IMG/VR virus record: IMGVR_UViG_3300036762_000188
Length of the DNA: 64,000 bases
Direction: 5' to 3' (one strand)
DNA from: a virus
Taxonomy: Duplodnaviria > Caudoviricetes
A program made the translations under genes and the position numbers. The notes beneath the pieces are model-generated. The model ran no database searches. It was not told the DNA's origin and saw only the letters and a list, made by a program, of their open reading frames with translations. Below are positions 1 to 64,000 of this stretch, piece by piece. Position 1 is the first letter of the stretch; each line of letters opens with the position of its first letter.

Positions 1-636
1 TTAGTGGGTAGCCGCTTACGCGGCACTCACTTCGATGGAGAGAAGGATGTAGACGGTAAGGTTCTTCACAGCGATGTAGATACGCGTATAGTATATGCTG
101 TACCTATAGAGGATCGCGTTAGATGCAGTAGTTTTACTAGTAGGTTTAAAGAGGATACTGTAGCCTTTTTCTTAGATGACTACGCGCATAATCTACACCG
201 CGGTAGAAGCAATGAAATGACTATGCTGTTCAGTAATAAGGCAGTGGTGCATCCAGCTATGAAACCCTTAATGGACTTTAAGCATAGGTTTATAAATGAA
301 GTATCAGCTCTAGCTCACTTAAACCGTATTAATTCGGCTATAAACAATGTAGGTAATCCTCATATGACAGATAAGCGTCTGGCAGATGAGTTATACACAT
401 CCGAGTCTTTCATGCTAGGCATGCAATCTCAGTGTAGCGTACAGTATTTAAAAGATGTAATTCTGGGGGCGATACCTAGGGAAGATGCTGTAGAAGTGTT
501 GCATGGGCGATACCAATCCTTATCAGATAGAATATCTTCCGGGTATTATAATGCGGCTCCTTCTAATGCAGAGGTTGCAGAGGTACTGTCAGAAGTACAC
601 AGAGAGGTGTATAGGATCTTCGATAATGACCTCTAA
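1..636 (+). CDS. hypothetical protein, probably 5'-truncated by the window edge
   Basis: Frame is open from base 1; no recognisable motif. Confidence 0.6.
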   Translation, partial: LVGSRLRGTHFDGEKDVDGKVLHSDVDTRIVYAVPIEDRVRCSSFTSRFKEDTVAFFLDDYAHNLHRGRSNEMTMLFSNKAVVHPAMKPLMDFKHRFINEVSALAHLNRINSAINNVGNPHMTDKRLADELYTSESFMLGMQSQCSVQYLKDVILGAIPREDAVEVLHGRYQSLSDRISSGYYNAAPSNAEVAEVLSEVHREVYRIFDNDL

Positions 637-639
637 TAT

Positions 640-649
640 GTTATAAGTA
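640..649 (+). promoter_or_regulatory. GTTATAAGTA phage promoter-like motif
   Basis: Recurrent intergenic motif ahead of an RBS (AAGGAGG) and the ORF at 670. Confidence 0.6.
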
Positions 650-669
650 ATATAACTAAAGGAGGGCTT

Positions 670-912
670 ATGCAAGAGTTAATTTTACTAAATGAACATG
701 GTGAAGTTATATCGGAAGAAGATATAATCAAAGACAGGATTGTTAGTATGAGCGAGGCTATCCTAGCACGTTCTGACACCCTAATACGATTCTTTTCAAA
801 ACGCTACGTAGAGGCGTGGGTGCACGGGAGCTCATTAATGATGTCTTACAAAGGGCGTGAATATGTAATGGTAGTAAGTGCAGACACTGCTAAGCCCTGG
901 AGAATACCTTGA
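670..912 (+). CDS. hypothetical protein
   Basis: Strong RBS; stop overlaps an ATG (TGATG). Confidence 0.7.
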   Translation: MQELILLNEHGEVISEEDIIKDRIVSMSEAILARSDTLIRFFSKRYVEAWVHGSSLMMSYKGREYVMVVSADTAKPWRIP

Positions 913-946
913 TGCATACGCCTAGACGGTCTATACCGTCTAGGCA
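911..946 (+). repeat. duplicated remnant of the RNA ligase gene 5' end, with hairpin
   Basis: GATGCATAC plus GCCTAGACGGTCTATACCGTCTAGGCA matches 4108-4116 and 4140-4166; 11-bp stem at 920-945. Confidence 0.8.
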
Positions 947-969
947 CTAAAACTGGAGTACATACAGTA

Positions 970-1557
970 ATGGAAAAACCAATGACTAGACTGTTCGAAT
1001 GCTACGTTTATCGACCTATGCATATTGAGGCCGTTGAGATTATTGAGCGGTTAATTGCTAATGGTGCGAAGGTTTTTGACTCCATTTGTGGCATGGGGGT
1101 TGGTGGCAAAGAAGGCGTCTATGACAAGTACGATTGCTGGGGCTATCACTCAGGTTCCGGCACATACACATATGATGGGTATAGCCCCCTGGCCTCTAGC
1201 GCCAAACGGCTAACCATGCCAGAATTCCGCGCTGCTTTTCCTTGTGAGAAGTACGATGTACAAAATGACAAATGGTTGCCGGCTATAGGGGAGTGGTTTG
1301 AGGTATGGGTCGATACCGTCGGGTATTGGGCTAGAGCGCAGGCCAAGGCGCACATAGACGGTGGTGTACTGTGGCGTAACGGTTCGGACAGGTCTAGTTA
1401 CCAAGTGGCATTGCCTGATGAGGTACGTCCGCTTGAATCAGAGCGCGAGAAGTTTATTGAGGCTGCTATAGAGGCGGTTGGAGGTAGGCAGGCTGTTATA
1501 TCTGCGGATTCAGTATTCGGCAAACTCTACGACGCAGACTTTAAAGCACCGAAATGA
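970..1557 (+). CDS. hypothetical phage protein
   Basis: 195-aa ORF with upstream GGAG. Confidence 0.7.
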   Translation: MEKPMTRLFECYVYRPMHIEAVEIIERLIANGAKVFDSICGMGVGGKEGVYDKYDCWGYHSGSGTYTYDGYSPLASSAKRLTMPEFRAAFPCEKYDVQNDKWLPAIGEWFEVWVDTVGYWARAQAKAHIDGGVLWRNGSDRSSYQVALPDEVRPLESEREKFIEAAIEAVGGRQAVISADSVFGKLYDADFKAPK

Positions 1558-1591
1558 CTGATGAATTCGCGGGGCATTTTGGAGATAAGAA

Positions 1592-1792
1592 ATGAGGATT
1601 AGCAAAAAACAACTGGAACTCATCGTGCTACTAGAGCGCAGTGGAGGCATGTTCCGCAACGAACTGAATGAAGCGCAATACCCAAAGAGCCTTATAGATG
1701 CCATGATAGATAAGGGGTTGGTTGCTGAATTTAAAGGAAAACTCACAAGCTACACTGCCGACCACAAACTAAAGGCACGTAGCGTACAGTGA
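1592..1792 (+). CDS. small hypothetical protein, possibly winged-helix
   Basis: GGAG RBS; short helical basic ORF. Confidence 0.55.
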   Translation: MRISKKQLELIVLLERSGGMFRNELNEAQYPKSLIDAMIDKGLVAEFKGKLTSYTADHKLKARSVQ

Positions 1793-1992
1793 ATAGGGAT
1801 ACTGCAATGAATTTTGAGATAAAACTAAGTAGCGAAACCGGCGAAAAAGAGTTATATTTATTCGATGAATTCCAAGCCTCGTGGGACGCTAAAGTTAGTG
1901 ATATGAAAATTATTCAGTACGCCATCGGTCGAGCTGTAGAAATTGGTAAGGAAACCAAGGCTAAAGAGGTACGGGAAGCGCTCGGGCTATAG
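1789..1992 (+). CDS. hypothetical protein
   Basis: GTGA overlap with the previous gene. Confidence 0.55.
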   Translation: MNRDTAMNFEIKLSSETGEKELYLFDEFQASWDAKVSDMKIIQYAIGRAVEIGKETKAKEVREALGL

Positions 1993-2031
1993 TCCCAAGC
2001 TAGCTGGTATGTACCGAAGGTCTCATGTGTA

Positions 2032-2337
2032 CAACTAGATTTAGGTGTAAGTTCTGGGAGGTAGGCTTAGAAGCAGCCATCCTTTAAAGAGTAGGGTCTT
2101 TGCTCCTTGTGACAAAATAGCAACTCGAAGTACTTGAATTAGAGTTGTGAAAGTTGAACTAACCTCTATCCACTGATCACGGTAAGTTAGTTAAACGAGT
2201 TGCGTGGAGGTATAGTACCAAAGAGCTAGTAAGAACCTGTGAAATGACATAGGCATAGCGTGAGCGGTAGAAGTCATACCCGCCTAGCCGCCCTTTTGGT
2301 GTAACAACACACCAGAGCTTACACCTAAATCTAGTTG
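2032..2337 (+). ncRNA. structured RNA containing a split 23S rRNA H43/H44 (uL11-binding, GTPase-associated centre) mimic
   Basis: 26-bp closing stem 2032-2057/2312-2337 with one G-U; GGAGGTAGGCTTAGAAGCAGCCATCCTTTAAAGAG at 2057-2091 and GTGTAACAACACACCAG at 2299-2315; no long ORF. Confidence 0.8.
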
Positions 2338-2391
2338 GAAACCACGTATTAAAAGGCAGCGCTGTCCGCTTTGAATTATTTATTGTTGCTC
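2336..2391 (+). repeat. attC-like site 0
   Basis: AAC...GTCCGCTTTGAA...GTTGCTC. Confidence 0.5.
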
Positions 2392-2406
2392 TTGAGGGTA
2401 AGGATT

Positions 2407-2577
2407 ATGAAATATACAGAATGTAAACACGGGAACAAAGGCGCGAATTGCTTAGAGTGCATAACTGAATTTGAAATTGAACTTAAAAATGTATTTAAGA
2501 AAGGAGAACAGGTAAATAAAGTAAAAAGGCAGGCAGTAGTCGAATCACAGTACCGCGCAAATAAACGGCGCTGGTGA
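2407..2577 (+). CDS. cassette-borne small Cys/His protein
   Basis: ATG after AAGGA; CKH...CLEC. Confidence 0.55.
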   Translation: MKYTECKHGNKGANCLECITEFEIELKNVFKKGEQVNKVKRQAVVESQYRANKRRW

Positions 2578-2645
2578 GCAACCCAGAGTTAGTTTGCAGA
2601 ACGAAGCGGGGTGTAGAAATGTCAGAATTGAACGACTTGTTATCT
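2576..2645 (+). repeat. attC-like site 1
   Basis: GAGCAAC (2576-2582) is the exact reverse complement of the cassette start GTTGCTC (2385-2391); site ends in GTTATCT. Confidence 0.75.
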
Positions 2646-2906
2646 GTGATTGAGCCACAACCCCGAGGCATTAAATATATGCTTGGTGGTGAATCATGGA
2701 TGGATGAAAAAGACCAAAGCCCGATCAGACTTAATTGTGAAGAATGGGGCAATCTAGGGCCGATGGAACTAAACCCAGAGATAGAGCCTAATAAGGCCGG
2801 ACTTCGGGTCAAGTGTACGGAAACTATAGCACCAGAAAATGCCAGAGGTTTTACGGTAGTTGATGGTATTTATTATTGGACTAGATCAAGCGTGTGGGAT
2901 AGATAA
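2619..2906 (+). CDS. cassette-borne hypothetical protein
   Basis: Likely start MSELNDLLS lies within the right arm of the attC-like site. Confidence 0.55.
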   Translation: MSELNDLLSVIEPQPRGIKYMLGGESWMDEKDQSPIRLNCEEWGNLGPMELNPEIEPNKAGLRVKCTETIAPENARGFTVVDGIYYWTRSSVWDR

Positions 2907-2948
2907 CCCTTGCCATAAACGGCGGGTGAAGTCATAATGGGATTATAC
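2901..2948 (+). repeat. attC-like site 2 (shortened)
   Basis: AGATAAC is the exact reverse complement of GTTATCT (2639-2645); site ends in ATTATAC. Confidence 0.65.
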
Positions 2949-2963
2949 ACCAAGGAAGGTAGC

Positions 2964-3179
2964 ATGAATACGATTGATTTTTGTTTTTGGTTGCAAGGAT
3001 ATTTTGAAATTAGTGGTGATACTGAAATCACGAAAGAGCAGGTACAGGTCATCAAAGATCATTTGAGTCTTGTTTTTAAGCATGAGATTGACCCGTTGCG
3101 AGAGAAGCAGACTACTACACCTGCCAGCGTTTTAAATGCCGCGCATTCGCCGGTCAATGATATGCAGATTCGGTGCTAG
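2964..3179 (+). CDS. cassette-borne phage-type hypothetical protein
   Basis: RBS AAGGAAGG; FCFWLQGYFE...IKDHLSLVF pattern familiar from small phage proteins. Confidence 0.7.
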   Translation: MNTIDFCFWLQGYFEISGDTEITKEQVQVIKDHLSLVFKHEIDPLREKQTTTPASVLNAAHSPVNDMQIRC

Positions 3180-3181
3180 AC

Positions 3182-3233
3182 GTATAACCCAGAGCTTCGC
3201 CGAAGTGAGGTCTGAAACAGTGAACTGTTAGTT
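3182..3233 (+). repeat. attC-like site 3
   Basis: GTATAAC...GTTAGTT; GTATAAC pairs with ATTATAC (2942-2948) at 6/7. Confidence 0.7.
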
Positions 3234-3252
3234 CTTATCAAAAGGGTGATTT

Positions 3253-3447
3253 ATGAAGAAAGGTAAGGGTGGTCGTTGTAATTTAACAGCGTGCCAAACA
3301 CCGGAGGAGCCGGCTGAATGGTATAATCATGGCAGCCGCGCTTATTACTGTGAAGGTTGCGCAAAGATGCTGAATGAAGACCCGTTTAATAAGCGCGATG
3401 CCCAGGAAATGTTTGGGCATCCTCTTTGCACAATAGAAGAAACGTAA
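3253..3447 (+). CDS. cassette-borne Cys-rich hypothetical protein
   Basis: CNLTAC...YYCEGC putative zinc ligands. Confidence 0.7.
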   Translation: MKKGKGGRCNLTACQTPEEPAEWYNHGSRAYYCEGCAKMLNEDPFNKRDAQEMFGHPLCTIEET

Positions 3448-3498
3448 CCCAGGTTTGCTGTGAGCCACGGCGATTATCTAACCAGTGAATTGTTAGTT
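3442..3498 (+). repeat. attC-like site 4
   Basis: Stop codon lies within TAAC; shares CAGTGAAxTGTTAGTTC with site 3. Confidence 0.7.
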
Positions 3499-3517
3499 CA
3501 CGAAATGAGGATTAGTT

Positions 3518-3721
3518 ATGAATAGAATAGTAATTGACGCGGATGTTGTATGGCCTATTTCAATCGGTATGGTTCTCATAGTGCTGATAATTAATGTGAC
3601 AAGTTGTTCTGAGAAATTTAATCAACTAAAGCACGATGAAACGGTACTATACCTTAATAAAGGGTGTGAGCGAACTATTGTTGCCGGTGGTCCAGGTACA
3701 CATTGGATCTGTACCAAGTGA
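3518..3721 (+). CDS. cassette-borne small membrane protein
   Basis: One hydrophobic segment; GAGG RBS. Confidence 0.65.
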   Translation: MNRIVIDADVVWPISIGMVLIVLIINVTSCSEKFNQLKHDETVLYLNKGCERTIVAGGPGTHWICTK

Positions 3722-3770
3722 AATAACCCACAAACAGAGGCGAAGCCTGGCTTTATGCGCTTGTTAGTAG
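3718..3770 (+). repeat. attC-like site 5
   Basis: GTGAAATAAC pairs 9/10 with GTTAGTTCAC (3492-3501); site ends in GTTAGTAG. Confidence 0.7.
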
Positions 3771-3788
3771 CCTAACCGTAGAGATGAA

Positions 3789-4043
3789 ATGGAAAGAAAA
3801 GAATTCATTAAAAAGTATGGTGAGGTCGAGGTTACCTTCTCTCATTACTATAAATACACATTTACTTTTACTGGAGTCCTAGAAAATGGGAGTATTATAA
3901 GTGTGGATATTGGCGGTAACGCTGATGATATTTATCGCGAAGAGGTTAGTAATGATGAGAAACAAGTGATTTCACATTTAGAGCCGTATGCCGGGCGAGT
4001 TTATAATCAAGGCAAAGAAGTGCATAGTTTCTACGACTACTGA
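3789..4043 (+). CDS. cassette-borne hypothetical protein
   Basis: 84-aa ORF between attC-like sites. Confidence 0.7.
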   Translation: MERKEFIKKYGEVEVTFSHYYKYTFTFTGVLENGSIISVDIGGNADDIYREEVSNDEKQVISHLEPYAGRVYNQGKEVHSFYDY

Positions 4044-4091
4044 CAAAGAGCTTGCGTACCGCAGGTCACGCAGAATGAAGTGTTATTTCAC
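4037..4091 (+). repeat. attC-like site 6
   Basis: CTACTGAC pairs 7/8 with GTTAGTAG (3763-3770); site ends in GTTATTTCAC. Confidence 0.65.
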
Positions 4092-4108
4092 GAACTGAGG
4101 ATATCTAG

Positions 4109-5137
4109 ATGCATACACTTAAACTTTTGAAGGAATCAGGCTTAGACGGTCTATACCGTCTGGGCATCAGGCCTGTTAAGAGAGACGGGCTTATACTCTT
4201 GAATTATAGTCAAGTGGAAAGTCCTAAGTTTCACCCCGTAGTAAATGAATGTCGTAGCCTACTCTTAACAGAGGACTTACAATTAGTAAGCCGCAGCTTC
4301 GACAGATTTTATAATCATAGTCAAGTAGACTCTTCAGAGGATATATCTGATTGTGATGTTTTTGAGAAGATGGATGGTTCTCTTCTGAATATGTACTACC
4401 ATAACGGATGGAAGTATAGATTAAGTGGATCCCTGGATCTTAACCATGGAGTATGGGATCCTACCGGTCTAGACAGTACTACATGGAAAGACTACGTCAA
4501 TAAATGTATGGCTGACGCGCCTCTGCATCTGGCTAATGATCGTGATTGCACTTATATATTTGAGATAGTCGGTAAGAGTAATAAGATAGTAGTGCAGTAC
4601 CCTGAAGCTGATTATAGGCTACTAGCTGTACGGCATAGAGACGGGCGTTATATGCCTATACCTGAGGGTTTTAAACGCCCGCGCAGTTATAAATTCAGTA
4701 CATTAACGGAATGTGTACAGGCTGCTAACTCATTACCTAACCTAGAAGAAGGCTTCGTTATATATAAAGACGGCCCGATTTTAAAGGTCAAAAGTGACGT
4801 CTATATAAAGAGTCATCATATGCGCTTCAATGATATAAGCGCTCGTAGGGTGATGGACATGGTTGTAGAAGGTGATTATGATGAGTACCTCTCGGTATTC
4901 GCAGAACATAAACCTATGTTCGAGCCTTTTATACAAGCTGTAGAGCGTATGAGGCTTGATATGATCAGGCTTAAAGCGGAGAGTGAAGGTTATACTACTC
5001 AGGAATTGAGTAGAATGTATTCTGGAGTAGAACTTTCCATGATATGGTGGGTTAGAAGTGATCGCTCTATATATGAGAATCTAAAAAGTTCAAAGCCTAA
5101 TGCGCGCATTCGTTTATTTAAACATTACATGGAGTAG
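4109..5137 (+). CDS. rnlA: T4 Rnl1-like RNA ligase
   Basis: ECRSL, FDRFYN, motif I EKMDGSL, FE, EEGFVI, KVKS; followed by PNKP. Confidence 0.9.
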   Translation: MHTLKLLKESGLDGLYRLGIRPVKRDGLILLNYSQVESPKFHPVVNECRSLLLTEDLQLVSRSFDRFYNHSQVDSSEDISDCDVFEKMDGSLLNMYYHNGWKYRLSGSLDLNHGVWDPTGLDSTTWKDYVNKCMADAPLHLANDRDCTYIFEIVGKSNKIVVQYPEADYRLLAVRHRDGRYMPIPEGFKRPRSYKFSTLTECVQAANSLPNLEEGFVIYKDGPILKVKSDVYIKSHHMRFNDISARRVMDMVVEGDYDEYLSVFAEHKPMFEPFIQAVERMRLDMIRLKAESEGYTTQELSRMYSGVELSMIWWVRSDRSIYENLKSSKPNARIRLFKHYME

Positions 5138-5139
5138 AT

Positions 5140-5973
5140 ATGATAACATTAACGGTAGGGATACCGGGTAGCGGTAAGAGCACTTGGGCTAAAAAACAAG
5201 ATGCAGTAGAAGTTAACAGGGATATGATACGTAAATCACTATTCTGTAATGGTGATACAGACGCCATGTTTGAGTATCGGTTCACTTCAGATAAAGAGGG
5301 TATAGTCACTGCCACCTCTGTAGCGGCAGTATCTAGTGCAGTATCTGTCGGTAGGGATGTGATAGTGTCGGATACTAATTTAGTAGCCTCGACTAGGGAT
5401 AGGTATAAACTGTTGGCTAAAAACCTGGGAGTAGATTATAAGGAAGTAGTCTTCCCTGACATCGATAAGGCGTTTAAACGTAACCTACAACGCTCTATCC
5501 CGGTACCTATGCAGGTGATGTTGAATATGTATAGGCTATTCCGCCAGTATGAAGGAAGGACACCTTATACACCTGGAGCAGATCCTTGTATCATCTGTGA
5601 TCTGGACGGTACTCTGTATGACATGAACGGTCGCAGTCCTTACGCTGACGATGTGTCAGGTGATTTAGTAAACGAGGTGATACTGAACTTACTTCGTAAG
5701 GTAGAATACCCTATCATCCTCATGTCTGGTCGTAAGGAATCGGCCCGGGCTAGCACCGAGGCTAAGCTGGCAGAGGATGGTGTAGAATATGAGCGACTCA
5801 TAATGCGTGCTACTAGTGATAATAGGCCTGATTATATAGTTAAGGAAGATCTTTTTGATACGCACCTGTCTGATAGGGATGTATGGTTTATCTTAGACGA
5901 CAGGGCTCAGGTAGTTAACATGTGGAGGGCTAAGGGGCTTACATGCTTTCAAGTCGCAGATGGATATTTCTGA
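5140..5973 (+). CDS. pseT: polynucleotide 5'-kinase/3'-phosphatase
   Basis: GIPGSGKST, NRDMIR, SDTNL, HAD motif DLDGT, DDR, FQVA. Confidence 0.93.
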   Translation: MITLTVGIPGSGKSTWAKKQDAVEVNRDMIRKSLFCNGDTDAMFEYRFTSDKEGIVTATSVAAVSSAVSVGRDVIVSDTNLVASTRDRYKLLAKNLGVDYKEVVFPDIDKAFKRNLQRSIPVPMQVMLNMYRLFRQYEGRTPYTPGADPCIICDLDGTLYDMNGRSPYADDVSGDLVNEVILNLLRKVEYPIILMSGRKESARASTEAKLAEDGVEYERLIMRATSDNRPDYIVKEDLFDTHLSDRDVWFILDDRAQVVNMWRAKGLTCFQVADGYF

Positions 5974-6054
5974 ATGGGGTAGTGCCGGTATTAATGTTAC
6001 CGGCTACATATGTAGTAGAAGAGCTTTTTATATTTAATTTAATAGGAGTATTGT

Positions 6055-6360
6055 ATGGGATATCTATTTGCACTATCGATCGTGTGTATAGTAACTTCAC
6101 TGTTCACCGCTAAACTAGGCGTATTATACCTAGTGCTACTGGTGGCTAGTATTCTCGGCGGATTAGTGCTAGGTGGGTCTAAGCGGTTAGTAAAGGTTTT
6201 ACTGGTGGGGTTTATCATTATACCGGTAGTATACGCTGTTATGCCAGTTATAATGGCTATATACGGAGGCGTGGTATTAGGCTATACTATAGCACAGGCT
6301 TCTGATATCGGCAGGGTAGTAGGAGAGATTGTAGAAGGGATTGTAGACGCGATTGATTAA
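6055..6360 (+). CDS. small integral membrane protein
   Basis: Almost entirely hydrophobic; AGGAG RBS. Confidence 0.7.
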   Translation: MGYLFALSIVCIVTSLFTAKLGVLYLVLLVASILGGLVLGGSKRLVKVLLVGFIIIPVVYAVMPVIMAIYGGVVLGYTIAQASDIGRVVGEIVEGIVDAID

Positions 6361-6368
6361 GGAGTTTC

Positions 6369-6884
6369 ATGAATTCATGGCTTACTAGTGACTTACACGC
6401 AGGGCATGCTGGTATCTCACGTTTCCGGAAGATACCCGATGGCCTTACGAATGAGGAATGGCTAGAGAGGGAATGGGGTAAACACATAGGCAAGCGGGAT
6501 ATCGTGAGATGCCTAGGCGACAATGTGTTTACCCCTGAGATGATAGAGTGGCTTAAAGGACTACCAGGGACCAAACATGGTATTGGAGGCAATCATGACG
6601 ATCTACCCGCACATCTATATCTGGAGTGTTTCGCCACTTACCGAGGGATGGATCGTTACAAAGGTGTGTGGCTCACACATTCTCCGATGCATCCCGCAGA
6701 GTTACGTGGAAGGTTTAATGTTCATGGGCATGTGCATTATCAGAGCATAGACGACTGGCGTTATATTAATGTGTGCTGCGACAATCTATGGGAGAATATA
6801 GGTAGGCCCTTTATAACCCTGGATGAGCTACGGGCTACTATGGAATTAAGGAAGATTTCAAGGAAGGTGGAATTTGCGTTATAA
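6369..6884 (+). CDS. calcineurin-like metallophosphoesterase
   Basis: SDLH, LGD, GNHD, THSP, HGHVH motifs. Confidence 0.9.
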   Translation: MNSWLTSDLHAGHAGISRFRKIPDGLTNEEWLEREWGKHIGKRDIVRCLGDNVFTPEMIEWLKGLPGTKHGIGGNHDDLPAHLYLECFATYRGMDRYKGVWLTHSPMHPAELRGRFNVHGHVHYQSIDDWRYINVCCDNLWENIGRPFITLDELRATMELRKISRKVEFAL

Positions 6885-7053
6885 GAAACATGTGACACGA
6901 GATACAATACGTACTGTCCTAGCCGGCAGTACTAACAAAGAGCGCCTATGCGCTCTTTTTGATTCCATTGGTCTGTCCGAAGGCTTCGTAGTGTTCGAGG
7001 AGTCTAATGGTACGGTACAGGCAGTAGATATAACCATAAACTACGAGGATTGA
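6874..7053 (+). CDS. 59-aa hypothetical protein absent from the ORF track; paralogue of the next gene
   Basis: TTG start after AGGAAGGTGG; LAGSTNKERLCALFDSIGLSEGFVVF aligns with LKGETRKEFLENVYKTIGDDEVYLVF. Confidence 0.6.
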   Translation: MRYKKHVTRDTIRTVLAGSTNKERLCALFDSIGLSEGFVVFEESNGTVQAVDITINYED

Positions 7054-7054
7054 T

Positions 7055-7288
7055 ATGACAGTTTTATTTAAAGTGAACGGTGGGTCTATCTCTGAACGAC
7101 TAAAGGGTGAGACACGTAAGGAATTCCTAGAGAACGTGTATAAGACCATAGGTGACGACGAGGTGTACTTAGTTTTTAAACCGGTAGGCTTTAGATATAT
7201 GGCTACAGGTATACTCCCTATGCACCAAGCATGCCCATGGCCTGTAGTAAAGGATAGTACCCTGAACGATCTGTTACAAAAGCCTTAA
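7055..7288 (+). CDS. hypothetical protein
   Basis: GAGG RBS; 77 aa. Confidence 0.65.
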   Translation: MTVLFKVNGGSISERLKGETRKEFLENVYKTIGDDEVYLVFKPVGFRYMATGILPMHQACPWPVVKDSTLNDLLQKP

Positions 7289-7583
7289 GAAATGTAACAC
7301 GTTTGTAACACCATAATTCCAGCAATGGCGTGGCTTTTTCTTGATTTGTTACAAAAAAACATTGTTACATAAAATAATACACATACTATGAGAGAGAGAG
7401 GAAGAGGGAGGAATGTATATATAAATACACTATATAAGAAAAGTGTGTTTTTATATATAGGCCTCTCCCTCTCTCATAGTATGTGTGTGTTCTGGTGTTT
7501 CTGTGTTTTCTGTAACGACTCCTCCCCAGCCCGCATAGAAGCTAGGATCCGGCGTTACACGGGTGTTACAGGAATTGTTACAG
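7271..7583 (+). repeat. 313-bp origin-like element, copy 1
   Basis: About nine GTTAC/GTAAC iterons, an 18-bp inverted repeat (7379-7396/7469-7486) and an AT-rich core; inverted copy at 35606-35918. Confidence 0.9.
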
Positions 7584-7610
7584 TAAACTATTATAATCAA
7601 GGAGAAGATT

Positions 7611-8063
7611 ATGAAGACAGATTGTAAGCAGTTCCCTAAATCTATGCCTGTAATAGTTAATGATAAACCTAAGGGTGTCAACTTCAGGTTAACGGAGGTA
7701 TGTACAAACACCCTTATCTATAGGGGTAAACGCTTACCCAATAGAAGTGGAGGTCTTGTCGATATTAAGTGTAGTAGTGTTCATGGATATTCTAACCTAT
7801 ACACTTTAACTATCACAGCTAGGGCTGGGTATGAGTTCGACGGCGCTAGCATACCACGAGTTTCCTGGTCCATAGGACATCCTATGTCTCCTAAGTTCCA
7901 GCGTGCTGCGCTTATACACAATATCCTCTACGGGTTTCGTACGGATCGAGAGACCAACGATGAGCTATTCTACCAGTTATTACTAGAGGATGGCGTCAAT
8001 AAATTCAGAGCTAAACTGATGTGGACTGCGGTCCGCGTTGGTGGTGTATTTTACTATCTATAA
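7611..8063 (+). CDS. DUF1353-like protein
   Basis: FDGASIPR, AALIHNILY, AKLMWTAVRVGG. Confidence 0.75.
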   Translation: MKTDCKQFPKSMPVIVNDKPKGVNFRLTEVCTNTLIYRGKRLPNRSGGLVDIKCSSVHGYSNLYTLTITARAGYEFDGASIPRVSWSIGHPMSPKFQRAALIHNILYGFRTDRETNDELFYQLLLEDGVNKFRAKLMWTAVRVGGVFYYL

Positions 8064-8083
8064 GCGGCTTCGGCCGCTTTTTT
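8062..8083 (+). terminator. intrinsic terminator
   Basis: AAGCGGC-TTCG-GCCGCTT plus T run. Confidence 0.85.
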
Positions 8084-8095
8084 ATTGGGTGTAAT

Positions 8096-8335
8096 ATGGC
8101 AGAACATGAAGTGGCTATGGCCAGACTGCAGCGTAAGCTGGATAAGAAGGATAAGAGGATAGAGCGATTGGAGCAGCATATAGCTAGACTAGAGCATACT
8201 CTAGCTTGCAGGACGTTAGATCTTAAGTCTATAACACCTGATGTAACTAAGGCTGTGTCAGATGCGTTATGTAATGTACGGATGATACCTGTATTGGGCC
8301 CATCTAAAAGATTAGAAGTGAAGGTGGTAGAATGA
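8096..8335 (+). CDS. coiled-coil hypothetical protein
   Basis: Likely start MAEHEV downstream of the terminator. Confidence 0.6.
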   Translation: MAEHEVAMARLQRKLDKKDKRIERLEQHIARLEHTLACRTLDLKSITPDVTKAVSDALCNVRMIPVLGPSKRLEVKVVE

Positions 8336-8910
8336 CTAGATTTAAATGTGAACAGCGATACATAGTCTTGAAGTGTAAAGACCTTGACTACCTTGATAAC
8401 GAATCTATAGTGCAGTTGAATAATATTCAAATAGCTATAGATGATGGTAGAGCGTCCGATGGTAAACCACCGTTGAATGCAGTGGTAGTAGAGGAGGACT
8501 GGCCTGAATACGAAATGGTATGGCGCTCAATAGAGGCTAGATCAGTCTTAGCAACACCTACTCTCGCGCGGTGTCACATTGAGGAGGTACTTATGGAGAT
8601 GTTAGCTAACTTCCATAAAGAGATCCCTTTAGACTCTGGTATAGAAGGTTTAACCCCTGAGGCAGTATATGCCATACTCCACAGTAAACTGGCGTGCGAA
8701 TATCATACGGTAAAGGGTAAGAGTGTACCGGCCCCAGTAAAGGTAATACCCAGCATTTACTACTATGTATCAGATACCGGTAATGTACTTAGATGTGTAG
8801 TACATAGCAGTCCAACCGATATTGATAACTTCCGCCTTAAGACTGGTAACGTGTATCGTAATGAAGACGATGCCTTTTTGAATTATAAAGCTTCCGTGGA
8901 GTTACTATGA
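8332..8910 (+). CDS. two-domain hypothetical protein (RxxTGN family member 1)
   Basis: N-terminal RYIVLK...VVVEEDWPEYE phage domain; C-terminus shared with the next two genes. Confidence 0.7.
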   Translation: MTRFKCEQRYIVLKCKDLDYLDNESIVQLNNIQIAIDDGRASDGKPPLNAVVVEEDWPEYEMVWRSIEARSVLATPTLARCHIEEVLMEMLANFHKEIPLDSGIEGLTPEAVYAILHSKLACEYHTVKGKSVPAPVKVIPSIYYYVSDTGNVLRCVVHSSPTDIDNFRLKTGNVYRNEDDAFLNYKASVELL

Positions 8911-9266
8911 GTGAACTTATAGACGTACTCGATAAGATGCGTGCTAACTTAGCAGATGGTATACCTTTTAACCGCGGTATAGCCGGGGCCGACTTGCTCT
9001 ACGAAGATTTATCTAAGTGCTATGTGGTAAGGACTCACGTGGTCAACGGAGAGACTGTACCTGCACCCCTATCGTATCTACCAGCCCCATCTTACTTCTT
9101 CATAAATTCATCAGGGGCAGTCACTAGAGATTCTAACATTCGGTCACACGACGTGACAGAGGCCTATCCTGAGCTTAATCATACAGACACCTATCGTATT
9201 CGTACAGGTAATGTATTCAAAAGTAAACATGATGCTATGGTAAACTTATTGGCTACGATGAAGTGA
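8907..9266 (+). CDS. hypothetical protein (RxxTGN family member 2)
   Basis: VPAP...YFFI...RIRTGNVF. Confidence 0.7.
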   Translation: MSELIDVLDKMRANLADGIPFNRGIAGADLLYEDLSKCYVVRTHVVNGETVPAPLSYLPAPSYFFINSSGAVTRDSNIRSHDVTEAYPELNHTDTYRIRTGNVFKSKHDAMVNLLATMK

Positions 9267-9269
9267 CGG

Positions 9270-9461
9270 GTGGTATGTTACATAGACCTAGGAGACACTT
9301 ACTTCTACATAAGTGACGTCGGTACTGTAAATAAAGAGACTTACGAGAGAACTGCTGCAGACTGTTACAGGCTTGCCACAGGTAATACTTACTGTAGCCG
9401 TGAAGAGGCGGAGTCTTATATGATAGATGACATACGTAAAAAATATGAGGGTATTGTATGA
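9270..9461 (+). CDS. hypothetical protein (RxxTGN family member 3)
   Basis: YFYI...RLATGNTY. Confidence 0.65.
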   Translation: MVCYIDLGDTYFYISDVGTVNKETYERTAADCYRLATGNTYCSREEAESYMIDDIRKKYEGIV

Positions 9462-9501
9462 AGATAGAACTGAGAGCCCGTACTATAGTGAGAGGTGGTC
9501 T

Positions 9502-10398
9502 ATGAGATTAATAGGTATGACGCCTACCGGCGTTCCGCACTTAGGTCACTACGTAAGCATCCTGCGTAATCCACAGGACTCACTATGCTTAGTAGCAGAC
9601 TATCACGCTATGGTTAAAGGATCTACTGACCTACTAGGTAACAGTCGGGTGCTTCACGCAGCCTTCGAGGCGACAGGCGCTGATCCTACCAAAATCTACA
9701 CTCAGTCCAGTATACCAGAGGTCTTGGAGTTATATTGGATCCTCAACTGCATGACCCCTAAGGGTATGCTCAACCGCTCACATGCTTACGTCAGCGCCCT
9801 ACAGGGTGATCAGGGTCGTATACAGGCTGGTCTCTTCAATTATCCAGTGCTCATGGCTGCAGACATCCTGTTAGTCAATGCGGATACGGTAGTAATAGGG
9901 CGCGATCAGTTATCCCATATGGAGTTAGCAGCCTTCTTAGCTAACCGCTTCAACAAACGCTACGGCGAGGTGTTCCGCGTACCCGCGTATGAGGTAACTG
10001 ATATACTTCCCGGCAGGGATGGGTTGAAGATGGGTAAGAGCGCCGGTAATAGTATACCGCTGTTCTCTTCACCCGAGCAATTGCTTAAGGATATCAAAGG
10101 TATTAAGACGGATAGTAGACTCCCAGGGGAGCCTAAGGATCTTATACCTATCTTCGACTTGTGGAAGGCCTTCGCTACCGAGGAGCAGACGGAGGAGATG
10201 CGGGTAGCCTTCAGAGAGGGTATAGGCTGGGGTGACTTTAAGGTCAAGCTATTCAACCTTATTAACGATGAAATCAAGGACGCACGCGAGCGATACTATG
10301 AGCTAATGAATAAGCCATATCAGCCAGTAAACGACGTGTATTATACTGCACGCAGTACCTTAGATAAAGTCAAAGAGCTAGTATGGAGTAAGACATGA
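9502..10398 (+). CDS. trpS: tryptophanyl-tRNA synthetase
   Basis: PTGVPHLGHY (HIGH), ADYHA, YPVLMAADIL, GRDQ, KMGKS; start chosen after GAGGTGG. Confidence 0.92.
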   Translation: MRLIGMTPTGVPHLGHYVSILRNPQDSLCLVADYHAMVKGSTDLLGNSRVLHAAFEATGADPTKIYTQSSIPEVLELYWILNCMTPKGMLNRSHAYVSALQGDQGRIQAGLFNYPVLMAADILLVNADTVVIGRDQLSHMELAAFLANRFNKRYGEVFRVPAYEVTDILPGRDGLKMGKSAGNSIPLFSSPEQLLKDIKGIKTDSRLPGEPKDLIPIFDLWKAFATEEQTEEMRVAFREGIGWGDFKVKLFNLINDEIKDARERYYELMNKPYQPVNDVYYTARSTLDKVKELVWSKT

Positions 10399-11234
10399 AG
10401 AATTACTTAGACTTAATACACTACGTTAAAGATAACGGCCGTACCGCCCAGACCCGTAGCGGTGAGACCCTGCGCGTATTTGATTACAAGCTAGAATACG
10501 ACGTGCGCTATGGCTTCCCTGCAGTAACTACTAAACGACTACCGTTCAACCTTATATCCGGGGAGCTACTCTGGTTCCTTAACGGCTATACCACCCTGCG
10601 TAGCCTCAGAAGGCTCTCAGGGCTCGCAGAGGACGCGCGGACCATCTGGACTGATGATTACCTTAGATGGAGCGCTGGAAGCTCTGAGCGCCCTCTCAAC
10701 GACCCTCAGGACCTAGGTAAGCTGTATGGGTACCAGTGGCGTCGTGGGGTGGATCAGGTAGCCCGTCTGGTCGATACCATACAGAAGGATCCTACTAGCC
10801 GCTACCTACGTGTGGAAGCCTGGAATCCAGAGACGGTAGTTAACGGCGAGGCTGCCCTACCGCCCTGCCACACCGGCTTCACAGTATTCGTAGAGGATGG
10901 ATATCTAGATCTTAAATGGCGCCAGCGCTCTGTAGACGTGTTCCTCGGACTGCCCTTTAACATAGCCAGCTACGCGCTGCTACTACACATACTAGCCAGT
11001 ATCACTGGGCTAATCCCGCGCCGACTCATAGGCGATCTGGACGACGTGCATATTTACACGGCTCACATGAGCGCAGTGGATGAGCAGTTAGCCCGTACCC
11101 CTAAGGCTCTACCCACCCTGGTCATGCCGGAAATACCCTCCCTCCTCAGTGTAACTGATCTAACCTGCCATGACTTCAGATTAGACGGCTATGAACCACA
11201 TCCTACTATAAAAGCCCCTCTACTGGTAGGATAA
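10395..11234 (+). CDS. thyA: thymidylate synthase
   Basis: TTKR, ELLWFL, LPPCH, QRSVDVFLGLPFNIASY, HIY. Confidence 0.96.
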   Translation: MKNYLDLIHYVKDNGRTAQTRSGETLRVFDYKLEYDVRYGFPAVTTKRLPFNLISGELLWFLNGYTTLRSLRRLSGLAEDARTIWTDDYLRWSAGSSERPLNDPQDLGKLYGYQWRRGVDQVARLVDTIQKDPTSRYLRVEAWNPETVVNGEAALPPCHTGFTVFVEDGYLDLKWRQRSVDVFLGLPFNIASYALLLHILASITGLIPRRLIGDLDDVHIYTAHMSAVDEQLARTPKALPTLVMPEIPSLLSVTDLTCHDFRLDGYEPHPTIKAPLLVG

Positions 11235-11246
11235 TACCCGTATAGT

Positions 11247-11256
11247 GTTATAAGTA
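11247..11256 (+). promoter_or_regulatory. GTTATAAGTA promoter-like motif
   Basis: Intergenic, ahead of AAGGAGG RBS; TATAAGT sits in the loop of an imperfect hairpin. Confidence 0.6.
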
Positions 11257-11276
11257 CATTATACTAAGGAGGTACT

Positions 11277-11624
11277 ATGTACTTATATCGTCTAGAATCA
11301 TTTGATAAGTTTATAGGCTACGTCAATAGTGGCCCCTGGCGCTGTGACAATGCCTTCGCAGCAGGTATAGTACCTCATGACATAGATGATCTCTCTCATC
11401 CACATCCCTATGATGATGGACTTACTATACACGAAAACGAGGTGTGTGGAGTAAGGTCTATGAGGGATATAGACCACTGGTTTCCTCGTAGGTTTAAGAC
11501 CCGCTCTAAGTTCAGGGTAGTCAAGTATTACGTACCTACGGAGCACTGTAAGATCGGCCGCCGTCAGGTAGTATTCCCTGCCGAGAAGGCTCGAGTAGTA
11601 CACACCCTATACATCAAGGATTAA
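11277..11624 (+). CDS. hypothetical phage protein
   Basis: YRLE...HPHPYDD...WF...QVVF; strong RBS. Confidence 0.7.
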   Translation: MYLYRLESFDKFIGYVNSGPWRCDNAFAAGIVPHDIDDLSHPHPYDDGLTIHENEVCGVRSMRDIDHWFPRRFKTRSKFRVVKYYVPTEHCKIGRRQVVFPAEKARVVHTLYIKD

Positions 11625-11626
11625 AT

Positions 11627-12832
11627 ATGAAGAAAGCTATTATAATAGGTGGAGGTACGTTCTCACACGTCACCAGCCACCTATCACTGGCGGCGCCGGC
11701 CTTCGGTACTACTGCTAGATATCTGCACAGCATATTCCCGTCCGGTATGGACTCGGAATTGGTGCTGACTAAGATGGCAGATCCTGCTAGCAGTATAGTC
11801 ACTAACCGGGATTTAGAGGATTACGTTGATACTCTGATATCCCTCAACACCACTAAGATAGTATTCTTTAACCCTGCCGTATGTGATTTTGAAGGGTCCG
11901 TAAGCGGACACCAGGGTAAGTACTCTACTAGATTGAAATCCTCTGCTCCTGCCATCATAGACTTAACTCCGGCTGATAAGATCGTAGGCAAGATCCGTAA
12001 GAAGCGTAAGGATATACTCGTAGTAGCCTTCAAGACTACCTGCGGGGAGACTCGCGCCGAGCAGTTCCGCCAGGGTCTGGATATGCTTAAGCGCAACTCT
12101 GTTAACCTAGTAGTGGTTAATGATGTTAAGACGCGGGAGAATATGATTGTAACTCCAGAGGAAGGGGTGTACTACGGTACTCGAGAGGAGGTACTTAATA
12201 TGGCTGTAGAAATGGCGTACCTACGCAGCCATCTTAGTTTTACCCGCTCTACCGTAATAGCAGGCGACACGATACCATGGGTAAGTGATTTAGTACCTGC
12301 CAATTTACGCACCGTAGTTGACTGGCTAGTATCGGAGTCTGCGTACCATGTGTTTAATGGTGCTACTACGGGGCATTTCGCGGCTAAGCTAGGGCACGGA
12401 CATTTCCTGACTTCTATCCGGAAGACTAATTTTAACGACATCTTCACTAACGGTATGGTGGAGGTGCGCACTTCAGGCCTTGACGAGGTGATAGCCATAG
12501 GAGCTAAGCCTTCCGTAGGCGGGCAGAGTCAGCGGGTTATATTCGACGCTACTGATCTAGACTGCATAGTGCACTTCCACTGTCCACTACTAGAGGGATC
12601 TAAGGTACCGGTAGTATCACAACGTGAGTACGAGTGCGGCAGCCTTCAGTGTGGTATAAACACCCGCGATGGGCTTAAGAAGTTCGAACACTGCCTAGCG
12701 GTCATGCTGGACATGCACGGGCCTAACATAGTGTTCAGTAAGGATACTGATCCAGCGGATATCATAGAGTTTATCCGACTTAACTTCGACCTATCTAAGC
12801 CTACTAACGGCTTTAGTGAGGTCTACCTATAG
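11627..12832 (+). CDS. CoaB/DFP-like domain fused to a class II aldolase-like domain
   Basis: N-terminal GGGT, PAVCDF, VAFKT, VVVND; C-terminal GHFA, TSIRK, KPS, VHFHCP, HG. Confidence 0.65.
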   Translation: MKKAIIIGGGTFSHVTSHLSLAAPAFGTTARYLHSIFPSGMDSELVLTKMADPASSIVTNRDLEDYVDTLISLNTTKIVFFNPAVCDFEGSVSGHQGKYSTRLKSSAPAIIDLTPADKIVGKIRKKRKDILVVAFKTTCGETRAEQFRQGLDMLKRNSVNLVVVNDVKTRENMIVTPEEGVYYGTREEVLNMAVEMAYLRSHLSFTRSTVIAGDTIPWVSDLVPANLRTVVDWLVSESAYHVFNGATTGHFAAKLGHGHFLTSIRKTNFNDIFTNGMVEVRTSGLDEVIAIGAKPSVGGQSQRVIFDATDLDCIVHFHCPLLEGSKVPVVSQREYECGSLQCGINTRDGLKKFEHCLAVMLDMHGPNIVFSKDTDPADIIEFIRLNFDLSKPTNGFSEVYL

Positions 12833-13617
12833 TGGATATTTTGCAGCACGCTTACAATATAGGTGCCACACACATGTCAGTCTATGATACTTATTATAAG
12901 GATATAACCGCAGGTAGTTACATGATCTCCTTCTGCAAAATCCCCCAGAAGGGGGAGGATCCTGAGGCAAACTGGCATTACCGTAACGGCATACCTCAGG
13001 GTTTTTTTAAAGGGGATGTGGTAAAGATAGATTATACGCCCTTAGGTCCTAACCCAGAGCGTAATACCCCGGAGATGAAGCGGTTGAGATACGCTTACGA
13101 TAGGAAGGCTACTCATAGATCCACGACCGTCAACCTCTATTACAGAAACATTCTTAAAGGCGCGTCTTATGAAACCTGTACTGATGCTTCTGACTGGATT
13201 CATCGCAAAGGTAGCCCTGACGGTGACATAGTAGAGATAGACTATAGCCCGTTGCTCCTAAGAATCGCACCGCGTGATATGCGGTGTTTCGATAAGGTAT
13301 ACAGTGTTATAGGAGAGGCTGCTAAGGAGGAATTGCAGAGAGTCATTGATAGCATGCATACTAAAGGCTACTGTATCGAGGATATGATTAACAAACCCTT
13401 AGTCGATGCCTTTAATTGGAAGATCTCTCCTCAGGGAGATACTTTCTGGCAGGATATTAACAAAGGGCATACCCCCAGGGGTTATGTACAGACTACGGGC
13501 AACCAGTTTTCACAAGGGATTACGTGTATTATATCTAATGGATGCGATGAGTTACAGGTAGCTATGGATATTCTAACTTTAGCACGGGCTGAAGTACACC
13601 GTCTTACCAAGGAGTAG
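12832..13617 (+). CDS. hypothetical protein with a duplicated ATH...IDYxPL domain
   Basis: Two internal copies of AY..xATH...YY...W.H...GDxVxIDYxPL. Confidence 0.7.
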   Translation: MDILQHAYNIGATHMSVYDTYYKDITAGSYMISFCKIPQKGEDPEANWHYRNGIPQGFFKGDVVKIDYTPLGPNPERNTPEMKRLRYAYDRKATHRSTTVNLYYRNILKGASYETCTDASDWIHRKGSPDGDIVEIDYSPLLLRIAPRDMRCFDKVYSVIGEAAKEELQRVIDSMHTKGYCIEDMINKPLVDAFNWKISPQGDTFWQDINKGHTPRGYVQTTGNQFSQGITCIISNGCDELQVAMDILTLARAEVHRLTKE

Positions 13618-13620
13618 CTC

Positions 13621-14061
13621 TTGATAAAACTAAGTATCAGGCAATTGAAACGCGCCCTTGACGTATCTGCCACTCACGTAGATCCTATAAGTAAACCCTA
13701 CCGCTTTTGCAAAGGAGTTAACAGGGTAACAGGAGAGTACCTGTCTAGATCTCCTAAGGACTCTGACTGGGTGCATAATGGTCTACTTTACGGTAATGCT
13801 TTCCATCTATGTAAGATAGACTTTCAGCCGCTCTTACGGTCCGGTGAGTACCTAGTATTCCCTCTTCACTCCTCTTTGATCGGCAGGAAGGTTGTATTCA
13901 ACGGTTACGCCAAGCATGGGCTTAATAAGTACGAGAAGGGAGTAGCTTACACTATAGAGGAGCACTCCGGAGGCGGTATAGGTCCTTTAGATGAGGATGG
14001 GTCTATACCCACGCCTAACTGCTACAACAGCTATGTATTTACACTGGAGGGTGGATCATGA
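13621..14061 (+). CDS. hypothetical protein with the same ATH domain
   Basis: SATH...DWVH...IDFQPLL. Confidence 0.6.
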   Translation: MIKLSIRQLKRALDVSATHVDPISKPYRFCKGVNRVTGEYLSRSPKDSDWVHNGLLYGNAFHLCKIDFQPLLRSGEYLVFPLHSSLIGRKVVFNGYAKHGLNKYEKGVAYTIEEHSGGGIGPLDEDGSIPTPNCYNSYVFTLEGGS

Positions 14062-14990
14062 AGTATAGGATGAGACCGTTAGTAGTAGACGCCGTTCAGT
14101 GGACTGGAGATAATCTGCTAGAGGTGACTAGACATCTGGGTAACAAGGTTAATGCCATGGATCGGCGATGGGAAGACTACGTAGATTTAGTGGCGCGTAG
14201 AGGCTTGGAGATACAGTCACTAAGAGGTAGGATACCTGTAAACATAGGTGACTACATAATTAATGACTCCTGGTATAGCGTAGTTGATCCTGCGACTTTC
14301 AAGAAGCTCTATGAGCTGGTAGAACCCTATACTTTTACTCTACGTAAGACCCAGGGTTATAGTGAGTTGGTCATGCGCCGGGCAGAGATCACTGAGACTT
14401 CACTGGCAGATGAGGATTCTAACTCATGCGCCTCCTGTGAGAATACAATAGAGCCGAGTGGACCTGTTATAAGTACTACGTATACACAGGAGAAACTTAT
14501 GAATTTAGATAACAAAGCAGTAAGAACAGGAGTATTGGTTAAGCAATATTTATTATTGCGTATCCTAGAGAACACCAGCACTACTGTGCTGCGCAAGGAT
14601 TTATCAGGCTGCCCAGACATACTAAACCGGCGCAATCTGGCTACGTTAATCGATCCACTGCTACGCCGTGGGTGGGCTACTAGCCAGGAGTCGCTGGTAG
14701 AGGGGGTATACTGGTATAACATAACTTCCCTAGGGTGTTTGATATTATCCGAGTACTTCGGTAAGTCAATATCCCGCGCTAACGCCATTAAGGCTTTAGA
14801 GTTCTCACATCACTTCTGTGATGTAACCACTCTACAGCTTAAGGCTATGATGGAGCTTCGGAGGGGCCGTGAGGTACGCCCTGGACATCCGGTAGTTATG
14901 CTGGAGAAGAAGGGTTTAGTGGAAGAGGGTCACCTCACCGCTAGCGGGGCGCATGCGCTAAGTGTAATGCGCAAGCTGTTCAAGAAGTAA
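14058..14990 (+). CDS. phage protein fused in frame to a probable winged-helix gene starting at 14499
   Basis: N-terminal KYRMRPLVVDAVQWTG...GDYII domain; internal promoter motif, RBS and ATG. Confidence 0.6.
   Translation: MKYRMRPLVVDAVQWTGDNLLEVTRHLGNKVNAMDRRWEDYVDLVARRGLEIQSLRGRIPVNIGDYIINDSWYSVVDPATFKKLYELVEPYTFTLRKTQGYSELVMRRAEITETSLADEDSNSCASCENTIEPSGPVISTTYTQEKLMNLDNKAVRTGVLVKQYLLLRILENTSTTVLRKDLSGCPDILNRRNLATLIDPLLRRGWATSQESLVEGVYWYNITSLGCLILSEYFGKSISRANAIKALEFSHHFCDVTTLQLKAMMELRRGREVRPGHPVVMLEKKGLVEEGHLTASGAHALSVMRKLFKK
14466..14475 (+). promoter_or_regulatory. GTTATAAGTA motif, intragenic
   Basis: Followed by AGGAG and an in-frame ATG at 14499. Confidence 0.55.
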
Positions 14991-15008
14991 ACATTAAGGT
15001 TGCAACGC

Positions 15009-15018
15009 GTTATAAGTA
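15009..15018 (+). promoter_or_regulatory. GTTATAAGTA motif ahead of the ter cluster
   Basis: Flanked by two GTTGCAAC palindromes. Confidence 0.6.
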
Positions 15019-15075
15019 TAATGTGTTGCAACCGCCTTCTTAGCGGAAGGCACCTTTTTAATTAGGAGAAATACC

Positions 15076-15675
15076 ATGGACTTTACCAAAATACCTGCAG
15101 GCGTACATACAGCTAAGCTGAACTTCAGCAAAGCCACTTTGGCTACTAGCGTAGAGCTATCGGCCAAAAATCTCCGCGTGGAGATGTTCTGGGAAAATGA
15201 AGGTGACGGCGAGTTAATCGCGGTCCTTACCGAAGCCGGTAAGATGATACCCGGTGCAGACGCCTCGGACAGCTACAAGCTGAACGGTGCTTTGTACTAC
15301 CACAATAAATCTCTGCCGGGCCTTAAGCACCTGGGTGACTGCCGTGAAGGCGGTGACGGCGATCCGTCTACCCCGGAAGAGACTATTAGCATTAACTTGT
15401 CTGAAGTAATGGTTAATGAGATCAGTCTTATCGTCGGTACTTCAAGCGAAAGCGAACCTCTGCCGTTAGGCAAACTGGGAGGCTGCCGCATGCTCCTAGT
15501 GGATGATGATACTAACGACGTGCTTCTGGGCACTGAAATCGTGGATGCTGATAACACATCTAACGAGATCTGTACGCTTAAGCGCGACAACGGTCGTTGG
15601 TTCTACGAGAAGACTGGTCGCTCAATCGGCAAGTCTGCCATGGCTATGGCGGACGTGTACGCTTCCTATCAGTAA
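15076..15675 (+). CDS. TerD-family stress protein
   Basis: LKHLGDCREG...ETISINL, ICTLKRDNGRW. Confidence 0.8.
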   Translation: MDFTKIPAGVHTAKLNFSKATLATSVELSAKNLRVEMFWENEGDGELIAVLTEAGKMIPGADASDSYKLNGALYYHNKSLPGLKHLGDCREGGDGDPSTPEETISINLSEVMVNEISLIVGTSSESEPLPLGKLGGCRMLLVDDDTNDVLLGTEIVDADNTSNEICTLKRDNGRWFYEKTGRSIGKSAMAMADVYASYQ

Positions 15676-15713
15676 GTTTAAAGCCCTCCTACGGGAGGGC
15701 CTCTGGAGACAAT

Positions 15714-16325
15714 ATGAATTTCAACCTTGATTTTAGTAAAGCCCAGACTATATCTGCTGGCCAGACCATTCAGTTCGCTAAAGATAACCCTGGTCTGACC
15801 AAGGTACGCGCTGAGCTATACTGGCAGAGCGAGCATGACGCTGACGTCAGCGTATTAGTGCTTGAAAACGGTAAGATTCTACCTGGGTTAATGAACTCAG
15901 ATAGTAATTCTACCAAGGGCATGCTCTGGTATTTCAACCCTGTACTACCAGGGCTTAAGCATAGCGGAGACGTCCTGGAGTCTACCGGTACTGGACCGGA
16001 AGAGACTATTTACATCGACCTGTCTAAGACGGAAGGTGACGAGCTGCTGATAGTAGCTTCTACCGACTGCGGCGGGGTGGCCGGTCAATCACTACCAGGC
16101 GTACCATTCGGTAAGGTACGCAATTGTAAGATCCTGATCATCAACGATCTTACCAACGAGGTATTATACTCGTATGAATTGGACGAAGACTTTAGCACCT
16201 ACACCTCTGTAGAGATGGCTTCTTTCTACGTCCGTAATAATGAATGGCGCTTTAAATCCCGCGGTGTTGGTGTAGCCAACACTCCACATGGCCTAGAAGG
16301 CATCTACCTCAAGTATAAAGGTTAA
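15714..16325 (+). CDS. TerD-family stress protein
   Basis: DADVS, HSGD, EETIYIDL, FGKVRN, YELDEDFS, NNEWRFK; start after GGAG. Confidence 0.88.
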   Translation: MNFNLDFSKAQTISAGQTIQFAKDNPGLTKVRAELYWQSEHDADVSVLVLENGKILPGLMNSDSNSTKGMLWYFNPVLPGLKHSGDVLESTGTGPEETIYIDLSKTEGDELLIVASTDCGGVAGQSLPGVPFGKVRNCKILIINDLTNEVLYSYELDEDFSTYTSVEMASFYVRNNEWRFKSRGVGVANTPHGLEGIYLKYKG

Positions 16326-16327
16326 TT

Positions 16328-16957
16328 ATGTTAAACTTCGCTAAAGTACAACCTGGTTCTTCCCTGAATTTCGCCAAGGATACCGGTGTATTACACTTCG
16401 GTATGAACTGGTCTACTATGAAAAATGGAAGTTCCGTCGACTTGGACGCCGGTATTCTAATCGCTAAGAAGTCCTCAGTTAAGGGTTTCCTAGGCTTCGG
16501 TAGTAAGTCATCTGCGGAAGTCGTAGAGTTCTGTAACTTCGGATCTCCTCTAGTACCAGGTGATCCGCGTGGATCTAAGCGTCGTGCTACCGCTCGTATC
16601 ACCCATAGTGGTGACGATCGTGTCGGCGACACCAGTCTTGACTACTCAGACAATGAAGTAGTCTCATTCGACCCGGCTTCCCTGAAAGAAGACGAAGTAG
16701 CTTTGATCGGACTGTGGTCTTTCCAAGGGCATAACCTTAAGGATGTCCCTCGTGCAGGCGTGCGCGTATACAAAGGGGCGCCTAATGCGCCTACTGAAGC
16801 CCTGGCTGAAGTAGATCTTACTGATATGTCGGGACGCAGTCTTACACTGGGCTCTGTGACATTCGAGAACGGTGCAGCGGTATTCCGTAGCATCGGTAAA
16901 TGCGGTAATTCTACATACCCTAGTGACTGGTCTAAGGAGGCCTTAGCATATGTTTGA
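16328..16957 (+). CDS. TerD/TerZ-family stress protein
   Basis: GMNW, VDLDAG, HSGDDRVGD...DNE, SFQG. Confidence 0.88.
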   Translation: MLNFAKVQPGSSLNFAKDTGVLHFGMNWSTMKNGSSVDLDAGILIAKKSSVKGFLGFGSKSSAEVVEFCNFGSPLVPGDPRGSKRRATARITHSGDDRVGDTSLDYSDNEVVSFDPASLKEDEVALIGLWSFQGHNLKDVPRAGVRVYKGAPNAPTEALAEVDLTDMSGRSLTLGSVTFENGAAVFRSIGKCGNSTYPSDWSKEALAYV

Positions 16958-17375
16958 TGCAGCGTCTATCTTGAATAAAGTGATGAATGCACTGCCTGCC
17001 GCTGTCAATGACGAGCGTCAGTACGTTAAGTCCCTATCTGCAGCACTGACTCTGTCAGTAGCAGCTGACGGTGTGTACGAAGCCGGTGAGTTTCAGCAGG
17101 CTTGCGATTATATCTCCAAGGATACTGTGGTAGTACGACACGATATGCAGGAGATCTCGTTAGACTACTTCCGCGGTTACGTTAAGTACATCGAAGAAGC
17201 TATGAAGGCTAATGATCATAACTTCGTGATGATGCGTCAGGAACTACTCAACGAGGTCAAGAAGACTCCGTCTGAGTATAACCGTACGCTGCGTAACGTA
17301 TTAACTGATCTCAAGCGATACGTTGAAGTGGCTGCTGAGCGTAAAATGATCGAGTCCATGGAGGCCGTTCTATAA
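16950..17375 (+). CDS. TerB-like protein
   Basis: VAADGVYEAGE motif, C-terminal AERK; ter context. Confidence 0.7.
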   Translation: MFDAASILNKVMNALPAAVNDERQYVKSLSAALTLSVAADGVYEAGEFQQACDYISKDTVVVRHDMQEISLDYFRGYVKYIEEAMKANDHNFVMMRQELLNEVKKTPSEYNRTLRNVLTDLKRYVEVAAERKMIESMEAVL

Positions 17376-18475
17376 TGGAAACCCTTATGATGGCATGGCC
17401 GTTCCTGGCTATCTTAGCTGCAGGTTATATTCTAAAGTATAGCTGTGACAGCTTCGAAGGTTCTGCCGGCTATCTAGGGCGTAACATGGCACCCGGTATT
17501 AAGGGTGCCACTGTCAATGCCGTAGGTAGTAGTATGCCGGAGTTATTCTCCGTGGTAGCCTGTCTATTCTTCTTTAACGACCCGCAGATGTTTGCAGTAG
17601 GCTTAGGTATTACTGCTGGTTCTGCTATATTTAATGGTTGTATCATCCCAGCTCTAAGTATTCTATGGGCCCGAGATTCTAAAGGCAAACCTGTAGATAA
17701 AATAGTGCTGGATCGTAACTCCCTGCTACGTGATATCTTCTGGGTATTACTAGCCGAGATATCTCTAGTTATCCTGTTAGGGTTCAATGATCTTACCATC
17801 TGGGGTGCCGTAGCTCTTAACGCGATCTACGTAGGGTACGCCTTTCACTTATACTGGGATAGCCGTGGTACCCCGAGTGAATCTGACTACGAGGAGGAGC
17901 TTATGGATGATAAGGGTGTAGTAGGCAATTTACTGACCTTCAACCTTAACGGATTGATGTTCGGCAATAGTAGTTATACAGCTCGCTCAGCCCTATTCGT
18001 CCTGCTAGGTAGTGTAGTGGTAATCGCCGCGGCATCACATCTGCTAGTAGAAGGGATCGTCGGTATACCGGCAGTGGTAGAGGCTACTACAGGTTGGGTA
18101 CTACCTAACTTCTTCGTAGGCCTAGTACTAGGTGCTGCAGCGTCGTCTGTCCCAGATCTCATCCTGTCCGTCAAGGATGCTCGTAAGGGTAATGGAATGG
18201 ACGCCGTGTCTAATCCGCTAGCCTCTAATACTTTCGATACTACCATATCCATAGGCCTGCCTTTACTGGCATGGTTGCTGTGGACCGGTGCCAATGGTAT
18301 AGAGCTTACTCAAGGTGAAGGTCTTACTGAGCTACGTATGTCTATCATAGCGGTTACGATCGCAGTGGCAGCATCACTACTCTTTAAGTACAAGGCAGTT
18401 ACACGCGGTGTAGCATGGACCCTACTCAGCATCTATGCTGGCTGGGTAGCCTTCGCTGTAATGCTTATGAGTTGA
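17375..18475 (+). CDS. Ca2+:cation antiporter (CaCA/YrbG-like)
   Basis: Alpha-1 GSSMPE...GSAIFN and alpha-2 ASSVPD...ASNTFD repeats; about 10 TM segments. Confidence 0.9.
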   Translation: METLMMAWPFLAILAAGYILKYSCDSFEGSAGYLGRNMAPGIKGATVNAVGSSMPELFSVVACLFFFNDPQMFAVGLGITAGSAIFNGCIIPALSILWARDSKGKPVDKIVLDRNSLLRDIFWVLLAEISLVILLGFNDLTIWGAVALNAIYVGYAFHLYWDSRGTPSESDYEEELMDDKGVVGNLLTFNLNGLMFGNSSYTARSALFVLLGSVVVIAAASHLLVEGIVGIPAVVEATTGWVLPNFFVGLVLGAAASSVPDLILSVKDARKGNGMDAVSNPLASNTFDTTISIGLPLLAWLLWTGANGIELTQGEGLTELRMSIIAVTIAVAASLLFKYKAVTRGVAWTLLSIYAGWVAFAVMLMS

Positions 18476-18485
18476 CTATGTGAAT

Positions 18486-18517
18486 TATTCCTGGTAGGGT
18501 ATACTCTACCAGGAATA
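18486..18517 (+). terminator. long hairpin after the antiporter gene
   Basis: TATTCCTGGTAG/CTACCAGGAATA 12-bp stem; no T run. Confidence 0.5.
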
Positions 18518-18531
18518 TCTCAGGAGAGATT

Positions 18532-18930
18532 ATGATAGTAGATAAAGGACATGTCTTACACCCTCTGAGGGAGATAACTCTAGATGAGATAGTGTACCCT
18601 ACCGCAGTACACGCTATATGCATAGCTAATCTATATCTAAATAAGGTTAATATCGAGTATCCCGAGGAGTTTCAAGCGGAAACACTTCTGGATATGTGTG
18701 ACTTCACTACAGAGGAATGGAATAGCAAAGCGTTCAATATAGTATCACGCGTGGTGCACGCTTTTTTTAATTGTTACGGCGATGAACTACAGCAGTACTC
18801 TGAGGAGATGCTAGAGGGCGTTATCACTCTGGACGTGGGGTCTAAGATAGGTATGATTGAAGAAGGTGAGAGTTTACGTGGGGCTAATTATTGGGGCAGG
18901 GTAATAAAAATATACTTGGAGAATATATGA
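18532..18930 (+). CDS. hypothetical protein
   Basis: AGGAG RBS; 132 aa. Confidence 0.65.
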   Translation: MIVDKGHVLHPLREITLDEIVYPTAVHAICIANLYLNKVNIEYPEEFQAETLLDMCDFTTEEWNSKAFNIVSRVVHAFFNCYGDELQQYSEEMLEGVITLDVGSKIGMIEEGESLRGANYWGRVIKIYLENI

Positions 18931-19547
18931 GATATAATGAAGATGGCACTAAGATGTTACCGGCAGCCTTTATCATAGGCATACACGTGGTGCTACTACT
19001 GTCAGGTATGTTATTTGGCGGTCTTATTCTTAATTCCGTAGAGAACACGGCTGAAGGCTCTATGATTCACTCAGAGTTCGATGGGGTGTGGACGGTGTTT
19101 ATGACTATGACTACCATAGGCTTCGGCGACTTCTACCCGGTTACCGCGTTAGGAAGGCTAGTAGTTATGGTATCGTTCTTCTTCGGTGCCTATAATGTTG
19201 GCGTTATAATAAACACTATGGTATCTAGAATTGGTAATAAGGACTCGTCTAATGACTTCCTAATGAGGAGTATCGCAGAGCTGCTTCGTAAGATGGAGGC
19301 TATGGAGTCATGCATGGAGTACAGTAATAAGGAGCATCATCTAGATGCTATACTTCTAGAGTCCTCTTATAAATCTGATCAGGTGACAGGTAGGATAGCC
19401 CTGGGTCGCGATTCCTCAGGGCTGCACATAGTCAGTATATACGGTACTGCAGACTCAGGGGATTTCAACCGCTGGATACCGTGTACCGGATATCTTGATG
19501 CCTTACGTAGGTATCGCACTATTATTAAAGATCCGAACCTCGTTTAG
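18927..19547 (+). CDS. two-TM potassium channel
   Basis: W..FMTMTTIGFGDFYPVTALGR selectivity filter between two TM helices; ATGA overlap start. Confidence 0.92.
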   Translation: MRYNEDGTKMLPAAFIIGIHVVLLLSGMLFGGLILNSVENTAEGSMIHSEFDGVWTVFMTMTTIGFGDFYPVTALGRLVVMVSFFFGAYNVGVIINTMVSRIGNKDSSNDFLMRSIAELLRKMEAMESCMEYSNKEHHLDAILLESSYKSDQVTGRIALGRDSSGLHIVSIYGTADSGDFNRWIPCTGYLDALRRYRTIIKDPNLV

Positions 19548-19956
19548 TACGCTCCTCTAGTTTACCGACTATAATAGCTAGACCATTATTAGTCTTGATA
19601 AGCTCAGAGGTGCTAGTAGACAGTAGATTAACTGCGTCAGCTAGGTTTTCAAGAGCCGTGATGGATCTGGCTGACGCTACTTCTAGTGCGTTTACCTTTA
19701 TCTCCATAGCTATCAATCTACTACTCTGCCTCTCTACCCTCTTATCCATCTCCTGCATATTAACTACTACAGTATTCGTGTTGTCTATAGCTTTTTTTAG
19801 CTCCTGCGCATTTGTCTCAAGTATAGCTAATCGATTACCCTGAACTGCTAGAGTCTTCTCTGTCACTATCCACGCACCGCCTAGGCTCATAACCAAGGTG
19901 ATCAGTGCTGTTACCAACGCGACTAGGAGGCTTTTATCCATCTGTATATCTGCCAT
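19525..19956 (-). CDS. membrane-anchored coiled-coil protein, possibly lysis-related
   Basis: N-terminal TM helix then long heptad pattern; AAGGAG RBS. Confidence 0.6.
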   Translation of the reverse strand: MADIQMDKSLLVALVTALITLVMSLGGAWIVTEKTLAVQGNRLAILETNAQELKKAIDNTNTVVVNMQEMDKRVERQSSRLIAMEIKVNALEVASARSITALENLADAVNLLSTSTSELIKTNNGLAIIVGKLEERTKRGSDL

Positions 19957-20012
19957 GCATTACTCCTTGTCTGTACTTTTATTTTACTAAAATAATGGTA
20001 AAGGAGATCTAT

Positions 20013-20339
20013 ATGCAACATCCGATTATATCAACAAATAGCCTGACTATAGATGGCTCTCTACTTACGCCAGCATACATGGCACCTTTTCGACCTAAAT
20101 ATGGGCACGAAATAACTTACGGAGAGGCATACTTATCCAACACACAGATCGATCATCTAAATAATCTAGCTAAGCGTTATGGATTTAGGGATGCAGCAGA
20201 GGTGGATGAGATCCGGTCACGTCAAGTACGAACAGGGCTAACACTTATAGAGAGGATACGGGGAGTACCTAGTAAAGTGGTTAGTGACTACAATAGACCT
20301 ATTAATATAGCGAGAGATTTATGGGCGCGGGAAATTTAA
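20013..20339 (+). CDS. small protein sharing the tape-measure N-terminal motif
   Basis: AAGGAG RBS; IDGSLLTPAYMAPFRPKY. Confidence 0.7.
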   Translation: MQHPIISTNSLTIDGSLLTPAYMAPFRPKYGHEITYGEAYLSNTQIDHLNNLAKRYGFRDAAEVDEIRSRQVRTGLTLIERIRGVPSKVVSDYNRPINIARDLWAREI

Positions 20340-21697
20340 AGGAACACCAGCAGAGAGTGGTGGATAACGAGAGTAAGGTTGTATACCACGGGCTAGGCTC
20401 GGGTAAGACCCTTATCGGTCTTACTGAACTGGCCCGGGCGGCTAAGAATGGCGGTAGAGGTATCTTCGTAGCACCTACGTCTCTCGTCAATAACGCCCGT
20501 AAGGAGATAGCCAAGCATAACATAGACATAGGCGACGGTGTCATAGTCAGTCCGACTAAGCTAATGCTTAACCCCGATGATTATAAGGATAACTATGACG
20601 TTATGGTCATAGACGAAGCGCACGCCATGCGTAATCCCGGTAAGAAGACTTCCGTACTAAAGAGTATACGTAACGATTCTGCACGTATCATCCCTATGAC
20701 AGCCTCTGCTATGTACAACGATGTATCTGATATAGCACCTCTAGTCAATCTAGTGGCCGGAGATAAGCTATTACCTGAGACCAGGGGTGAGTTTTATGGT
20801 AGATACGTTAAGACCGTAGATGATCCATTTACATTGGGTAATATTATAGGTAAAGCCCGCGGCGTACACTATGATATAGCTCGTAAGGGAGAATTGCGTA
20901 AGGTACTGAATTCTTTTGTAGATAGACATGATACTGATAAAGGTCCCGAGTTCCCTACTACTACGGAAGAGACTATAGCAGTGCCGATGTCAGAGCATCA
21001 GCAGAAAGTATACGATTATGCTATGAGTGCCATACCATCTGATATACGCGCTAAGGTTAACTCTGGAGTAGCACTAGATGCTAAGCAGGTAGCTAAGTTA
21101 CAGGTATTCATGACAGGCCCTCGCATGGCAGCACTATCCTCTGCATATATAGATAAGAGTAGAGATGATAGCGCTAAGATAGATGCTGCCGTAGGCAGAG
21201 TAGTCGCTAGATCAGAGGAGCCTAATTTTAAAGCCCTGGTGTATTCTAACTTCATCGAAGGTGGCTTAGAGCCATATGCACGTAGGCTTGAAGAGAATGG
21301 TCTAGGAGATAAGTATCAGATATTCAAAGGCGGATTATCCTCTAAAAAGCGTGATGAGATAATCTCTTCTTATAATAATGGGGATAAACCGATACTACTA
21401 GTGTCTTCTGCAGGTTCAGAGGGTCTAGATCTTAAGGGTACTCGAGTAACACAGGTTCTAGAACCTCACTTTAACGAAGAGAAGATCAAGCAGGTTATAG
21501 GACGTAGTGCACGATATATGTCTCATACACATCTGCCAGAAGATCAACGTAATGTCCACGTAGAGAAGTATATATCGGTTACTAGGCCGACTATGTGGAG
21601 CGCCAGTAAGCCCACCGTAGACGGTACTATATCTGCGTCTGCGGGTATTAAAAATGATTTAATAAATAAGGTAAAAGCCCTGATACGTAACCAATGA
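20321..21697 (+). CDS. SNF2-like superfamily 2 helicase
   Basis: HGLGSGKT, DEAH, MTAS, GSEGLDL, QVIGRSAR. Confidence 0.92.
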   Translation: MGAGNLKEHQQRVVDNESKVVYHGLGSGKTLIGLTELARAAKNGGRGIFVAPTSLVNNARKEIAKHNIDIGDGVIVSPTKLMLNPDDYKDNYDVMVIDEAHAMRNPGKKTSVLKSIRNDSARIIPMTASAMYNDVSDIAPLVNLVAGDKLLPETRGEFYGRYVKTVDDPFTLGNIIGKARGVHYDIARKGELRKVLNSFVDRHDTDKGPEFPTTTEETIAVPMSEHQQKVYDYAMSAIPSDIRAKVNSGVALDAKQVAKLQVFMTGPRMAALSSAYIDKSRDDSAKIDAAVGRVVARSEEPNFKALVYSNFIEGGLEPYARRLEENGLGDKYQIFKGGLSSKKRDEIISSYNNGDKPILLVSSAGSEGLDLKGTRVTQVLEPHFNEEKIKQVIGRSARYMSHTHLPEDQRNVHVEKYISVTRPTMWSASKPTVDGTISASAGIKNDLINKVKALIRNQ

Positions 21698-21698
21698 T

Positions 21699-21708
21699 GT
21701 TATAAGTA
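21699..21708 (+). promoter_or_regulatory. GTTATAAGTA motif
   Basis: Occupies the 27-bp gap ahead of the ORF at 21725. Confidence 0.6.
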
Positions 21709-21724
21709 TTAAAAGGGGATTATT

Positions 21725-22024
21725 ATGAAGAAATTAATTATAGCCGCACTACTGCTGTGCACTCAGGTGCACGCAGATGACTACGATAATTATGGATATT
21801 ATCCTGGATACTTGGTATGGGCTTATCAGAACTGTAAGACGAATATAACCAGGCCCGTTGTAGTACTTTATATGAAGGAGGCTACCCAAAGGTTCCCTAC
21901 TGATGAGGAGTTCTACAGACTAAAAGTATTCCAGATGGAATATTTAGACAGGATATCCAAAGAGATAGGCATGCGCACTGTATGCCTAGTCTTTGAGGAT
22001 AGTTATTTCGGAGGAGGCTTATAG
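21725..22024 (+). CDS. exported hypothetical protein
   Basis: Signal peptide MKKLIIAALLLCTQVHA. Confidence 0.7.
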   Translation: MKKLIIAALLLCTQVHADDYDNYGYYPGYLVWAYQNCKTNITRPVVVLYMKEATQRFPTDEEFYRLKVFQMEYLDRISKEIGMRTVCLVFEDSYFGGGL

Positions 22025-22036
22025 CCTCCTTTTTTT
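22012..22036 (+). terminator. terminator between convergent genes
   Basis: AGGAGGCT-TAT-AGCCTCCT plus T run. Confidence 0.8.
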
Positions 22037-23639
22037 AGATAAAGAACTTCTCTGTAGTATAACTAGAATCGCCTAGAGCAATAAAACCTGCAGGCTTAGC
22101 GGCTACGAAAGACGCATCATCTGTGATGAGCTTAATACTAACTCCTGACGGCGCGTCATTCATAGTAGACAGCAATAGTACAGGTATAGTACCTAATGGA
22201 CTAGTTAAGACTACATCTAGAGCAGGGTCTACTGGGTATGCATCCTCGTGGAGTACATCACCGTATATAGTCAAGGTGCTAGTAGTAGGGTCGTACGCGT
22301 ATCCTAATCTCACATTAGAGTCTATTAACTCAGCAGACATCATATATGGGTTAGAAGGATCAGTAGCCAGCTGCGTTATACAATACTCTAGCGGCAATCC
22401 TACATTGATATAACTACCTGCTACGTCCGAGCTTAGTATCAGATCTGCCGCCGATACATTCAATCCTACTATCACAGATAGTATAACTGTTATATCTTCC
22501 TTAGCTATGTCTATCTCGAAATACACTGGCTCAGTTATATTCGTAAGATTAATACCTGCAGAGGCACCTGACATATCCACTGTAGCATCGAAGTATACTT
22601 CATTGTATCCAGCGGCAATAGTACCTATAGTCATACTCGCCTCTCCTAACAGGCTATCGACTGCAGGCACAGCTTCAAATAAAGCTAGCACCTCAAGAGG
22701 GTCGACTACAGGGTAATCATCAGGGTTTAAAGGATCGCTCCCTACAGCTATCTCACCTGTGTCACTATATCCATCTCCATCCGAATCTACCAGGGTATAC
22801 ACGACCTCTCTCATCAAGTACTTACCTGATAATCCATACTCCGTGCCATCTACTTCGTAGACTATAGAAGTTCCATTAGTAGCGAACATATTAGCCTTTG
22901 CCGCCGATATATGTATTAGACCACTTCTATCATAAGATAAGATCTTAGCGTCTTCTTTAAAAGATAACACCCAGTCGAAGCTGTCGGATACCTCTGCTCT
23001 ACCCGGTCCTTTAACGCTGTGTATAAGTTCTCCGTCACGATCATCGTAGTATAGGGTATTACTATCGTTACTACGATATACTACCTTATAATCATCGTCT
23101 CCTATAACTCGTACCTGAGCTAGCGATCCTGTTATAGTGCGCACCGGTAAATAACTAGTACCTATACGTCTGTATAGCTTGAGATCGGTCTCGTTGATCA
23201 AGGCCAATAAAGTGCCACCGTCTGATATTATCGCTCTCTGATAGTCATCAGTAGGTGTTACGAAAGTTCCAACTACACTGAAGTCACTATTATTGTACAT
23301 AGTATGAGTTCCAGCACCCATGACTATGGTATAATTAGCCGACATACTAGTAAATAATCCAGTACTACCTACCTGCACGCCATCTATGTATGCCACGCCA
23401 CCGCTATGATACAGTACGCTGTCACTACCTAGATACACCGCGTCATCTACTTCGATAGGATAGGTAGCTATCACATTAAAGTCTAAATCATATAAGTAGA
23501 GAGAAGTATCCCATGTCAGTATACGGTTTGAGTATACCTTTATACCACGGGTGTTGCGTGAGCCTATACTCACGCTTTTCTTAGTGTCCATCACCGTCAG
23601 CGCTTCCACTGCCGACACTCTGTTATAGCTATCCATCAT
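22035..23639 (-). CDS. putative tail/receptor-binding protein, beta-rich with an acidic Ca-binding repeat
   Basis: Last gene of the fibre operon; DSDGDGYSD..E...GSDPLNPDD. Confidence 0.6.
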   Translation of the reverse strand: MMDSYNRVSAVEALTVMDTKKSVSIGSRNTRGIKVYSNRILTWDTSLYLYDLDFNVIATYPIEVDDAVYLGSDSVLYHSGGVAYIDGVQVGSTGLFTSMSANYTIVMGAGTHTMYNNSDFSVVGTFVTPTDDYQRAIISDGGTLLALINETDLKLYRRIGTSYLPVRTITGSLAQVRVIGDDDYKVVYRSNDSNTLYYDDRDGELIHSVKGPGRAEVSDSFDWVLSFKEDAKILSYDRSGLIHISAAKANMFATNGTSIVYEVDGTEYGLSGKYLMREVVYTLVDSDGDGYSDTGEIAVGSDPLNPDDYPVVDPLEVLALFEAVPAVDSLLGEASMTIGTIAAGYNEVYFDATVDMSGASAGINLTNITEPVYFEIDIAKEDITVILSVIVGLNVSAADLILSSDVAGSYINVGLPLEYCITQLATDPSNPYMMSAELIDSNVRLGYAYDPTTSTLTIYGDVLHEDAYPVDPALDVVLTSPLGTIPVLLLSTMNDAPSGVSIKLITDDASFVAAKPAGFIALGDSSYTTEKFFI

Positions 23640-24967
23640 TACTCCCAGTACAATAGTACATCGGTATCATATAAAAGTGGTTCAGTGTCGTAGAATACAG
23701 CCCCTTCCGTGTTAACAGTATTAGGTACTGATACACTATCTAAAGGATATACTACAGGTACATTTAACGCACTGCCGCCTATCGATTCTCTAAATTTCAC
23801 TAGAACAAACTCTCCTCCAGACAATCCTTCGATAGCCACCCTGGTGATATCGTAATCATCATTACGTGTAGCAGTGTATCCTGAAGAACTCTGCAATCTA
23901 CCATCTATGATCAATTCTATCTCACTGGCGGCTACCGGTAAGTCTATTACTAATCTACTAGCGATAGCGTATCCAGATATCTCATATAACTGACGTAAGT
24001 TACTGAGACGGTAGTATTCAGCCACAGAGTATATCTGCTCTGGAGTAAATATACGTGGGATGCTTATCTTATCTATAAGATCCTGCTCAGTAGCATCAGG
24101 TACACCTATAGTAGGTGCATCTAAACCGCCTACCTTGCGATACGCATTTATAACGCCGCGATCAGTGCTTATAGATAGTGTATTAGATACTACGGACCAT
24201 CCCGTGATAGCATAATTACCTGTCAGATTATCATCTAGTAGCCATATAGCACTCTCGTGTAGGATAGCTGGATACACACCGGAGGTATTAACCACCGGCA
24301 CTCCATTATTAACTACCCATTTCTGAATAGTCTCCCCTACATGCAACTCCTGTAGCTGCCTACTCTCGGTCTCTATGAAGTACTGGTATCCTTCTTTTAT
24401 CTTAGAGAATCTGCTACTCAGAGACTCTACCTTAGAGCCATCGTCTATAAGGTATGTATTAGGATCAGGCCACGCCGAGCGCTGACCTTGGTACACCTCT
24501 AAGGTAGTACCTGCAGGGTAACTTGTACTAAGGGTTATAGAGGATTCGCTGGTAGTGGTATAATCTCTAGGAGATGACAGCAGAGTGTTATCTGCGTTTA
24601 CGCCGCTAATGTAATACTCAGTACCCTCTGTAGTAACCTGCTGCAGATCTACTACTAACTGCCCGTCACTCAATTCTACTCTTTCAGTACGTGCCGCGGA
24701 GAAGGATATACCACCTGCAGAAGCCCTGCCTATAAGCAGTAGTTTAGCACCCTCGGCTAACGGAGTGCTTAGCGTAATACTACCATTAGAAGCTGTGTAA
24801 TCTTCAGACGCACCTGAGAAGAGGCGTATCCCATTTAGATATACCTCTTCATTATCCTGCGTGAAGGTTAGAGGGAACGTAATCTCCCCTCCTGAAGCGG
24901 TATACTGTAATCTGTCTACTATAGATCCACGATCCAAATAACTGGCTACTGTAGAACTTAAACGCAT
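23639..24967 (-). CDS. tail fibre-associated structural protein
   Basis: VYLNG.RL...DYT repeats; N-terminal half paralogous to the next gene. Confidence 0.7.
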   Translation of the reverse strand: MRLSSTVASYLDRGSIVDRLQYTASGGEITFPLTFTQDNEEVYLNGIRLFSGASEDYTASNGSITLSTPLAEGAKLLLIGRASAGGISFSAARTERVELSDGQLVVDLQQVTTEGTEYYISGVNADNTLLSSPRDYTTTSESSITLSTSYPAGTTLEVYQGQRSAWPDPNTYLIDDGSKVESLSSRFSKIKEGYQYFIETESRQLQELHVGETIQKWVVNNGVPVVNTSGVYPAILHESAIWLLDDNLTGNYAITGWSVVSNTLSISTDRGVINAYRKVGGLDAPTIGVPDATEQDLIDKISIPRIFTPEQIYSVAEYYRLSNLRQLYEISGYAIASRLVIDLPVAASEIELIIDGRLQSSSGYTATRNDDYDITRVAIEGLSGGEFVLVKFRESIGGSALNVPVVYPLDSVSVPNTVNTEGAVFYDTEPLLYDTDVLLYWE

Positions 24968-24977
24968 TTGTAACTCC

Positions 24978-26054
24978 TTAGAAGGTACTACCTTCTACTA
25001 GCCAGTCACTACCGTAGCGTACACCGCGATATACTGACAGCGGACCTGGGGTGAATGTTATAGACCAAGATGCAGGTACATTTAAAGTACCGCCTTGATC
25101 ATCCACTATAAGAGTGAATGAATCCTTAGCCGACATAGTAATATTGACAGTGGTAGCTGCTGCTATCACTATCTCAGTTATACCATCGCGTATTTCACAG
25201 TCCGTAGTGTAAGAAGCTCTTACAGGAGCTACTCTTCTGTGAAACACGTAGGTGCGCAGTACGTTATCCGTACCTCTAATTCCTAGCTCCAGAGGTTCCC
25301 CGGGCGTTATAGTCTCTATGTCACCATATATACTATAATTGTCCTGAGGGTCATAGAACACACCGTCATACAATACGGTAGTGAACACGCCGTTATCGTC
25401 CGGTATCTTATCTGTGTAGCGCTGCAGATATGTCCCGATAGTAGCAGTGGAGTAATACCGATTCTGGGCCGTCTCATAATCAGAGTCTATCATAGTAGCT
25501 GCTAGGCGGTCTGATAGACGCATATTAGTCTTACCATCATAGACTATAAAGTCATTGGGGTTAGGCCACGCAGGACGTACGCCTTGATATACTTCCAGTA
25601 CCGTCCCCGCTGCGAAGCTAGACGCCAGTGTTATAGTAGTGGGGTCTGCTATTGTATAATCAGTACCGCTTATTAACTTGCGGCTATCATTGACGTTACT
25701 TACGTATAGCTCTATACCCTCTGTAGTCAGTGAGGCTAATGATACTGTTAGCTGGCCGTTACCTAACGTAATAGTCTCAGAGGCGGAGTTAAACCCTTTA
25801 AAGTCTTGTTGGTTAGAACGCCCTATTAGGTGCACATGCTCCCCTCCTACGAGAGGGGCTGCGAATATAACCGATTCACCATTATATACGTAGTCTAATG
25901 GACTAGACTTACGTAAACCATCTAGGTAAACTTCTTCTACTCCAGGTAGTGATTTAAGCTGGAACTCCGTAGCGCCTGCCAGAGCTGTTACTACTCTGGT
26001 GTCTGTTATAGAGGACCTATTTACATAGTCCCCTGTGTATGAACTTAATCTCAT
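24978..26054 (-). CDS. tail fibre-associated structural protein
   Basis: MRLSS start, VYLDG, DYT, LEVYQG.R.AWP.PN shared with the previous gene. Confidence 0.7.
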   Translation of the reverse strand: MRLSSYTGDYVNRSSITDTRVVTALAGATEFQLKSLPGVEEVYLDGLRKSSPLDYVYNGESVIFAAPLVGGEHVHLIGRSNQQDFKGFNSASETITLGNGQLTVSLASLTTEGIELYVSNVNDSRKLISGTDYTIADPTTITLASSFAAGTVLEVYQGVRPAWPNPNDFIVYDGKTNMRLSDRLAATMIDSDYETAQNRYYSTATIGTYLQRYTDKIPDDNGVFTTVLYDGVFYDPQDNYSIYGDIETITPGEPLELGIRGTDNVLRTYVFHRRVAPVRASYTTDCEIRDGITEIVIAAATTVNITMSAKDSFTLIVDDQGGTLNVPASWSITFTPGPLSVYRGVRYGSDWLVEGSTF

Positions 26055-26064
26055 GTCTCACCTG

Positions 26065-27297
26065 TTAATATTTGTAGAATAGCACTGCGCCTACAGGGGA
26101 ATTCATAGGGTACCATGTATTAGAAGACTTACCTACGCTGAAATTAGGTAATCCTACGATTAACCCATTATCGCTCCATGCTACAAAAGCATTTTCATTA
26201 GTCTGAGTTACTCCGAAGGACGCAACGTCATTAACATCTAGCGTACCTACACTTCTGTATCCAGGGTCCTGATGTAGGTATTTACGCATTACCAGTATAC
26301 CAGACGAAGTACCCATAGCCACCGCTATAAAATCATTGTGCTTACTTATCGATACCGGATACCCAGCTGGAGGGGCTGTAGGGGCCAACACCTCGGTTAT
26401 AGTGTTAGAGGTCTCATTATATATAAATATTTTAAGAGGAGCACTATTACCGTTAGCCCCTATAATCACCTCGTCGCCATCACCTCTACCTATACAACTA
26501 AGTATTAGACCTGAGGAGCTTACATCCAGTATAGTAGTGAAAGATGATGACCCTGGTACCAATTTTCTTAAGGTAGAACCATCTATATTGTATAAATTGA
26601 CAGATGTACACTCTCCTCCGTTAACCCTTATATTATTATTAGAGGAGTATGATGCCAATACAGGTGTAGATACGAAATTTCCTGTAATACTGTAGCTGTA
26701 AGTATAACCACGACCAACTGCATATAGATAATTACCATCTCCTGATAAGTATCCCTTACTCCCATGAGCATTTAGAGTAGCAGGTTGAGCAGTGGACACT
26801 ACTCCAGATATAGTGTTATCGCTAGCTATATCGTATATCGTATAACCAAGCCCGCTAGATTCAAAGATCTTTCCGGTAACTACCATTCTAGACCCGTCGC
26901 TATTCATATGTACGCGTAGAGGGATAGGATAGTTACTAGCCAATTGAATAGACTTAACGTTACTTACTGTGCCAGTTCCTAAATCGTCGGTAGGCAGATC
27001 CCCTACATACACCGTAGTAGTAGTAGCCCACGCTACCTTAGAGCCTCTGCAACATACATCGTAACCTTTGAAATAGTTATCTACATCTAAGGCGAAAGTT
27101 CCGGTAGAGGAGTGCTCATACACTCCAGTGAACCCCTGGTTAACAGGAGCATGCATTTTACCACGTAGATCCTGTAAACTAAAAGGGTTTGATAGTGCTT
27201 GCACTGCCGCATCTGTACTAGACACGGCTGATCCTACGGGATAATCCAGTTCGTACTGAATATTCTGAAAGCTTATACTCCCTGTTTTAGCGAACAT
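26065..27297 (-). CDS. putative fibre-tip adhesin (beta-propeller-like)
   Basis: Follows the S74-chaperone fibre; N-terminal TGSISF..I..EL attachment-like segment. Confidence 0.6.
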   Translation of the reverse strand: MFAKTGSISFQNIQYELDYPVGSAVSSTDAAVQALSNPFSLQDLRGKMHAPVNQGFTGVYEHSSTGTFALDVDNYFKGYDVCCRGSKVAWATTTTVYVGDLPTDDLGTGTVSNVKSIQLASNYPIPLRVHMNSDGSRMVVTGKIFESSGLGYTIYDIASDNTISGVVSTAQPATLNAHGSKGYLSGDGNYLYAVGRGYTYSYSITGNFVSTPVLASYSSNNNIRVNGGECTSVNLYNIDGSTLRKLVPGSSSFTTILDVSSSGLILSCIGRGDGDEVIIGANGNSAPLKIFIYNETSNTITEVLAPTAPPAGYPVSISKHNDFIAVAMGTSSGILVMRKYLHQDPGYRSVGTLDVNDVASFGVTQTNENAFVAWSDNGLIVGLPNFSVGKSSNTWYPMNSPVGAVLFYKY

Positions 27298-28967
27298 ACC
27301 TGCTCCTTTAGCTCCTTGATAGCCTCTATTAAGAGTCCTACTAAGTTACCGTAAGCTACAGAGTAGTACTCGTCCTCATGCACTGCTTCTGGTATAACCT
27401 TCAGCACTTCCTGTGCGATAACACCTATATTACGCTTACCGTCCTTATCGAAGTATACTCCTCGCATGGCAGAGACTTTAGCTAGAGCATTATCTACAGT
27501 CACTACGTTCTCTTTAAGACGTGCGTCTGACAGACCTGTTATGTTACCTGATGTAGACAGTACACCTGAAGTACTAACAGTCATCACGTTAGTACCGCCA
27601 CTGTTCTTCCACTCCTGGATAGTACCGGTCGTAGTACGCGTAGCTGATATAGCTACTCCAGAAGAGGATGGAGTTATAGAATCAGTGCTAGCCACTAAGC
27701 GTATGGTATACCACACTGAAGATGTCACTGATACTCGTATAACCATATTACCAGGAGCAGCCGATGATAACTTAGTTATACGCTGTACGCGGTATCCTGT
27801 ATTTGCTTCAACATAATTCTCTACTACTACCTGTCCACTTAGCGTACTGGCAGCAGATCCATTCTGAGCCGTGTAAGTAACGCCGTTAGTGCAGATAAAT
27901 ATACCATTGTAATCCTCGTTACCCCATATAGTATCTAAGTTGAAGTTACTAGTAGTAACGTTACTTCTACCTCTATATCTACTAATCATATCGTACACTG
28001 ACAGTACCGCGTCTGCCGATGCTATCTTACCAGTTACGTCCGTAGATATTATCTCAGCTAAATCTACAGGAGCGTTAGTAGTAGGGTTTATACCGTATAC
28101 TTCTACTGAAGTATTCACAGAGCCAGGCACAGTAGTATTGGCTGATAGGTCCCACCCAGTATATGTATTACTTAGCGAGCTACCTACAGCAGTCGCCCTT
28201 ACTATACTAGCCACACCCGGAGCATCTACGCTTATGTTAGCACATATCGCACTGCCTACTAATACTGCTTCACAGGTGATATTAAAATCACCGTTCTGTT
28301 CTATATAGAATACAGTGTCTACACCATTAGTACCGGCTGAAGCCTTAGTAATAAGTACAGAGGCCTCCCCTTTGGTAGTAGATAACTCTACACGTATGCG
28401 GTAGTTACTAACCGAATGTATTATAGGGGTAGTAAGTGCTATAGAGGAAGTGTACGCTACTGGATTTACCGGAGACGTCAGATCTAATAGAGAACTAGTG
28501 TTGCGTAATGCGTTACGTAAGTTATCCTTTAAGCTAGACATATCCACCCTACCGGTTAAAGCAGTAGGAACTTCATCAGGAGTGAGAACTTCGTCCAGAC
28601 CTGATATAGTGGTTACAGGTATATTACCCTCGTCTGTTATTACGCTAGTGGCGCCCATCACTGATAGGGTACCACCATTCAGGGTGGCAGTAGACACTCC
28701 GTTATACTGGTATAGATTACCTGCCTGGTCGAATATTATGACCCCACTAGATAAGTCCATACCGGCCATCAGTGGTATCACTCTACGGCCGAATATCAAG
28801 GAGTAATCCTCTGTATTAGGCTGGAACACGTTACCACTGGCCAGGATTAAACCCTGACCGGTGGATACTACCGTACCTCGCAGAGTAGGAGTCCCCGGGA
28901 CTTCTACTAGCATTCCATTAGTAAGATGCGCTTGACTCAATTGAGTAAGACTGTTAAAAACTCTCAT
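27273..28967 (-). CDS. tail fibre with C-terminal peptidase S74 intramolecular chaperone
   Basis: SDARLKENV...GVIAQEV...VAYGNLVGLLIEAIKEL. Confidence 0.9.
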   Translation of the reverse strand: MRVFNSLTQLSQAHLTNGMLVEVPGTPTLRGTVVSTGQGLILASGNVFQPNTEDYSLIFGRRVIPLMAGMDLSSGVIIFDQAGNLYQYNGVSTATLNGGTLSVMGATSVITDEGNIPVTTISGLDEVLTPDEVPTALTGRVDMSSLKDNLRNALRNTSSLLDLTSPVNPVAYTSSIALTTPIIHSVSNYRIRVELSTTKGEASVLITKASAGTNGVDTVFYIEQNGDFNITCEAVLVGSAICANISVDAPGVASIVRATAVGSSLSNTYTGWDLSANTTVPGSVNTSVEVYGINPTTNAPVDLAEIISTDVTGKIASADAVLSVYDMISRYRGRSNVTTSNFNLDTIWGNEDYNGIFICTNGVTYTAQNGSAASTLSGQVVVENYVEANTGYRVQRITKLSSAAPGNMVIRVSVTSSVWYTIRLVASTDSITPSSSGVAISATRTTTGTIQEWKNSGGTNVMTVSTSGVLSTSGNITGLSDARLKENVVTVDNALAKVSAMRGVYFDKDGKRNIGVIAQEVLKVIPEAVHEDEYYSVAYGNLVGLLIEAIKELKEQVCSLKQGV

Positions 28968-28968
28968 G

Positions 28969-30657
28969 TTATACCTCTATTAAAGCTCTAAGTTGTGCCA
29001 CTTCGTCTCGAAGAGCGCTTACCTCACTAGTAGTTAAAGAGCCTCCTTGATAACTGAAAGCTTTTATAGCCGCTACTACAGTGCTGTGATTAGGTAGATT
29101 ACGACTACCTGTGTTATCCGTTATAGTAAGCGGAGTTGTTACCGCCGGGTCCGTACCATCTAGAGATAAAACTGCTACACGGTAATCAGAGCCTACAGGA
29201 AGGCCGGCCTGCACCACATCTATACTATAAGTGTTAACGCCGTCGGTGAGCGTAGGGTGACCGTGGGCTTTTACCACTTCATCTCGATGCTCTCCAACAT
29301 ACTTAGTAGAAGTGACGCCTGAAAACACACAGGCGGATACTCTCCAGTAATAATCACTACCCGGGTAAGAGTTACCTCCGGTACCCTTAACTCTCCAGAA
29401 TTTATGGGGAGCCGCTTCCGTACTAGTTATTGAGAACCATATGTTATTTATGGCACTACCCCCAGTGGCGCTTATGGACGCAGCCGACCACACTATTCCA
29501 TTATCAGAATACTCCAGTCGTATAGAGGTTGGTATATAACTAGGTCCTTGATCCTCATCTGTGTGAATCTGTACCTGAGTGATACCTACCGGTGCGTCAA
29601 ACTGATACCCTATGTACTTATCACTAAACTTAACGTACGTAGAGGTAGCAGTATCATTATCCCATAGATTAACGGTACTAGCAGACTCAGTAGTGTCTAA
29701 CCAGCGGCCTAGCTTACCATCACTTAACACTGCAGGTAGTGGATTTGCACCGATAGTATCTGAGCTATCCCATATCTGTAAGAAATCACCACCGTAGTCC
29801 GGTAGGGACACCGTGTCAGCACCGCTACCCTTAGTAAGGTAATCTACTAGCTCAGGGTATACAGAGCGGGTGATAGTCTGCCCTCTACAGTATAACCATC
29901 CATCTGGTAATACGTTATGTGGGTATAATCCTATCATACCTACAGGAGCGTCTGCCACCTTAGTAGCACCAGCTACGCCTATGTGTCGTACTCGTATCTC
30001 TGAATTCTGCACAGACCCGAAGATAAGAGTATTAGCAGTAACTGAGTATTCTGAGGTCGGTACCACTAACCCATTACGTACTATAAGTAGCGACTCTCTA
30101 CTAGGAGGTACTCGTGATAGTAGGTAAGAGTTGTTACCTGCCGGGTAACTCTCTTCAGTTATCTCACTTATGTTGTACGGATGATTTACCTGAGTAATCT
30201 CCCATTTATTCTCAGCGAAAATCAACTGTACGAATGCATTCTTAAGGTCGATTATCAGGCTAGACTCATCTTCAATAGTATCTAGTCCAGAGGGTACTAC
30301 AGTAACAGGCTCTTCATTAAACACACCGAATCTATCGGCTATAGCTACTAGTGTGCCTATGGCAGGGTTATTTGGAAGGGTGATAGTGATACCACCTGAT
30401 GCAAGGTATCCTACTTTATCTAGAGCAGATACGTCCGTGGTAGCGGTAGTCCATTCTAGACCGAACGAAGGGAAGTCCTTCCATGTCAATGTAGTATCGC
30501 CGCCGACTATCTCACTGCCTAGATACTTACCGCTAGACCCTGCTAGGACTGGTACGTCACTTAGATCATCCCATCCTAGGTAATTCCTAAGCGCATCCTG
30601 TATGTATTCTAATAGTTCCGGGGATATGGTAGATATCCCTACTTTAGTTATGCTCAT
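28969..30657 (-). CDS. tail fibre protein with collar domain and discoidin-like domain
   Basis: PVGMI...PDGWLYCRGQTITRSVYPEL collar motif; start MSITK after GAGGAG. Confidence 0.85.
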   Translation of the reverse strand: MSITKVGISTISPELLEYIQDALRNYLGWDDLSDVPVLAGSSGKYLGSEIVGGDTTLTWKDFPSFGLEWTTATTDVSALDKVGYLASGGITITLPNNPAIGTLVAIADRFGVFNEEPVTVVPSGLDTIEDESSLIIDLKNAFVQLIFAENKWEITQVNHPYNISEITEESYPAGNNSYLLSRVPPSRESLLIVRNGLVVPTSEYSVTANTLIFGSVQNSEIRVRHIGVAGATKVADAPVGMIGLYPHNVLPDGWLYCRGQTITRSVYPELVDYLTKGSGADTVSLPDYGGDFLQIWDSSDTIGANPLPAVLSDGKLGRWLDTTESASTVNLWDNDTATSTYVKFSDKYIGYQFDAPVGITQVQIHTDEDQGPSYIPTSIRLEYSDNGIVWSAASISATGGSAINNIWFSITSTEAAPHKFWRVKGTGGNSYPGSDYYWRVSACVFSGVTSTKYVGEHRDEVVKAHGHPTLTDGVNTYSIDVVQAGLPVGSDYRVAVLSLDGTDPAVTTPLTITDNTGSRNLPNHSTVVAAIKAFSYQGGSLTTSEVSALRDEVAQLRALIEV

Positions 30658-30698
30658 CGAGTTCTCCTCATGCATGCTTCAATATACCTTTATTTTAT

Positions 30699-30708
30699 GT
30701 TATAAAAG
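30699..30708 (+). promoter_or_regulatory. GTTATAA motif variant
   Basis: Divergent intergenic region ahead of the RuvC-like gene. Confidence 0.45.
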
Positions 30709-30733
30709 CTATGGGTAGCCAAGGAGTACCTTT

Positions 30734-31195
30734 ATGAATTTTTTAGGAATTGACCCTGCTATACGCACATGCGCAGTGTGTGTACGTACGGAAGGAGGTT
30801 ACTCTACTTCACTGTATGACCTGTCTAAAGTACCACTAGGTAGTATAGTGGGTATACTAGACGAGTTAGTAGGTGACACAGAGATCGAAGGCTTAACCAT
30901 GGAACGCTTCGTGGCGTTTAAAGGGATGCAGACCGGGCATTCTGAAGGGATACTCATGGTAATAGGGGCTATACTAGGATGGGCATACCAGAGAGGTATC
31001 CCTGTTACCTTGAGGAGGAGTATTGAGTGGAAGTCTAAGCTATCATTAGAGCTATTCAAACAGGGGTTCCGTAATAAGAATGAAGGGCTTAACAAGGGCT
31101 TCTCCCTAGACGCTGCAGAATTTATTACAGGGATTAGATTTAAAACGGATCACGAGGCAGATGCAGCATGTCTCGCTTATATGGCTGATGTATGA
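30734..31195 (+). CDS. RuvC-like Holliday junction resolvase
   Basis: LGIDP, central E, EWK, DHEADA. Confidence 0.85.
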   Translation: MNFLGIDPAIRTCAVCVRTEGGYSTSLYDLSKVPLGSIVGILDELVGDTEIEGLTMERFVAFKGMQTGHSEGILMVIGAILGWAYQRGIPVTLRRSIEWKSKLSLELFKQGFRNKNEGLNKGFSLDAAEFITGIRFKTDHEADAACLAYMADV

Positions 31196-31902
31196 GAAAA
31201 TATACTGAGTATCAAGGATGTATACTGGAGTCGGTAGATATTGATGGTAAACCTATGGCTAAGATGGATCTTATCCTAGAGAGCATAGTACCTAGTGGAT
31301 GGAGGGACTATGAGCAGATTCTTAACTCTGAAGTAGATCTTACGGAAGACTTACAGGTATGTAGGCTAGGCGTCGCAGATGGGAAACCTGGGTTGTATAT
31401 ACCCGTGTACAATATAAGTCGCTGGCTGTATACTATAAAACTCCGCGACGTTAATAGTAGGCTTAAGAACCTATTCAGGTTGTATAGAAGGGACTGTGAG
31501 AAGTCTTTTAGGTTAACCTGGGCTATGCCGGTAGGAGAGCTGCACTATCGCAGTATGAGCACTCCTTACGTAGAGCCTACCGGGGTCACTATAGCTGACC
31601 TAGCCAACTTCATGGAGAGCGAAGGTATCGAGTTGAATATGAGAGCTGATAGCGCTCTAGACGTTTTATATGAGCTGGCTGCTTCTAATAAGTCGGGCGT
31701 AGGAGGAGTTAAGCTTAAGGAGATGCTAGAGTATATAGAGGACCTTCCTTTTTCAGACCATATCATGGGATATATAGAGGAGAAGATTTCTATAGGATTA
31801 CCTGAGTCATACTCTGGGTTGTCTGAATACTTAACCCGTATTAATACTCTGATATCTTTCATAATCACACAGTTCTTCGGAGAGAGAAATGCCGTTAAAT
31901 AA
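31192..31902 (+). CDS. protein with a P22 antirepressor N-terminal-like domain
   Basis: IDGKP...W....IL...DGK...IP....RWLYTI....V......LYRRDC pattern. Confidence 0.55.
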   Translation: MRKYTEYQGCILESVDIDGKPMAKMDLILESIVPSGWRDYEQILNSEVDLTEDLQVCRLGVADGKPGLYIPVYNISRWLYTIKLRDVNSRLKNLFRLYRRDCEKSFRLTWAMPVGELHYRSMSTPYVEPTGVTIADLANFMESEGIELNMRADSALDVLYELAASNKSGVGGVKLKEMLEYIEDLPFSDHIMGYIEEKISIGLPESYSGLSEYLTRINTLISFIITQFFGERNAVK

Positions 31903-32509
31903 AATCCACGATATCGTAGATGATGCAGAGGACCAGGTAGGAGTGGATGTAGAACATTCTACTCGTATAGGCCTGGCGCGTAACACAGTCGAGCAAGCCA
32001 TACCTGTCATACTACACCCTAATGACATCCCTCGTTTAATACAGGGAGTCCCTAAGATGAAGGCTATTAAGAGCTTCGATAATACAGTGCTGCACGTACG
32101 TATTAATGGTGTGCACGTGGCTGTACTATTGGTGTACACGGAAGAGGGTATACGATGCATCCCGTATTCAGAGAGAGATGGTAAGTGGTGTGTGTACGAC
32201 TTATACATTTTACTCAGGGGTGAAGATCTTATCCTACGTGGTATACATCCATTGATGGATGAAGTAGATGAGATATCAGGTATTACCATGGAGCATGTAG
32301 AGGCACTGACGTCTCTGTGCTGGGCATACCTGTACAAGATGGATGTAGGCGAGATATCCGTTGTAGAGGACTCTGAGGATTTTACCAAAATCAACAGTAA
32401 ACGTTATAAGAATAATAAGACTAAGTTAATAAATGACTGGGAGATTTCATGGTCAGACTCAGACTCGCCCTCTACTTACTCAAGCGAAAGCTCCGACGTA
32501 ATAGTATAA
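31889..32509 (+). CDS. hypothetical protein
   Basis: GGAG RBS; overlapping operon. Confidence 0.65.
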   Translation: MPLNKIHDIVDDAEDQVGVDVEHSTRIGLARNTVEQAIPVILHPNDIPRLIQGVPKMKAIKSFDNTVLHVRINGVHVAVLLVYTEEGIRCIPYSERDGKWCVYDLYILLRGEDLILRGIHPLMDEVDEISGITMEHVEALTSLCWAYLYKMDVGEISVVEDSEDFTKINSKRYKNNKTKLINDWEISWSDSDSPSTYSSESSDVIV

Positions 32510-33078
32510 AGGTAACTCGGCCGAGTATAAACTCGGACCAGGTGCGTAGTACTGCGGCAGTGGCAGTAGCTTCCGCAGCCATATCCATATCTGTTATAGG
32601 TGGTAAGTTAGCGGCTACAGGAGCTCCTTTGTTAATGCCACACTTACTACTAGTAGGCGCCGTCTGTGGCCTAGCGGCAGGCGCAGTATGGTATAATCTA
32701 CCGGCATCAAAGAAGCCGCTGTCTAAGGAGGATATAGAAGACCTGGGCGACATTGTCCTAGCCACCAACCTTAGTCCTACAGGTAAGACTGCAGACTTGA
32801 TGGAGGTGGTGTACGAGACCGTGCTGGGTAGGCAATATGTGGAGCACTCTGACTTAAGCTCCGATGTTAAGGACGAGTTCCCTACCACGGTAAGTGCAGT
32901 AAAGTCCGATGTACGTAATATACGTGATACTACGCTGAAACCCGTAGACGATTGTGATGATGGGGATTGGATAGAGAGGCAGTATCAAAAAGATGCTCTG
33001 TCAGAGGCTAAGGAACGGATGCTAGCCCGCGGCAATAATAAGGGTAAGTACGCAGGTCCTTACATACCTAAACTATGA
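32449..33078 (+). CDS. hypothetical membrane protein
   Basis: Two hydrophobic segments; GGAG RBS. Confidence 0.6.
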   Translation: MVRLRLALYLLKRKLRRNSIKVTRPSINSDQVRSTAAVAVASAAISISVIGGKLAATGAPLLMPHLLLVGAVCGLAAGAVWYNLPASKKPLSKEDIEDLGDIVLATNLSPTGKTADLMEVVYETVLGRQYVEHSDLSSDVKDEFPTTVSAVKSDVRNIRDTTLKPVDDCDDGDWIERQYQKDALSEAKERMLARGNNKGKYAGPYIPKL

Positions 33079-33344
33079 AGTTTCTAGCATTATTGAATAT
33101 CAACCGTAAATACACTACGTCCTATCGACAGGGCGTAGAGGTAGAGTACTCTATACGCATACCTGGATTCCACGGAGAGCTTACTAAGCGTATGTCTCCT
33201 GCTGAATTAGACAAGTTCATAGCAGAGAGCAATGGTAAGGCTAAGGCTGCTGTCGGGGAGTCTAGTATGAGTATGGGCAATGCCATTTCTAGGATGATGA
33301 GGCGTACACTAAATGGAAGAGTGGAAGGAAGCAGGGAGGAATAG
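33075..33344 (+). CDS. hypothetical protein
   Basis: ATGA overlap. Confidence 0.6.
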   Translation: MKFLALLNINRKYTTSYRQGVEVEYSIRIPGFHGELTKRMSPAELDKFIAESNGKAKAAVGESSMSMGNAISRMMRRTLNGRVEGSREE

Positions 33345-33648
33345 TGATGGAAAGGCCGACGTAGGTAAAGTACGTGCAGGCCTTCTATACACTCAGTTCG
33401 GCGATAATTTAATGGAGGTAGCGGAGGTTCTTACGTTCGGGGCTGCCAAGTACCCCAAGCCTCCGCTAGATGATTCATGGAGAGATGTTCCGGGAGGGTT
33501 TAATAGATATCAAGACGCTTTATATAGACATATCCACGCGTACTTGACTAAAGGTGAGGTTTTAGATCCAGAGTCAGGCAGACACCACCTAGCACACGCT
33601 ATATGTAACATATTATTCTTAATGGAGTTAGAAAATGTTCAATCGTAA
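33313..33648 (+). CDS. dATP/dGTP diphosphohydrolase-like protein (DUF5664-type)
   Basis: KADVGK...VLTFGAAKY...W...ALYRH...DPESGRHHLAHAICN. Confidence 0.85.
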   Translation: MEEWKEAGRNSDGKADVGKVRAGLLYTQFGDNLMEVAEVLTFGAAKYPKPPLDDSWRDVPGGFNRYQDALYRHIHAYLTKGEVLDPESGRHHLAHAICNILFLMELENVQS

Positions 33649-33880
33649 GAAAGACAGTATGAGCGCTATCCTGGAAGATTTCACTGCTAGAGCGGATTCA
33701 GTTAAAACTACTAACATCGCTAAGGCACAGATGGCTGATACTGAAGCTCAGGAGTTGGAAGAGCGCTATCTTAAGCAGAAACAGGCTATCGCAGCCCGTA
33801 AGGCCGAGGCTACTCAGGAACTAGAGTCAGCAGACGTGTTCATGGAGAACATCGATAAGCTGTTCAAGGCGCGCCTGTAG
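33635..33880 (+). CDS. coiled-coil hypothetical protein
   Basis: GGAG RBS; helical. Confidence 0.65.
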   Translation: MFNRKKDSMSAILEDFTARADSVKTTNIAKAQMADTEAQELEERYLKQKQAIAARKAEATQELESADVFMENIDKLFKARL

Positions 33881-34311
33881 TGAAGCCGCGGACTTTAATG
33901 AGCATAGCCCACGACGTAGCGACTGACAGTAAGTGTGTTAGCCTACAGGTAGGATGCGTGCTGGTTAAGGACGGGCATATTATATCCACCGGAGTTAACG
34001 GTACCCCTAAGGGGTACGTTAACTGTAATAGTGTATGGTCGTGTAGATGTCCCGAGCACAGTGCCTGGTCTGAGAAGTTTGAAATACATGCAGAGATGAA
34101 CGCTATAGGCTTCTGCCCGGTGTCTGTAGAAGGCTCTACTGCGTACGTAACTCACTCCCCCTGCTTCCCCTGCGTTAAGCATATGATAGCATTTGGTATT
34201 AAACATATTATATATGCCGAGCGCTATTATAGAAGTACGGATGCTGAGATAGAGGAGATTGAGGAATTCTGCAGAGTTAAGCAGGTGTCCTATAACATAA
34301 TGGGGGACTAG
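33880..34311 (+). CDS. dCMP deaminase
   Basis: QVGC, GVNGTP, HAEMNA, SPCFPC. Confidence 0.93.
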   Translation: MKPRTLMSIAHDVATDSKCVSLQVGCVLVKDGHIISTGVNGTPKGYVNCNSVWSCRCPEHSAWSEKFEIHAEMNAIGFCPVSVEGSTAYVTHSPCFPCVKHMIAFGIKHIIYAERYYRSTDAEIEEIEEFCRVKQVSYNIMGD

Positions 34312-34312
34312 C

Positions 34313-34771
34313 ATGAAGGCCATTTTCGCATGTGGTAGACAGGGTGAGTTCGGGTTGCTAGGTGGTATACCCTGGATTCAGCCTGGAGATCTTAAGCAGT
34401 TTAAAGAGTACACTATGGGAGGGACTCTTGTGATGGGTAGAAATACCTTCGAGAGTCTTCCCTGTAAGTTACCCGGTCGTAGACATGTAGTCATCTCCTC
34501 GCGTAGCGAGTTCGATGGTAAACAGCCGGATGTTGTAATCCGTAGTATATACGATGCCCCTTCAGACGGAATAGTCATAGGAGGAGCGCGTGTAATAGAA
34601 GAAGCACTTCTCTCAGGACTGTGTGAGGAAGTGTCGATAACCTATATGGACGGGAGCTTCGAAGCCGACGTACGTATAGATCTGCCGATTATATCGGAAT
34701 GTCTATCAATGATGAGTTACATGGCCACTAATGAGCCTTGGGGAGTGAGAGTAATATGGAAGCACCGGTGA
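34313..34771 (+). CDS. folA: dihydrofolate reductase
   Basis: IPW...DLKQFK, MGRNTFESLP, LPGR, IGGA. Confidence 0.93.
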   Translation: MKAIFACGRQGEFGLLGGIPWIQPGDLKQFKEYTMGGTLVMGRNTFESLPCKLPGRRHVVISSRSEFDGKQPDVVIRSIYDAPSDGIVIGGARVIEEALLSGLCEEVSITYMDGSFEADVRIDLPIISECLSMMSYMATNEPWGVRVIWKHR

Positions 34772-35181
34772 TTTACAGTTTGTACGAAAGCCTACTGGCT
34801 GAATACCATTCTGCAGAGGATAAAACCCGCGCTAAACGGGCGATAGCTATGTTTGATTCAGGTGAAGTACATGAAGACGTACTCCACAAGGAGTTGTTCC
34901 GTCTAGCTTTATTAGAAGACAGGCTGAAGGTACTTGCTATAGCGGAGTTTCAGGCTTTAGAGCCTGGACGCTTCGGTGCCCAGTTGAAATCTGATGCGCT
35001 GAACATTCTCCTGCGTAGTACTCGATACAATGCGGTGCAAGAGCTAGAGGTGCTGAATGATAAGGTATCGAGCGTCTTCAAGATGCATTGCGTAAAGGCG
35101 ATACTCGAAGTAAACGCTGAGATAGCCACGCTCAAGGAGTCTAGTATGCCTGAAGGGCGCCTCTCAGCATTATGGGGATAA
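34756..35181 (+). CDS. hypothetical protein
   Basis: Likely start MEAP. Confidence 0.6.
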   Translation: MEAPVIYSLYESLLAEYHSAEDKTRAKRAIAMFDSGEVHEDVLHKELFRLALLEDRLKVLAIAEFQALEPGRFGAQLKSDALNILLRSTRYNAVQELEVLNDKVSSVFKMHCVKAILEVNAEIATLKESSMPEGRLSALWG

Positions 35182-35204
35182 CCGGCTTCGGCCGGTTTGT
35201 TTTT
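35180..35204 (+). terminator. intrinsic terminator
   Basis: AACCGGC-TTCG-GCCGGTT plus T-rich tail. Confidence 0.8.
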
Positions 35205-35213
35205 AGGATTAAT

Positions 35214-35600
35214 ATGAGCATAATTTTAAAGTATCTGGATTACAAGACGTATGCTGTAAGAACCTGTAATAAAGAATTAGAAGAGTGTATAGATAAGGTT
35301 ATCCTTTCTATAAACAATCTAGATAAATATATGAGCAGTCGTATAGGTAAGAAGGGTACCGCGCAGGTTCATAACGACATTCTTATACAGATGAGAAACT
35401 GCTTAAACAGTAGTTTTCGTAGAGAGTGGCTTAATATAATCCTCCAACTCTACAATGATAGCAAGCACCCTGTGCATAGGCCTCACATACCTATAGATGG
35501 TATTTACATTTATGCAGTGGTAGATGAGGTGAGGCGGTTAACCGAGGTGTCTGAATCTATAATCGAAGGACTTAGATTTAGTCGGCATATCCCGTTATAG
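35214..35600 (+). CDS. hypothetical protein
   Basis: Start MSIIL after AGGA, downstream of the terminator. Confidence 0.6.
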   Translation: MSIILKYLDYKTYAVRTCNKELEECIDKVILSINNLDKYMSSRIGKKGTAQVHNDILIQMRNCLNSSFRREWLNIILQLYNDSKHPVHRPHIPIDGIYIYAVVDEVRRLTEVSESIIEGLRFSRHIPL

Positions 35601-35605
35601 CCACT

Positions 35606-35918
35606 CTGTAACAAATCCTGTAACACCCGTGTAACGCGGGATCCTAGCTTCTATGCAGGCTAGGGAGGAGTCGTTACAGAAAACACAGAAACACCGGAAC
35701 ACACACATACTATGAGAGAGGGAGAGCCTTATATATAAAAACACACTTTTCTTATATAGTGTATTTATATATACATTCCTCCCCCTCCCTCTCTCTCTCA
35801 TAGTATGTGTATTATTTTATGTAACAATGTTTTTTTGTAACAAATCAAGAAAAAGCCACGTCATTACTGAAATTAGGGTGTTACAAAAGTGTTACATTCC
35901 AGGATGCTTTTGTAACAG
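35606..35918 (-). repeat. 313-bp origin-like element, copy 2 (inverted)
   Basis: Reverse complement of 7271-7583 with scattered substitutions. Confidence 0.9.
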
Positions 35919-35938
35919 TCTTAACGGCTGCAGATTAT

Positions 35939-35948
35939 GTTATAAGTA
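35939..35948 (+). promoter_or_regulatory. GTTATAAGTA motif with no downstream ORF
   Basis: Exact match followed by three hairpins. Confidence 0.55.
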
Positions 35949-35952
35949 CTAT

Positions 35953-36015
35953 GGGGTGTTACGTATGTAATACTCCTTGTCTCTGTGATTGACAAGTCGG
36001 GGGTTTATCCCCCGA
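35953..36015 (+). ncRNA. candidate three-hairpin small RNA
   Basis: GGGGTGTTAC/GTAATACTCC, CTTGTC/GACAAG, TCGGGGG/CCCCCGA. Confidence 0.35.
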
Positions 36016-36025
36016 TCTGTTTAGA

Positions 36026-36415
36026 TTAAACGAGCTCGAAGTGCACTAGGTCATTGAAGGTCTGATCTTTAGTATAACCATCTCCATCCCAGTCACCACC
36101 CCATCTTATTTTTATCCCCATGGACTCTGCTACTGCCATAACGTAACCGCCGAATATATGGAACCTGCCTGTATCATCCCAGTCGATCGGGTAGGGTGCT
36201 ACATCTACCGCTATGGACGGTAGAGTATTATGTTTACTATCGGGCCATTTTTTAGTACTGGCACCTTTATCATACGCTGCGTTCTGCTCAGATTCAGTAC
36301 GAGTACCGCATAGTATACTACAGTCCCTGTACTTAACTACGGCTTCGAATAATAGTTGTATATCAGGATGGCATGTATCAAGCCTATCCCTGCTGGTCTT
36401 CCCAAAGCTAGCCAT
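36026..36415 (-). CDS. endolysin, M15 L-Ala-D-Glu peptidase family
   Basis: RT..EQ, SKH......AVD, RWGGDW, DLVHFEL. Confidence 0.92.
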   Translation of the reverse strand: MASFGKTSRDRLDTCHPDIQLLFEAVVKYRDCSILCGTRTESEQNAAYDKGASTKKWPDSKHNTLPSIAVDVAPYPIDWDDTGRFHIFGGYVMAVAESMGIKIRWGGDWDGDGYTKDQTFNDLVHFELV

Positions 36416-36463
36416 AAGGCCCTCCTAGTTAGTTTTGAGACCTACCTTAGGGTAGGCCTTAGT

Positions 36464-36814
36464 TCACGCTGGAAACGTCTCTACGGACGTCGTACCGTCT
36501 ATCTGGTAGTCTTCTATGAGCAAAGAGAACGCTGACTTAACCACCGCTATCATACTCATCAACTCAACCTTGCTATTAGACTTCAGTATGCCCGTGTTAG
36601 TACGAGCTATTCTCTGCCCGAAGTTACTGGACTTCGGTGTATACACGGGGTATTTATCTATATCCATAAATCTAAGGATAGCTACAAAATCCCCGAGCGA
36701 GCCATCGGGCTCTATTGACCATAAGAAGACTTCCGTAGGGAAGTCCTCTGTAAGGTCCACTAGTTCCAGTTCGGCAACCCATCCTCCCTGGTACTTAGTG
36801 GAAATCTGTAGTTT
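36464..36814 (-). CDS. hypothetical structural-operon protein
   Basis: ORF coupled to the baseplate operon; start uncertain (36820 or 36838 possible). Confidence 0.5.
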   Translation of the reverse strand, partial: KLQISTKYQGGWVAELELVDLTEDFPTEVFLWSIEPDGSLGDFVAILRFMDIDKYPVYTPKSSNFGQRIARTNTGILKSNSKVELMSMIAVVKSAFSLLIEDYQIDGTTSVETFPA

Positions 36815-37310
36815 AGACATACTTAATAGTCCATTCAAATATTAAAGAGAATGCATCGGTCTTAGGGATGCTCCTGAACGTCTTAATATTGAACATACTA
36901 CCTGATGCTTTAAACAAACCACATTCAGTTATACTCTCACCGTTAGCCTCATCGCTGTTAAGTGAGAACACTACTGTTATATACGCCTGTGTAGTATCAG
37001 CAGGATCTGATACGATTATATCTATATCAGAGTTAACTCCTGATATAGGACCATACAATCCAGTACGGGCAACGCCTGGAGTCCTAGGACGTTTACCCTC
37101 GGGGTCTATCGTACCGTCGTTACCCACTTTAAAAGAGGTTATTAAGTCTAAAGGAGCTGCTGCATCGTGTAGAAACGCCAGATGGGCCCTACGCGATGCC
37201 ATAGTGATAAGGTTCTTTTCGTTATCAACTAGAACCTCTTCTTCTCCAGTATTAAACCTGCGTTTAACAGTAAGAAAACCTTCCATACTACTATTATCTA
37301 CGATTTTCAT
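36813..37310 (-). CDS. baseplate/tail-fibre attachment protein
   Basis: NLIT...EANG..ITECGLF...MFNIKTF..IPKT pattern. Confidence 0.7.
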   Translation of the reverse strand: MKIVDNSSMEGFLTVKRRFNTGEEEVLVDNEKNLITMASRRAHLAFLHDAAAPLDLITSFKVGNDGTIDPEGKRPRTPGVARTGLYGPISGVNSDIDIIVSDPADTTQAYITVVFSLNSDEANGESITECGLFKASGSMFNIKTFRSIPKTDAFSLIFEWTIKYV

Positions 37311-39235
37311 TATACTCTCCTAGGTATTTTCCAACCATTAAAATTAGTTCCGCGAGTCATGTTGTAGACATCACCCCTGCCATTATCGTATAGTCCACCT
37401 GGTCTACCACGATCTACTAAGAATGGAGCTCCGTTACGGCTGACAGTACCCCTGGTAACCGGAGCATTTAATACTTCCACTACCTCTATGTGCTCACTAT
37501 CCTCTGCCATCAATGCAGTAGACGCTACAGTAGGCTCATACACTATCATAGATACGCTCCAGGTATCATCAATGCATGGGGATATAAGCAAGTCCGCCTC
37601 TGCCACATCAGGAGCATACGCATTATAGGCGTATATAGATAGTTTATGATCTAAAGGTAACTCATTAGTATGAATGCCAGTCTTACCCTCTCTACTAACC
37701 GCGTCGCTACGTATAATCACCATACCGGTAAGTTCTATACCTAGACGTGCTTCTAGTTCATACTTATCAGCCAGGTATAACCCTACCATCTGATCACCTC
37801 TGACTACACGCTCTACTCCGTCATAGGTCATACTGGCCGGGAATACTCTGGTTATATAATAAGGTACATCTGTAGTATTACCTCTAATGCCTCTAGTCAC
37901 CTTACCTCTATTACGTGGAGATGCTAGAGTTCCGCGGCTACCATATATAACTGCCAGCTTATCCAAGTCCCATGAATTAGGGTCCTCGAAGATAGGCTCA
38001 TATCCTGCATAAGATCTATCACCCTGTCCTACCATATTGTTAAGTTCGTAACTTATGCTATTACGATTATACCAATGCTTTCCGCGGCTAAATACCTGGA
38101 GGTTACGTCTCATTAATCTTATATCAGGAGCGCTTATGCATGTCTCGTTGGAATAGTTCTTCAGTGTGAAGTCTAAACTCTCCTCCATGGATACTTTATC
38201 ATCCGGTATAGGTACTTTCCATACGAATACAGGGAATGTCCATGATGGACGACTATACGTCACTAACCGATTAGCTATGTTAAAGGCGTCTATATCACCT
38301 GCAGGCCTAGTTATAAGCACTTCGAATATATGATACTTAGCCTTCTGCATAACAGAGTCTCCTAGAGATCCTGGTATACAACGCCCTAGAGCAGACGAAT
38401 TACTAGCAGGTAGAAGTTCATTAGGTAGATATATGTTGTACCACCAACCGTCTTCTTTTATGTAATCGATAATCTCTACCCAAGTATCTATCACCTGCCC
38501 TTCTATCAACACATCCCCTACGGTTACATTTGGATTGTAACCGTAAGGTATACGATATGAGTTGGATGAAGTGATTATCACGTAATCACCGGTATCGACG
38601 TCTTCGAATATATCTAGTACTTCTTCAGTATCCCTGGCGTAAGGCATGCCCATAGCCATGTTAATACCCTTCTCTACATGAGCCATAGTAGGGCCGTTGG
38701 TGTAGAGGAAGTATACACCCTCTAGGAACGCCTTATAATTATCTAATGATTTATCTTTATCAAATCCTACCAGCCTACCATATGATTTATAAGCCCAACC
38801 ACCATCGAAGACTACGTCGTTCAGCCATACTGCGTACTGCCAGGACCCATCGGTATTATGGCGTATAGGGAACTTGTAATCACTTATAGGCTTCTGTAAG
38901 CGTAGTACTCCGTCTACGATCTCAAACTCTCTATCTAAGTACAGAGTTTGAGTAGGTAGTACACTACGGTTAGTTATCGTAGCAGCCTGTACGTCTCCTA
39001 CAGAGAACTCAGTGTCAGATATATAATTATGAGACCCCAATAGTAGGAGTGATATCTCTGCGCTATGGTAATCTTGAACGTCCTCTAGGGATATGCCAGA
39101 GGTGCGCTGTAGGAAGTAGCTATACGCCTCTGACAACAGTTTAGTCTCCTGCTCCAATACTCCATCTACGATGTCGGTACTAGAGAAGAATTCTGTCCAA
39201 AAATCAGATATGCCGTACAGGTATGCCATGTTCAT
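37310..39235 (-). CDS. baseplate wedge-like protein
   Basis: Follows the baseplate J-like gene; YK.FL.G.YFLYTNGPT. Confidence 0.65.
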   Translation of the reverse strand: MNMAYLYGISDFWTEFFSSTDIVDGVLEQETKLLSEAYSYFLQRTSGISLEDVQDYHSAEISLLLLGSHNYISDTEFSVGDVQAATITNRSVLPTQTLYLDREFEIVDGVLRLQKPISDYKFPIRHNTDGSWQYAVWLNDVVFDGGWAYKSYGRLVGFDKDKSLDNYKAFLEGVYFLYTNGPTMAHVEKGINMAMGMPYARDTEEVLDIFEDVDTGDYVIITSSNSYRIPYGYNPNVTVGDVLIEGQVIDTWVEIIDYIKEDGWWYNIYLPNELLPASNSSALGRCIPGSLGDSVMQKAKYHIFEVLITRPAGDIDAFNIANRLVTYSRPSWTFPVFVWKVPIPDDKVSMEESLDFTLKNYSNETCISAPDIRLMRRNLQVFSRGKHWYNRNSISYELNNMVGQGDRSYAGYEPIFEDPNSWDLDKLAVIYGSRGTLASPRNRGKVTRGIRGNTTDVPYYITRVFPASMTYDGVERVVRGDQMVGLYLADKYELEARLGIELTGMVIIRSDAVSREGKTGIHTNELPLDHKLSIYAYNAYAPDVAEADLLISPCIDDTWSVSMIVYEPTVASTALMAEDSEHIEVVEVLNAPVTRGTVSRNGAPFLVDRGRPGGLYDNGRGDVYNMTRGTNFNGWKIPRRV

Positions 39236-40674
39236 AGGTTTACTCCTAAAAGCTTAAAGTTAGATACGGCGGTAGCTTCGTACGTATCTGTCAGCTCAGT
39301 CCATGTGTCAGTCAACAAACCACCTCTAGGTATAAGCTGATACCATACCTTACTATCCGTGAAGGAGAAGTCTGTCAATCCACTATCAACTATAGCGTTG
39401 AAGATACCGCTCTTATATATAGTACCACCTTCTGGTATAGAGTCTACATAACTCTTTATACGCGACTCGCAGTCAGACGGGATGTCAAAGGGGGACACTA
39501 TGTCTACCTTTATCATAATCGGCTGGAACGCCCTCACTAGATAGTTAGCTAATACTACTCTGTTATCCGGTAGGTCCATCCAATCCTGTATAGAACCTAC
39601 CCCTACTAGCACTTTAGATGTGAAAGTGGCAGTAGTACCTGCAGATAATATCATGTTTACACGAGTAGTCTGCTTAGATGACAGTCCGAATTCATCAGCG
39701 TCTACTGAGACTGTATATGGGGCAGCTGCGTCAATACTATCTAAGTATCCTTCTAAGAAGCTACGCGTTACCTCCAGTACAGGCCCTTCTATCTCTATAG
39801 CACCAAATTCATCTACGGTATACTGCCTAGTATCTTCCACTATCTCTGTATTGCATAGTACGTCTACGTGTCCTCCGATATGTATATCTACACCATCAAT
39901 ATTCACTAAATCCCTACTCATATCGGGATCCCCCATACCTACCACCTTGACGTTCTTAACGTATGAGAAATTATCCTGTATCTTACTTTCGATAGAAGGA
40001 TCATTAATAAGGTTACGGGTAGATATAGATGAGTACGATCTCTTAACCATATCAGTGTTAGTCTCTTGGCTAACAGCGTACTGTTTAAGATACAATATCT
40101 CACCCTTTACCATGTAAGGTGAGAATAGAGTGAAGTACAATAAGTCCCCTGTCTCCTTATTGTAAAGCTCATCAGCCTTATCGGAGTATAGGTCCACGTC
40201 ATAAAACCACAGCCCTTCCGATGCATCGTATGTAAAATCCGATTGTAGTACCGTAATAGCCTCAGATAGATAGAACTTAAGTTCATTATCCGTAGAGAAA
40301 TACGCCGATGACGGTATGATAATAGCCGCCGGCTCACTCTGCGGGAATGAGAAGAATAGGCGAGCTCTAACTATGGATTGATTACCAGACTTACGGGTTA
40401 TGAAGAAGTTAGATAATCTCTTGTCTACTACGTCACTAGGCGTGTCATCAGTTATGTCCGTTACATCGGTGCCTTCGAAGTAGTAGTCTAAGGCTTTCTT
40501 TACAGATGCTATCAGCACCGCATTCGGGCGTACTACCATATCACGTATGGCCGTACCTACACGGAAATCATAGTCTGGGAACTTACTGCTTAGATACTGC
40601 TCGGAGAATACCTCCGCCTCTAACAGATCTTCCGAGGTTATCTCTAATCCTCTTATAATAGAAAAAATATCCAT
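39232..40674 (-). CDS. baseplate J-like wedge protein
   Basis: DFRVGTAIRDMVVRP, NFFITRKSG, ETN, DPDMSRD, GGHVDV. Confidence 0.8.
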   Translation of the reverse strand: MDIFSIIRGLEITSEDLLEAEVFSEQYLSSKFPDYDFRVGTAIRDMVVRPNAVLIASVKKALDYYFEGTDVTDITDDTPSDVVDKRLSNFFITRKSGNQSIVRARLFFSFPQSEPAAIIIPSSAYFSTDNELKFYLSEAITVLQSDFTYDASEGLWFYDVDLYSDKADELYNKETGDLLYFTLFSPYMVKGEILYLKQYAVSQETNTDMVKRSYSSISTRNLINDPSIESKIQDNFSYVKNVKVVGMGDPDMSRDLVNIDGVDIHIGGHVDVLCNTEIVEDTRQYTVDEFGAIEIEGPVLEVTRSFLEGYLDSIDAAAPYTVSVDADEFGLSSKQTTRVNMILSAGTTATFTSKVLVGVGSIQDWMDLPDNRVVLANYLVRAFQPIMIKVDIVSPFDIPSDCESRIKSYVDSIPEGGTIYKSGIFNAIVDSGLTDFSFTDSKVWYQLIPRGGLLTDTWTELTDTYEATAVSNFKLLGVNL

Positions 40675-41141
40675 TAAGATATACCTGCGCTAGTGAATGG
40701 TAGTGCTATAGGAGCTGACTCACCACCCTTGGTTATTATACGGACTCTCAAATCTATACCATCTCTGGTAGTGTTCATAGAAGTAACTTCGACTCTATCA
40801 AGTTGAGAATTGACGTCAGCTCGTGGTGAGTTCAGGATCTCCTTAGTTCGAGTAGCAGCCACCTCTACATAGTCTTTAATGAGAGATTTAATTCTAGATG
40901 AGGTAGGTGAAGCACTTATAGATTGAAAGTCTGTCCCTATGTTATGTAGGACATCACTACCTTTAGAGGTTATAAACATCCTCAGGAAAGTCTGTGCCAC
41001 CTTCTGCACCCCACTTATACGTCTAGGGGTCTTATCCATCTCAGGAAGTACTGTACCCGTAGGAAATCCTTCAGGATAGGTAAGTACTAGCAGATCGTAT
41101 CTACCTCCTGTTTCTAAGTTTACTGTAGTACCTATTCTCAT
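40674..41141 (-). CDS. gp25-like baseplate protein
   Basis: ISGVQKVAQ.F....ITSKGSD....IGT; position upstream of the J-like gene. Confidence 0.7.
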   Translation of the reverse strand: MRIGTTVNLETGGRYDLLVLTYPEGFPTGTVLPEMDKTPRRISGVQKVAQTFLRMFITSKGSDVLHNIGTDFQSISASPTSSRIKSLIKDYVEVAATRTKEILNSPRADVNSQLDRVEVTSMNTTRDGIDLRVRIITKGGESAPIALPFTSAGIS

Positions 41142-41494
41142 AGCTTACCTATCATATGTGAGTCATTTATCTCTGCATTATACTTAACTCTACCTAGTAT
41201 AACTTGGTTTTCCGATATAGAGTCTGCGAATATAGCAGCACGTGAAGTGTGGTATAGACCCCTCTCTTTGATAAAGGATATCGCATCATAGTATGATTTC
41301 AAGAGAGCCATCTCAAATATACTAGGCCTGTTAGACGCCACTGCACTTATAAGGGCCTCTACTTCGTTTAGCGATGGTACTACTACATCGGCCGGTTCTT
41401 TAGGAGGGGTGCCGTCTGTTGCGTATAATCCTACACTCTCCATTAGAGAGTATAGGTTACGATAGAATTCATTCAGGTCTTGAGTAACCATCAT
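41138..41494 (-). CDS. hypothetical protein
   Basis: Start MMVTQ after GGAGG. Confidence 0.55.
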   Translation of the reverse strand: MMVTQDLNEFYRNLYSLMESVGLYATDGTPPKEPADVVVPSLNEVEALISAVASNRPSIFEMALLKSYYDAISFIKERGLYHTSRAAIFADSISENQVILGRVKYNAEINDSHMIGKL

Positions 41495-42185
41495 ATTCCT
41501 CCAGTAAACCACGTACTTTATTAACCAGTTTACGGTGGGAGTAATTGAGCTTATTAACATCCATACCGTGGACGCTACTCATCTCTTCTTGCGACAAGCC
41601 TTTGAATCGGCTATCCAATAGACTCCTCTCCTCATCAGTAAGACTGCTACGTACGTGGTTCATTCTAGTAGCGTCATCTGAGTACTCCGACGCAGCACCT
41701 AGGTATTCCAAGTTACCCTCATGAACGTCCTGGTATAGGTTAGACTGAAAATCAGTAACCTCCTTCTCCTTCCAGCCTAGTCTGAGAGCCAGCTCTGCAG
41801 GCGTAGGCTCCTTAAGAAGTTCAGACGATAGATCATCATAAGCTTTTTTGTAGTACTTAAATTGACCCTGTTGCTTAGCCTCTGACATACGCACTACGTT
41901 CTGGTACGTATAGTTAAGCCTGGAAGCCTGGGCTATATGGTTAAACACGTGTGTACTTAACTTAGCCCCTTTAGAGGGATCATATGAGTCTATAGCCGAC
42001 GCAGCATGCTTAGCTATCTCCGCCTTCAGGGCGCTATCCGGTAGTGATCCAGCTAGTGCCTTGAACTTCTTCTGCAATATAGGATGTAGAGCCATTACTA
42101 GACGTGTTCGATCTTTTTTAGATCCAGATTTTAGATATTGATCATATATCTCATCTTCTTGGTAGTTAGCCACTATAAACTCCAT
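41469..42185 (-). CDS. sigma-70-family (FliA/SigF-like) sigma factor
   Basis: AIDSYDPSKGAKLSTH (region 2), EPTPAELALRLG (region 3), LTDEER...GLSQEEM (region 4). Confidence 0.82.
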   Translation of the reverse strand: MEFIVANYQEDEIYDQYLKSGSKKDRTRLVMALHPILQKKFKALAGSLPDSALKAEIAKHAASAIDSYDPSKGAKLSTHVFNHIAQASRLNYTYQNVVRMSEAKQQGQFKYYKKAYDDLSSELLKEPTPAELALRLGWKEKEVTDFQSNLYQDVHEGNLEYLGAASEYSDDATRMNHVRSSLTDEERSLLDSRFKGLSQEEMSSVHGMDVNKLNYSHRKLVNKVRGLLEEYDGYSRPE

Positions 42186-42813
42186 AATACGCGATGATCA
42201 TAAGGGCTCTTTCTAAGTGACCCTGTATGCTCTTTAAATATTCTAACTCATCAGGTGGTACACCCTTGAGTCTGTTACACAAACCGTCCATCTCTCTATG
42301 ATTAGTGATGGTACTCCATAGAGTGTAGTGATACGGTAGCGGATCTGCAGGTATTACTTTATACCCCAGCAATGACCCGGAGTAAGTATTAGCCAGGAAA
42401 TTCTGATAAGATGCAGCGTCCCCTGTAAGCTCCATGTAAGAGCCTATTATACCACTATCATACGCTCCATACCTAGCACTACTACCGTAGTAACATAGAG
42501 AGCACACTCCATTAGAGGTACACGTACTACCATCCCGGACTCTAACATAATAAGTACCTACTGATAATAGGGATGATACCGTACTCTCAGATATAATCTG
42601 GTTAGTACCCAATTCAATAAGACCTTCTATAGACGTCAGAGTAGATACTCGACGCCCTATCTTGGTATCACAATCCGCTTCTACACATAATATTTTAGGG
42701 GATAGTATCTTTTTTGCAAAGGCTTTTAGCGGTGCATCTGTATCGGGTAAATACTCATAATTGAATACATTCTGCAATACATAATTATTACTATAATCTC
42801 TAGTGCCTATCAT
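42166..42813 (-). CDS. protein resembling the second Zn-binding segment of RNA polymerase beta-prime
   Basis: EADCDT..G...VRVRDGSTCTSNGVCSLCYYG parallels EDDCGT...VRS...C....GVC..CYG. Confidence 0.65.
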   Translation of the reverse strand: MIGTRDYSNNYVLQNVFNYEYLPDTDAPLKAFAKKILSPKILCVEADCDTKIGRRVSTLTSIEGLIELGTNQIISESTVSSLLSVGTYYVRVRDGSTCTSNGVCSLCYYGSSARYGAYDSGIIGSYMELTGDAASYQNFLANTYSGSLLGYKVIPADPLPYHYTLWSTITNHREMDGLCNRLKGVPPDELEYLKSIQGHLERALMIIAYYGVYSG

Positions 42814-44099
42814 CCTCCAACCCTCACTGAACCATCTGATTTAAGAACTACCGATACTGAACCGCTTGATATAGTAGCATTAAGACGGGCCACTATATTA
42901 GATAATGATACTATAGTCAAAGAGTTTAGTATATCGCGCTCTTTAGTAGACACTTGCGATAAAGACGCTATGCCTCGCAAAGATCCCTGTAGAGATAGCT
43001 GTCTTACACTCTTAGCTGCGGAGGTCTGAGGTACAGACTTAGAGCCTAACACTGTAGGATTGCCTCTATACTTAATACGGTTGGCTAGCGTCTCAGGGAA
43101 GTTCTGAGTGCGTATAACCAGAGATTCTAGATTAGCTAGAGTACCGTATACGTTACGGGTGGCATTATCTACAGTACGTAACGCTGCGTCTAATCCGAAC
43201 TCTACAGCATCTAGATAGGCCGCTATCTCCTCGCCATAATCACCTACGTATCCTACTAGATCTGTTATTAACCCTGTAGCAGCCGATATCACATCGGTAG
43301 TGAAGGAGAAGAATGACGTCAGATCAGCAGCGGAGAACCCTATAGCACTACCTATAGTGGGCAGGGATCCTAGCTTAATAGCATATGGATTATTAAGTAG
43401 ATTAACCCTATCCTCGGCAGAGTACCTACGTAGCGATTCTACTGCTGACGCTGTAACTGTAGGATCGGCAGGACGATGTCCTAGACTGACAGTCTCTATG
43501 TCACCCTCTATGGTATCCTGGAACGGTACTAGGGTGAACTCCTTAGCTATCATAGTAGCGTTGAACTGTACGTCAGTGTCTCTATCGGATTGATTACTAA
43601 CCTGCACGCCCATAAAAGCCCCTATCCACTGGGAGTTATGGGTAGTAAGCTCTACGTAGCCGTAGTTCTTAGCAGCTGCAGTACCGCTTATAAACTTGCG
43701 ATACATAGTTAAGAACTTGATAAAGTGATCGTTATCCAGATCATCTACCAGTAACCCACTTATGGATAGCACTACTGGAGCCTGCCCATAGAAGTACACC
43801 ATACTCTCACCACCAAAGGCTTGTACTATCTGACTCTTCTCTTGTATATCGTAGGACATACTCTGTAGGATGAAGTCTACGTACCCATCGTCGGATACTA
43901 GCTTGTCTAATATAACAGCTTCGTATGAAGATACTTGAGAACGCATGTATGCTATATCAGCGTCCTCCGGCAGTCTAAATCTTATAGTGGCTACATTAGA
44001 ATAAGTATCCAGTAGGCCTTGGTATCTAGGGCGTACCGTCAGTAACCTTTCTGTATTCTGGTCTATACGTCGAAATTTATCGTCGATCATATTACTCAC
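42810..44099 (-). CDS. tail/baseplate structural protein
   Basis: DFILQS.....QEK.QIV..FG....YFYG..P; position in tail operon. Confidence 0.6.
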   Translation of the reverse strand: MSNMIDDKFRRIDQNTERLLTVRPRYQGLLDTYSNVATIRFRLPEDADIAYMRSQVSSYEAVILDKLVSDDGYVDFILQSMSYDIQEKSQIVQAFGGESMVYFYGQAPVVLSISGLLVDDLDNDHFIKFLTMYRKFISGTAAAKNYGYVELTTHNSQWIGAFMGVQVSNQSDRDTDVQFNATMIAKEFTLVPFQDTIEGDIETVSLGHRPADPTVTASAVESLRRYSAEDRVNLLNNPYAIKLGSLPTIGSAIGFSAADLTSFFSFTTDVISAATGLITDLVGYVGDYGEEIAAYLDAVEFGLDAALRTVDNATRNVYGTLANLESLVIRTQNFPETLANRIKYRGNPTVLGSKSVPQTSAAKSVRQLSLQGSLRGIASLSQVSTKERDILNSLTIVSLSNIVARLNATISSGSVSVVLKSDGSVRVGG

Positions 44100-44853
44100 C
44101 TAGGTCTACCGGAACTGCCCGGTCAAACATTATCTGTATGTTCTCCTGGAGTACTAGATCACTACTATTAATCCCCAGGCTTAAATTGGCTATGTTACAA
44201 TTCTCTAAGTAAACAGCCTCTAAGAAACTCTTAACCTCGTCCGTATCCTTAGATACCGCGTCTGCTTTAGTGCGGAATATCACCATGATACCAAACGGTA
44301 CACATGCCTGAGCCGACGCTATATTAAGCCATAGATTACCGCTACCGGCTGAGTTACGTGTAGTAGGAGCATACGCAGTATCCTCTGTAACGAAAGCGGC
44401 TTCTTTAGTAAGTGCCCTTATTAGGTTACTCTGGTGCGCCAGCATCTTGCTTATGTTAAGAGAGCTTATAGTCTTACCCCTAGTGAAGTACGTTACGTCA
44501 CTACCTAACTCCCATACAGGTCGTAGTTGATTATCCTGGTTATACTGTACACCGGTTATCAGACCTATAGGGTGATACGGTACCTTACCGCCTTCCGCTA
44601 ATCTAGGAGGACCTGCTAGTATAAGAGTAGTGTCTGGCGTCACTGATTGGGCGGAGAATACGTCCAGAGTATACTCAGTATTTAGTCTATCTACATTACC
44701 GCCCTTCCAATCCCACGACCACGGAGCCTCACTATTGTCTGAGGCTGCAGGTAAACCTACAAATAGATTCTCTTTCTTAAAGTACGATGATAGGCCTGTA
44801 TCATATATACTCCCCTCCCCCTCTCTAGGAAGAGGTAGTAGTTTCCACGTCAT
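44092..44853 (-). CDS. tail tube-like protein
   Basis: PIGL.......Q...L..VWELGS...YF; YLENC.I...LQENIQIMFDR. Confidence 0.65.
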   Translation of the reverse strand: MTWKLLPLPREGEGSIYDTGLSSYFKKENLFVGLPAASDNSEAPWSWDWKGGNVDRLNTEYTLDVFSAQSVTPDTTLILAGPPRLAEGGKVPYHPIGLITGVQYNQDNQLRPVWELGSDVTYFTRGKTISSLNISKMLAHQSNLIRALTKEAAFVTEDTAYAPTTRNSAGSGNLWLNIASAQACVPFGIMVIFRTKADAVSKDTDEVKSFLEAVYLENCNIANLSLGINSSDLVLQENIQIMFDRAVPVDLGE

Positions 44854-45104
44854 ACATCACCTCGCATAACCTTGGTAGTCATAATAGTATAAGCATAGCT
44901 TATCATAAGCTCCTGCATCTTCCTGCTATTCTTACGCAGTACGAAGCACTCGCGGGCGCTACTATTATCGGATAGTAGCTCCTTTACGGAAGTAGGTATA
45001 AATAGTTTATTCCTACGGATATCTGCTATCTTCTCAGGCCTGCTAAGCTCTCTGTCTGATAGGTCTAGGGTCGGAACCCTAGACACTCCATCTTTAATTT
45101 CCAT
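44850..45104 (-). CDS. hypothetical protein
   Basis: Translationally coupled in the tail operon. Confidence 0.6.
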   Translation of the reverse strand: MEIKDGVSRVPTLDLSDRELSRPEKIADIRRNKLFIPTSVKELLSDNSSARECFVLRKNSRKMQELMISYAYTIMTTKVMRGDV

Positions 45105-47844
45105 TTATACCTCTCTGCCTACGTAACATCTCAGAGTTATTCTTAAGCCTATCAAGTTCGTTATTGACGTCACGTAGTCTAGTGTTAAGCTTGCCGAACA
45201 TTGATACAGTACCGTCGTCACTGCCTAGTACCCTACTAAACTCACCCATACTAACAACCGCCTCCTTCATGTACTCCACACCTTCTATATCTATACCGGT
45301 GCTAGGGGCCTTGATGGATGCCTGCGTAGTGTTAATCTCTTCCTGCAGGTCTAAGAACTTATTAGCAGACGCCTCTGCCTTACCACCTACAGCCTTCCAT
45401 CTACTGCTAAGGTTCTGTACTAAAGCGTCTCTATCTAAGGTAGGCATACCCTCTGTCATAGCCCTTATGGCCTTCTGGAAGTCTTCCTCTTTAGTTAGAT
45501 CTAGCCCATTTATAGTATCGGCCTGTACATTAGTGTAGAAGTCTCTGAAGCGCTTCTGGTCGTCTACAGACTCTTCACCCTTATCCCATTTAGATATCTC
45601 TTCCTCCGAGAATCCTGCAGCTGCAAGAGCTTTACGTGCACGCTTACTATCTCTACTATTAGGATCGCCTCCGATAACACGCTTGACGTTGGCCAGTAAC
45701 CCCTTCTCGATACCCTCACTAGCTCTGATAGAGCCCATTAACCCGCGGAACTCATCGTCGTCGAATATCTTAAATTTATCACGATACAGACTATCATCCC
45801 TACCTTTAGTACCAGTACGATTAACTGACAGGCCTTTCATATCACGTGCCGCTATCTTAGCGTCTATCGTAGACTCTGTATCGAAGATATCACCTCTTCG
45901 AATAGCGTTTAGTTCTACCAGTGCGTCCGTATCTACGGTAGGTCCGGATAGCACCTTACGGGATAACCTTCGTACATCTTCATCGAATGAAGCGGTTCCT
46001 TCAAGTAGCTTAGCCATGATACCGTCGTACTTAGAGTCTCTCTGGAATCCCGAGTCAGTACCATTACGACGCTTACCGCGTTTACCTACTTCTATACGGG
46101 ATAGTCCATCGTCCATAACAGCGTATTGGCGAGCAGGGTCGTCTATACCGTACCCCGCGAAACCTAGGTAATTCATAAGATCTTCAGCACCACCTGAGGC
46201 TATGTTAAGCCATCCTGCAGTATCATCACCGAAGTTCTTAATACCACGCTTAGCTCTTACTAAACCTCTCTCCATCGCACCTATAATAGGTACTCCCTGG
46301 TTTGCCAAGCCACTCTCTTCTAGAGTATTAACAAATCTATCAGTGTTAGAGGCTCTTCTAGCGGATGACGCCATAGCTATACTCTTAGAATCTTTAAGAG
46401 ATTCGTTCTCCAGTACTGCAGCACGGAATACCTGTGGATTCATACCGTTCATCTGAGCTACGTTAGCCAGCTTACTAAGAGTAACCTTCTCATTGCCGTA
46501 CATAGATTTCAACTGAGTAACTAACTGCTTAAGTATAGTAGTACCTGCAGTCTCTCCCTCCATAAACTTCTGAGAGTATACGCTACGGTTCATATACATA
46601 TCTCCCATAGCCTCCATAGGGTTGCCTCGGCGACTGAAGTCCCCTAACGCACCGTCTATAGAATCCGCCCCGGTCATACCCATTAGTACGGACCAGTGAT
46701 CGGTAGCAGCCTCCATAGCCCCTTGAGTAACTAGCTGAGTAGCACCTTCTACACCACCTAGTGCTGCCATCTGGGAGTTACTCACTAGACCAGAGCGATA
46801 CGCGTTGGTAAAGCCAGCGTAAGCTCCCATAGAGGTTTTCATACCGACGGTAGGTGCCATACCAGCCTGTTGGAATATTAAATGCCCCTGGGCGCCTACA
46901 GAGTCTACCATCTGACCGATACTAACCCCGGCCACACCTGCCATACTAGCTATCTCTGACATGGCCGCGGACATCTGGCGATTATTAGTTAAACCTGCGC
47001 GCTTTAGCTTGGCTAAATAATCTACTGCCTCTTTAAAATCACGGTTACCAGTGACGTCCTGGATGACCTTAATGGTATCTACCGTGCTCTTAACCGCCTC
47101 TACTATACTATCGGAATCCATCATAGTGAATTCTTGTAGAGTACCTGCCTTCATAGCCAGGTCTGCTATCTCCTGTACATCCATACCGTCGAAGCGTTGA
47201 TCATCCACTCCGATTTTATTGATCTTCTCTGCAAGCTGCGCAGAGCGCATAGCACCTACACCGCGTCTACCGTTAAGACCTGCACCGGTATACACTTTAG
47301 ATAGATTATCTTGTAGAGCGCCTCGCCCCTCTCTAATAGAAGAGTAGTTATCCACGAAGCCTGTGTTAACTATACTAGTAGCTGCAGTAGCTGCTGCTAT
47401 AGGGAGTAACATACCTCCGATCATACCACCAGCGTATCCTGCGGCCCCACCTAGTACACTGCCCATACCTAAACTACCAGCGGCGCGCGGGATCATACCT
47501 GCACCTACCTTGGTAAAGCCTCTTGATACTAAAGAGCCTAGGCCGCTAACACCAGCTCTAGCTATTCCAGCCCCTAACTTCTCACCACTACCCTTCAGCA
47601 TCTTATTAGCTGCCCACCAGGTGGCAAGAGGCACTCCTACGTTCTGTGCACCCCAGGCCAAACCGTCAGCAGGGGCACTAGCTATATCTCGAAGATATGG
47701 CTCGTTCTCCATGTATGGGTTATGGTACGCAGGACGGAAGTTGGCCATGTACGCCGGGGTCATGAGGGATGGATCTATTCCATAACCCTCATACGTAGAC
47801 ATAGGTGACGTGAACTGTGCCTGATATGGATCTAATCTATCCAT
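45094..47844 (-). CDS. tape measure protein
   Basis: 916 aa, Ala/Gly-rich helical, hydrophobic Gly-rich segment; tail operon downstream of frameshifted chaperones. Confidence 0.75.
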   Translation of the reverse strand: MDRLDPYQAQFTSPMSTYEGYGIDPSLMTPAYMANFRPAYHNPYMENEPYLRDIASAPADGLAWGAQNVGVPLATWWAANKMLKGSGEKLGAGIARAGVSGLGSLVSRGFTKVGAGMIPRAAGSLGMGSVLGGAAGYAGGMIGGMLLPIAAATAATSIVNTGFVDNYSSIREGRGALQDNLSKVYTGAGLNGRRGVGAMRSAQLAEKINKIGVDDQRFDGMDVQEIADLAMKAGTLQEFTMMDSDSIVEAVKSTVDTIKVIQDVTGNRDFKEAVDYLAKLKRAGLTNNRQMSAAMSEIASMAGVAGVSIGQMVDSVGAQGHLIFQQAGMAPTVGMKTSMGAYAGFTNAYRSGLVSNSQMAALGGVEGATQLVTQGAMEAATDHWSVLMGMTGADSIDGALGDFSRRGNPMEAMGDMYMNRSVYSQKFMEGETAGTTILKQLVTQLKSMYGNEKVTLSKLANVAQMNGMNPQVFRAAVLENESLKDSKSIAMASSARRASNTDRFVNTLEESGLANQGVPIIGAMERGLVRAKRGIKNFGDDTAGWLNIASGGAEDLMNYLGFAGYGIDDPARQYAVMDDGLSRIEVGKRGKRRNGTDSGFQRDSKYDGIMAKLLEGTASFDEDVRRLSRKVLSGPTVDTDALVELNAIRRGDIFDTESTIDAKIAARDMKGLSVNRTGTKGRDDSLYRDKFKIFDDDEFRGLMGSIRASEGIEKGLLANVKRVIGGDPNSRDSKRARKALAAAGFSEEEISKWDKGEESVDDQKRFRDFYTNVQADTINGLDLTKEEDFQKAIRAMTEGMPTLDRDALVQNLSSRWKAVGGKAEASANKFLDLQEEINTTQASIKAPSTGIDIEGVEYMKEAVVSMGEFSRVLGSDDGTVSMFGKLNTRLRDVNNELDRLKNNSEMLRRQRGINGN

Positions 47845-47845
47845 C

Positions 47846-49972
47846 TTAATCCTCGTAATCTAAAAATGGACTAGCCTCATTAGGTACTCGAGTAGTTCTG
47901 CCGTAGCTATCTACTTGCTCTACCGTACCGTTATCTATCCAGTCCTTCATTTGTATAAAGTCAAAGTCAGCTAGGCTTACTATGTTACGGGCTATCAGTA
48001 CTCGCTGGTCACTGCTGCTATAATTAGAGTCTGTGCTCCATGTACCTGCATCACGTGTAAAATCCCTTACCAACCCTGACTTATCCTGTAAAAGTGCTGG
48101 TTCCGCAGCACCTACTCCGAGGACATCTCCATAATAATAGCATGCTAACTCGTAAGCTTTAGCGTTACCGTATATACCAGGATCATCTTCAAATCCTAAC
48201 GTCGCCGCCATTGCAGGTGGTACGGCAGGAGGTTTAAACATCATTAACTCACTTATAGTAGACACACTGGCCATACTATAACTAGTAGTAGCAGAGCCCA
48301 TGGCACTTATACTATGAGATACGCCTACGCATAATCCGTGAAAACTCTCAGCATAAGGAGATGGATCCACTATATCCATAGGATAACCTACCACCGGGTA
48401 TGGGTTGAAGTCTCCCTGTGCCTGTGCTGTACGAGATCTATATGCTTCTATAGAGTACTGCTGATCCACCCATAGAATCATCATCCTGGCCCACGGGGTT
48501 AATCCAGCCTTATCGCTGAAAGGGTTGAAGCGGTCCTCACCGTCGTACATAGCCTTCCAGAAATTAACAGCTTTAACCTTCTGAGCAGATACGTCTACGC
48601 TAAATAAAGTCTCTGACCCTTCCTTACGCTGAAGGCCGTGTCCCATTATATTGTATATCTCAGGGACTCCTATTAACCTAGGATTTATACCGCTACCCCA
48701 CTCATATTTACCTATAGTATTTATATGTGGTCTAAGGGTATCCTGTAAGTTACCAGAGCCTCCGCGAGCCACCCTTACTGAATGTGGAGCTGTATACGTC
48801 TGAGCCTGGGCGGCACCTTCTGCTCCGGACTGAGGACCTCCAGGTATGGGGTACGCCACGTTCATAACCCTAGAAGGTATATCAGAGAATGCGCTACTGA
48901 CAGATATAGAGTTAACTAGCTGTGGCATGACCACGTTACATATAGGCGCATAGTATGTAGGTAGCGTAGGCTTAACAGTATACTCTATGCCCGTATTAGT
49001 AGGGCTATTCATGACAGTCATAGAGTAGTCTATAAGTGCCAAGTACTCCATGAAATAATCATAGAACGAGGACACCTCTGGATTAACTGATTGCAGACCG
49101 GCCTTTAAAATACGAACCGTCATAGCTATCTCAGCCTGATTACCTATAAATGTCTTATACTTCAGAGGTAGTATTATATCGAAAGGAGAGCCATCCCCTC
49201 CAGCCTTGCTCTCTTTAGAGTAGCTGACCCTGTCACTATCCACACCTGATTCTAATACAGGATGACCGCTGAGCTTATCCCAGAACTGCAGGCCGTCCTC
49301 TACTAAAGCTTTATACATAGTATTCAAGGCATCATTATCGCCCTTGACTCTAGATTGTATAACAGCTTCACTACCTATAAGTCTCTCTTCTGTAGAGGTA
49401 GGTATATCGGATGTACTCACTCTAGACAGAAGTCTATCCCAGTACACCTTCATGACTCCCGGGCTGCCCTTCAATCTCTTAAACTGCTCCTCTGAACTAG
49501 TAGAGCGCTCCCCGCTACGTCTATTAGCCACACTCTTAAGTGCTTGGTGTATAGCCGCTTCGTGAGATATATCGTTTGACTGACTTATAGCTACTTGAGT
49601 TTCTACAGGGGCTAGGAAGCTCTGTGCCCCGAACCTAACTAATATCTGCTGGAGAAGTGTCACTGAATGCCTTGCAGATAATGACATGGAGCGTTGAGCT
49701 CCGTCTGCACCGTTATACTTAGACTCTTCTATACCAGTTATTACTCCTGAGAATAACTGCTTGTAATCACTATCCTCTGTTCCAGTGGCTAGTGGATCTA
49801 AGAAGAATATATGTACCTTAGGCTGGTAGTTTTTACATAAAGCGGATAGGGATGTATGAGGCGGGACTTCTATTCTAGCAGTGGGTACGGACCCGAATGC
49901 GTTATCAACAGTAGCTCCTAGAAAGGGTATTTCTACCCCCTCTACGAATACTTTAAAATCACGGTATTTCAT
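47846..49972 (-). CDS. baseplate hub-like protein
   Basis: KVFVEGVEIPF, LFSG.I, APICNVVMP, FNPYPVVGYP. Confidence 0.65.
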   Translation of the reverse strand: MKYRDFKVFVEGVEIPFLGATVDNAFGSVPTARIEVPPHTSLSALCKNYQPKVHIFFLDPLATGTEDSDYKQLFSGVITGIEESKYNGADGAQRSMSLSARHSVTLLQQILVRFGAQSFLAPVETQVAISQSNDISHEAAIHQALKSVANRRSGERSTSSEEQFKRLKGSPGVMKVYWDRLLSRVSTSDIPTSTEERLIGSEAVIQSRVKGDNDALNTMYKALVEDGLQFWDKLSGHPVLESGVDSDRVSYSKESKAGGDGSPFDIILPLKYKTFIGNQAEIAMTVRILKAGLQSVNPEVSSFYDYFMEYLALIDYSMTVMNSPTNTGIEYTVKPTLPTYYAPICNVVMPQLVNSISVSSAFSDIPSRVMNVAYPIPGGPQSGAEGAAQAQTYTAPHSVRVARGGSGNLQDTLRPHINTIGKYEWGSGINPRLIGVPEIYNIMGHGLQRKEGSETLFSVDVSAQKVKAVNFWKAMYDGEDRFNPFSDKAGLTPWARMMILWVDQQYSIEAYRSRTAQAQGDFNPYPVVGYPMDIVDPSPYAESFHGLCVGVSHSISAMGSATTSYSMASVSTISELMMFKPPAVPPAMAATLGFEDDPGIYGNAKAYELACYYYGDVLGVGAAEPALLQDKSGLVRDFTRDAGTWSTDSNYSSSDQRVLIARNIVSLADFDFIQMKDWIDNGTVEQVDSYGRTTRVPNEASPFLDYED

Positions 49973-50118
49973 GTGTCCACCTGCCTCATAACGCTTTTAG
50001 ACTCTAATACCCTACGCTGACCTACGATACCTCCCATTGTATTAGGATCCGTGTAGGTCCCACGTAATACTCCTATAACAGACTCTACCTGATTGACGAA
50101 GAGTTTCTCAGGTGTCAT
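49969..50118 (-). CDS. 49-aa hypothetical protein absent from the ORF track
   Basis: MTPEKLFVNQ...RQVDT fills the gap and ends in an ATGA overlap with the next gene. Confidence 0.5.
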   Translation of the reverse strand: MTPEKLFVNQVESVIGVLRGTYTDPNTMGGIVGQRRVLESKSVMRQVDT

Positions 50119-50473
50119 CTTTACTAGCTTTGTCTTGGCCATTTAATCCTCTCACTACTAATGCACCGTTCTCTCTATGTAGAGTAGGTTGGGTGCCTCT
50201 GGTCTGAATAATGTATTCTGCCATCATACGTTCATGTCTATCGTCAGTTACTGCTTGGTACAGGGACTGAGCCATGTGCTTGCGATGCATAGACGCTGTA
50301 AGTTCTGCATTACCCAGGGAAGCTGCAGCCTCGACCATTAATCTACGACTATCCGTAAGCTTACTCTTAACTAACCAGCCTCTCAGGGTACGATCTTTTA
50401 TAGAGCCTAGCGCGCCTGGATCAACTCCAGATGCGTATAGTTCTACCCGCATGCATGCCCATGGCTCTTTTAA
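50108..50473 (-). CDS. -1 frameshift extension of the tail assembly chaperone (GT-type)
   Basis: The -1 frame is open from the slippery site: LKEPWACMRVELY... Confidence 0.75.
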   Translation of the reverse strand, partial: LKEPWACMRVELYASGVDPGALGSIKDRTLRGWLVKSKLTDSRRLMVEAAASLGNAELTASMHRKHMAQSLYQAVTDDRHERMMAEYIIQTRGTQPTLHRENGALVVRGLNGQDKASKDDT

Positions 50474-50976
50474 AAATTTTCAGAGCCATATGTTACGGCT
50501 TCGCGCACCTTGTTATCAAACTCTATGAGCTTCTCTACCAACTTCTCAGTTACAGGAGACGGTATTTCATTACGTATAAACTCATATATCTCATCTGGCT
50601 TCTTATCGGCGAAATTCTTAGAGCAGTACGAGATCATTGAATGTGCTAATGTCATAGTAGATACTACAGACGTATACGCGCTTATACTCTTAAATTCCTG
50701 TCGATCAACTGCACGTGCTATGTTAACATCGGCACCTGTAGTACGAGTACGGAATACGACTGAGTTAGTCTTACCTATACGCACCGTCTCTTCATAATAT
50801 CCTTGGAACATAAGAGCGTCATATATAGCTAACGCTGCAGTATCCACTTTAGCGTCTACTTTAGCGTCTACTTTAGCGTCTACTTTAGCGTCTACTTTAG
50901 CGTCTACCTCAGTAGTCTCTGCCTCGGAACCTAGAGAAGGTTCAGTGAAGTCAAATGTAAAATCATCTTTGTTCAT
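50470..50976 (-). CDS. tail assembly chaperone (G-type)
   Basis: Acidic 168-aa protein ending in A AAT TTT TAA, upstream of hub and tape measure. Confidence 0.75.
   Translation of the reverse strand: MNKDDFTFDFTEPSLGSEAETTEVDAKVDAKVDAKVDAKVDAKVDTAALAIYDALMFQGYYEETVRIGKTNSVVFRTRTTGADVNIARAVDRQEFKSISAYTSVVSTMTLAHSMISYCSKNFADKKPDEIYEFIRNEIPSPVTEKLVEKLIEFDNKVREAVTYGSENF
50846..50905 (-). repeat. five perfect 12-bp tandem repeats encoding VDAK
   Basis: ACTTTAGCGTCT x5 on the plus strand. Confidence 0.95.
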
Positions 50977-51007
50977 GTTAAAAATCCTTTGGGTTGTTAT
51001 AGATATT

Positions 51008-52618
51008 TTACTCTACGAACGTGTAGTCGCCGGTTAGATACTGATATCCTAAGTTGGCAAATACAACGCTATGGAACCAATCGTCTGGTATATTAGGGTC
51101 TTTTATGTATAGGCGTCTACCTGTCCTAGTCTCCTCCTCGTAGATAGCTAGCGCATCATTCCAAAGCCCTTCTGTTAGATTCCAGTTCGGAGTAGCGAAT
51201 CTGTGAACACCTAACCTCATCTTCATCATAACGTTATCCATGGCCTGTGTACGATCTGCTGCCAGGAAATTACCATTACTATTCCAGTACAATCTGGTAT
51301 TAGAGGTTACGTATTGACACATGATGACCTTATCTCTACCTAGCTTATTGGCCATTAGTTCTGCCTGTAGTACGCCTACTCCGCGGTCAGAAGCTACTAT
51401 ACTAACATTCCACTTCCTGGCTATCTCACACACTCTATCGACTTGATCTAGTATCTTACCCTCTGATAGCTTAGTAGCCTCTAATAGTATCATTCCTCCG
51501 GTAGAATCAATACCTATAACAGACACTACCGTCATGGAGGACTGTGATCCAGATACCGACCAGTCTACTCCTAATACTACGTTGGTTATAGACTTAGCCC
51601 TGCTTAGCATCTCTCCTGATAGATTGGACCCGTCTGGGCTAGGCCATTCAGTCCAATCAGGTACGCAACATCCCTGAGCCTCTCCTAGAGATAACGATGA
51701 TGCCCCTAGGTCCGTGGCTAGTCCGAATATCTCATTGGCTATTAATGTAGGTGTATACATTACACCTTTTCTAGATAAGTCTACTTTAGCGTATAACCTC
51801 TCCCATTTACCAGGCTTGCAGTTTGCCCCGAATATAAGCTGTGGCAGGTGCAGGCCTTGTCTCTTAACTCCGGGTTTGGTTGAAACCCACTGCCCACCGT
51901 TAAATGAGAATGGGCTATGGCAGTAAGGACATACTAGAGTCTTAGGGTTAACACACATCTCCATGCACAAATCGTATTCATTAGGTATGACCCATTTACT
52001 ACACTTATCGCACTTCTTAACGAACTCCATCTGATTAGTAGTCAGCCATAGCTGCTCTAAGGTGTTCGCAGTAGACTTACTAGTCCCGGTGAATATCTGG
52101 TATCCGTAATCTGAAGTGTTAAGAACCTCGGCTATGACGGGTATGATATCTATTGATACATCCTGCACCTCGTCTATACATAATAGATCCGCAGTGATAC
52201 CACGCACCCTATCGGCGTCCGCACCTGTCTGCGCGTATGACAGGATGACTTCTGACTTATTATTGTAGCTCTTATGGAATACGTTACCTACGTCTTTACT
52301 ATTAACAAAGAACTTCTTGATGAACTTAGAATCGCGGAATATATCTAGGTACCCTACAGAAAAGCGTTTAGTCTGAGTCTGGGACGGAGATATGTATAGG
52401 CTGGTAAACCAAGGCTGAGAGATAGATCCTATATTTATACGTCCGCCTAATCCTAGAGATTTACCTACCTGTCTAGCAGCCTTAACCACTAGCACCTCTG
52501 GGTACATGTCATATATAAGACGTTGAGGATCATAGTCAGGTTCAAATCTTACTCTGGAACCTTTGAAGTCCAGGATCGCCTGTGCGTACTTAGACCCTGT
52601 AGCTTTTATAGTGGGCAT
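51008..52618 (-). CDS. terL: terminase large subunit
   Basis: ARQVGKS Walker A, RVRG, CIDEVQD Walker B, GT, CxxC pairs, GVDW nuclease motif, PDDWFHS. Confidence 0.9.
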   Translation of the reverse strand: MPTIKATGSKYAQAILDFKGSRVRFEPDYDPQRLIYDMYPEVLVVKAARQVGKSLGLGGRINIGSISQPWFTSLYISPSQTQTKRFSVGYLDIFRDSKFIKKFFVNSKDVGNVFHKSYNNKSEVILSYAQTGADADRVRGITADLLCIDEVQDVSIDIIPVIAEVLNTSDYGYQIFTGTSKSTANTLEQLWLTTNQMEFVKKCDKCSKWVIPNEYDLCMEMCVNPKTLVCPYCHSPFSFNGGQWVSTKPGVKRQGLHLPQLIFGANCKPGKWERLYAKVDLSRKGVMYTPTLIANEIFGLATDLGASSLSLGEAQGCCVPDWTEWPSPDGSNLSGEMLSRAKSITNVVLGVDWSVSGSQSSMTVVSVIGIDSTGGMILLEATKLSEGKILDQVDRVCEIARKWNVSIVASDRGVGVLQAELMANKLGRDKVIMCQYVTSNTRLYWNSNGNFLAADRTQAMDNVMMKMRLGVHRFATPNWNLTEGLWNDALAIYEEETRTGRRLYIKDPNIPDDWFHSVVFANLGYQYLTGDYTFVE

Positions 52619-52659
52619 ATACTGTCCTTTTTTAAGTATGATAATTACCTATATTTTAT

Positions 52660-52669
52660 GGTATAAGTA
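52660..52669 (+). promoter_or_regulatory. GGTATAAGTA motif variant
   Basis: Divergent intergenic region ahead of AGGAG RBS. Confidence 0.55.
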
Positions 52670-52693
52670 CTATAGTGAGTTTAGGAGTCTACT

Positions 52694-53242
52694 ATGGGCA
52701 TTAGAGACGTTATGGAGATTGAGGGGTATGTATGCGACCACAAGGCATACATAGACATAACACTTTTCAGGACTCTTGATAAGAGAGTCTTAATGATAGA
52801 GTCTTTGGCTCATATGGGTAGAGTGGTGAGGATACTTTCGAAAGAAGGTTTGGATATCTCATTACTCTACCAGTTGTACATAACTACCGGCTACTCTTCT
52901 GCATGGAGTAGAAGTGCCAAGGCTAGGGGGCTGGCGTCTTACATAAAAGCCTATAAATGCAAGTATAAGAGTATACCTGCATTCTTAGAGGCTTGCTACC
53001 TTACTGGTATTAATGGGGATTATATCTATATACCAGACCTAATAGGTAGTACGGAGGGCGTCACGGAAGAGCTAATTGATAAGGCTGAAGAACTTAGCGA
53101 ACGCGTACTCTTGGAAATTAATAACAAATACGTGGATGACAAAATAGAGGAGCTTGAATTACGGATGAAAACATTGAAGCTAAATATAGATACTAGCCTC
53201 TTGCAGTTTCTGGAGGCTCTAAGGAGTAAACATGAGACTTGA
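52694..53242 (+). CDS. hypothetical protein
   Basis: AGGAG RBS. Confidence 0.65.
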   Translation: MGIRDVMEIEGYVCDHKAYIDITLFRTLDKRVLMIESLAHMGRVVRILSKEGLDISLLYQLYITTGYSSAWSRSAKARGLASYIKAYKCKYKSIPAFLEACYLTGINGDYIYIPDLIGSTEGVTEELIDKAEELSERVLLEINNKYVDDKIEELELRMKTLKLNIDTSLLQFLEALRSKHET

Positions 53243-53657
53243 CAGATTATTAAACAGCATGTCTGATATGACACCGTCTGCAGAGAAAGATCTCTGCACA
53301 TTACCCTTTATAAAGATGGGTGTCGACGCAGTAGCGTCTACCTCTTCACAACTATTCTACCGTTGCATGCGAAACGGTGATCTTATAAAGGACGCCATGT
53401 CCGGCAAGCTATTGATAGTGGACATGGTTATAGATACCCCGCTAAATGATATATTAGTAAGGTACCTAATGGAACTACAGCAGCACGGTTATTCTAGACA
53501 TCCCGATAGGTTGATACTAGAATTATTGGCCGCAGTAGTATCTTACGGAGAAGACTGCCTTCGTAAGAATGATATAGTGGGCGCATGTAGAGTGCAGTCC
53601 GAATGGCGCAAGATAGGCGCTGTATGTGAAGAAGTATGGGTTAACATAGCGGCCTAG
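53232..53657 (+). CDS. hypothetical protein
   Basis: AAGGAG RBS. Confidence 0.65.
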   Translation: MRLDRLLNSMSDMTPSAEKDLCTLPFIKMGVDAVASTSSQLFYRCMRNGDLIKDAMSGKLLIVDMVIDTPLNDILVRYLMELQQHGYSRHPDRLILELLAAVVSYGEDCLRKNDIVGACRVQSEWRKIGAVCEEVWVNIAA

Positions 53658-53671
53658 GCCGCTTAACTATA

Positions 53672-53703
53672 GGAGCAGGTACCCCCCCCCTGCTCCATTT
53701 TTT
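53672..53703 (+). terminator. intrinsic terminator
   Basis: GGAGCAGG/CCTGCTCC stem plus T run. Confidence 0.75.
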
Positions 53704-53713
53704 AGATTACGCA

Positions 53714-53723
53714 GGTATAAATA
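53714..53723 (+). promoter_or_regulatory. GGTATAAATA motif variant ahead of nrdA
   Basis: Intergenic, just after the terminator. Confidence 0.45.
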
Positions 53724-53793
53724 CAATGTGGTATTGACATGGCTACCTCTGCGTATTAACATTGCAGGTAGTTTTTTACATTAGGAGAAGTTG

Positions 53794-55599
53794 ATGACTG
53801 AGTACTTAGGTATTAATATCGATTACAGTAGAGATCGAATTATACCGGAACAGGGATTGTTAATGTTGACCACTAAGGGTTTCTATAAAACTGAGTGGGA
53901 GGGTTCTCCTCAAGAATCTTTTGCTAGAGCATCTACTTGCTACTGTTTCGGCGACTATGAATTAGCTAAGCGTATATATGACGCAGTGTCTAGTAAATGG
54001 TTTACATTCGCCAGTCCAGTGCTGAGCACCGCTATTGAGATAGAGTGGCCGCGGGACTTGAGAGATTTCGAAGCTTATGGAGATTGGCTAGAGGATAACA
54101 TAGACACTCCATCAGGCCTGCCTATAAGTTGTTTCTTAAATAGTATTGAGGACACTAAGGAGAGTCTAGTAGACACGCGTACGGAGGCTAACCTGCTGAG
54201 TATGAGTGGCGGCGGTATCGGTGTATACTTTGGTAACCGCTCCCCAGATGAGAAATCTACAGGTGTAATGGCGCACTTAGCTGGATGGGACGCCGACTGC
54301 CTATCATATAAACAGACCAGCTCACGCCGCGGTAGTATAGCAGCGTATTTAGATATCACTCACCCTGAAATCATTAAGTTCATACGTACCCGTAATCCTA
54401 TCGGCGGTAAGAACTTTAACATAAATACAGGTGTTAACATTACCGATAAGTTTATGAAAGCCGTTATAAATGGCGATGACTATGAGCTTATCGATCCTAA
54501 GCATGGACCTACGGGGATATTCCTATCAGCACGAGAAGTGTGGGAAGATTTAATGGATCAGCGCTTTGAGACCGGCGAACCGTACCTATGTTTCATTGAT
54601 ACTATCAATCGTAGCCGTCCGCCACAGATAACTAAGGCCCTGTATAATGTCCGCCAGAGTAACCTATGTTCAGAGATTACTCTTATGACGTCTAATAAGC
54701 GTACGGCTGTGTGCTGCCTATCGTCTCTAAACTTGGATAAGTACGATGAGTGGAAGGATACTACGCTAGTAGCAGACTTGGTAAGATTCTTAGATAACGT
54801 GCTAGAGTACTTCATTAGACTGGCCCCTCCGGGTTTAAGCAAGGCAGTATACTCCGCCCGTAAAGAGCGCGCTATAGGCCTCGGTACTTTAGGGTTCCAT
54901 AGCTATCTACAGCGTAAAGGCGTACCATTCGAGTCCGGTGGTCTAGGAAGCGCTTCACAGATAAACTTTAACATATACCGTAATATCAAGGCCCAGGCAG
55001 TAGAGTCTAGTAAGGTACTGGCTAGTGAACGAGGAGAGCCTGATGACTGTGTAGGAAGCGGCATGCGTAATAGTCATTTACTGGCTATAGCTCCTAACGC
55101 CAGCAGCTCATCCCTTGTCAACGTCAGTCCTTCTATCGAACCGTGGGCCGCTAACGCGTTCTCTGCCGAAGGTCGTGCCGGTGCATTCTTGATAAAGAAC
55201 CCGCACTTAGTAACGGCTTTAGAGGAGTTAAATCTTAATACTGCGGATATGTGGGCTCGCATAGTTAAGGCAGAGGGTTCTATTCAGGGTATAGAGGAGA
55301 TTCCCGAGAGCGTACGTAGAGTATTTAAGACTAGCTTCGAGATAGACCAGATGTGGATCATAGAACACGCTGCTATCCGGGCTCCTGAAGTATGCCAGAG
55401 TCAGTCGGTGAATACCTTCTTGCTGCCCGGCAGTACTGCTCAGATGGCTAGTGATATCTGTATTGCCGCCTGGGCTAAAGGCGTCAAGTCTTTATATTAC
55501 TGCCGTTCAGATGCACCGGTCAGCGCCAGTGTATCACGATCGGATACCGTACGGTCTAGTAAACCCTCCGAGCCAGCGTGCTTATCTTGTGAAGGATGA
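53794..55599 (+). CDS. nrdA: ribonucleotide reductase class I alpha subunit
   Basis: ASPVL, PISCF, GGGIG, QSNLCSEI, CCLSSLN, APNASSS, SQS, KSLYYCR, C-terminal CLSCEG; no ATP cone seen. Confidence 0.96.
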   Translation: MTEYLGINIDYSRDRIIPEQGLLMLTTKGFYKTEWEGSPQESFARASTCYCFGDYELAKRIYDAVSSKWFTFASPVLSTAIEIEWPRDLRDFEAYGDWLEDNIDTPSGLPISCFLNSIEDTKESLVDTRTEANLLSMSGGGIGVYFGNRSPDEKSTGVMAHLAGWDADCLSYKQTSSRRGSIAAYLDITHPEIIKFIRTRNPIGGKNFNINTGVNITDKFMKAVINGDDYELIDPKHGPTGIFLSAREVWEDLMDQRFETGEPYLCFIDTINRSRPPQITKALYNVRQSNLCSEITLMTSNKRTAVCCLSSLNLDKYDEWKDTTLVADLVRFLDNVLEYFIRLAPPGLSKAVYSARKERAIGLGTLGFHSYLQRKGVPFESGGLGSASQINFNIYRNIKAQAVESSKVLASERGEPDDCVGSGMRNSHLLAIAPNASSSSLVNVSPSIEPWAANAFSAEGRAGAFLIKNPHLVTALEELNLNTADMWARIVKAEGSIQGIEEIPESVRRVFKTSFEIDQMWIIEHAAIRAPEVCQSQSVNTFLLPGSTAQMASDICIAAWAKGVKSLYYCRSDAPVSASVSRSDTVRSSKPSEPACLSCEG

Positions 55600-55859
55600 A
55601 TGTAATGAATAGTAATGAAGCGATAATCCAGGCCCTTGATTCGGTACGTAGACTATACGCTAAGGAGATAGATGATATTGACAGTAAGATACGTACGGCT
55701 GCTGGTATGGGGAAGTTCTATGTGTCCATAGATCTAACTGATTACCGTAGTGATATCACTCCTATGAAGGACGCCTTAGTTAACTTGTATAGATATAAAT
55801 CTTTCACCGTGAAGTTACCTTTACCTGGTAGCGTGATTAACCTGGAGTGGCCTTTATGA
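55596..55859 (+). CDS. hypothetical protein between nrdA and nrdB
   Basis: ATGA overlaps at both ends. Confidence 0.65.
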   Translation: MNVMNSNEAIIQALDSVRRLYAKEIDDIDSKIRTAAGMGKFYVSIDLTDYRSDITPMKDALVNLYRYKSFTVKLPLPGSVINLEWPL

Positions 55860-56854
55860 TTATCTTTGAGCCTACACGTACGTACCACCCGTTTAAGGCG
55901 GCGTGGGCCATGGAGCTGGCAGAAGAACACTCTATCAGTCTATACTGGGATAAGCATCAGCTTGAGTTTACGGATGACATCCGTCAGTATCACTCTAAGG
56001 ATGGCCTTAAGACTGCTAACGTCAGCCATGAGTCTAACAAGAACATGCTGGCTAAAAATCTTAGCGTATTCACCCAGAGTGATGTAGCGGTAGGAGAGTT
56101 GTACTGCCGACTGCTACCTTACGTTAAGAACAATGAGATACGCAATTGGTTCATGGTGGCTGCTGCCCGTGAATCTACGCACCAGAGATGTTACGCTGCT
56201 GCGGTGGAGGAGTTAGGGTTCCCCGAGTCTACATGGGGTGAGTTCATGGAGTATAAAGCCATGAGCGATAAGATCGATCTTATTAGTGCTGCTAGTGAAG
56301 ATCTATCTAAGCCTATAAACTTCGCTAAGACTCTAGCACAACTTCTGTTGGCTGAGGGTATTGCCTTATTCGGAGCCTTCGCTAGTATGCTCAATCTTAA
56401 GCGCTTCGGGCTTATGATGGGTGTTAACAAGATTAACGAATGGTCACTTCGAGATGAAGAGCGTCACGTATACGGTAACATACTCGCGTTGAACGACGTC
56501 AAGTCTTACCTAACCGATGTAGAGTTGGTAGAGTTAAATGAGTTCATAGTAGAGGCAGTTACTCGTTATCGTGCAGCTGAGCATAAGTTCATCGAGCTAG
56601 CATACGAGATGGGTCCTCAGGAAGGTATGACTGAGGGAGACATGAAGGACTACATAGATTACCTATGTGATTTACGATTAGAGCGTCTAGGGCTAGATCC
56701 TATCTACGGCACTAAAGATAACCCTTTAGAGTGGATGGATTGGTTACTAACAGGGCGTAAGCACGTTAACTTCTTTGAGAATCGTGTATCTCAGTATGAT
56801 CACTTAGGATTGATAGGTGGTGTAGAATACGATAAGTACGCATCTTATCTATAA
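55856..56854 (+). CDS. nrdB: ribonucleotide reductase class I beta subunit
   Basis: FTQSD, ESTHQRCY, EGIALF, WSLRDEERH, NFFENRV..Y. Confidence 0.96.
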   Translation: MIIFEPTRTYHPFKAAWAMELAEEHSISLYWDKHQLEFTDDIRQYHSKDGLKTANVSHESNKNMLAKNLSVFTQSDVAVGELYCRLLPYVKNNEIRNWFMVAAARESTHQRCYAAAVEELGFPESTWGEFMEYKAMSDKIDLISAASEDLSKPINFAKTLAQLLLAEGIALFGAFASMLNLKRFGLMMGVNKINEWSLRDEERHVYGNILALNDVKSYLTDVELVELNEFIVEAVTRYRAAEHKFIELAYEMGPQEGMTEGDMKDYIDYLCDLRLERLGLDPIYGTKDNPLEWMDWLLTGRKHVNFFENRVSQYDHLGLIGGVEYDKYASYL

Positions 56855-56887
56855 GGGTACCCCCTCTTACTTAAAAAGAGGGGTTTA

Positions 56888-56897
56888 GTTATAAACA
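56888..56897 (+). promoter_or_regulatory. GTTATAAACA motif variant ahead of the poly-Ubl gene
   Basis: Intergenic, after a CCCCTCTT/AAGAGGGG hairpin. Confidence 0.45.
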
Positions 56898-56942
56898 TAT
56901 TGTAAGGGAACTTACGATCTCCAATATTTAAAGGAACATTAA

Positions 56943-58034
56943 ATGTCTAATACTATCGTTAATATCCCAGGCCGTGAATCACAAACTCTTACTGGTATGG
57001 TCCTGAGCGAGAAGGAAGTTCGCGACGCGTACGCAGGTGTGATCGACCTCGGTTCTTACGTAGCCACTACAACTAAATCTGGAGATGATACTATTATCAC
57101 CTTCGCTAACCGTACTGGCACTAAAGGTGCTGATACTATCGTTAATATCCCTGGTCGTGAGTCTCAGACCCTTACTGGTATGGTCTTGAGCGAGAAAGAC
57201 GTCCGTGACGCGTACGCAGGTGTAATTGACCTAGGCTCTTACGTAGCTACAACTACTACTTCAGGCGGTAACACTGTTATTACCTTCGCTAACCGTACTG
57301 GCACTAAAGGTGCTGATACTATCGTTAATATCCCAGGCCGAGAATCCCAGACTCTTACGGGTATGGTCCTGAGTGAGAAAGACGTCCGCGATGCTTACGC
57401 AGGTGTGATTGACTTAGGCTCTTACGTAGCTACAACTACTACTTCAGGCGGTAACACTGTTATTACCTTCGCTAACCGTACTGGTACTAAGGGTGCCACT
57501 GCAGTGATTATTGATGGTGTCCAGGTCCTGTCTACTCCGGTAGATATGGATGAAGAGGATGTGCTGGATATCCTTGAGTCGGGCGCCTTTGGCGATGTCA
57601 CTGACTACGAGTATACTACTCAGGAAGTAGGTAATACTACCTTCATGACTTTCACCCCAGTTATGGGTGAACTCGAGGCTCTTTTAAATAAGAACAAGCC
57701 TGTAGATTTGAAGGCCCTATTACTGCAAGGGCTAGTTGATAGTGACTCTTCAGACTTAGAGGAAGATGAGGGTGAAGACTATTATTGTTTTGATGAGTTT
57801 GATGAGTTTGATGAAGGCGAGGAGGACGAAGACGAGGTAACCTCTACCGAAGTTATCATCGACGGTATGACGCCTCGTGTTCTACAGGGCATCATAATGG
57901 ATGCTAGTATGCTGATCGCAGCTTACCGTGACACTATTGACTTAAGCCAGTATGTAGCAGAAGAGCGTGTGCAGGGCAGTGTACTTAAGGTATATTTTAC
58001 AAAACGCCAAGGTGCTAAAGGTGCCCTGGCGTAA
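56943..58034 (+). CDS. polyubiquitin-like precursor (PRTRC protein C-type Ubl repeats)
   Basis: Three 61-aa units ending TFANRTGTKG, a divergent fourth unit, an acidic linker, and a fifth unit ending FTKRQGAKG-ALA; adjacent E1/E2/JAB genes. Confidence 0.8.
   Translation: MSNTIVNIPGRESQTLTGMVLSEKEVRDAYAGVIDLGSYVATTTKSGDDTIITFANRTGTKGADTIVNIPGRESQTLTGMVLSEKDVRDAYAGVIDLGSYVATTTTSGGNTVITFANRTGTKGADTIVNIPGRESQTLTGMVLSEKDVRDAYAGVIDLGSYVATTTTSGGNTVITFANRTGTKGATAVIIDGVQVLSTPVDMDEEDVLDILESGAFGDVTDYEYTTQEVGNTTFMTFTPVMGELEALLNKNKPVDLKALLLQGLVDSDSSDLEEDEGEDYYCFDEFDEFDEGEEDEDEVTSTEVIIDGMTPRVLQGIIMDASMLIAAYRDTIDLSQYVAEERVQGSVLKVYFTKRQGAKGALA
56946..57494 (+). repeat. three tandem 183-bp coding repeats
   Basis: Unit boundaries at 57128/57129 and 57311/57312; differences are mostly synonymous. 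Confidence 0.95.
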
Positions 58035-58040
58035 TTAAAT

Positions 58041-58062
58041 AAGGGGCTTCGGCCCCTTTTTT
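58041..58062 (+). terminator. intrinsic terminator after the poly-Ubl gene
   Basis: AAGGGGC-TTCG-GCCCCTT plus T run. Confidence 0.88.
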
Positions 58063-58079
58063 ATTAAGGGTATTTTAAG

Positions 58080-58601
58080 ATGGATTTTAGATCTTCTTGC
58101 ATGGCAAGAATACGCACTCTATTAGAAGAGTACGGTTCTACTAACGGATTACACCTACCAATCGGAGCTATAAATAGCACTTTAGGTTATATAGGGCCTT
58201 CAGGAGGCGTCTCTAATAATAATAATAGATTAATTTACTTAATGGTGGGCGCCTTGACAGAACCTGCCAGTTATAACCACTGGCTTTTAAATGGCAGATC
58301 TATACCTATATATCTAGAGCATAACGCTAGTGTATGTATAGGCGTAGTGAGTGGGTATAGAGAACAGTTAATGGAGCAGCTCGAAAGGCTACATGGGGCT
58401 ACTGTATCTATCGTACACATGAGTGATACAGTGTCTACTGTAAGGATTAGATTTCAAGGAGGAACCCTTGAAGGCGTTATGGCTTCTTTAGTGCAGTTAC
58501 GACAGATTATATCTGATATGGTTCTTAGTGGCAGGGCGTATGGATCTACTATACCTAACGTAAGTTATATGCTAGAGGAGGGTTCACATGGAACTTCTTG
58601 A
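58080..58601 (+). CDS. hypothetical protein in the Ubl locus
   Basis: 173-aa ORF coupled to the downstream operon. Confidence 0.6.
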   Translation: MDFRSSCMARIRTLLEEYGSTNGLHLPIGAINSTLGYIGPSGGVSNNNNRLIYLMVGALTEPASYNHWLLNGRSIPIYLEHNASVCIGVVSGYREQLMEQLERLHGATVSIVHMSDTVSTVRIRFQGGTLEGVMASLVQLRQIISDMVLSGRAYGSTIPNVSYMLEEGSHGTS

Positions 58602-58860
58602 GGCTATACTCGCCGTAGAGTCTAATGTAGCCGCGTCCCCTTTAGACGCAGCCGCAGAAGAGCTAATGACATTAGAAGCCAGGGTCCCTGATATCAGCTC
58701 TATAAGTGAGGTACTGCGCGTATTAGAGCGTGGCAATGACCTGCTTAACACTATCAATAGAGGTCCAGATCGTTACTGGCATAGCACATATAATAGTGTG
58801 TTCAACTTACAAAGGATATTATCCGTACCAACTTGTTCAGCAGGAGTGATTTATGTCTAG
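58588..58860 (+). CDS. hypothetical protein in the Ubl locus
   Basis: GAGGAGG RBS; overlaps both neighbours. Confidence 0.65.
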   Translation: MELLEAILAVESNVAASPLDAAAEELMTLEARVPDISSISEVLRVLERGNDLLNTINRGPDRYWHSTYNSVFNLQRILSVPTCSAGVIYV

Positions 58861-59485
58861 TTTAATTATAAGCATGGACCGTAAGGATATCGTAACCGTA
58901 AAGGATGCTACAGGCAGCCACTTGAAAACTATGTCGGTAACGTCATTTATAAACCTGCTTAAAGCCCTTAATCCAGAGGCCGTGGATTCCGTAGGGCGCC
59001 CTATATCCCTTCCTACCAGTATACTTACCATAGCAGGTTCCCCTGCTCTATATAGTATATCTATGTACTTTCCCGAAAAAGAGGCTGTTGTACGGTGTAG
59101 CGGCACTAATTATAACATCGTACTCCCTAATATAGTGCTAGAGATAGACCTGACCGAAGGTCCTGGATGCTGGACTATCACTAGAACTAGATGGATAATG
59201 ACTGACAAGAGCCGGGTTGATTATAAACCTGAGTACGGTAAAGTTCTAGCTATGCCTAACGTGTATAGCGGCGGCAGTATGTGCTACGGCGGTAACGCAC
59301 TACCCGGCAGGATCTACCATGATTGGACTATACTAGATAGCCTGTATCATGATGTATTACTGAAATCTCCATTCAACAATGACCTAGGTGTACCTGGAGT
59401 TGGTGCAAGTGCCGACGACTGGTTAAAAACCCTTAGCGATCGCCGACTTAACGGTGATAAATTCCCATATGAAAGATTCTTCTGA
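58853..59485 (+). CDS. prokaryotic E2-like protein (Prok-E2_D/PRTRC protein B type)
   Basis: LPNIV, MPNVYSGGSMCYGGN with candidate catalytic Cys, SPFNNDL. Confidence 0.8.
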   Translation: MSSLIISMDRKDIVTVKDATGSHLKTMSVTSFINLLKALNPEAVDSVGRPISLPTSILTIAGSPALYSISMYFPEKEAVVRCSGTNYNIVLPNIVLEIDLTEGPGCWTITRTRWIMTDKSRVDYKPEYGKVLAMPNVYSGGSMCYGGNALPGRIYHDWTILDSLYHDVLLKSPFNNDLGVPGVGASADDWLKTLSDRRLNGDKFPYERFF

Positions 59486-59492
59486 GGCTAAT

Positions 59493-60566
59493 ATGTCTAT
59501 TATCATAAACCCTATTACTACCGTGTTACTTAATCATACAGAAGTGGATGACCCTAAGTACAATCACTTCATGTTCAAATATGTGCTGGAGAAGGACCTG
59601 ACGTTAACTAGTACGTCTGTCATGACCGGTGGACGGTTTATCAAGAAGTACATAGCCAACCTGGCCGGTAAGAAACTACCTGCCGACGAGATACAGCCAC
59701 TAGTTAACGGGGTTAAGATCCCTATCCTCATCATGCATCAGATCCATAAGTTCTTCATTGATGTTATGAAATTGCATTCTGGCAGTGAAGCGCAAGCTTT
59801 TGTGGTCATGAGAGACGGTGAGTACAAGATATTAATCCCTGAGCAGACAGTAAGCGGGGCTGCTGTAACCTATGACCTGACTAAGGAATTATTACCGGGC
59901 GATATTATAGTTATGGATATACACTCCCATAACTCTATGGCTGCGTTCTGGTCCGGTACAGATAACCGTGATGATAGTAAGAATACATGGATCTCTGGAG
60001 TATTCGGCAAGGTAAATACTAAGCTGGAGTATAAGTTCCGCTTCAGTGATGCTACAGGGTCTCATTATGATCTTGACATTAAGGACGTCTTTGAAGAGGC
60101 TGCCGAGGTATCGATACCTGCAGAGTGGGTATCTAATGTAAAAAAGTCGGTACTCTCACGAGCGCCTATAAGCAATTACCCCGGGTTATACCGAGGCCCT
60201 TCGAAGCCGAAGAAGTGGAAGCAGAGCCCGGGCTCTTTAGAATGGGTTGGTGGAACAGACTATTCAGAGGATGATCTATCCTTAGATACAATGATCACCT
60301 CTCTAGAAGATGCCTTAGTGGAGGACGAGTTGGTAGATATAATGACAGACATGATCGACCCGTATGCAGGGGATCGCCTAATGGTTAGTAAGGTACTGTC
60401 TAGTCTGGAAAACGCCTTCAGTGGTAACGGTAATATAGACGTATCGTTCCCTATAGGTGCCGAGAACCTATTCCATAAAACTCACACTGTATTATCAGGA
60501 TATGGTACCGATAACAGTACCATACTGACGTCACTAGCTACCGTAAAGGGTATGTACAATGTTTGA
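59493..60566 (+). CDS. JAB/MPN+ metallopeptidase (PRTRC protein A type) with C-terminal extension
   Basis: E...PEQTVS...DIHSHNSMAAFWSGTDNRDD fits ExnHxHx7SxxD; start MSIII after GAGG. Confidence 0.9.
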   Translation: MSIIINPITTVLLNHTEVDDPKYNHFMFKYVLEKDLTLTSTSVMTGGRFIKKYIANLAGKKLPADEIQPLVNGVKIPILIMHQIHKFFIDVMKLHSGSEAQAFVVMRDGEYKILIPEQTVSGAAVTYDLTKELLPGDIIVMDIHSHNSMAAFWSGTDNRDDSKNTWISGVFGKVNTKLEYKFRFSDATGSHYDLDIKDVFEEAAEVSIPAEWVSNVKKSVLSRAPISNYPGLYRGPSKPKKWKQSPGSLEWVGGTDYSEDDLSLDTMITSLEDALVEDELVDIMTDMIDPYAGDRLMVSKVLSSLENAFSGNGNIDVSFPIGAENLFHKTHTVLSGYGTDNSTILTSLATVKGMYNV

Positions 60567-61464
60567 GAGAAAATTTGAAAGCATAATATCTACAGTAGTA
60601 GTTATTGGATGCGGAGGTACTGGCTCTCGAGCCATACCTTTGATGGTGCAGATACTTAAGAATAGCCCTCGGGCGTTAGCGCCTCGCTTAGTACTTATCG
60701 ATGATGACGTAGTGGAGCATAAGAACTTAGCACGTCAGAATTTTATCAACCAGGATGTTGGCAGAAGTAAGGCAGAGGTATTGGCCGAGAGGTATTCTGT
60801 TGCAATGGACTTCCCTATTGTATCCAATAAAGCTCGTATATCTGGTAACAATCTCGTAAATGTAGTAGATCAAGCTATGCATGGAAGAGGTTGGCCTTCT
60901 ATCCGTGGTACACATAGTCCTATATTCATACTATGTGTAGATACCATGGAGGCTCGCATGGATATACTAAAACAGTTGCCGGGTGGATCTATTGTAATAG
61001 AGGCTGGTAACGAGGATACCTTCGGTAACGTCACGGTGTTTGACGTAAGTGAATTCCGAGGTGCTAACGAAGCAACTCCATTCTATGGAACTGTGGAGAT
61101 ACCTGTAATACCAGCCCCGGTAGCACGATACGAACATGCATTAAAAAACCCGTCGGTTAAAACGGGTTCCTGTGCAGATTTAGATCAATCTGCTGCCATC
61201 AACAACTTGATGGCCGCAGGGATAAACACTATACTCCAGAATATATCGTATGGTATACCTCTAAGATATCGTACTAAATTCTATGATCTGGCAGGTAGTG
61301 ATCATACAGAGATAATGAACGTACACTGGTATAATCAGGAGTATAAGTGTGCTGGTATAAAAACTGCGATGCCAATGGCACATACGGCTAGGGCTGATGC
61401 TCTGAATCGAGACTTAGCAGCAGCCCGTAAGATACCTAAAGAACTACTTGCTGCTATAGCCTAG
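60559..61464 (+). CDS. ThiF/E1-like adenylating enzyme
   Basis: VIGCGGTGS, IDDDVVEHKNLARQNF, DVGRSKAEVL, CVD....R, GN, GSCAD...Q...IN. Confidence 0.93.
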   Translation: MFERKFESIISTVVVIGCGGTGSRAIPLMVQILKNSPRALAPRLVLIDDDVVEHKNLARQNFINQDVGRSKAEVLAERYSVAMDFPIVSNKARISGNNLVNVVDQAMHGRGWPSIRGTHSPIFILCVDTMEARMDILKQLPGGSIVIEAGNEDTFGNVTVFDVSEFRGANEATPFYGTVEIPVIPAPVARYEHALKNPSVKTGSCADLDQSAAINNLMAAGINTILQNISYGIPLRYRTKFYDLAGSDHTEIMNVHWYNQEYKCAGIKTAMPMAHTARADALNRDLAAARKIPKELLAAIA

Positions 61465-61727
61465 TAGTAAGTAGGCTTTTGCATAGCCTGCATTCCAAGT
61501 CCTGCTACCGACCCAGCTCCGTAACCCTTTAGTACTGTACTCCCTGCTACACGCAGGGCTGATACTAGTGCTTTAGGGTCTTTTTTAGCTATAGCAGCTA
61601 ATAGGGCGGGGGCGGCTAAACCTGATGCAGAAGCAACTCCTATCGCACCACCTGTAAGAGCGGCAACTCCGTAGTCAGGGTCGAACGCCTTCTTCTCTAG
61701 CATTCTAGCTTTTTCCAGTAAAGACAT
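61461..61727 (-). CDS. small Gly/Ala-rich protein, possibly virion
   Basis: LEKKAF followed by glycine-zipper-like hydrophobic segments. Confidence 0.6.
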   Translation of the reverse strand: MSLLEKARMLEKKAFDPDYGVAALTGGAIGVASASGLAAPALLAAIAKKDPKALVSALRVAGSTVLKGYGAGSVAGLGMQAMQKPTYY

Positions 61728-62154
61728 TTTTCTTCTCCATTAATATAGTTAACATCCTGCGGAATCCGAATACCGCCACGAAAATACCTATGATTATCCA
61801 GGTATACCAATCCGGTACTCCGGTCTTTAGAAATTCGAAGCCGGCCTTGACATTATCTTGAGTCTGAGGGAAAAATGAAGCTACGAATGGCGCTAGGAAA
61901 ACTAGCATAACGAATTCATCCTTCCAGGAATTCTCCTGACTCTTAACTGCTAGCATATCTAGATCATTCTGGGCGTCTGCGTCTCTCTGCATACGCACGA
62001 TAGAGGCATTGGCCTCTGCCTCTATAAGTCTTATTCTAGCATCTACTTCAGCAGCTTTAATGTTAAGCTTCTGCTCCTCAGTCATAGTCTTACGATCCTG
62101 CCATTTACCCACCAGTTCAGTAACCGGTGATATAAGAGCTGACCATATACTCAT
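61705..62154 (-). CDS. putative holin (3TM/GTA-holin-like)
   Basis: SWKDEF + TM, PDWY + TM + FGFR. Confidence 0.7.
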   Translation of the reverse strand: MSIWSALISPVTELVGKWQDRKTMTEEQKLNIKAAEVDARIRLIEAEANASIVRMQRDADAQNDLDMLAVKSQENSWKDEFVMLVFLAPFVASFFPQTQDNVKAGFEFLKTGVPDWYTWIIIGIFVAVFGFRRMLTILMEKKNVFTGKS

Positions 62155-62381
62155 TCTAAATCCTTGCGCCTCTCTTTGGAAGCCGCGGTAGAACTATCAC
62201 TTACTTGGAACTTACGCATCTCCAAGCCATTATCATCGTAAGTAGTTAGGATACCCTGAGCTTTATCCCATTCCCAACTACCCTCAGCCTCTACTAGTAG
62301 GCTATCCACTTTAGCGTCTATCTCTACCATGTACTGATATAGCTCAGCCATAGTTGGATTAAGAGGATCTACTGGTGTCAT
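62151..62381 (-). CDS. hypothetical protein
   Basis: Coupled minus-strand operon. Confidence 0.6.
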   Translation of the reverse strand: MTPVDPLNPTMAELYQYMVEIDAKVDSLLVEAEGSWEWDKAQGILTTYDDNGLEMRKFQVSDSSTAASKERRKDLE

Positions 62382-62832
62382 TTATCATCGCCTCTATATA
62401 AGTGTCCGCGGCTTTAGTAGCGTCACTGGTGATTAACTTCTCGTTACTAAACCTAGCTAACAGAGGGTGGTAAGGAGGTAGTCCTTCTGAGTTAAGTACG
62501 TATCGCACCACCGCTGTTATCATAGGAGATTCTACGTCATCTACTAACTCGGACAATACGTGCAGGGCCCACACCAACTCCAGAGAGGTAGGCATGTGCG
62601 TAAAGTACTCATCAGGATAGTATAAATTAGAAACCTCTATGAATCGCAGGAAGTAATCAGCATAAGTAAGGAATTCCTCTGGATTACGATGTAGTGATAT
62701 TAAAGTAGTCAATACCGCGTAGTCATTTTCTGTAAAGGACACTCCTAAGTCTAAGCTCAGAGTCTCAGGTTCCAACTCCCAATACTCTTCATATTTATTA
62801 GAGAGCATTTTATCTAGCTTAAGTATGTTCAC
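62359..62832 (-). CDS. hypothetical protein
   Basis: WELEPETL motif; coupled operon. Confidence 0.65.
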   Translation of the reverse strand: MNILKLDKMLSNKYEEYWELEPETLSLDLGVSFTENDYAVLTTLISLHRNPEEFLTYADYFLRFIEVSNLYYPDEYFTHMPTSLELVWALHVLSELVDDVESPMITAVVRYVLNSEGLPPYHPLLARFSNEKLITSDATKAADTYIEAMINDTSRSS

Positions 62833-63626
62833 ACTAAATCACCTATAAGACCTTTATGCGCTGAATCCAGTGCCTCTACCGCCTCTGGACCTGCGTCTAT
62901 AGCATCAACTATCTCCTGCCCCATCACTCTACGTATATCGTCAGCTTTTGACACTAAAAGCTCATAGGATACCTGGCGTCTACCTAGGTTTATAAGCTCG
63001 TCGGGGCGACGGACTGTGAAAGCCTCTTTCTCAAAACATTTATGCAGACCGTTCTTACTATCCAACATACGTACCATACCGCAGATAGATCTATTATCCT
63101 CCACAGTTAGCTTACTAGTATTAGTACTCTGTATGAACGAAGCTATTTTAGTGAAGTTATCATCACCTGTATAGGATGCGCGCCATGACAATGCGTTAAC
63201 TGCAGACTCTTTATTCAAATGTCCTGCGCCGGCATAAACCTTTAGATCGTCCGAGATACCTATAGAGTCATGCAGGGCTACACATGCTGACGCTACTTTC
63301 TCAAAATCTACGTGTATACCTGATAGATATTCTCTTAGGAAGTCCTCTTCAGATTCCACGTTAGAAGCGACCTTAGTCATAGAGTTAGTTAAAGCAGTTA
63401 CTTTATCTCTTAGATCGTATAGAGATACTGCTTTATTAACTCTCATTAGAGTATCGTAGTCTACTACTTCATGAGCCATTTTCTCCATGTACGCCAGTTC
63501 TAGCGCAGATACCAAGGTCTCGTTCATACTACCTGTAGGGAATGATTGTTCCAGGCTGGCAGTCTTTATCAGGGGAGCTATCTCAGGAAGCAGCTTCACC
63601 ATATTATTTATATTCTTGATAGGCAT
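62829..63626 (-). CDS. KxA-motif-rich putative virion protein
   Basis: KTAS, KMAH, KVAS, KVAS, KIAS, KEAF. Confidence 0.6.
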   Translation of the reverse strand: MPIKNINNMVKLLPEIAPLIKTASLEQSFPTGSMNETLVSALELAYMEKMAHEVVDYDTLMRVNKAVSLYDLRDKVTALTNSMTKVASNVESEEDFLREYLSGIHVDFEKVASACVALHDSIGISDDLKVYAGAGHLNKESAVNALSWRASYTGDDNFTKIASFIQSTNTSKLTVEDNRSICGMVRMLDSKNGLHKCFEKEAFTVRRPDELINLGRRQVSYELLVSKADDIRRVMGQEIVDAIDAGPEAVEALDSAHKGLIGDLV

Positions 63627-64000
63627 TATTTCCCGTATCCTTCTATGTAATTCATTAGTTTCTCAGCTTCCGTCATACTATGCTCGTAGCCGTCAGTATC
63701 GCCGCTTTCACCCATAGCCTTAGCTTTAGCCACCAGGTCGTGTACATGCGGTTTGTAGTACTCGTTAACCTCTCTTTTAGTAGGGGCTAAATCTACTCCA
63801 CTCATTAATATATTTTTAGAGTTAGTTTTTAAAGTATCAGATACTATACTAGGCTTAGGAACGTGTCCAGTAAGCATGAATAGGTTAAGATCATCCTCAC
63901 CCTTTATATTACGCAGCGATCCTACTACATCAGCCTGATTCCTGTTACGCGCCCTATCAGTTAGTACCTCTGCTATAGTCCCACCGAGCGTAGCTACACC
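63626..64000 (-). CDS. hypothetical protein, 5'-truncated by the window edge
   Basis: Frame of the 63626-63877 ORF stays open to 64000 (GVATLGGTIAEV...). Confidence 0.65.
   Translation of the reverse strand, partial: GVATLGGTIAEVLTDRARNRNQADVVGSLRNIKGEDDLNLFMLTGHVPKPSIVSDTLKTNSKNILMSGVDLAPTKREVNEYYKPHVHDLVAKAKAMGESGDTDGYEHSMTEAEKLMNYIEGYGK

What the first reader, a model, noticed from the sequence alone, without database searches (positions are those of the whole stretch)
56943..57494. Polyubiquitin-style precursor under purifying selection
Seen: three head-to-tail 61-aa units joined at G|A with no spacer. Units 2 and 3 are identical in protein yet differ at many third positions (e.g. CCT GGT CGT GAG TCT versus CCA GGC CGA GAA TCC). 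This rules out a fresh duplication or an assembly stutter. Known: eukaryotic polyubiquitin genes show the same pattern. Inference: the JAB peptidase cuts after each KG to release several modifiers per translation.
Basis: partly seen in the sequence, partly recalled or inferred. Interest (0 to 1): 0.85.

Follow-up and report, generated by a model that had tools for sequence, protein, structure and literature searches.

The report
Phage polyubiquitin-like tag precursor gene
A large uncultured phage encodes several copies of a small ubiquitin-like tag fused head to tail, next to genes for tag-activating, tag-conjugating and tag-trimming enzymes. The layout mirrors the eukaryotic polyubiquitin gene, but cutting into single tags has not yet been shown.

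Summary
Three 183-nt units (61 aa each) lie head to tail at 56952-57494 and are joined at G|A. Units 2 and 3 are 61/61 identical in protein and differ at 16 nucleotides, all synonymous.

The ORF is 56943-58034 (363 aa). It continues with a degenerate unit that has no KG tail, a helix plus acidic linker, a fifth divergent unit ending GAKG, and a 3-residue cap (ALA).

Each unit models as a beta-grasp fold, and relatives match Pfam Prok_Ub. The gene heads a conserved six-gene phage cassette: poly-Ubl, two fast-evolving small proteins, an E2-fold protein with an invariant Cys, a JAB peptidase with a complete JAMM motif, and a ThiF-type E1.

About 56 relatives carry 1 to 5 units at the same cassette position. 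Every unit ends G-x-K-G. Proteins stop at that Gly or 1-5 residues after it. In several, unit 1 without its Met equals unit 2. A complex model puts the unit's tail in the JAB active site.

I read this as a polyubiquitin-like precursor (about 0.65). Cleavage, conjugation and targets remain unshown. This scan has noted the same kind of gene on other phage DNA (e1-5680168, e1-5466386). I found no paper describing it.

The parts
56861..56883 (+). Terminator-like hairpin upstream of the poly-Ubl gene, ending the RNR small-subunit gene
   Evidence: Consensus scan; sequence. Function not shown.
56943..58034 (+). Poly-Ubl ORF, 363 aa (P0001): five unit-like segments plus linker and cap
   Evidence: ORF list. 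Unit-profile HMM finds 5 domains. Identical protein seen on 4 contigs.
56952..57128 (+). Unit 1 core (aa 4-62), ends NRTGTKG
   Evidence: HMM domain i-E 5.5e-30. Five aa differences from unit 2; dN/dS about 0.06.
57135..57311 (+). Unit 2 core (aa 65-123), preceded by AD, ends NRTGTKG
   Evidence: HMM 3.9e-30. AF2 model pLDDT 88.6 with beta-beta-alpha-beta-beta order. Structural neighbours are MoaD, ThiS, Urm1, ubiquitin and SUMO.
57318..57494 (+). Unit 3 core (aa 126-184), protein-identical to unit 2
   Evidence: 16 synonymous and 0 non-synonymous differences from unit 2. All 9 between-strain changes listed within it are synonymous.
57501..57656 (+). Degenerate unit (aa 187-238); matches profile positions 2-52 only, no G-x-K-G tail
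   Evidence: HMM domain i-E 0.0032. A similar tail-less unit occurs in P0004 at 6.6e-10.
57657..57845 (+). Linker (aa 239-301): predicted amphipathic stretch, then an acidic run (22 D/E in the last 56 aa)
   Evidence: In-frame length variation between strains: 24 nt inserted at 57751 and 15 nt lost at 57803-57821.
57846..58022 (+). Last unit (aa 302-360), divergent, ends KRQGAKG
   Evidence: HMM 2.4e-25. Long branch in the unit tree. Cluster of non-synonymous strain differences at codons 310-318.
58023..58031 (+). C-terminal cap ALA after the last KG
   Evidence: Family caps are 0-5 residues; 28 of 56 proteins end exactly at KG.
58041..58058 (+). Strong terminator-like hairpin directly after the poly-Ubl stop codon; possible attenuator giving more tag mRNA than enzyme mRNA
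   Evidence: Inference only.
58080..58601 (+). 173-aa fast-evolving protein of unknown role, at a conserved cassette position
   Evidence: Orthologues 9-20% identical. No family hits. Atlas search uninformative.
58588..58860 (+). 90-aa fast-evolving protein with an invariant C-terminal YV; overlaps both neighbouring genes
   Evidence: Position conserved in all cassettes.
58853..59485 (+). E2/UBC-fold protein, 210 aa; motif PNVY-x4-MC-x-GG with invariant Cys144
   Evidence: Alignments. hhalign to a Prok-E2_D protein of a related cassette, 87.8%. AF2 model pLDDT 72. Nearly all of the top 32 structural neighbours are E2 or E2-like (UEV) chains, Z 5.8-4.0.
59493..60566 (+). JAB/JAMM metallopeptidase, 357 aa from the conserved Met, with an N-terminal extra domain
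   Evidence: Pfam Prok-JAB 1.2e-05. PRTRC_A 4.5e-16. E99, H144, S145, H146, S154 and D157 invariant in 30 homologues. Docking model.
60559..61464 (+). ThiF-type E1 adenylating enzyme, 301 aa
   Evidence: Pfam ThiF 2.1e-13. PRTRC_ThiF 2.7e-18. Invariant GxGGxG, RQN and CVD; clade-conserved GSCADLDQS.

Best explanation
The gene encodes a polyubiquitin-like precursor of a phage ubiquitin-like (Ubl) conjugation system.

Proposed mechanism:
1. Translation gives one 363-aa chain.
2. The cassette's JAB metallopeptidase cuts after each G-x-K-G and removes the ALA cap.
3. This releases three near-identical 61-aa beta-grasp tags. It also releases one 176-aa tag made of a degenerate unit, an acidic linker and the last unit.
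4. The ThiF-type E1 adenylates the exposed C-terminal Gly.
5. The tag passes to Cys144 of the E2-fold protein and is attached to lysines of target proteins, which are unknown.
6. The two fast-evolving small proteins between the tag gene and the E2 gene are candidate adaptors or targets.

Status of each step:
- Shown: the repeat; purifying selection; the family's unit-copy range, tails and caps; conserved synteny; intact catalytic motifs.
- Modelled: beta-grasp fold, E2 fold, tail-in-active-site docking.
- Inferred: cleavage at every junction, activation, conjugation, targets.
For: Every unit keeps its tail. In 56 aligned units from 17 proteins, G56, K58 and G59 are invariant, and R54, T55 and T57 are at least 90% conserved. 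In this gene the internal tails are the consensus NRTGTKG, while the terminal one has drifted to KRQGAKG. That is the opposite of what is expected if only the last Gly were used.

Unit number varies. A profile search of 1.84 billion representatives finds 57 proteins. Among 56 family proteins I tallied, 16 have 1 unit, 13 have 2, 22 have 3, 2 have 4 and 3 have 5. Of these, 28 end exactly at KG and the rest carry 1-5 residue caps. The residue after an internal KG is A, N, Q, S or T in 73 of 75 cases.

The repeat period equals a whole mature protein. Unit 1 without its Met matches unit 2 in 63/63 (P0027), 64/65 (P0056) and 57/58 (P0062) residues, and has the same length in this gene.

The cassette is the same whatever the unit number. 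Genes with 1, 2, 3, 4 and 5 units all hold the first place of a cassette that also carries an E2 (Prok-E2_D or an E2-sized gene); a JAB and a ThiF E1 are recognised in all but the one-unit L012/L013 copy.

Protein-identical but synonymously diverged units recur in three lineages:
- This window: 0 aa and 16 nt differences.
- L004: 0 aa and 29 nt.
- L006: 0 aa and 16 nt.
Between strains, the 9 changes listed within unit 3 are all synonymous.

Fold and family evidence:
- Unit model pLDDT 88.6. Nearest solved folds are MoaD, ThiS, Urm1, ubiquitin, SUMO and ISG15, at Z 4.9-3.1, with the alignment reaching the C-terminus.
- Nine of 33 relatives hit Pfam Prok_Ub, best E 1.1e-29.

Enzyme evidence:
- The JAMM motif is complete and invariant.
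- The E2 fold and Cys are present.
- The E1 motifs are present.

The JAB(1-225) plus unit complex scores ipSAE 0.63 against a best control of 0.00. In calibration the mark was reached by 58 of 80 solved complexes and 2 of 110 mismatched pairs. Runs agree in at least 96% of contacts, and partner pLDDT is at least 86. Tail residues 52-59 touch JAB 123-130 and E99, H144, H146 and S154-D157.

There is experimental precedent: BilC, a bacterial JAB, cuts G97|A98 of its Ubl and a linear Ubl-GFP fusion (PMC10557695).
Against: - No direct evidence of cleavage, activation or conjugation exists for any family member.
- In the core three-unit clade the units are differentiated by position; last units separate from first and middle units in the tree. 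They are joined by conserved, apparently structured linkers: a GD-x-N...GD-x-x-IN motif, and an amphipathic stretch plus an acidic run. This suggests parts that work together or carry extra functions.
- One unit here, and one in P0004, has lost its tail and could not be released as a tag.
- The fold matches are weak in absolute terms: Z below 5, and Foldseek finds nothing below 1e-3.
- The window protein itself has no Pfam hit.
- The docking pass may partly reflect likeness to solved JAMM-Ubl complexes, and my own alignments were used.
- The E1 catalytic-type Cys is not conserved in the more distant L004 cassette.
Confidence: 0.65

Rival explanations
1. It is an intact multi-domain Ubl, like ISG15, BilA or the three-domain Bub Ubl3. 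The chain is not cut between units. JAB removes only the ALA cap, and only the last Gly is activated and conjugated. The internal units act as binding or oligomerisation modules.
For: [quoted passage not shown] Three-domain forms studied in vitro (Ubl3) form homodimers and filaments as whole proteins (PMC11601603), and operon type 6e has polyUbl proteins (PMC1779556).
- Units are differentiated by position, and the linkers are conserved and structured.
- A tail-less degenerate unit is kept in frame.
Against: - Internal tails are invariant and better kept than the terminal tail here.
- Units join with no spacer, and the repeat period equals the whole Met-less protein.
- One-unit and five-unit genes occupy the same cassette position.
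- The cassette has separate JAB and E1 genes and an E2 with a Cys. It lacks the JAB-E1 fusion, inactive E2 and DUF6527 of Bub/6e systems.
Confidence: 0.22
2. It is a sulfur-carrier array. The units are ThiS/MoaD-like proteins whose C-terminal Gly is adenylated and thiocarboxylated by the E1, to supply sulfur for a phage nucleic-acid or cofactor modification. No protein tagging is involved.
For: - The best structural neighbours include MoaD, ThiS/TtuB and CysO.
- The E1 is of the ThiF/MoeB type.
- JAB peptidases process CysO-type carriers in some bacteria (established knowledge; operon classes in PMC1779556).
Against: - The cassette has no rhodanese, cysteine desulfurase or sulfur-inserting enzyme.
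- An E2-fold protein with an invariant Cys is always present. Sulfur-carrier pathways lack one (PMC10557695).
- The enzymes are closest to PRTRC/6d, a predicted conjugation type.
Confidence: 0.06
3. It is a structural repeat protein, for example a virion decoration or fibre protein made of small beta-rich domains. Its neighbourhood with JAB and E1 is incidental.
For: - Tandem small-domain proteins are common in phage virions (general knowledge).
- In distant relatives the cassette lies next to the terminase gene.
- There is a weak PHROG hit to a GroES-like family, 6e-05.
Against: - Six-gene synteny is conserved across very divergent phages.
- Single-unit forms of 62-67 aa end exactly at the conserved Gly.
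- Relatives hit Prok_Ub.
- The tail docks into JAB in the model.
Confidence: 0.04

Closest known systems
Eukaryotic polyubiquitin genes (e.g. yeast UBI4, human UBB/UBC)
   Same: - Head-to-tail copies of a complete beta-grasp modifier with no spacer.
- Each copy ends in the Gly that would be activated.
- The last copy carries a short cap.
- Copies are identical in protein but differ at synonymous sites.
- Copy number varies between genomes.
- A dedicated peptidase is encoded with E1 and E2.
   Different: - There is no detectable sequence homology to ubiquitin. The relation is fold-level only, Z below 5.
- The tail is G-T-K-G, not R-G-G.
- The putative processing enzyme is a JAMM metallopeptidase encoded in the same operon.
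- Some units have diverged, one has lost its tail, and a long acidic linker is included.
- The host is a bacteriophage.
- Processing is not shown.
Operon type 6d of Iyer, Burroughs and Aravind 2006 (PMC1779556), which I equate with PRTRC cassettes (NCBIfam TIGR03735/03736); its Ubl is Pfam Prok_Ub PF14454
   Same: - Same part list: a small Ubl with a conserved C-terminal Gly, a fast-evolving helical protein, an E2-like protein lacking the HPN His, a JAB with an extra N-terminal domain, and an E1.
- JAB and E1 hit PRTRC_A at 4.5e-16 and PRTRC_ThiF at 2.7e-18.
- Relatives of the unit hit Prok_Ub at up to 1.1e-29.
   Different: - The Ubl described for 6d is a single standalone domain; here 2-5 are fused head to tail.
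- The scores are below NCBIfam cut-offs.
- The conserved His after the E2 Cys described for 6d is not conserved here.
- No ParB-like gene was seen within about 2 kb on either side of the cassette (ORFs; family scans).
- The carrier is a lytic-type large phage rather than a plasmid or ICE.
- A pattern scan of 185,579 prokaryote species genomes found no close relative.
PolyUbl of operon type 6e / Bub Ubl2-Ubl3 and Type II Bil multi-domain Ubls (PMC1779556; PMC11601603)
   Same: Two to three beta-grasp domains in one polypeptide, encoded beside E1, E2 and JAB genes. They were noted as 'reminiscent of poly-ubiquitin'.
   Different: - The studied three-domain forms (Ubl3) assemble as whole proteins into dimers and Ca-dependent filaments.
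- Bub operons use JAB-E1 or E2-E1 fusions and DUF6527.
- As far as I recall, their inner domains do not keep the activating Gly tail; I did not test this here. In the present family every unit does, and the units equal whole mature proteins.
BilABCD (Bacterial ISG15-like) antiphage system
   Same: Four functions are shared: Ubl, E2, JAB and E1. BilC JAB cuts G|A to expose the Ubl's Gly and cuts linear fusions.
   Different: - It is a host defence system, not phage-borne.
- Its Ubl is a two-domain ISG15-like protein.
- No PADLOC model matches the Ubl, E2 or JAB here.
- The gene order and the extra genes differ.

Membership tests
Polyubiquitin-type precursor (architecture, not homology) | Head-to-tail copies of a complete modifier with no or minimal spacer | tested here: met
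   Two-residue AD joins. The period equals the Met-less whole protein in this gene and its relatives.
Polyubiquitin-type precursor (architecture, not homology) | Every copy ends in the conserved Gly tail; the last copy is capped | tested here: met
   G-x-K-G is invariant in 56 units. Four of the five unit-like segments here have it. Cap is ALA; family caps are 0-5 aa.
Polyubiquitin-type precursor (architecture, not homology) | Copies are released by a specific peptidase | not testable with these tools
   Only a model: JAB-unit ipSAE 0.63 versus control 0.00, with the tail at the JAMM residues. Needs biochemistry.
Polyubiquitin-type precursor (architecture, not homology) | Sequence homology to ubiquitin | tested here: not met
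   No Pfam ubiquitin hit. Only fold-level neighbours at Z 3-5. It is an analogue, not a ubiquitin gene.
Prok_Ub (PF14454) / 6d-PRTRC Ubl | Match to the family HMM | tested here: inconclusive
   The window protein has no hit at E <= 0.1. Nine of 33 profile-linked relatives hit, best 1.1e-29. P0046 scores 18.8 bits against a cut-off of 25.
Prok_Ub (PF14454) / 6d-PRTRC Ubl | Small beta-grasp domain with a conserved C-terminal Gly | tested here: met
   Model pLDDT 88.6 with beta-grasp order. Neighbours MoaD, ThiS and ubiquitin. Invariant terminal Gly.
Prok_Ub (PF14454) / 6d-PRTRC Ubl | Operon with JAB (plus N-terminal domain), E1, Cys-bearing E2-like protein and a fast-evolving helical protein | tested here: met
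   description of 6d. NCBIfam scores are below the curated cut-offs.
Prok_Ub (PF14454) / 6d-PRTRC Ubl | Ubl is a single standalone domain | tested here: not met
   Five unit-like segments here. The family has 1-5.
6e / Bub polyUbl (Multi_ubiq type) | Operon with JAB-E1 or E2-E1 fusion, inactive E2/RWD or DUF6527 | tested here: not met
   JAB and E1 are separate genes, and the E2 has an invariant Cys. There is no DUF6527 hit.
BilABCD | Match to Bil models of a defence-system library | tested here: not met
   PADLOC gives no hit for the Ubl, E2 or JAB. The E1 hits only generic CBASS E1-E2 models, 1e-10 and weaker.

The most novel reading that the evidence does not exclude
Large phages carry their own ubiquitin-like tagging system, and its tag is made as a true polyprotein precursor. 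One translation yields several identical small tags plus a distinct large acidic tag. This would be a convergent, virus-borne counterpart of the eukaryotic polyubiquitin gene, used to modify host or virion proteins during infection.
Probability: 0.55. Interest if true: 0.85.

Novelty: new variant of a known kind. Interest (0 to 1): 0.72.

Why it matters
Ubiquitin-like conjugation in bacteria has so far been studied as host equipment, mostly antiphage defence (Bil, Bub, type II CBASS). Here the full kit sits in phage genomes. Its tag gene has independently reached the polyubiquitin design: copy-number variation, caps, protein-identical copies and synonymous scrambling.

If cleavage is confirmed, three things follow:
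- The polyubiquitin gene layout would not be a eukaryotic invention.
- It would offer a compact model of Ubl processing by a JAMM peptidase.
- It would open the question of what a phage tags, whether its own particle or host proteins.

Cultured carriers exist: Vibrio phages D69, D148 and D181 (OZ195729, OZ196545, OZ196140). The question is therefore directly testable.

Tried and rejected
- Foldseek of the unit model against PDB gave nothing at E <= 0.001. The top rows were protein L B1 and a few Ubls.
- Pfam, NCBIfam, PHROGs and PADLOC on the window's poly-Ubl gave only sub-threshold noise: YhcN/YlaJ, a GroES-like PHROG and Pgp6.
- The word-index homologue search for the E2-like protein found only one near-identical relative. 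I collected orthologues from loci instead.
- IMG/VR pattern scan: one locus only, L011.
- GTDB genome pattern scan: no relative. The pattern was narrow, so this excludes only close relatives.
- No whole genome is held for this window.
- The Atlas search of the 173-aa protein gave no hit above chance level.
- PHROGs on ten flanking genes gave only two families of unknown function.
- Sequencing runs: no RNA holder listed, so nothing can be said about expression.
- The Logan contigs break inside the repeat, so no single contig bridges all three units in the runs laid.
- Literature searches for a phage poly-Ubl, PRTRC function or phage-encoded Ubl systems found no paper describing this gene type.
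- 'Fresh duplication' is rejected by synonymous divergence. 'Assembly stutter' is rejected by independent assemblies.
- I considered a prohead-protease polyprotein and rejected it. The cut motif, the fold and the E1/E2 context do not fit.
Full report
**What is there**

The region lies in a phage-type window. A terminase large subunit is at 51008-52618 on the minus strand, and class I ribonucleotide reductase genes are at 53791-56854. The protein is recorded on a contig of about 149 kb.

Tandem Repeats Finder gives a period of 183, 3.0 copies and 88% matches.

A profile built from 56 homologous units finds five domains in the protein:
- aa 4-62, 65-123 and 126-184, each at about 4e-30.
- A weak, tail-less one at 187-238 (i-E 0.0032).
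- A divergent one at 302-360 (2.4e-25).

Between the fourth and fifth domains lies a linker whose last 56 residues hold 22 Asp/Glu. Three residues (ALA) follow the last KG.

**The observation**

Framed at G|A, units 2 and 3 are 61/61 identical in protein. They differ at 16 nucleotides, all synonymous. Unit 1 differs from them at 5 residues, with dN/dS about 0.06. Given that about 26% of sites are synonymous, 16 of 16 synonymous by chance is about 6e-10.

The differences are absent from codons 34-55 of the unit (66 identical nucleotides). The history therefore includes a conversion-like tract.

Independent metagenomes agree:
- A groundwater run holds 56800-57484 with one synonymous change.
- A freshwater strain shows nine changes listed within unit 3, all synonymous.
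- The acidic linker carries in-frame indels.
- The loop at codons 310-318 of the last unit carries seven non-synonymous nucleotide changes, in five codons.

The repeat is real, and each small unit is under strong purifying selection.

**What the unit is**

With the 56-unit alignment, AlphaFold2 gives a confident model: pLDDT 88.6, strand-strand-helix-strand-strand, and a less ordered tail.

Foldseek finds nothing significant. An exhaustive structural alignment returns a list dominated by MoaD, ThiS/TtuB, Urm1, CysO, ubiquitin, SUMO, NEDD8-type and ISG15 domains at Z 4.9-3.1, aligned to the C-terminus. These Z values are weak in absolute terms, as expected for 59 residues. The uniform beta-grasp content of the list is the informative part.

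The window protein has no Pfam hit. However, 9 of 33 relatives reached by the profile hit Pfam Prok_Ub (PF14454), the best at 1.1e-29. I take Prok_Ub to be the Ubl of operon type 6d of Iyer, Burroughs and Aravind, which they describe as a small standalone protein with a conserved C-terminal Gly (PMC1779556). The link between the Pfam family and operon 6d rests on my own knowledge.

**The neighbourhood**

Five genes follow on the same strand:

| Gene | Size | Evidence |
|---|---|---|
| Fast-evolving protein | 173 aa | Orthologues 9-20% identical; no family hits |
| Fast-evolving protein | 90 aa | Orthologues 13-24% identical |
| E2-fold protein | 210 aa | Motif PNVY-x4-MC-x-GG with an invariant Cys; aligns with a Prok-E2_D protein of a related cassette, hhalign 87.8%; model's neighbours are almost all E2 or E2-like (UEV) chains, Z 5.8-4.0, about 120 residues |
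| JAB peptidase | 357 aa | PRTRC_A 4.5e-16; Glu, HxH, Ser and Asp of the JAMM motif invariant in 30 homologues |
| ThiF-type E1 | 301 aa | PRTRC_ThiF 2.7e-18; invariant nucleotide-binding and RQN motifs |

The same order recurs on a 169-kb contig, a 35-kb contig, a 176-kb NCBI contig, a TARA contig and others. It also occurs in cultured Vibrio phages D69, D148 and D181, where every gene is annotated as hypothetical.

Terminator-like hairpins bracket the tag gene at 56861-56883 and 58041-58058. This would fit higher expression of the tag than of the enzymes, but that is inference.

**Comparative evidence on the precursor reading**

All 17 close homologues have 3-5 units of exactly 59-60 residues. 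Each ends R/K-T-G-T-K-G, with G56, K58 and G59 invariant.

An exhaustive profile search of 1.84 billion representative proteins finds 57 proteins. Among the 56 family proteins I tallied:
- Unit numbers are 1 (16 proteins), 2 (13), 3 (22), 4 (2) and 5 (3).
- 28 proteins end exactly at KG; the rest add 1-5 residues.
- The residue after an internal KG is A, N, Q, S or T in 73 of 75 cases.

In many relatives the units abut with no spacer, and the repeat period equals the whole protein. Unit 1 without its initiator Met matches unit 2 in 63/63, 64/65 and 57/58 residues in three proteins.

Genes with one unit (L012, L015), two (L010), three (L001 and others), four (L014) and five (L002, L004) all occupy the first position of a cassette with an E2 or E2-sized gene; a JAB and a ThiF E1 are recognised in all but the one-unit L012/L013 copy.

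Protein-identical but synonymously scrambled units recur independently in L004 (0 aa and 29 nt differences) and L006 (0 and 16).

In this gene the internal tails are the family consensus, while the terminal tail has drifted. That is hard to reconcile with a model in which only the last Gly matters.

**Model of JAB with a unit**

A complex prediction of JAB residues 1-225 with one unit passed:
- ipSAE was 0.63, 0.63 and 0.68, against a best control of 0.00.
- In calibration the mark was reached by 58 of 80 solved complexes and 2 of 110 mismatched pairs.
- Contacts agree at 96% or more between runs, and partner pLDDT is at least 86.
- Tail residues 52-59 pair with JAB 123-130 and touch E99, H144, H146 and S154-D157.

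This supports binding in the expected geometry but does not show it. The pass may owe something to solved JAMM-Ubl complexes, and my own alignments were used.

Experimentally, the bacterial JAB BilC cuts G97|A98 of its Ubl and a linear Ubl-GFP fusion (PMC10557695). A JAB cutting a peptide bond after Gly before Ala is therefore established chemistry.

**What argues for caution**

In the core three-unit clade, units cluster partly by position; last units separate from first and middle ones.

The linkers are conserved in kind: a short GD-x-N...GD-x-x-IN segment after unit 1, and an amphipathic stretch plus acidic run before the last unit. One unit here, and one in P0004, has lost its tail.

So the products would not all be equal. 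This gene would give three small tags and one 176-aa acidic product. Part of the chain may also have a role of its own, or the whole may act intact, as multi-domain Bub and Bil Ubls do (PMC11601603).

The tree also shows lineage-specific amplification or homogenisation:
- The window's units 1-3 group at 100/99 support.
- All three units of P0006 group at 100/100.
This suggests the units can replace one another.

Synonymous divergence need not mean old age. Selection against recombination between DNA repeats would favour scrambled copies.

**Verdict**

The most likely reading (0.65) is a polyubiquitin-like precursor of a phage-borne Ubl conjugation system of the 6d/PRTRC lineage.

Rivals:
- Intact multi-domain Ubl: 0.22.
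- Sulfur carrier: 0.06.
- Structural repeat protein: 0.04.

Targets and biological role are unknown. In several distant relatives the cassette sits next to the terminase gene. I note this as a lead only.

I found no paper describing such a gene. The nearest published statements are the 2006 remark that 6e polyUbls are 'reminiscent of poly-ubiquitin' and the 6d single-Ubl operon.

Notes from this scan report the same kind of gene on other phage DNA. They are AI notes and not independent evidence. My copy-number survey agrees with one of them.

Noticed in passing
window 57234-57299 versus 57417-57482: A 66-nt tract is identical between units 2 and 3, while the rest of the units differ at about one codon in three. 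This suggests a gene-conversion tract or a mosaic origin. Unitig depth doubles there in two metagenomes.
   Followed up: partly
window 57751-57821: The acidic linker of the poly-Ubl varies in length between strains by in-frame indels: 24 nt inserted in one run and 15 nt lost in two. The Ubl units stay constant.
   Followed up: partly
window 57871-57896 (codons 310-318): There is a cluster of non-synonymous strain differences in the first loop of the last unit. In the small units this region faces JAB in the model. It may reflect diversifying selection or relaxed constraint.
   Followed up: no
window 50470-50976 (-): A 168-aa ORF beside the terminase carries five tandem copies of the tetrapeptide VDAK. 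It has a weak PHROG hit of unknown function.
   Followed up: no
L012 4250-5890, L013 891-2531, L015 3630-5228, L016 3151-4749; window 51008-52618: In distant relatives the Ubl cassette starts directly beside, and divergent from, the terminase large-subunit gene. In this window, RNR and a few small genes lie between them. The position at the edge of the packaging module is recurrent.
   Followed up: no
window 61165-61191 (E1 residues about 203-211): A Cys in the motif GSCADLDQS is invariant in the E1 of the close phage clade. It is replaced in the more distant L004 cassette, so an E1 thioester step may not be universal.
   Followed up: no
P0007, P0011, P0004, L003: middle units: The middle unit of several three-unit homologues carries a C-x-E-C pair (e.g. 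DCNEC, ECAEC) that is absent from first and last units and from this window.
   Followed up: no
window 58588-58601 and 58853-58860: The 90-aa ORF overlaps the end of the 173-aa ORF and the start of the E2 gene. It always ends in YV. This suggests translational coupling of the three genes.
   Followed up: no
L004 15973-16861: The five-unit relative lies on a contig whose DNA polymerase III alpha gene carries intein and LAGLIDADG domains.
   Followed up: no

Follow-up and report, generated by a model that had tools for sequence, protein, structure and literature searches.

A phage gene for chained ubiquitin-like units that probably yields two kinds of protein tag

The polyubiquitin precursors UBI4, UBB, and UBC consist of identical units joined head to tail, each ending in the reactive glycine, with extra residues capping the chain, and they are under purifying selection. 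JAB peptidases cut at the C-terminal glycine of ubiquitin-like (Ubl) proteins, as established for the Rpn11- and AMSH-type enzymes. To our knowledge, work on bacterial ubiquitin-like conjugation has so far dealt with it as host defence, namely in the Bil, Bub, and CBASS Cap2 systems.

The closest gene set was predicted by Iyer, Burroughs, and Aravind (PMC1779556, 2006), who described bacterial operons (type 6d) with an E1, an E2-like protein, a JAB peptidase, and small Ubls ending in glycine. What the PRTRC/type 6d operons (PMC1779556) have in common with the locus studied here is the whole gene set: a small Ubl that ends in Gly and has a β-grasp fold, which is likely in the present case, an E2-like protein whose Cys is conserved, a peptidase of the JAB type, and an E1 of the ThiF type. 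The present cassette differs in that it is carried by a phage and encodes its Ubl as a 4+1-unit precursor, whereas the PRTRC Ubl is a small standalone protein; no PRTRC counterpart was detected for the two orphan genes described below or for the helix/acidic arm. A functional study of PRTRC was not found, the papers that mention it being limited to genome annotation or expression data, and the literature returned no mechanistic study of a phage poly-Ubl or of Prok_Ub and none of a Ubl with an acidic arm.

A second comparison is offered by the Bil and Bub systems, whose Ubls place the reactive domain after a further β-grasp domain and disordered or helical regions, and whose operons encode an E1, an E2, and a JAB peptidase, as here. 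Uncleaved bacterial Ubls with two or three β-grasp domains and N-terminal extensions have been described (PMC11601603, PMC10557695), and these extensions can be disordered or coiled-coil (PMC11601603). However, the Bil/Bub Ubls are reported as single multi-domain proteins with N/G-rich, coiled-coil, or DUF1508 extensions rather than acidic/aromatic ones, and they belong to host defence systems, whereas the present cassette resides in a phage. The PADLOC match to BilD is insignificant (E 0.035). Finally, in Caldiarchaeum an operon-encoded Rpn11-type JAMM peptidase trims a Ub precursor and so exposes its Gly (PMC6043591). The likeness to the present cassette lies in the operon-encoded JAMM peptidase accompanied by a Ub/Ubl precursor, and the difference in the single Ub unit, the true ubiquitin homology, and the RING E3 of the archaeal operon.

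The gene considered here lies in a 64,000-nt stretch of viral DNA, which is called the window below. To judge by its sequence and by the relatives in other phages, two kinds of protein tag are probably made from this precursor gene. Its product, P0003, and the surrounding elements are laid out as follows.

56861-56883: terminator-like hairpin, the second of two, upstream of the precursor gene
56943-58034, plus strand: whole open reading frame of the poly-Ubl precursor P0003, a single ORF of 363 aa
56943-57494, plus strand: units 1-3 (aa 1-62, 63-123, and 124-184), each ending in NRTGTKG
57495-57659, plus strand: unit 4, a degenerate Ubl unit (aa 185-239, AVIIDG...TFMTF)
57654-57677, plus strand: pseudo-tail TPVMGELE in place of NRTGTKG, from the alignment of the relatives' C-terminal parts
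57678-57737, plus strand: helical linker segment (aa 246-265), in which VDLKALLLQGLV aligns with xNLLxAIFxAV
57738-57836, plus strand: Lys-free acidic/aromatic disordered stretch (aa 266-298)
57837-58022, plus strand: unit 5, a divergent C-type Ubl unit (aa 299-360) ending in RQGAKG
58023-58034, plus strand: ALA cap and stop codon, from the sequence
58041-58058, plus strand: terminator-like hairpin directly 3' of the precursor gene

The five unit stretches of P0003 score 290 bits in total against a unit HMM that was built from 58 canonical units of 18 homologous proteins, P0003 itself being left out. Units 1, 2, and 3 contribute 91 bits apiece, and a six-frame search of the window gave no further Ubl units beyond P0003. 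The junctions of units 1-3 are of the form KG|A with zero spacer, and Ala occupies the P1' position at all four KG| sites of the protein. Units 2 and 3 are identical as proteins although their DNA is only 90.7% identical, as would be expected of units each working as a tag.

The polyubiquitin-type layout, that is, head-to-tail units with a reactive-Gly end and a cap, applies to four of the five units, the cap being ALA. P0003 thus has in common with eukaryotic polyubiquitin both the Gly-ending units in series and the capped last unit. It differs in having no sequence relation to ubiquitin, in the tail, which is KG and not GG, and in the last product, which would be a composite that includes an acidic arm and a dead unit; processing is predicted to be the task of the JAMM peptidase of the cassette. 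Since the Gly tail is present in units 1-3 and 5, the rule that only the last β-grasp domain has the reactive Gly tail fails for P0003 and fits the pair of units 4 and 5 only.

Downstream of the precursor lie the other genes of the cassette, those for the E2-like protein, the JAB peptidase, and the E1 being intact.

58080-58860, plus strand: two orphan genes, of 173 aa and 90 aa, at a position conserved in relatives
58853-59485, plus strand: E2-like protein with an invariant Cys144 (weak match to Pfam Prok-E2_D, E 0.12)
59454-60566, plus strand: JAB/JAMM peptidase with HSH-x7-S-x2-D (Prok-JAB, E 1.2e-5)
60559-61464, plus strand: E1-like ThiF adenylyltransferase (ThiF, E 2e-13) with invariant GxGGxG, RQN, and Cys205

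The E2-like protein aligns with those of relatives, among them a product recorded as Prok-E2_D, and has the PN...C.G pattern in common with them. The best NCBIfam match of the JAB peptidase is PRTRC_A (E 4.5e-16, 59 bits against a cut-off of 101.8), and that of the E1 is PRTRC_ThiF (E 2.7e-18, 66.2 against a cut-off of 144.75). For the two orphan proteins no family match was obtained, NCBIfam included, and an Atlas search with the 173-aa protein gave scores of at most 0.82. Both orphan proteins lack Lys in this phage. This absence was considered as a signature of evasion of self-tagging and rejected, because the corresponding proteins of relatives have 0-11 Lys and the absence is therefore no family rule. 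The gene order Ubl, ~200 aa, ~95 aa, E2-like, JAB, E1 is kept in the seven relatives with sufficient contig, and two shorter relative contigs show the start of this six-gene order.

The relation of P0003 to the known Ubl families is indirect. Neither Prok_Ub (PF14454) nor PRTRC_C (TIGR03738) matches the whole protein or its units 3, 4, and 5 at E values up to 10. The C-terminal Gly expected of Prok_Ub is present in units 1-3 (TGTKG) and in unit 5 (QGAKG), and absent in unit 4. The family profile, on the other hand, retrieves P0031 with E 1.8e-11, and this protein reaches 102.5 bits with the Prok_Ub model and 77.7 with that of PRTRC_C. P0031 and P0040 both pass the cut-offs of PRTRC_C and Prok_Ub, the former being encoded in an operon with Prok-E2_D and ThiF, while P0004 reached 24.6 against a cut-off of 25 in this Prok_Ub/PRTRC_C test. 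Because the units of P0003 fall below the models and P0031 lies above them, the link is transitive only. By these profile scores the cassette is a divergent relative of PRTRC/Prok_Ub and, by the curated cut-offs, no member.

As the best reading we infer, giving the scheme as a whole about an even chance, that cleavage of P0003 would yield three small tags and one large acidic product that is also used as a tag. The JAB peptidase would cut after each x-G-x-K-G, which in P0003 always precedes Ala, and release three tags of 6.3-6.6 kDa (units 1-3), one tag of 19.5 kDa, and free ALA. The E1 would then adenylate the exposed Gly, which would be passed to Cys144 of the E2-like protein and from there to target lysines. 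The large product would comprise a decayed β-grasp unit, a helical segment, a Lys-free acidic/aromatic arm, and a C-type unit with the reactive Gly360. Having lost its Gly tail, unit 4 would stay attached in it, and cleavage by the peptidase behind every KG would necessarily leave unit 4, the linker, and unit 5 together as the last product. What is distinctive in this reading is the predicted second product, which has a lineage-conserved helical and acidic/aromatic N-terminal arm, fused here to a dead unit.

The relatives of P0003 form a rare family. Searches of 5.8 and 1.84 billion proteins, whose result lists overlap, gave 16 homologues in the first set and 38 cluster representatives in the second, none of those found being more than 47% identical to P0003. 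A scan of viral contigs with the single protein gave no match, and one with the alignment gave one locus only. The close relatives are encoded on large phage contigs, including those of the Vibrio phages D69, D181, and D148 (~187 kb), in which the cassette is syntenic. Their common layout starts with a position-1 unit, a spacer of 15-21 aa, and a second unit, and continues with a helix-like motif, an acidic/aromatic run, and a distinct last unit. At least 18 relatives from large marine phages have the helix and the acidic/aromatic linker before such a distinct C-type unit, and P0023 and P0024 represent minimal two-unit forms with the same linker.

In the unit tree, the C-type (last) units of different phages form their own clade (support 99/93), which includes unit 5 of P0003, and the position-1 units form another (98/91). 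The tail-less unit of P0006, which is comparable to unit 4 of P0003 in this loss, also lies inside the C-type clade and scores 29.8 bits. In P0007 the linker and its unit are found in the middle of the protein, the unit grouping next to the clade that contains the C-type units (80/79), which indicates that the linker travels with its downstream unit. Going by these alignments and the tree, the helix, the acidic arm, and the C-type unit are a module common to the phage lineage and not peculiar to P0003, and it is because related phages have this module in common that we read its product as a second class of tag. Peculiar to this phage are the fusion of the module to a dead unit, the strong divergence of unit 5, and the presence of the plain unit in three near-identical copies without spacers.

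The preliminary description of this DNA took units 4 and 5 to be homologous to units 1-3, and the two units have to be judged separately. Unit 5 is clearly a true homologue by its profile score, matching the unit HMM over its full length with 51.8 bits (E 4e-18). As described earlier, it ends in RQGAKG and is capped by ALA at 58023-58034. Within the C-type clade it has a long branch of 1.79 (median 0.12), and its sequence has changed from IPGRE to IDGMT and from TGTKG to QGAKG, the latter tail being unique among 126 tails. Among 76 other units, 12 columns show a conservation of at least 95%; unit 5 deviates at four of these near-invariant columns, and 67 of the 76 deviate at none. In view of the deviations at these columns and in the tail, it is uncertain whether unit 5 would be accepted by the same E1 and JAB peptidase as units 1-3.

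For unit 4, which begins at the first base of codon 185 (57495), the homology is weak. The match to the unit HMM amounts to 8.3 bits, in register over HMM positions 18-52, a score reached by none of 1000 shuffles of unit 4, and the hhalign comparison with the profile of the C-type units covers 54 columns with P 0.05. In pairwise comparison, z is 4.0 with unit 3 and 2.6 with unit 5; over its first eight residues (VIIDG) unit 4 is similar to unit 5, and the remainder is nearer to units 1-3. In the alignment of the C-terminal parts, unit 4 matches the last unit but one of the relatives from end to end, and its F-T-P-V-M-G-E-L-E stands opposite their F-x-N-R-T-G-T-K-G. The terminal, reactive Gly position is thereby occupied by Glu245, in agreement with the earlier remark that unit 4 lacks GxKG. 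Its branch, 5.94, is the longest in the unit tree, as relaxed selection would give once the unit is no longer a free tag.

The strand pattern that had been claimed for unit 4 depends on how the structure is predicted. With the whole-protein alignment, AlphaFold gives only an αββ arrangement (the helix and the last hairpin) with pLDDT of 56-64, whereas with an alignment to canonical units the full ββαββ pattern is obtained, with means of 81-92 over 10-residue blocks. Since this gain in confidence stems from the supplied alignment, it does not count as independent evidence for the fold. Unit 4 is thus most likely a decayed unit rather than a second working Ubl. It shows the fate of a unit without a tail, namely fast drift of the sequence with the fold pattern kept, and this drift is indirect evidence that the other units are selected as free tags.

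The above findings bear on the alternative that in this phage unit 4, the linker, and unit 5 no longer serve as a conjugated tag, units 1-3 being the working tags. The segment would then be a decaying remnant or a released non-covalent by-product, for example one that regulates the E1 or JAB peptidase or acts on them as a decoy, or an acidic binding protein. The tail of unit 4 is lost, unit 5 has lost near-invariant residues and sits on its long branch (1.79 against a median of 0.12), and it is only in this phage that the plain unit has been amplified to three near-identical copies, all of which would suit a remnant. However, 179 codons have stayed open, and the hydrophobic core pattern, the G-x-K-G end, the P1' Ala, and the acidic arm are all kept. 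Moreover, it is the IPGRE stretch and the tail of unit 5 that have changed, not its core, and AlphaFold predicts the unit with pLDDT above 90. We regard a remnant or by-product as unlikely. The idea of two tag types from one gene, already present in the preliminary description, thus gains from the conserved module, its own clade, and the block in P0007, and is weakened by the decay of unit 4 and by the deviation of unit 5 at four of 12 near-invariant columns.

The models of the C-terminal part, for which a structure prediction had been proposed, give a confident unit 5 (block mean pLDDT 91-95), a disordered linker, and the alignment-dependent unit 4 discussed above. Over the whole protein, AlphaFold predicts the ββαββ arrangement for units 1-3 and 5, with 10-residue block means of pLDDT between 76 and 96. 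The pTM is 0.26-0.36, and the low pTM and the disordered linker fit domains without mutual packing.

Comparison of the fragment model with ~48,000 chain representatives by VIA-align gave mainly ubiquitin-like β-grasp matches with Z of 4-6.9 (all below 8), which cover model residues 1-60, that is, unit 4. They include MoaD, SUMO, ISG15, Urm1, UBX, and the TINCR Ubl, together with GB1 and the N-terminal part of FdhD. Foldseek gave nothing below E 0.001 for the fragment model (best E at least 0.05), the sub-threshold matches being protein L/G B1, di-ubiquitin, ISG15, and UBX, and the BFVD search likewise gave no match with E below 0.001. These models suggest that the units likely have a minimal β-grasp fold. 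For the five-domain model, Foldseek listed BamA POTRA repeats and linear tetra-ubiquitin at TM of 0.1-0.2; a POTRA identity was rejected, as any string of small α/β domains would give such matches. When PDB sequences were searched with the profile of the C-type units, only syntaxin matches were obtained (E at least 0.4), and these were set aside as chance.

It was also considered whether P0003 might not be cut between its units, the whole 360-aa chain being conjugated via Gly360 in the manner of the Bil/Bub Ubl3 proteins. Such uncleaved bacterial Ubls with two or three β-grasp domains and N-terminal extensions are documented (PMC11601603, PMC10557695), and the pair of units 4 and 5 would already behave in this way. 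On the other hand, every canonical internal unit keeps its near-invariant Gly tail, TGTKG accounting for 98 of the 126 tails. The family proteins have one to five units, and those with a single unit end at the same motif. The number and order of the units and their spacers vary at the KG| boundaries. The protein identity of units 2 and 3 and the lack of predicted packing between the domains also speak against an uncut chain, and we consider it quite unlikely. The near-invariant tails, the same tail on the single-unit relatives, and the variable number and order of units at KG boundaries lead us instead to infer that the precursor would be cut at every unit.

The ALA cap, whose removal had been thought to be a special requirement for activation of the last unit, does not stand out in the family. 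Half of the 52 family proteins end exactly at KG, and the others are capped by one to five unrelated residues (A, N, K, C, E, EA, DA, ILA, ALLAA, INSL, IFLF, or INYSK).

The linker is as acidic as first described. Residues 237-300 contain 24 D/E and three K/R, including three tandem FDE repeats at aa 283-291 (57789-57815), and the fragment of aa 185-360 (176 aa, 19.5 kDa) has a pI of 4.05 and a net charge of about -33. AlphaFold places short helices of low pLDDT at aa 244-248 and 256-265, and the acidic stretch that follows is disordered, its pLDDT being mostly below 50. In most three-unit relatives, the helix-like motif xNLLxAIFxAV comes directly after the KG site. A comparison of the linker in homologues, which the preliminary description had called for, shows that the acidic/aromatic run is present in 18 family members, their most acidic 30-aa windows containing 12-21 D/E, one to five F/Y/W, and no or one K/R. 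This acidic/aromatic pattern recalls the acidic C-terminal tail of single-stranded-DNA-binding protein.

That the helix and the acidic arm act only before or during processing, by docking on the JAB peptidase, the E1, or the orphan proteins or by aiding solubility, with all tags equivalent, would suit a disordered arm without Lys and a motif directly after the cleavage site in most three-unit relatives, but is highly improbable, since JAB peptidases, as is established for the family, cut only after the Ubl Gly and would leave the arm on the downstream unit, and since the conservation of the C-type units as a clade of their own speaks for a product with a distinct function.

Returning to the reading in which the large product is conjugated, an acidic arm on a target could act by charge or steric masking, or as a docking arm for a partner. 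A more specific proposal, which we consider quite improbable as it stands, is that the second tag delivers to target lysines a Lys-free acidic/aromatic arm with a charge of about -30, whose composition resembles that of a DNA mimic, and thereby silences nucleic-acid-binding host proteins, such as defence nucleases, or recruits a partner, the two tags being supplied in a fixed ratio. If true, this would be covalent anti-defence or host takeover of a kind not described so far.

The broader interest of the locus is that large marine phages of one lineage have a Ubl conjugation kit of their own, whose tag gene is organized in the manner of polyubiquitin genes. Should both products be conjugated, nature would here provide a compact example in which a single set of E1, E2, and JAB proteins serves two modifier classes, and such a two-class system would help to find out how a virus benefits from tagging proteins in a cell without a proteasome.

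It may be mentioned here that the ribonucleotide reductase genes nrdA and nrdB lie upstream of the precursor gene, and that the cassette in relatives often adjoins nrd genes.

The Ubl precursor of the window (56943-58031) carries Ala at P1′, the residue just after the cut, in 4/4 of its predicted cleavage sites (KG↓A), and the ALA cap begins with the P1′ Ala of the last of these sites. Across the Ubl family, the P1′ position is mostly occupied by small or polar residues (A 29, N 14, Q 12, S 9, and T 5).

The predicted JAB peptidase of the cassette is located as follows:

59454-60566, JAB protein, 370 aa

The match to the NCBIfam model PRTRC_A is confined to residues 96-198, with the Pfam Prok-JAB match at residues 144-189, leaving the N-terminal ~95 and the C-terminal ~170 residues unassigned.

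In the relatives, units 1 and 2 of the Ubl protein are separated by a conserved spacer of 15-21 residues, of the type NDIYVSGDLNLSVDGDVNINN, which is absent from the protein of the window. The spacer-bearing proteins are:

contig L001, 6995-7786, and others (homologous Ubl proteins P0009-P0019)

A five-unit Prok_Ub precursor is encoded on L012 (6001-11864), a more distant contig on which small genes are abundant. Its units are joined as GTKG|A, without spacers, and its gene is adjoined by Prok-E2_D and ThiF genes. The intervening genes are different ones (132, 482, and 443 aa).

Both orphan proteins encoded between the Ubl and E2-like genes of the window (58080-58860; 173 and 90 aa) contain zero lysines, compared to a mean Lys content of 4.6% for the window ORFs of at least 150 aa. 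Their counterparts in the relatives have 0-11 lysines, and the Lys-free state is thus not general; in most of these counterparts, Lys is less frequent than Arg.

In the related phage contig L006, the large ribonucleotide reductase subunit (762-4010, 1082 aa) has matches on record to LAGLIDADG_3 and, faintly, to Intein_splicing, which suggests the presence of an intein within this subunit.
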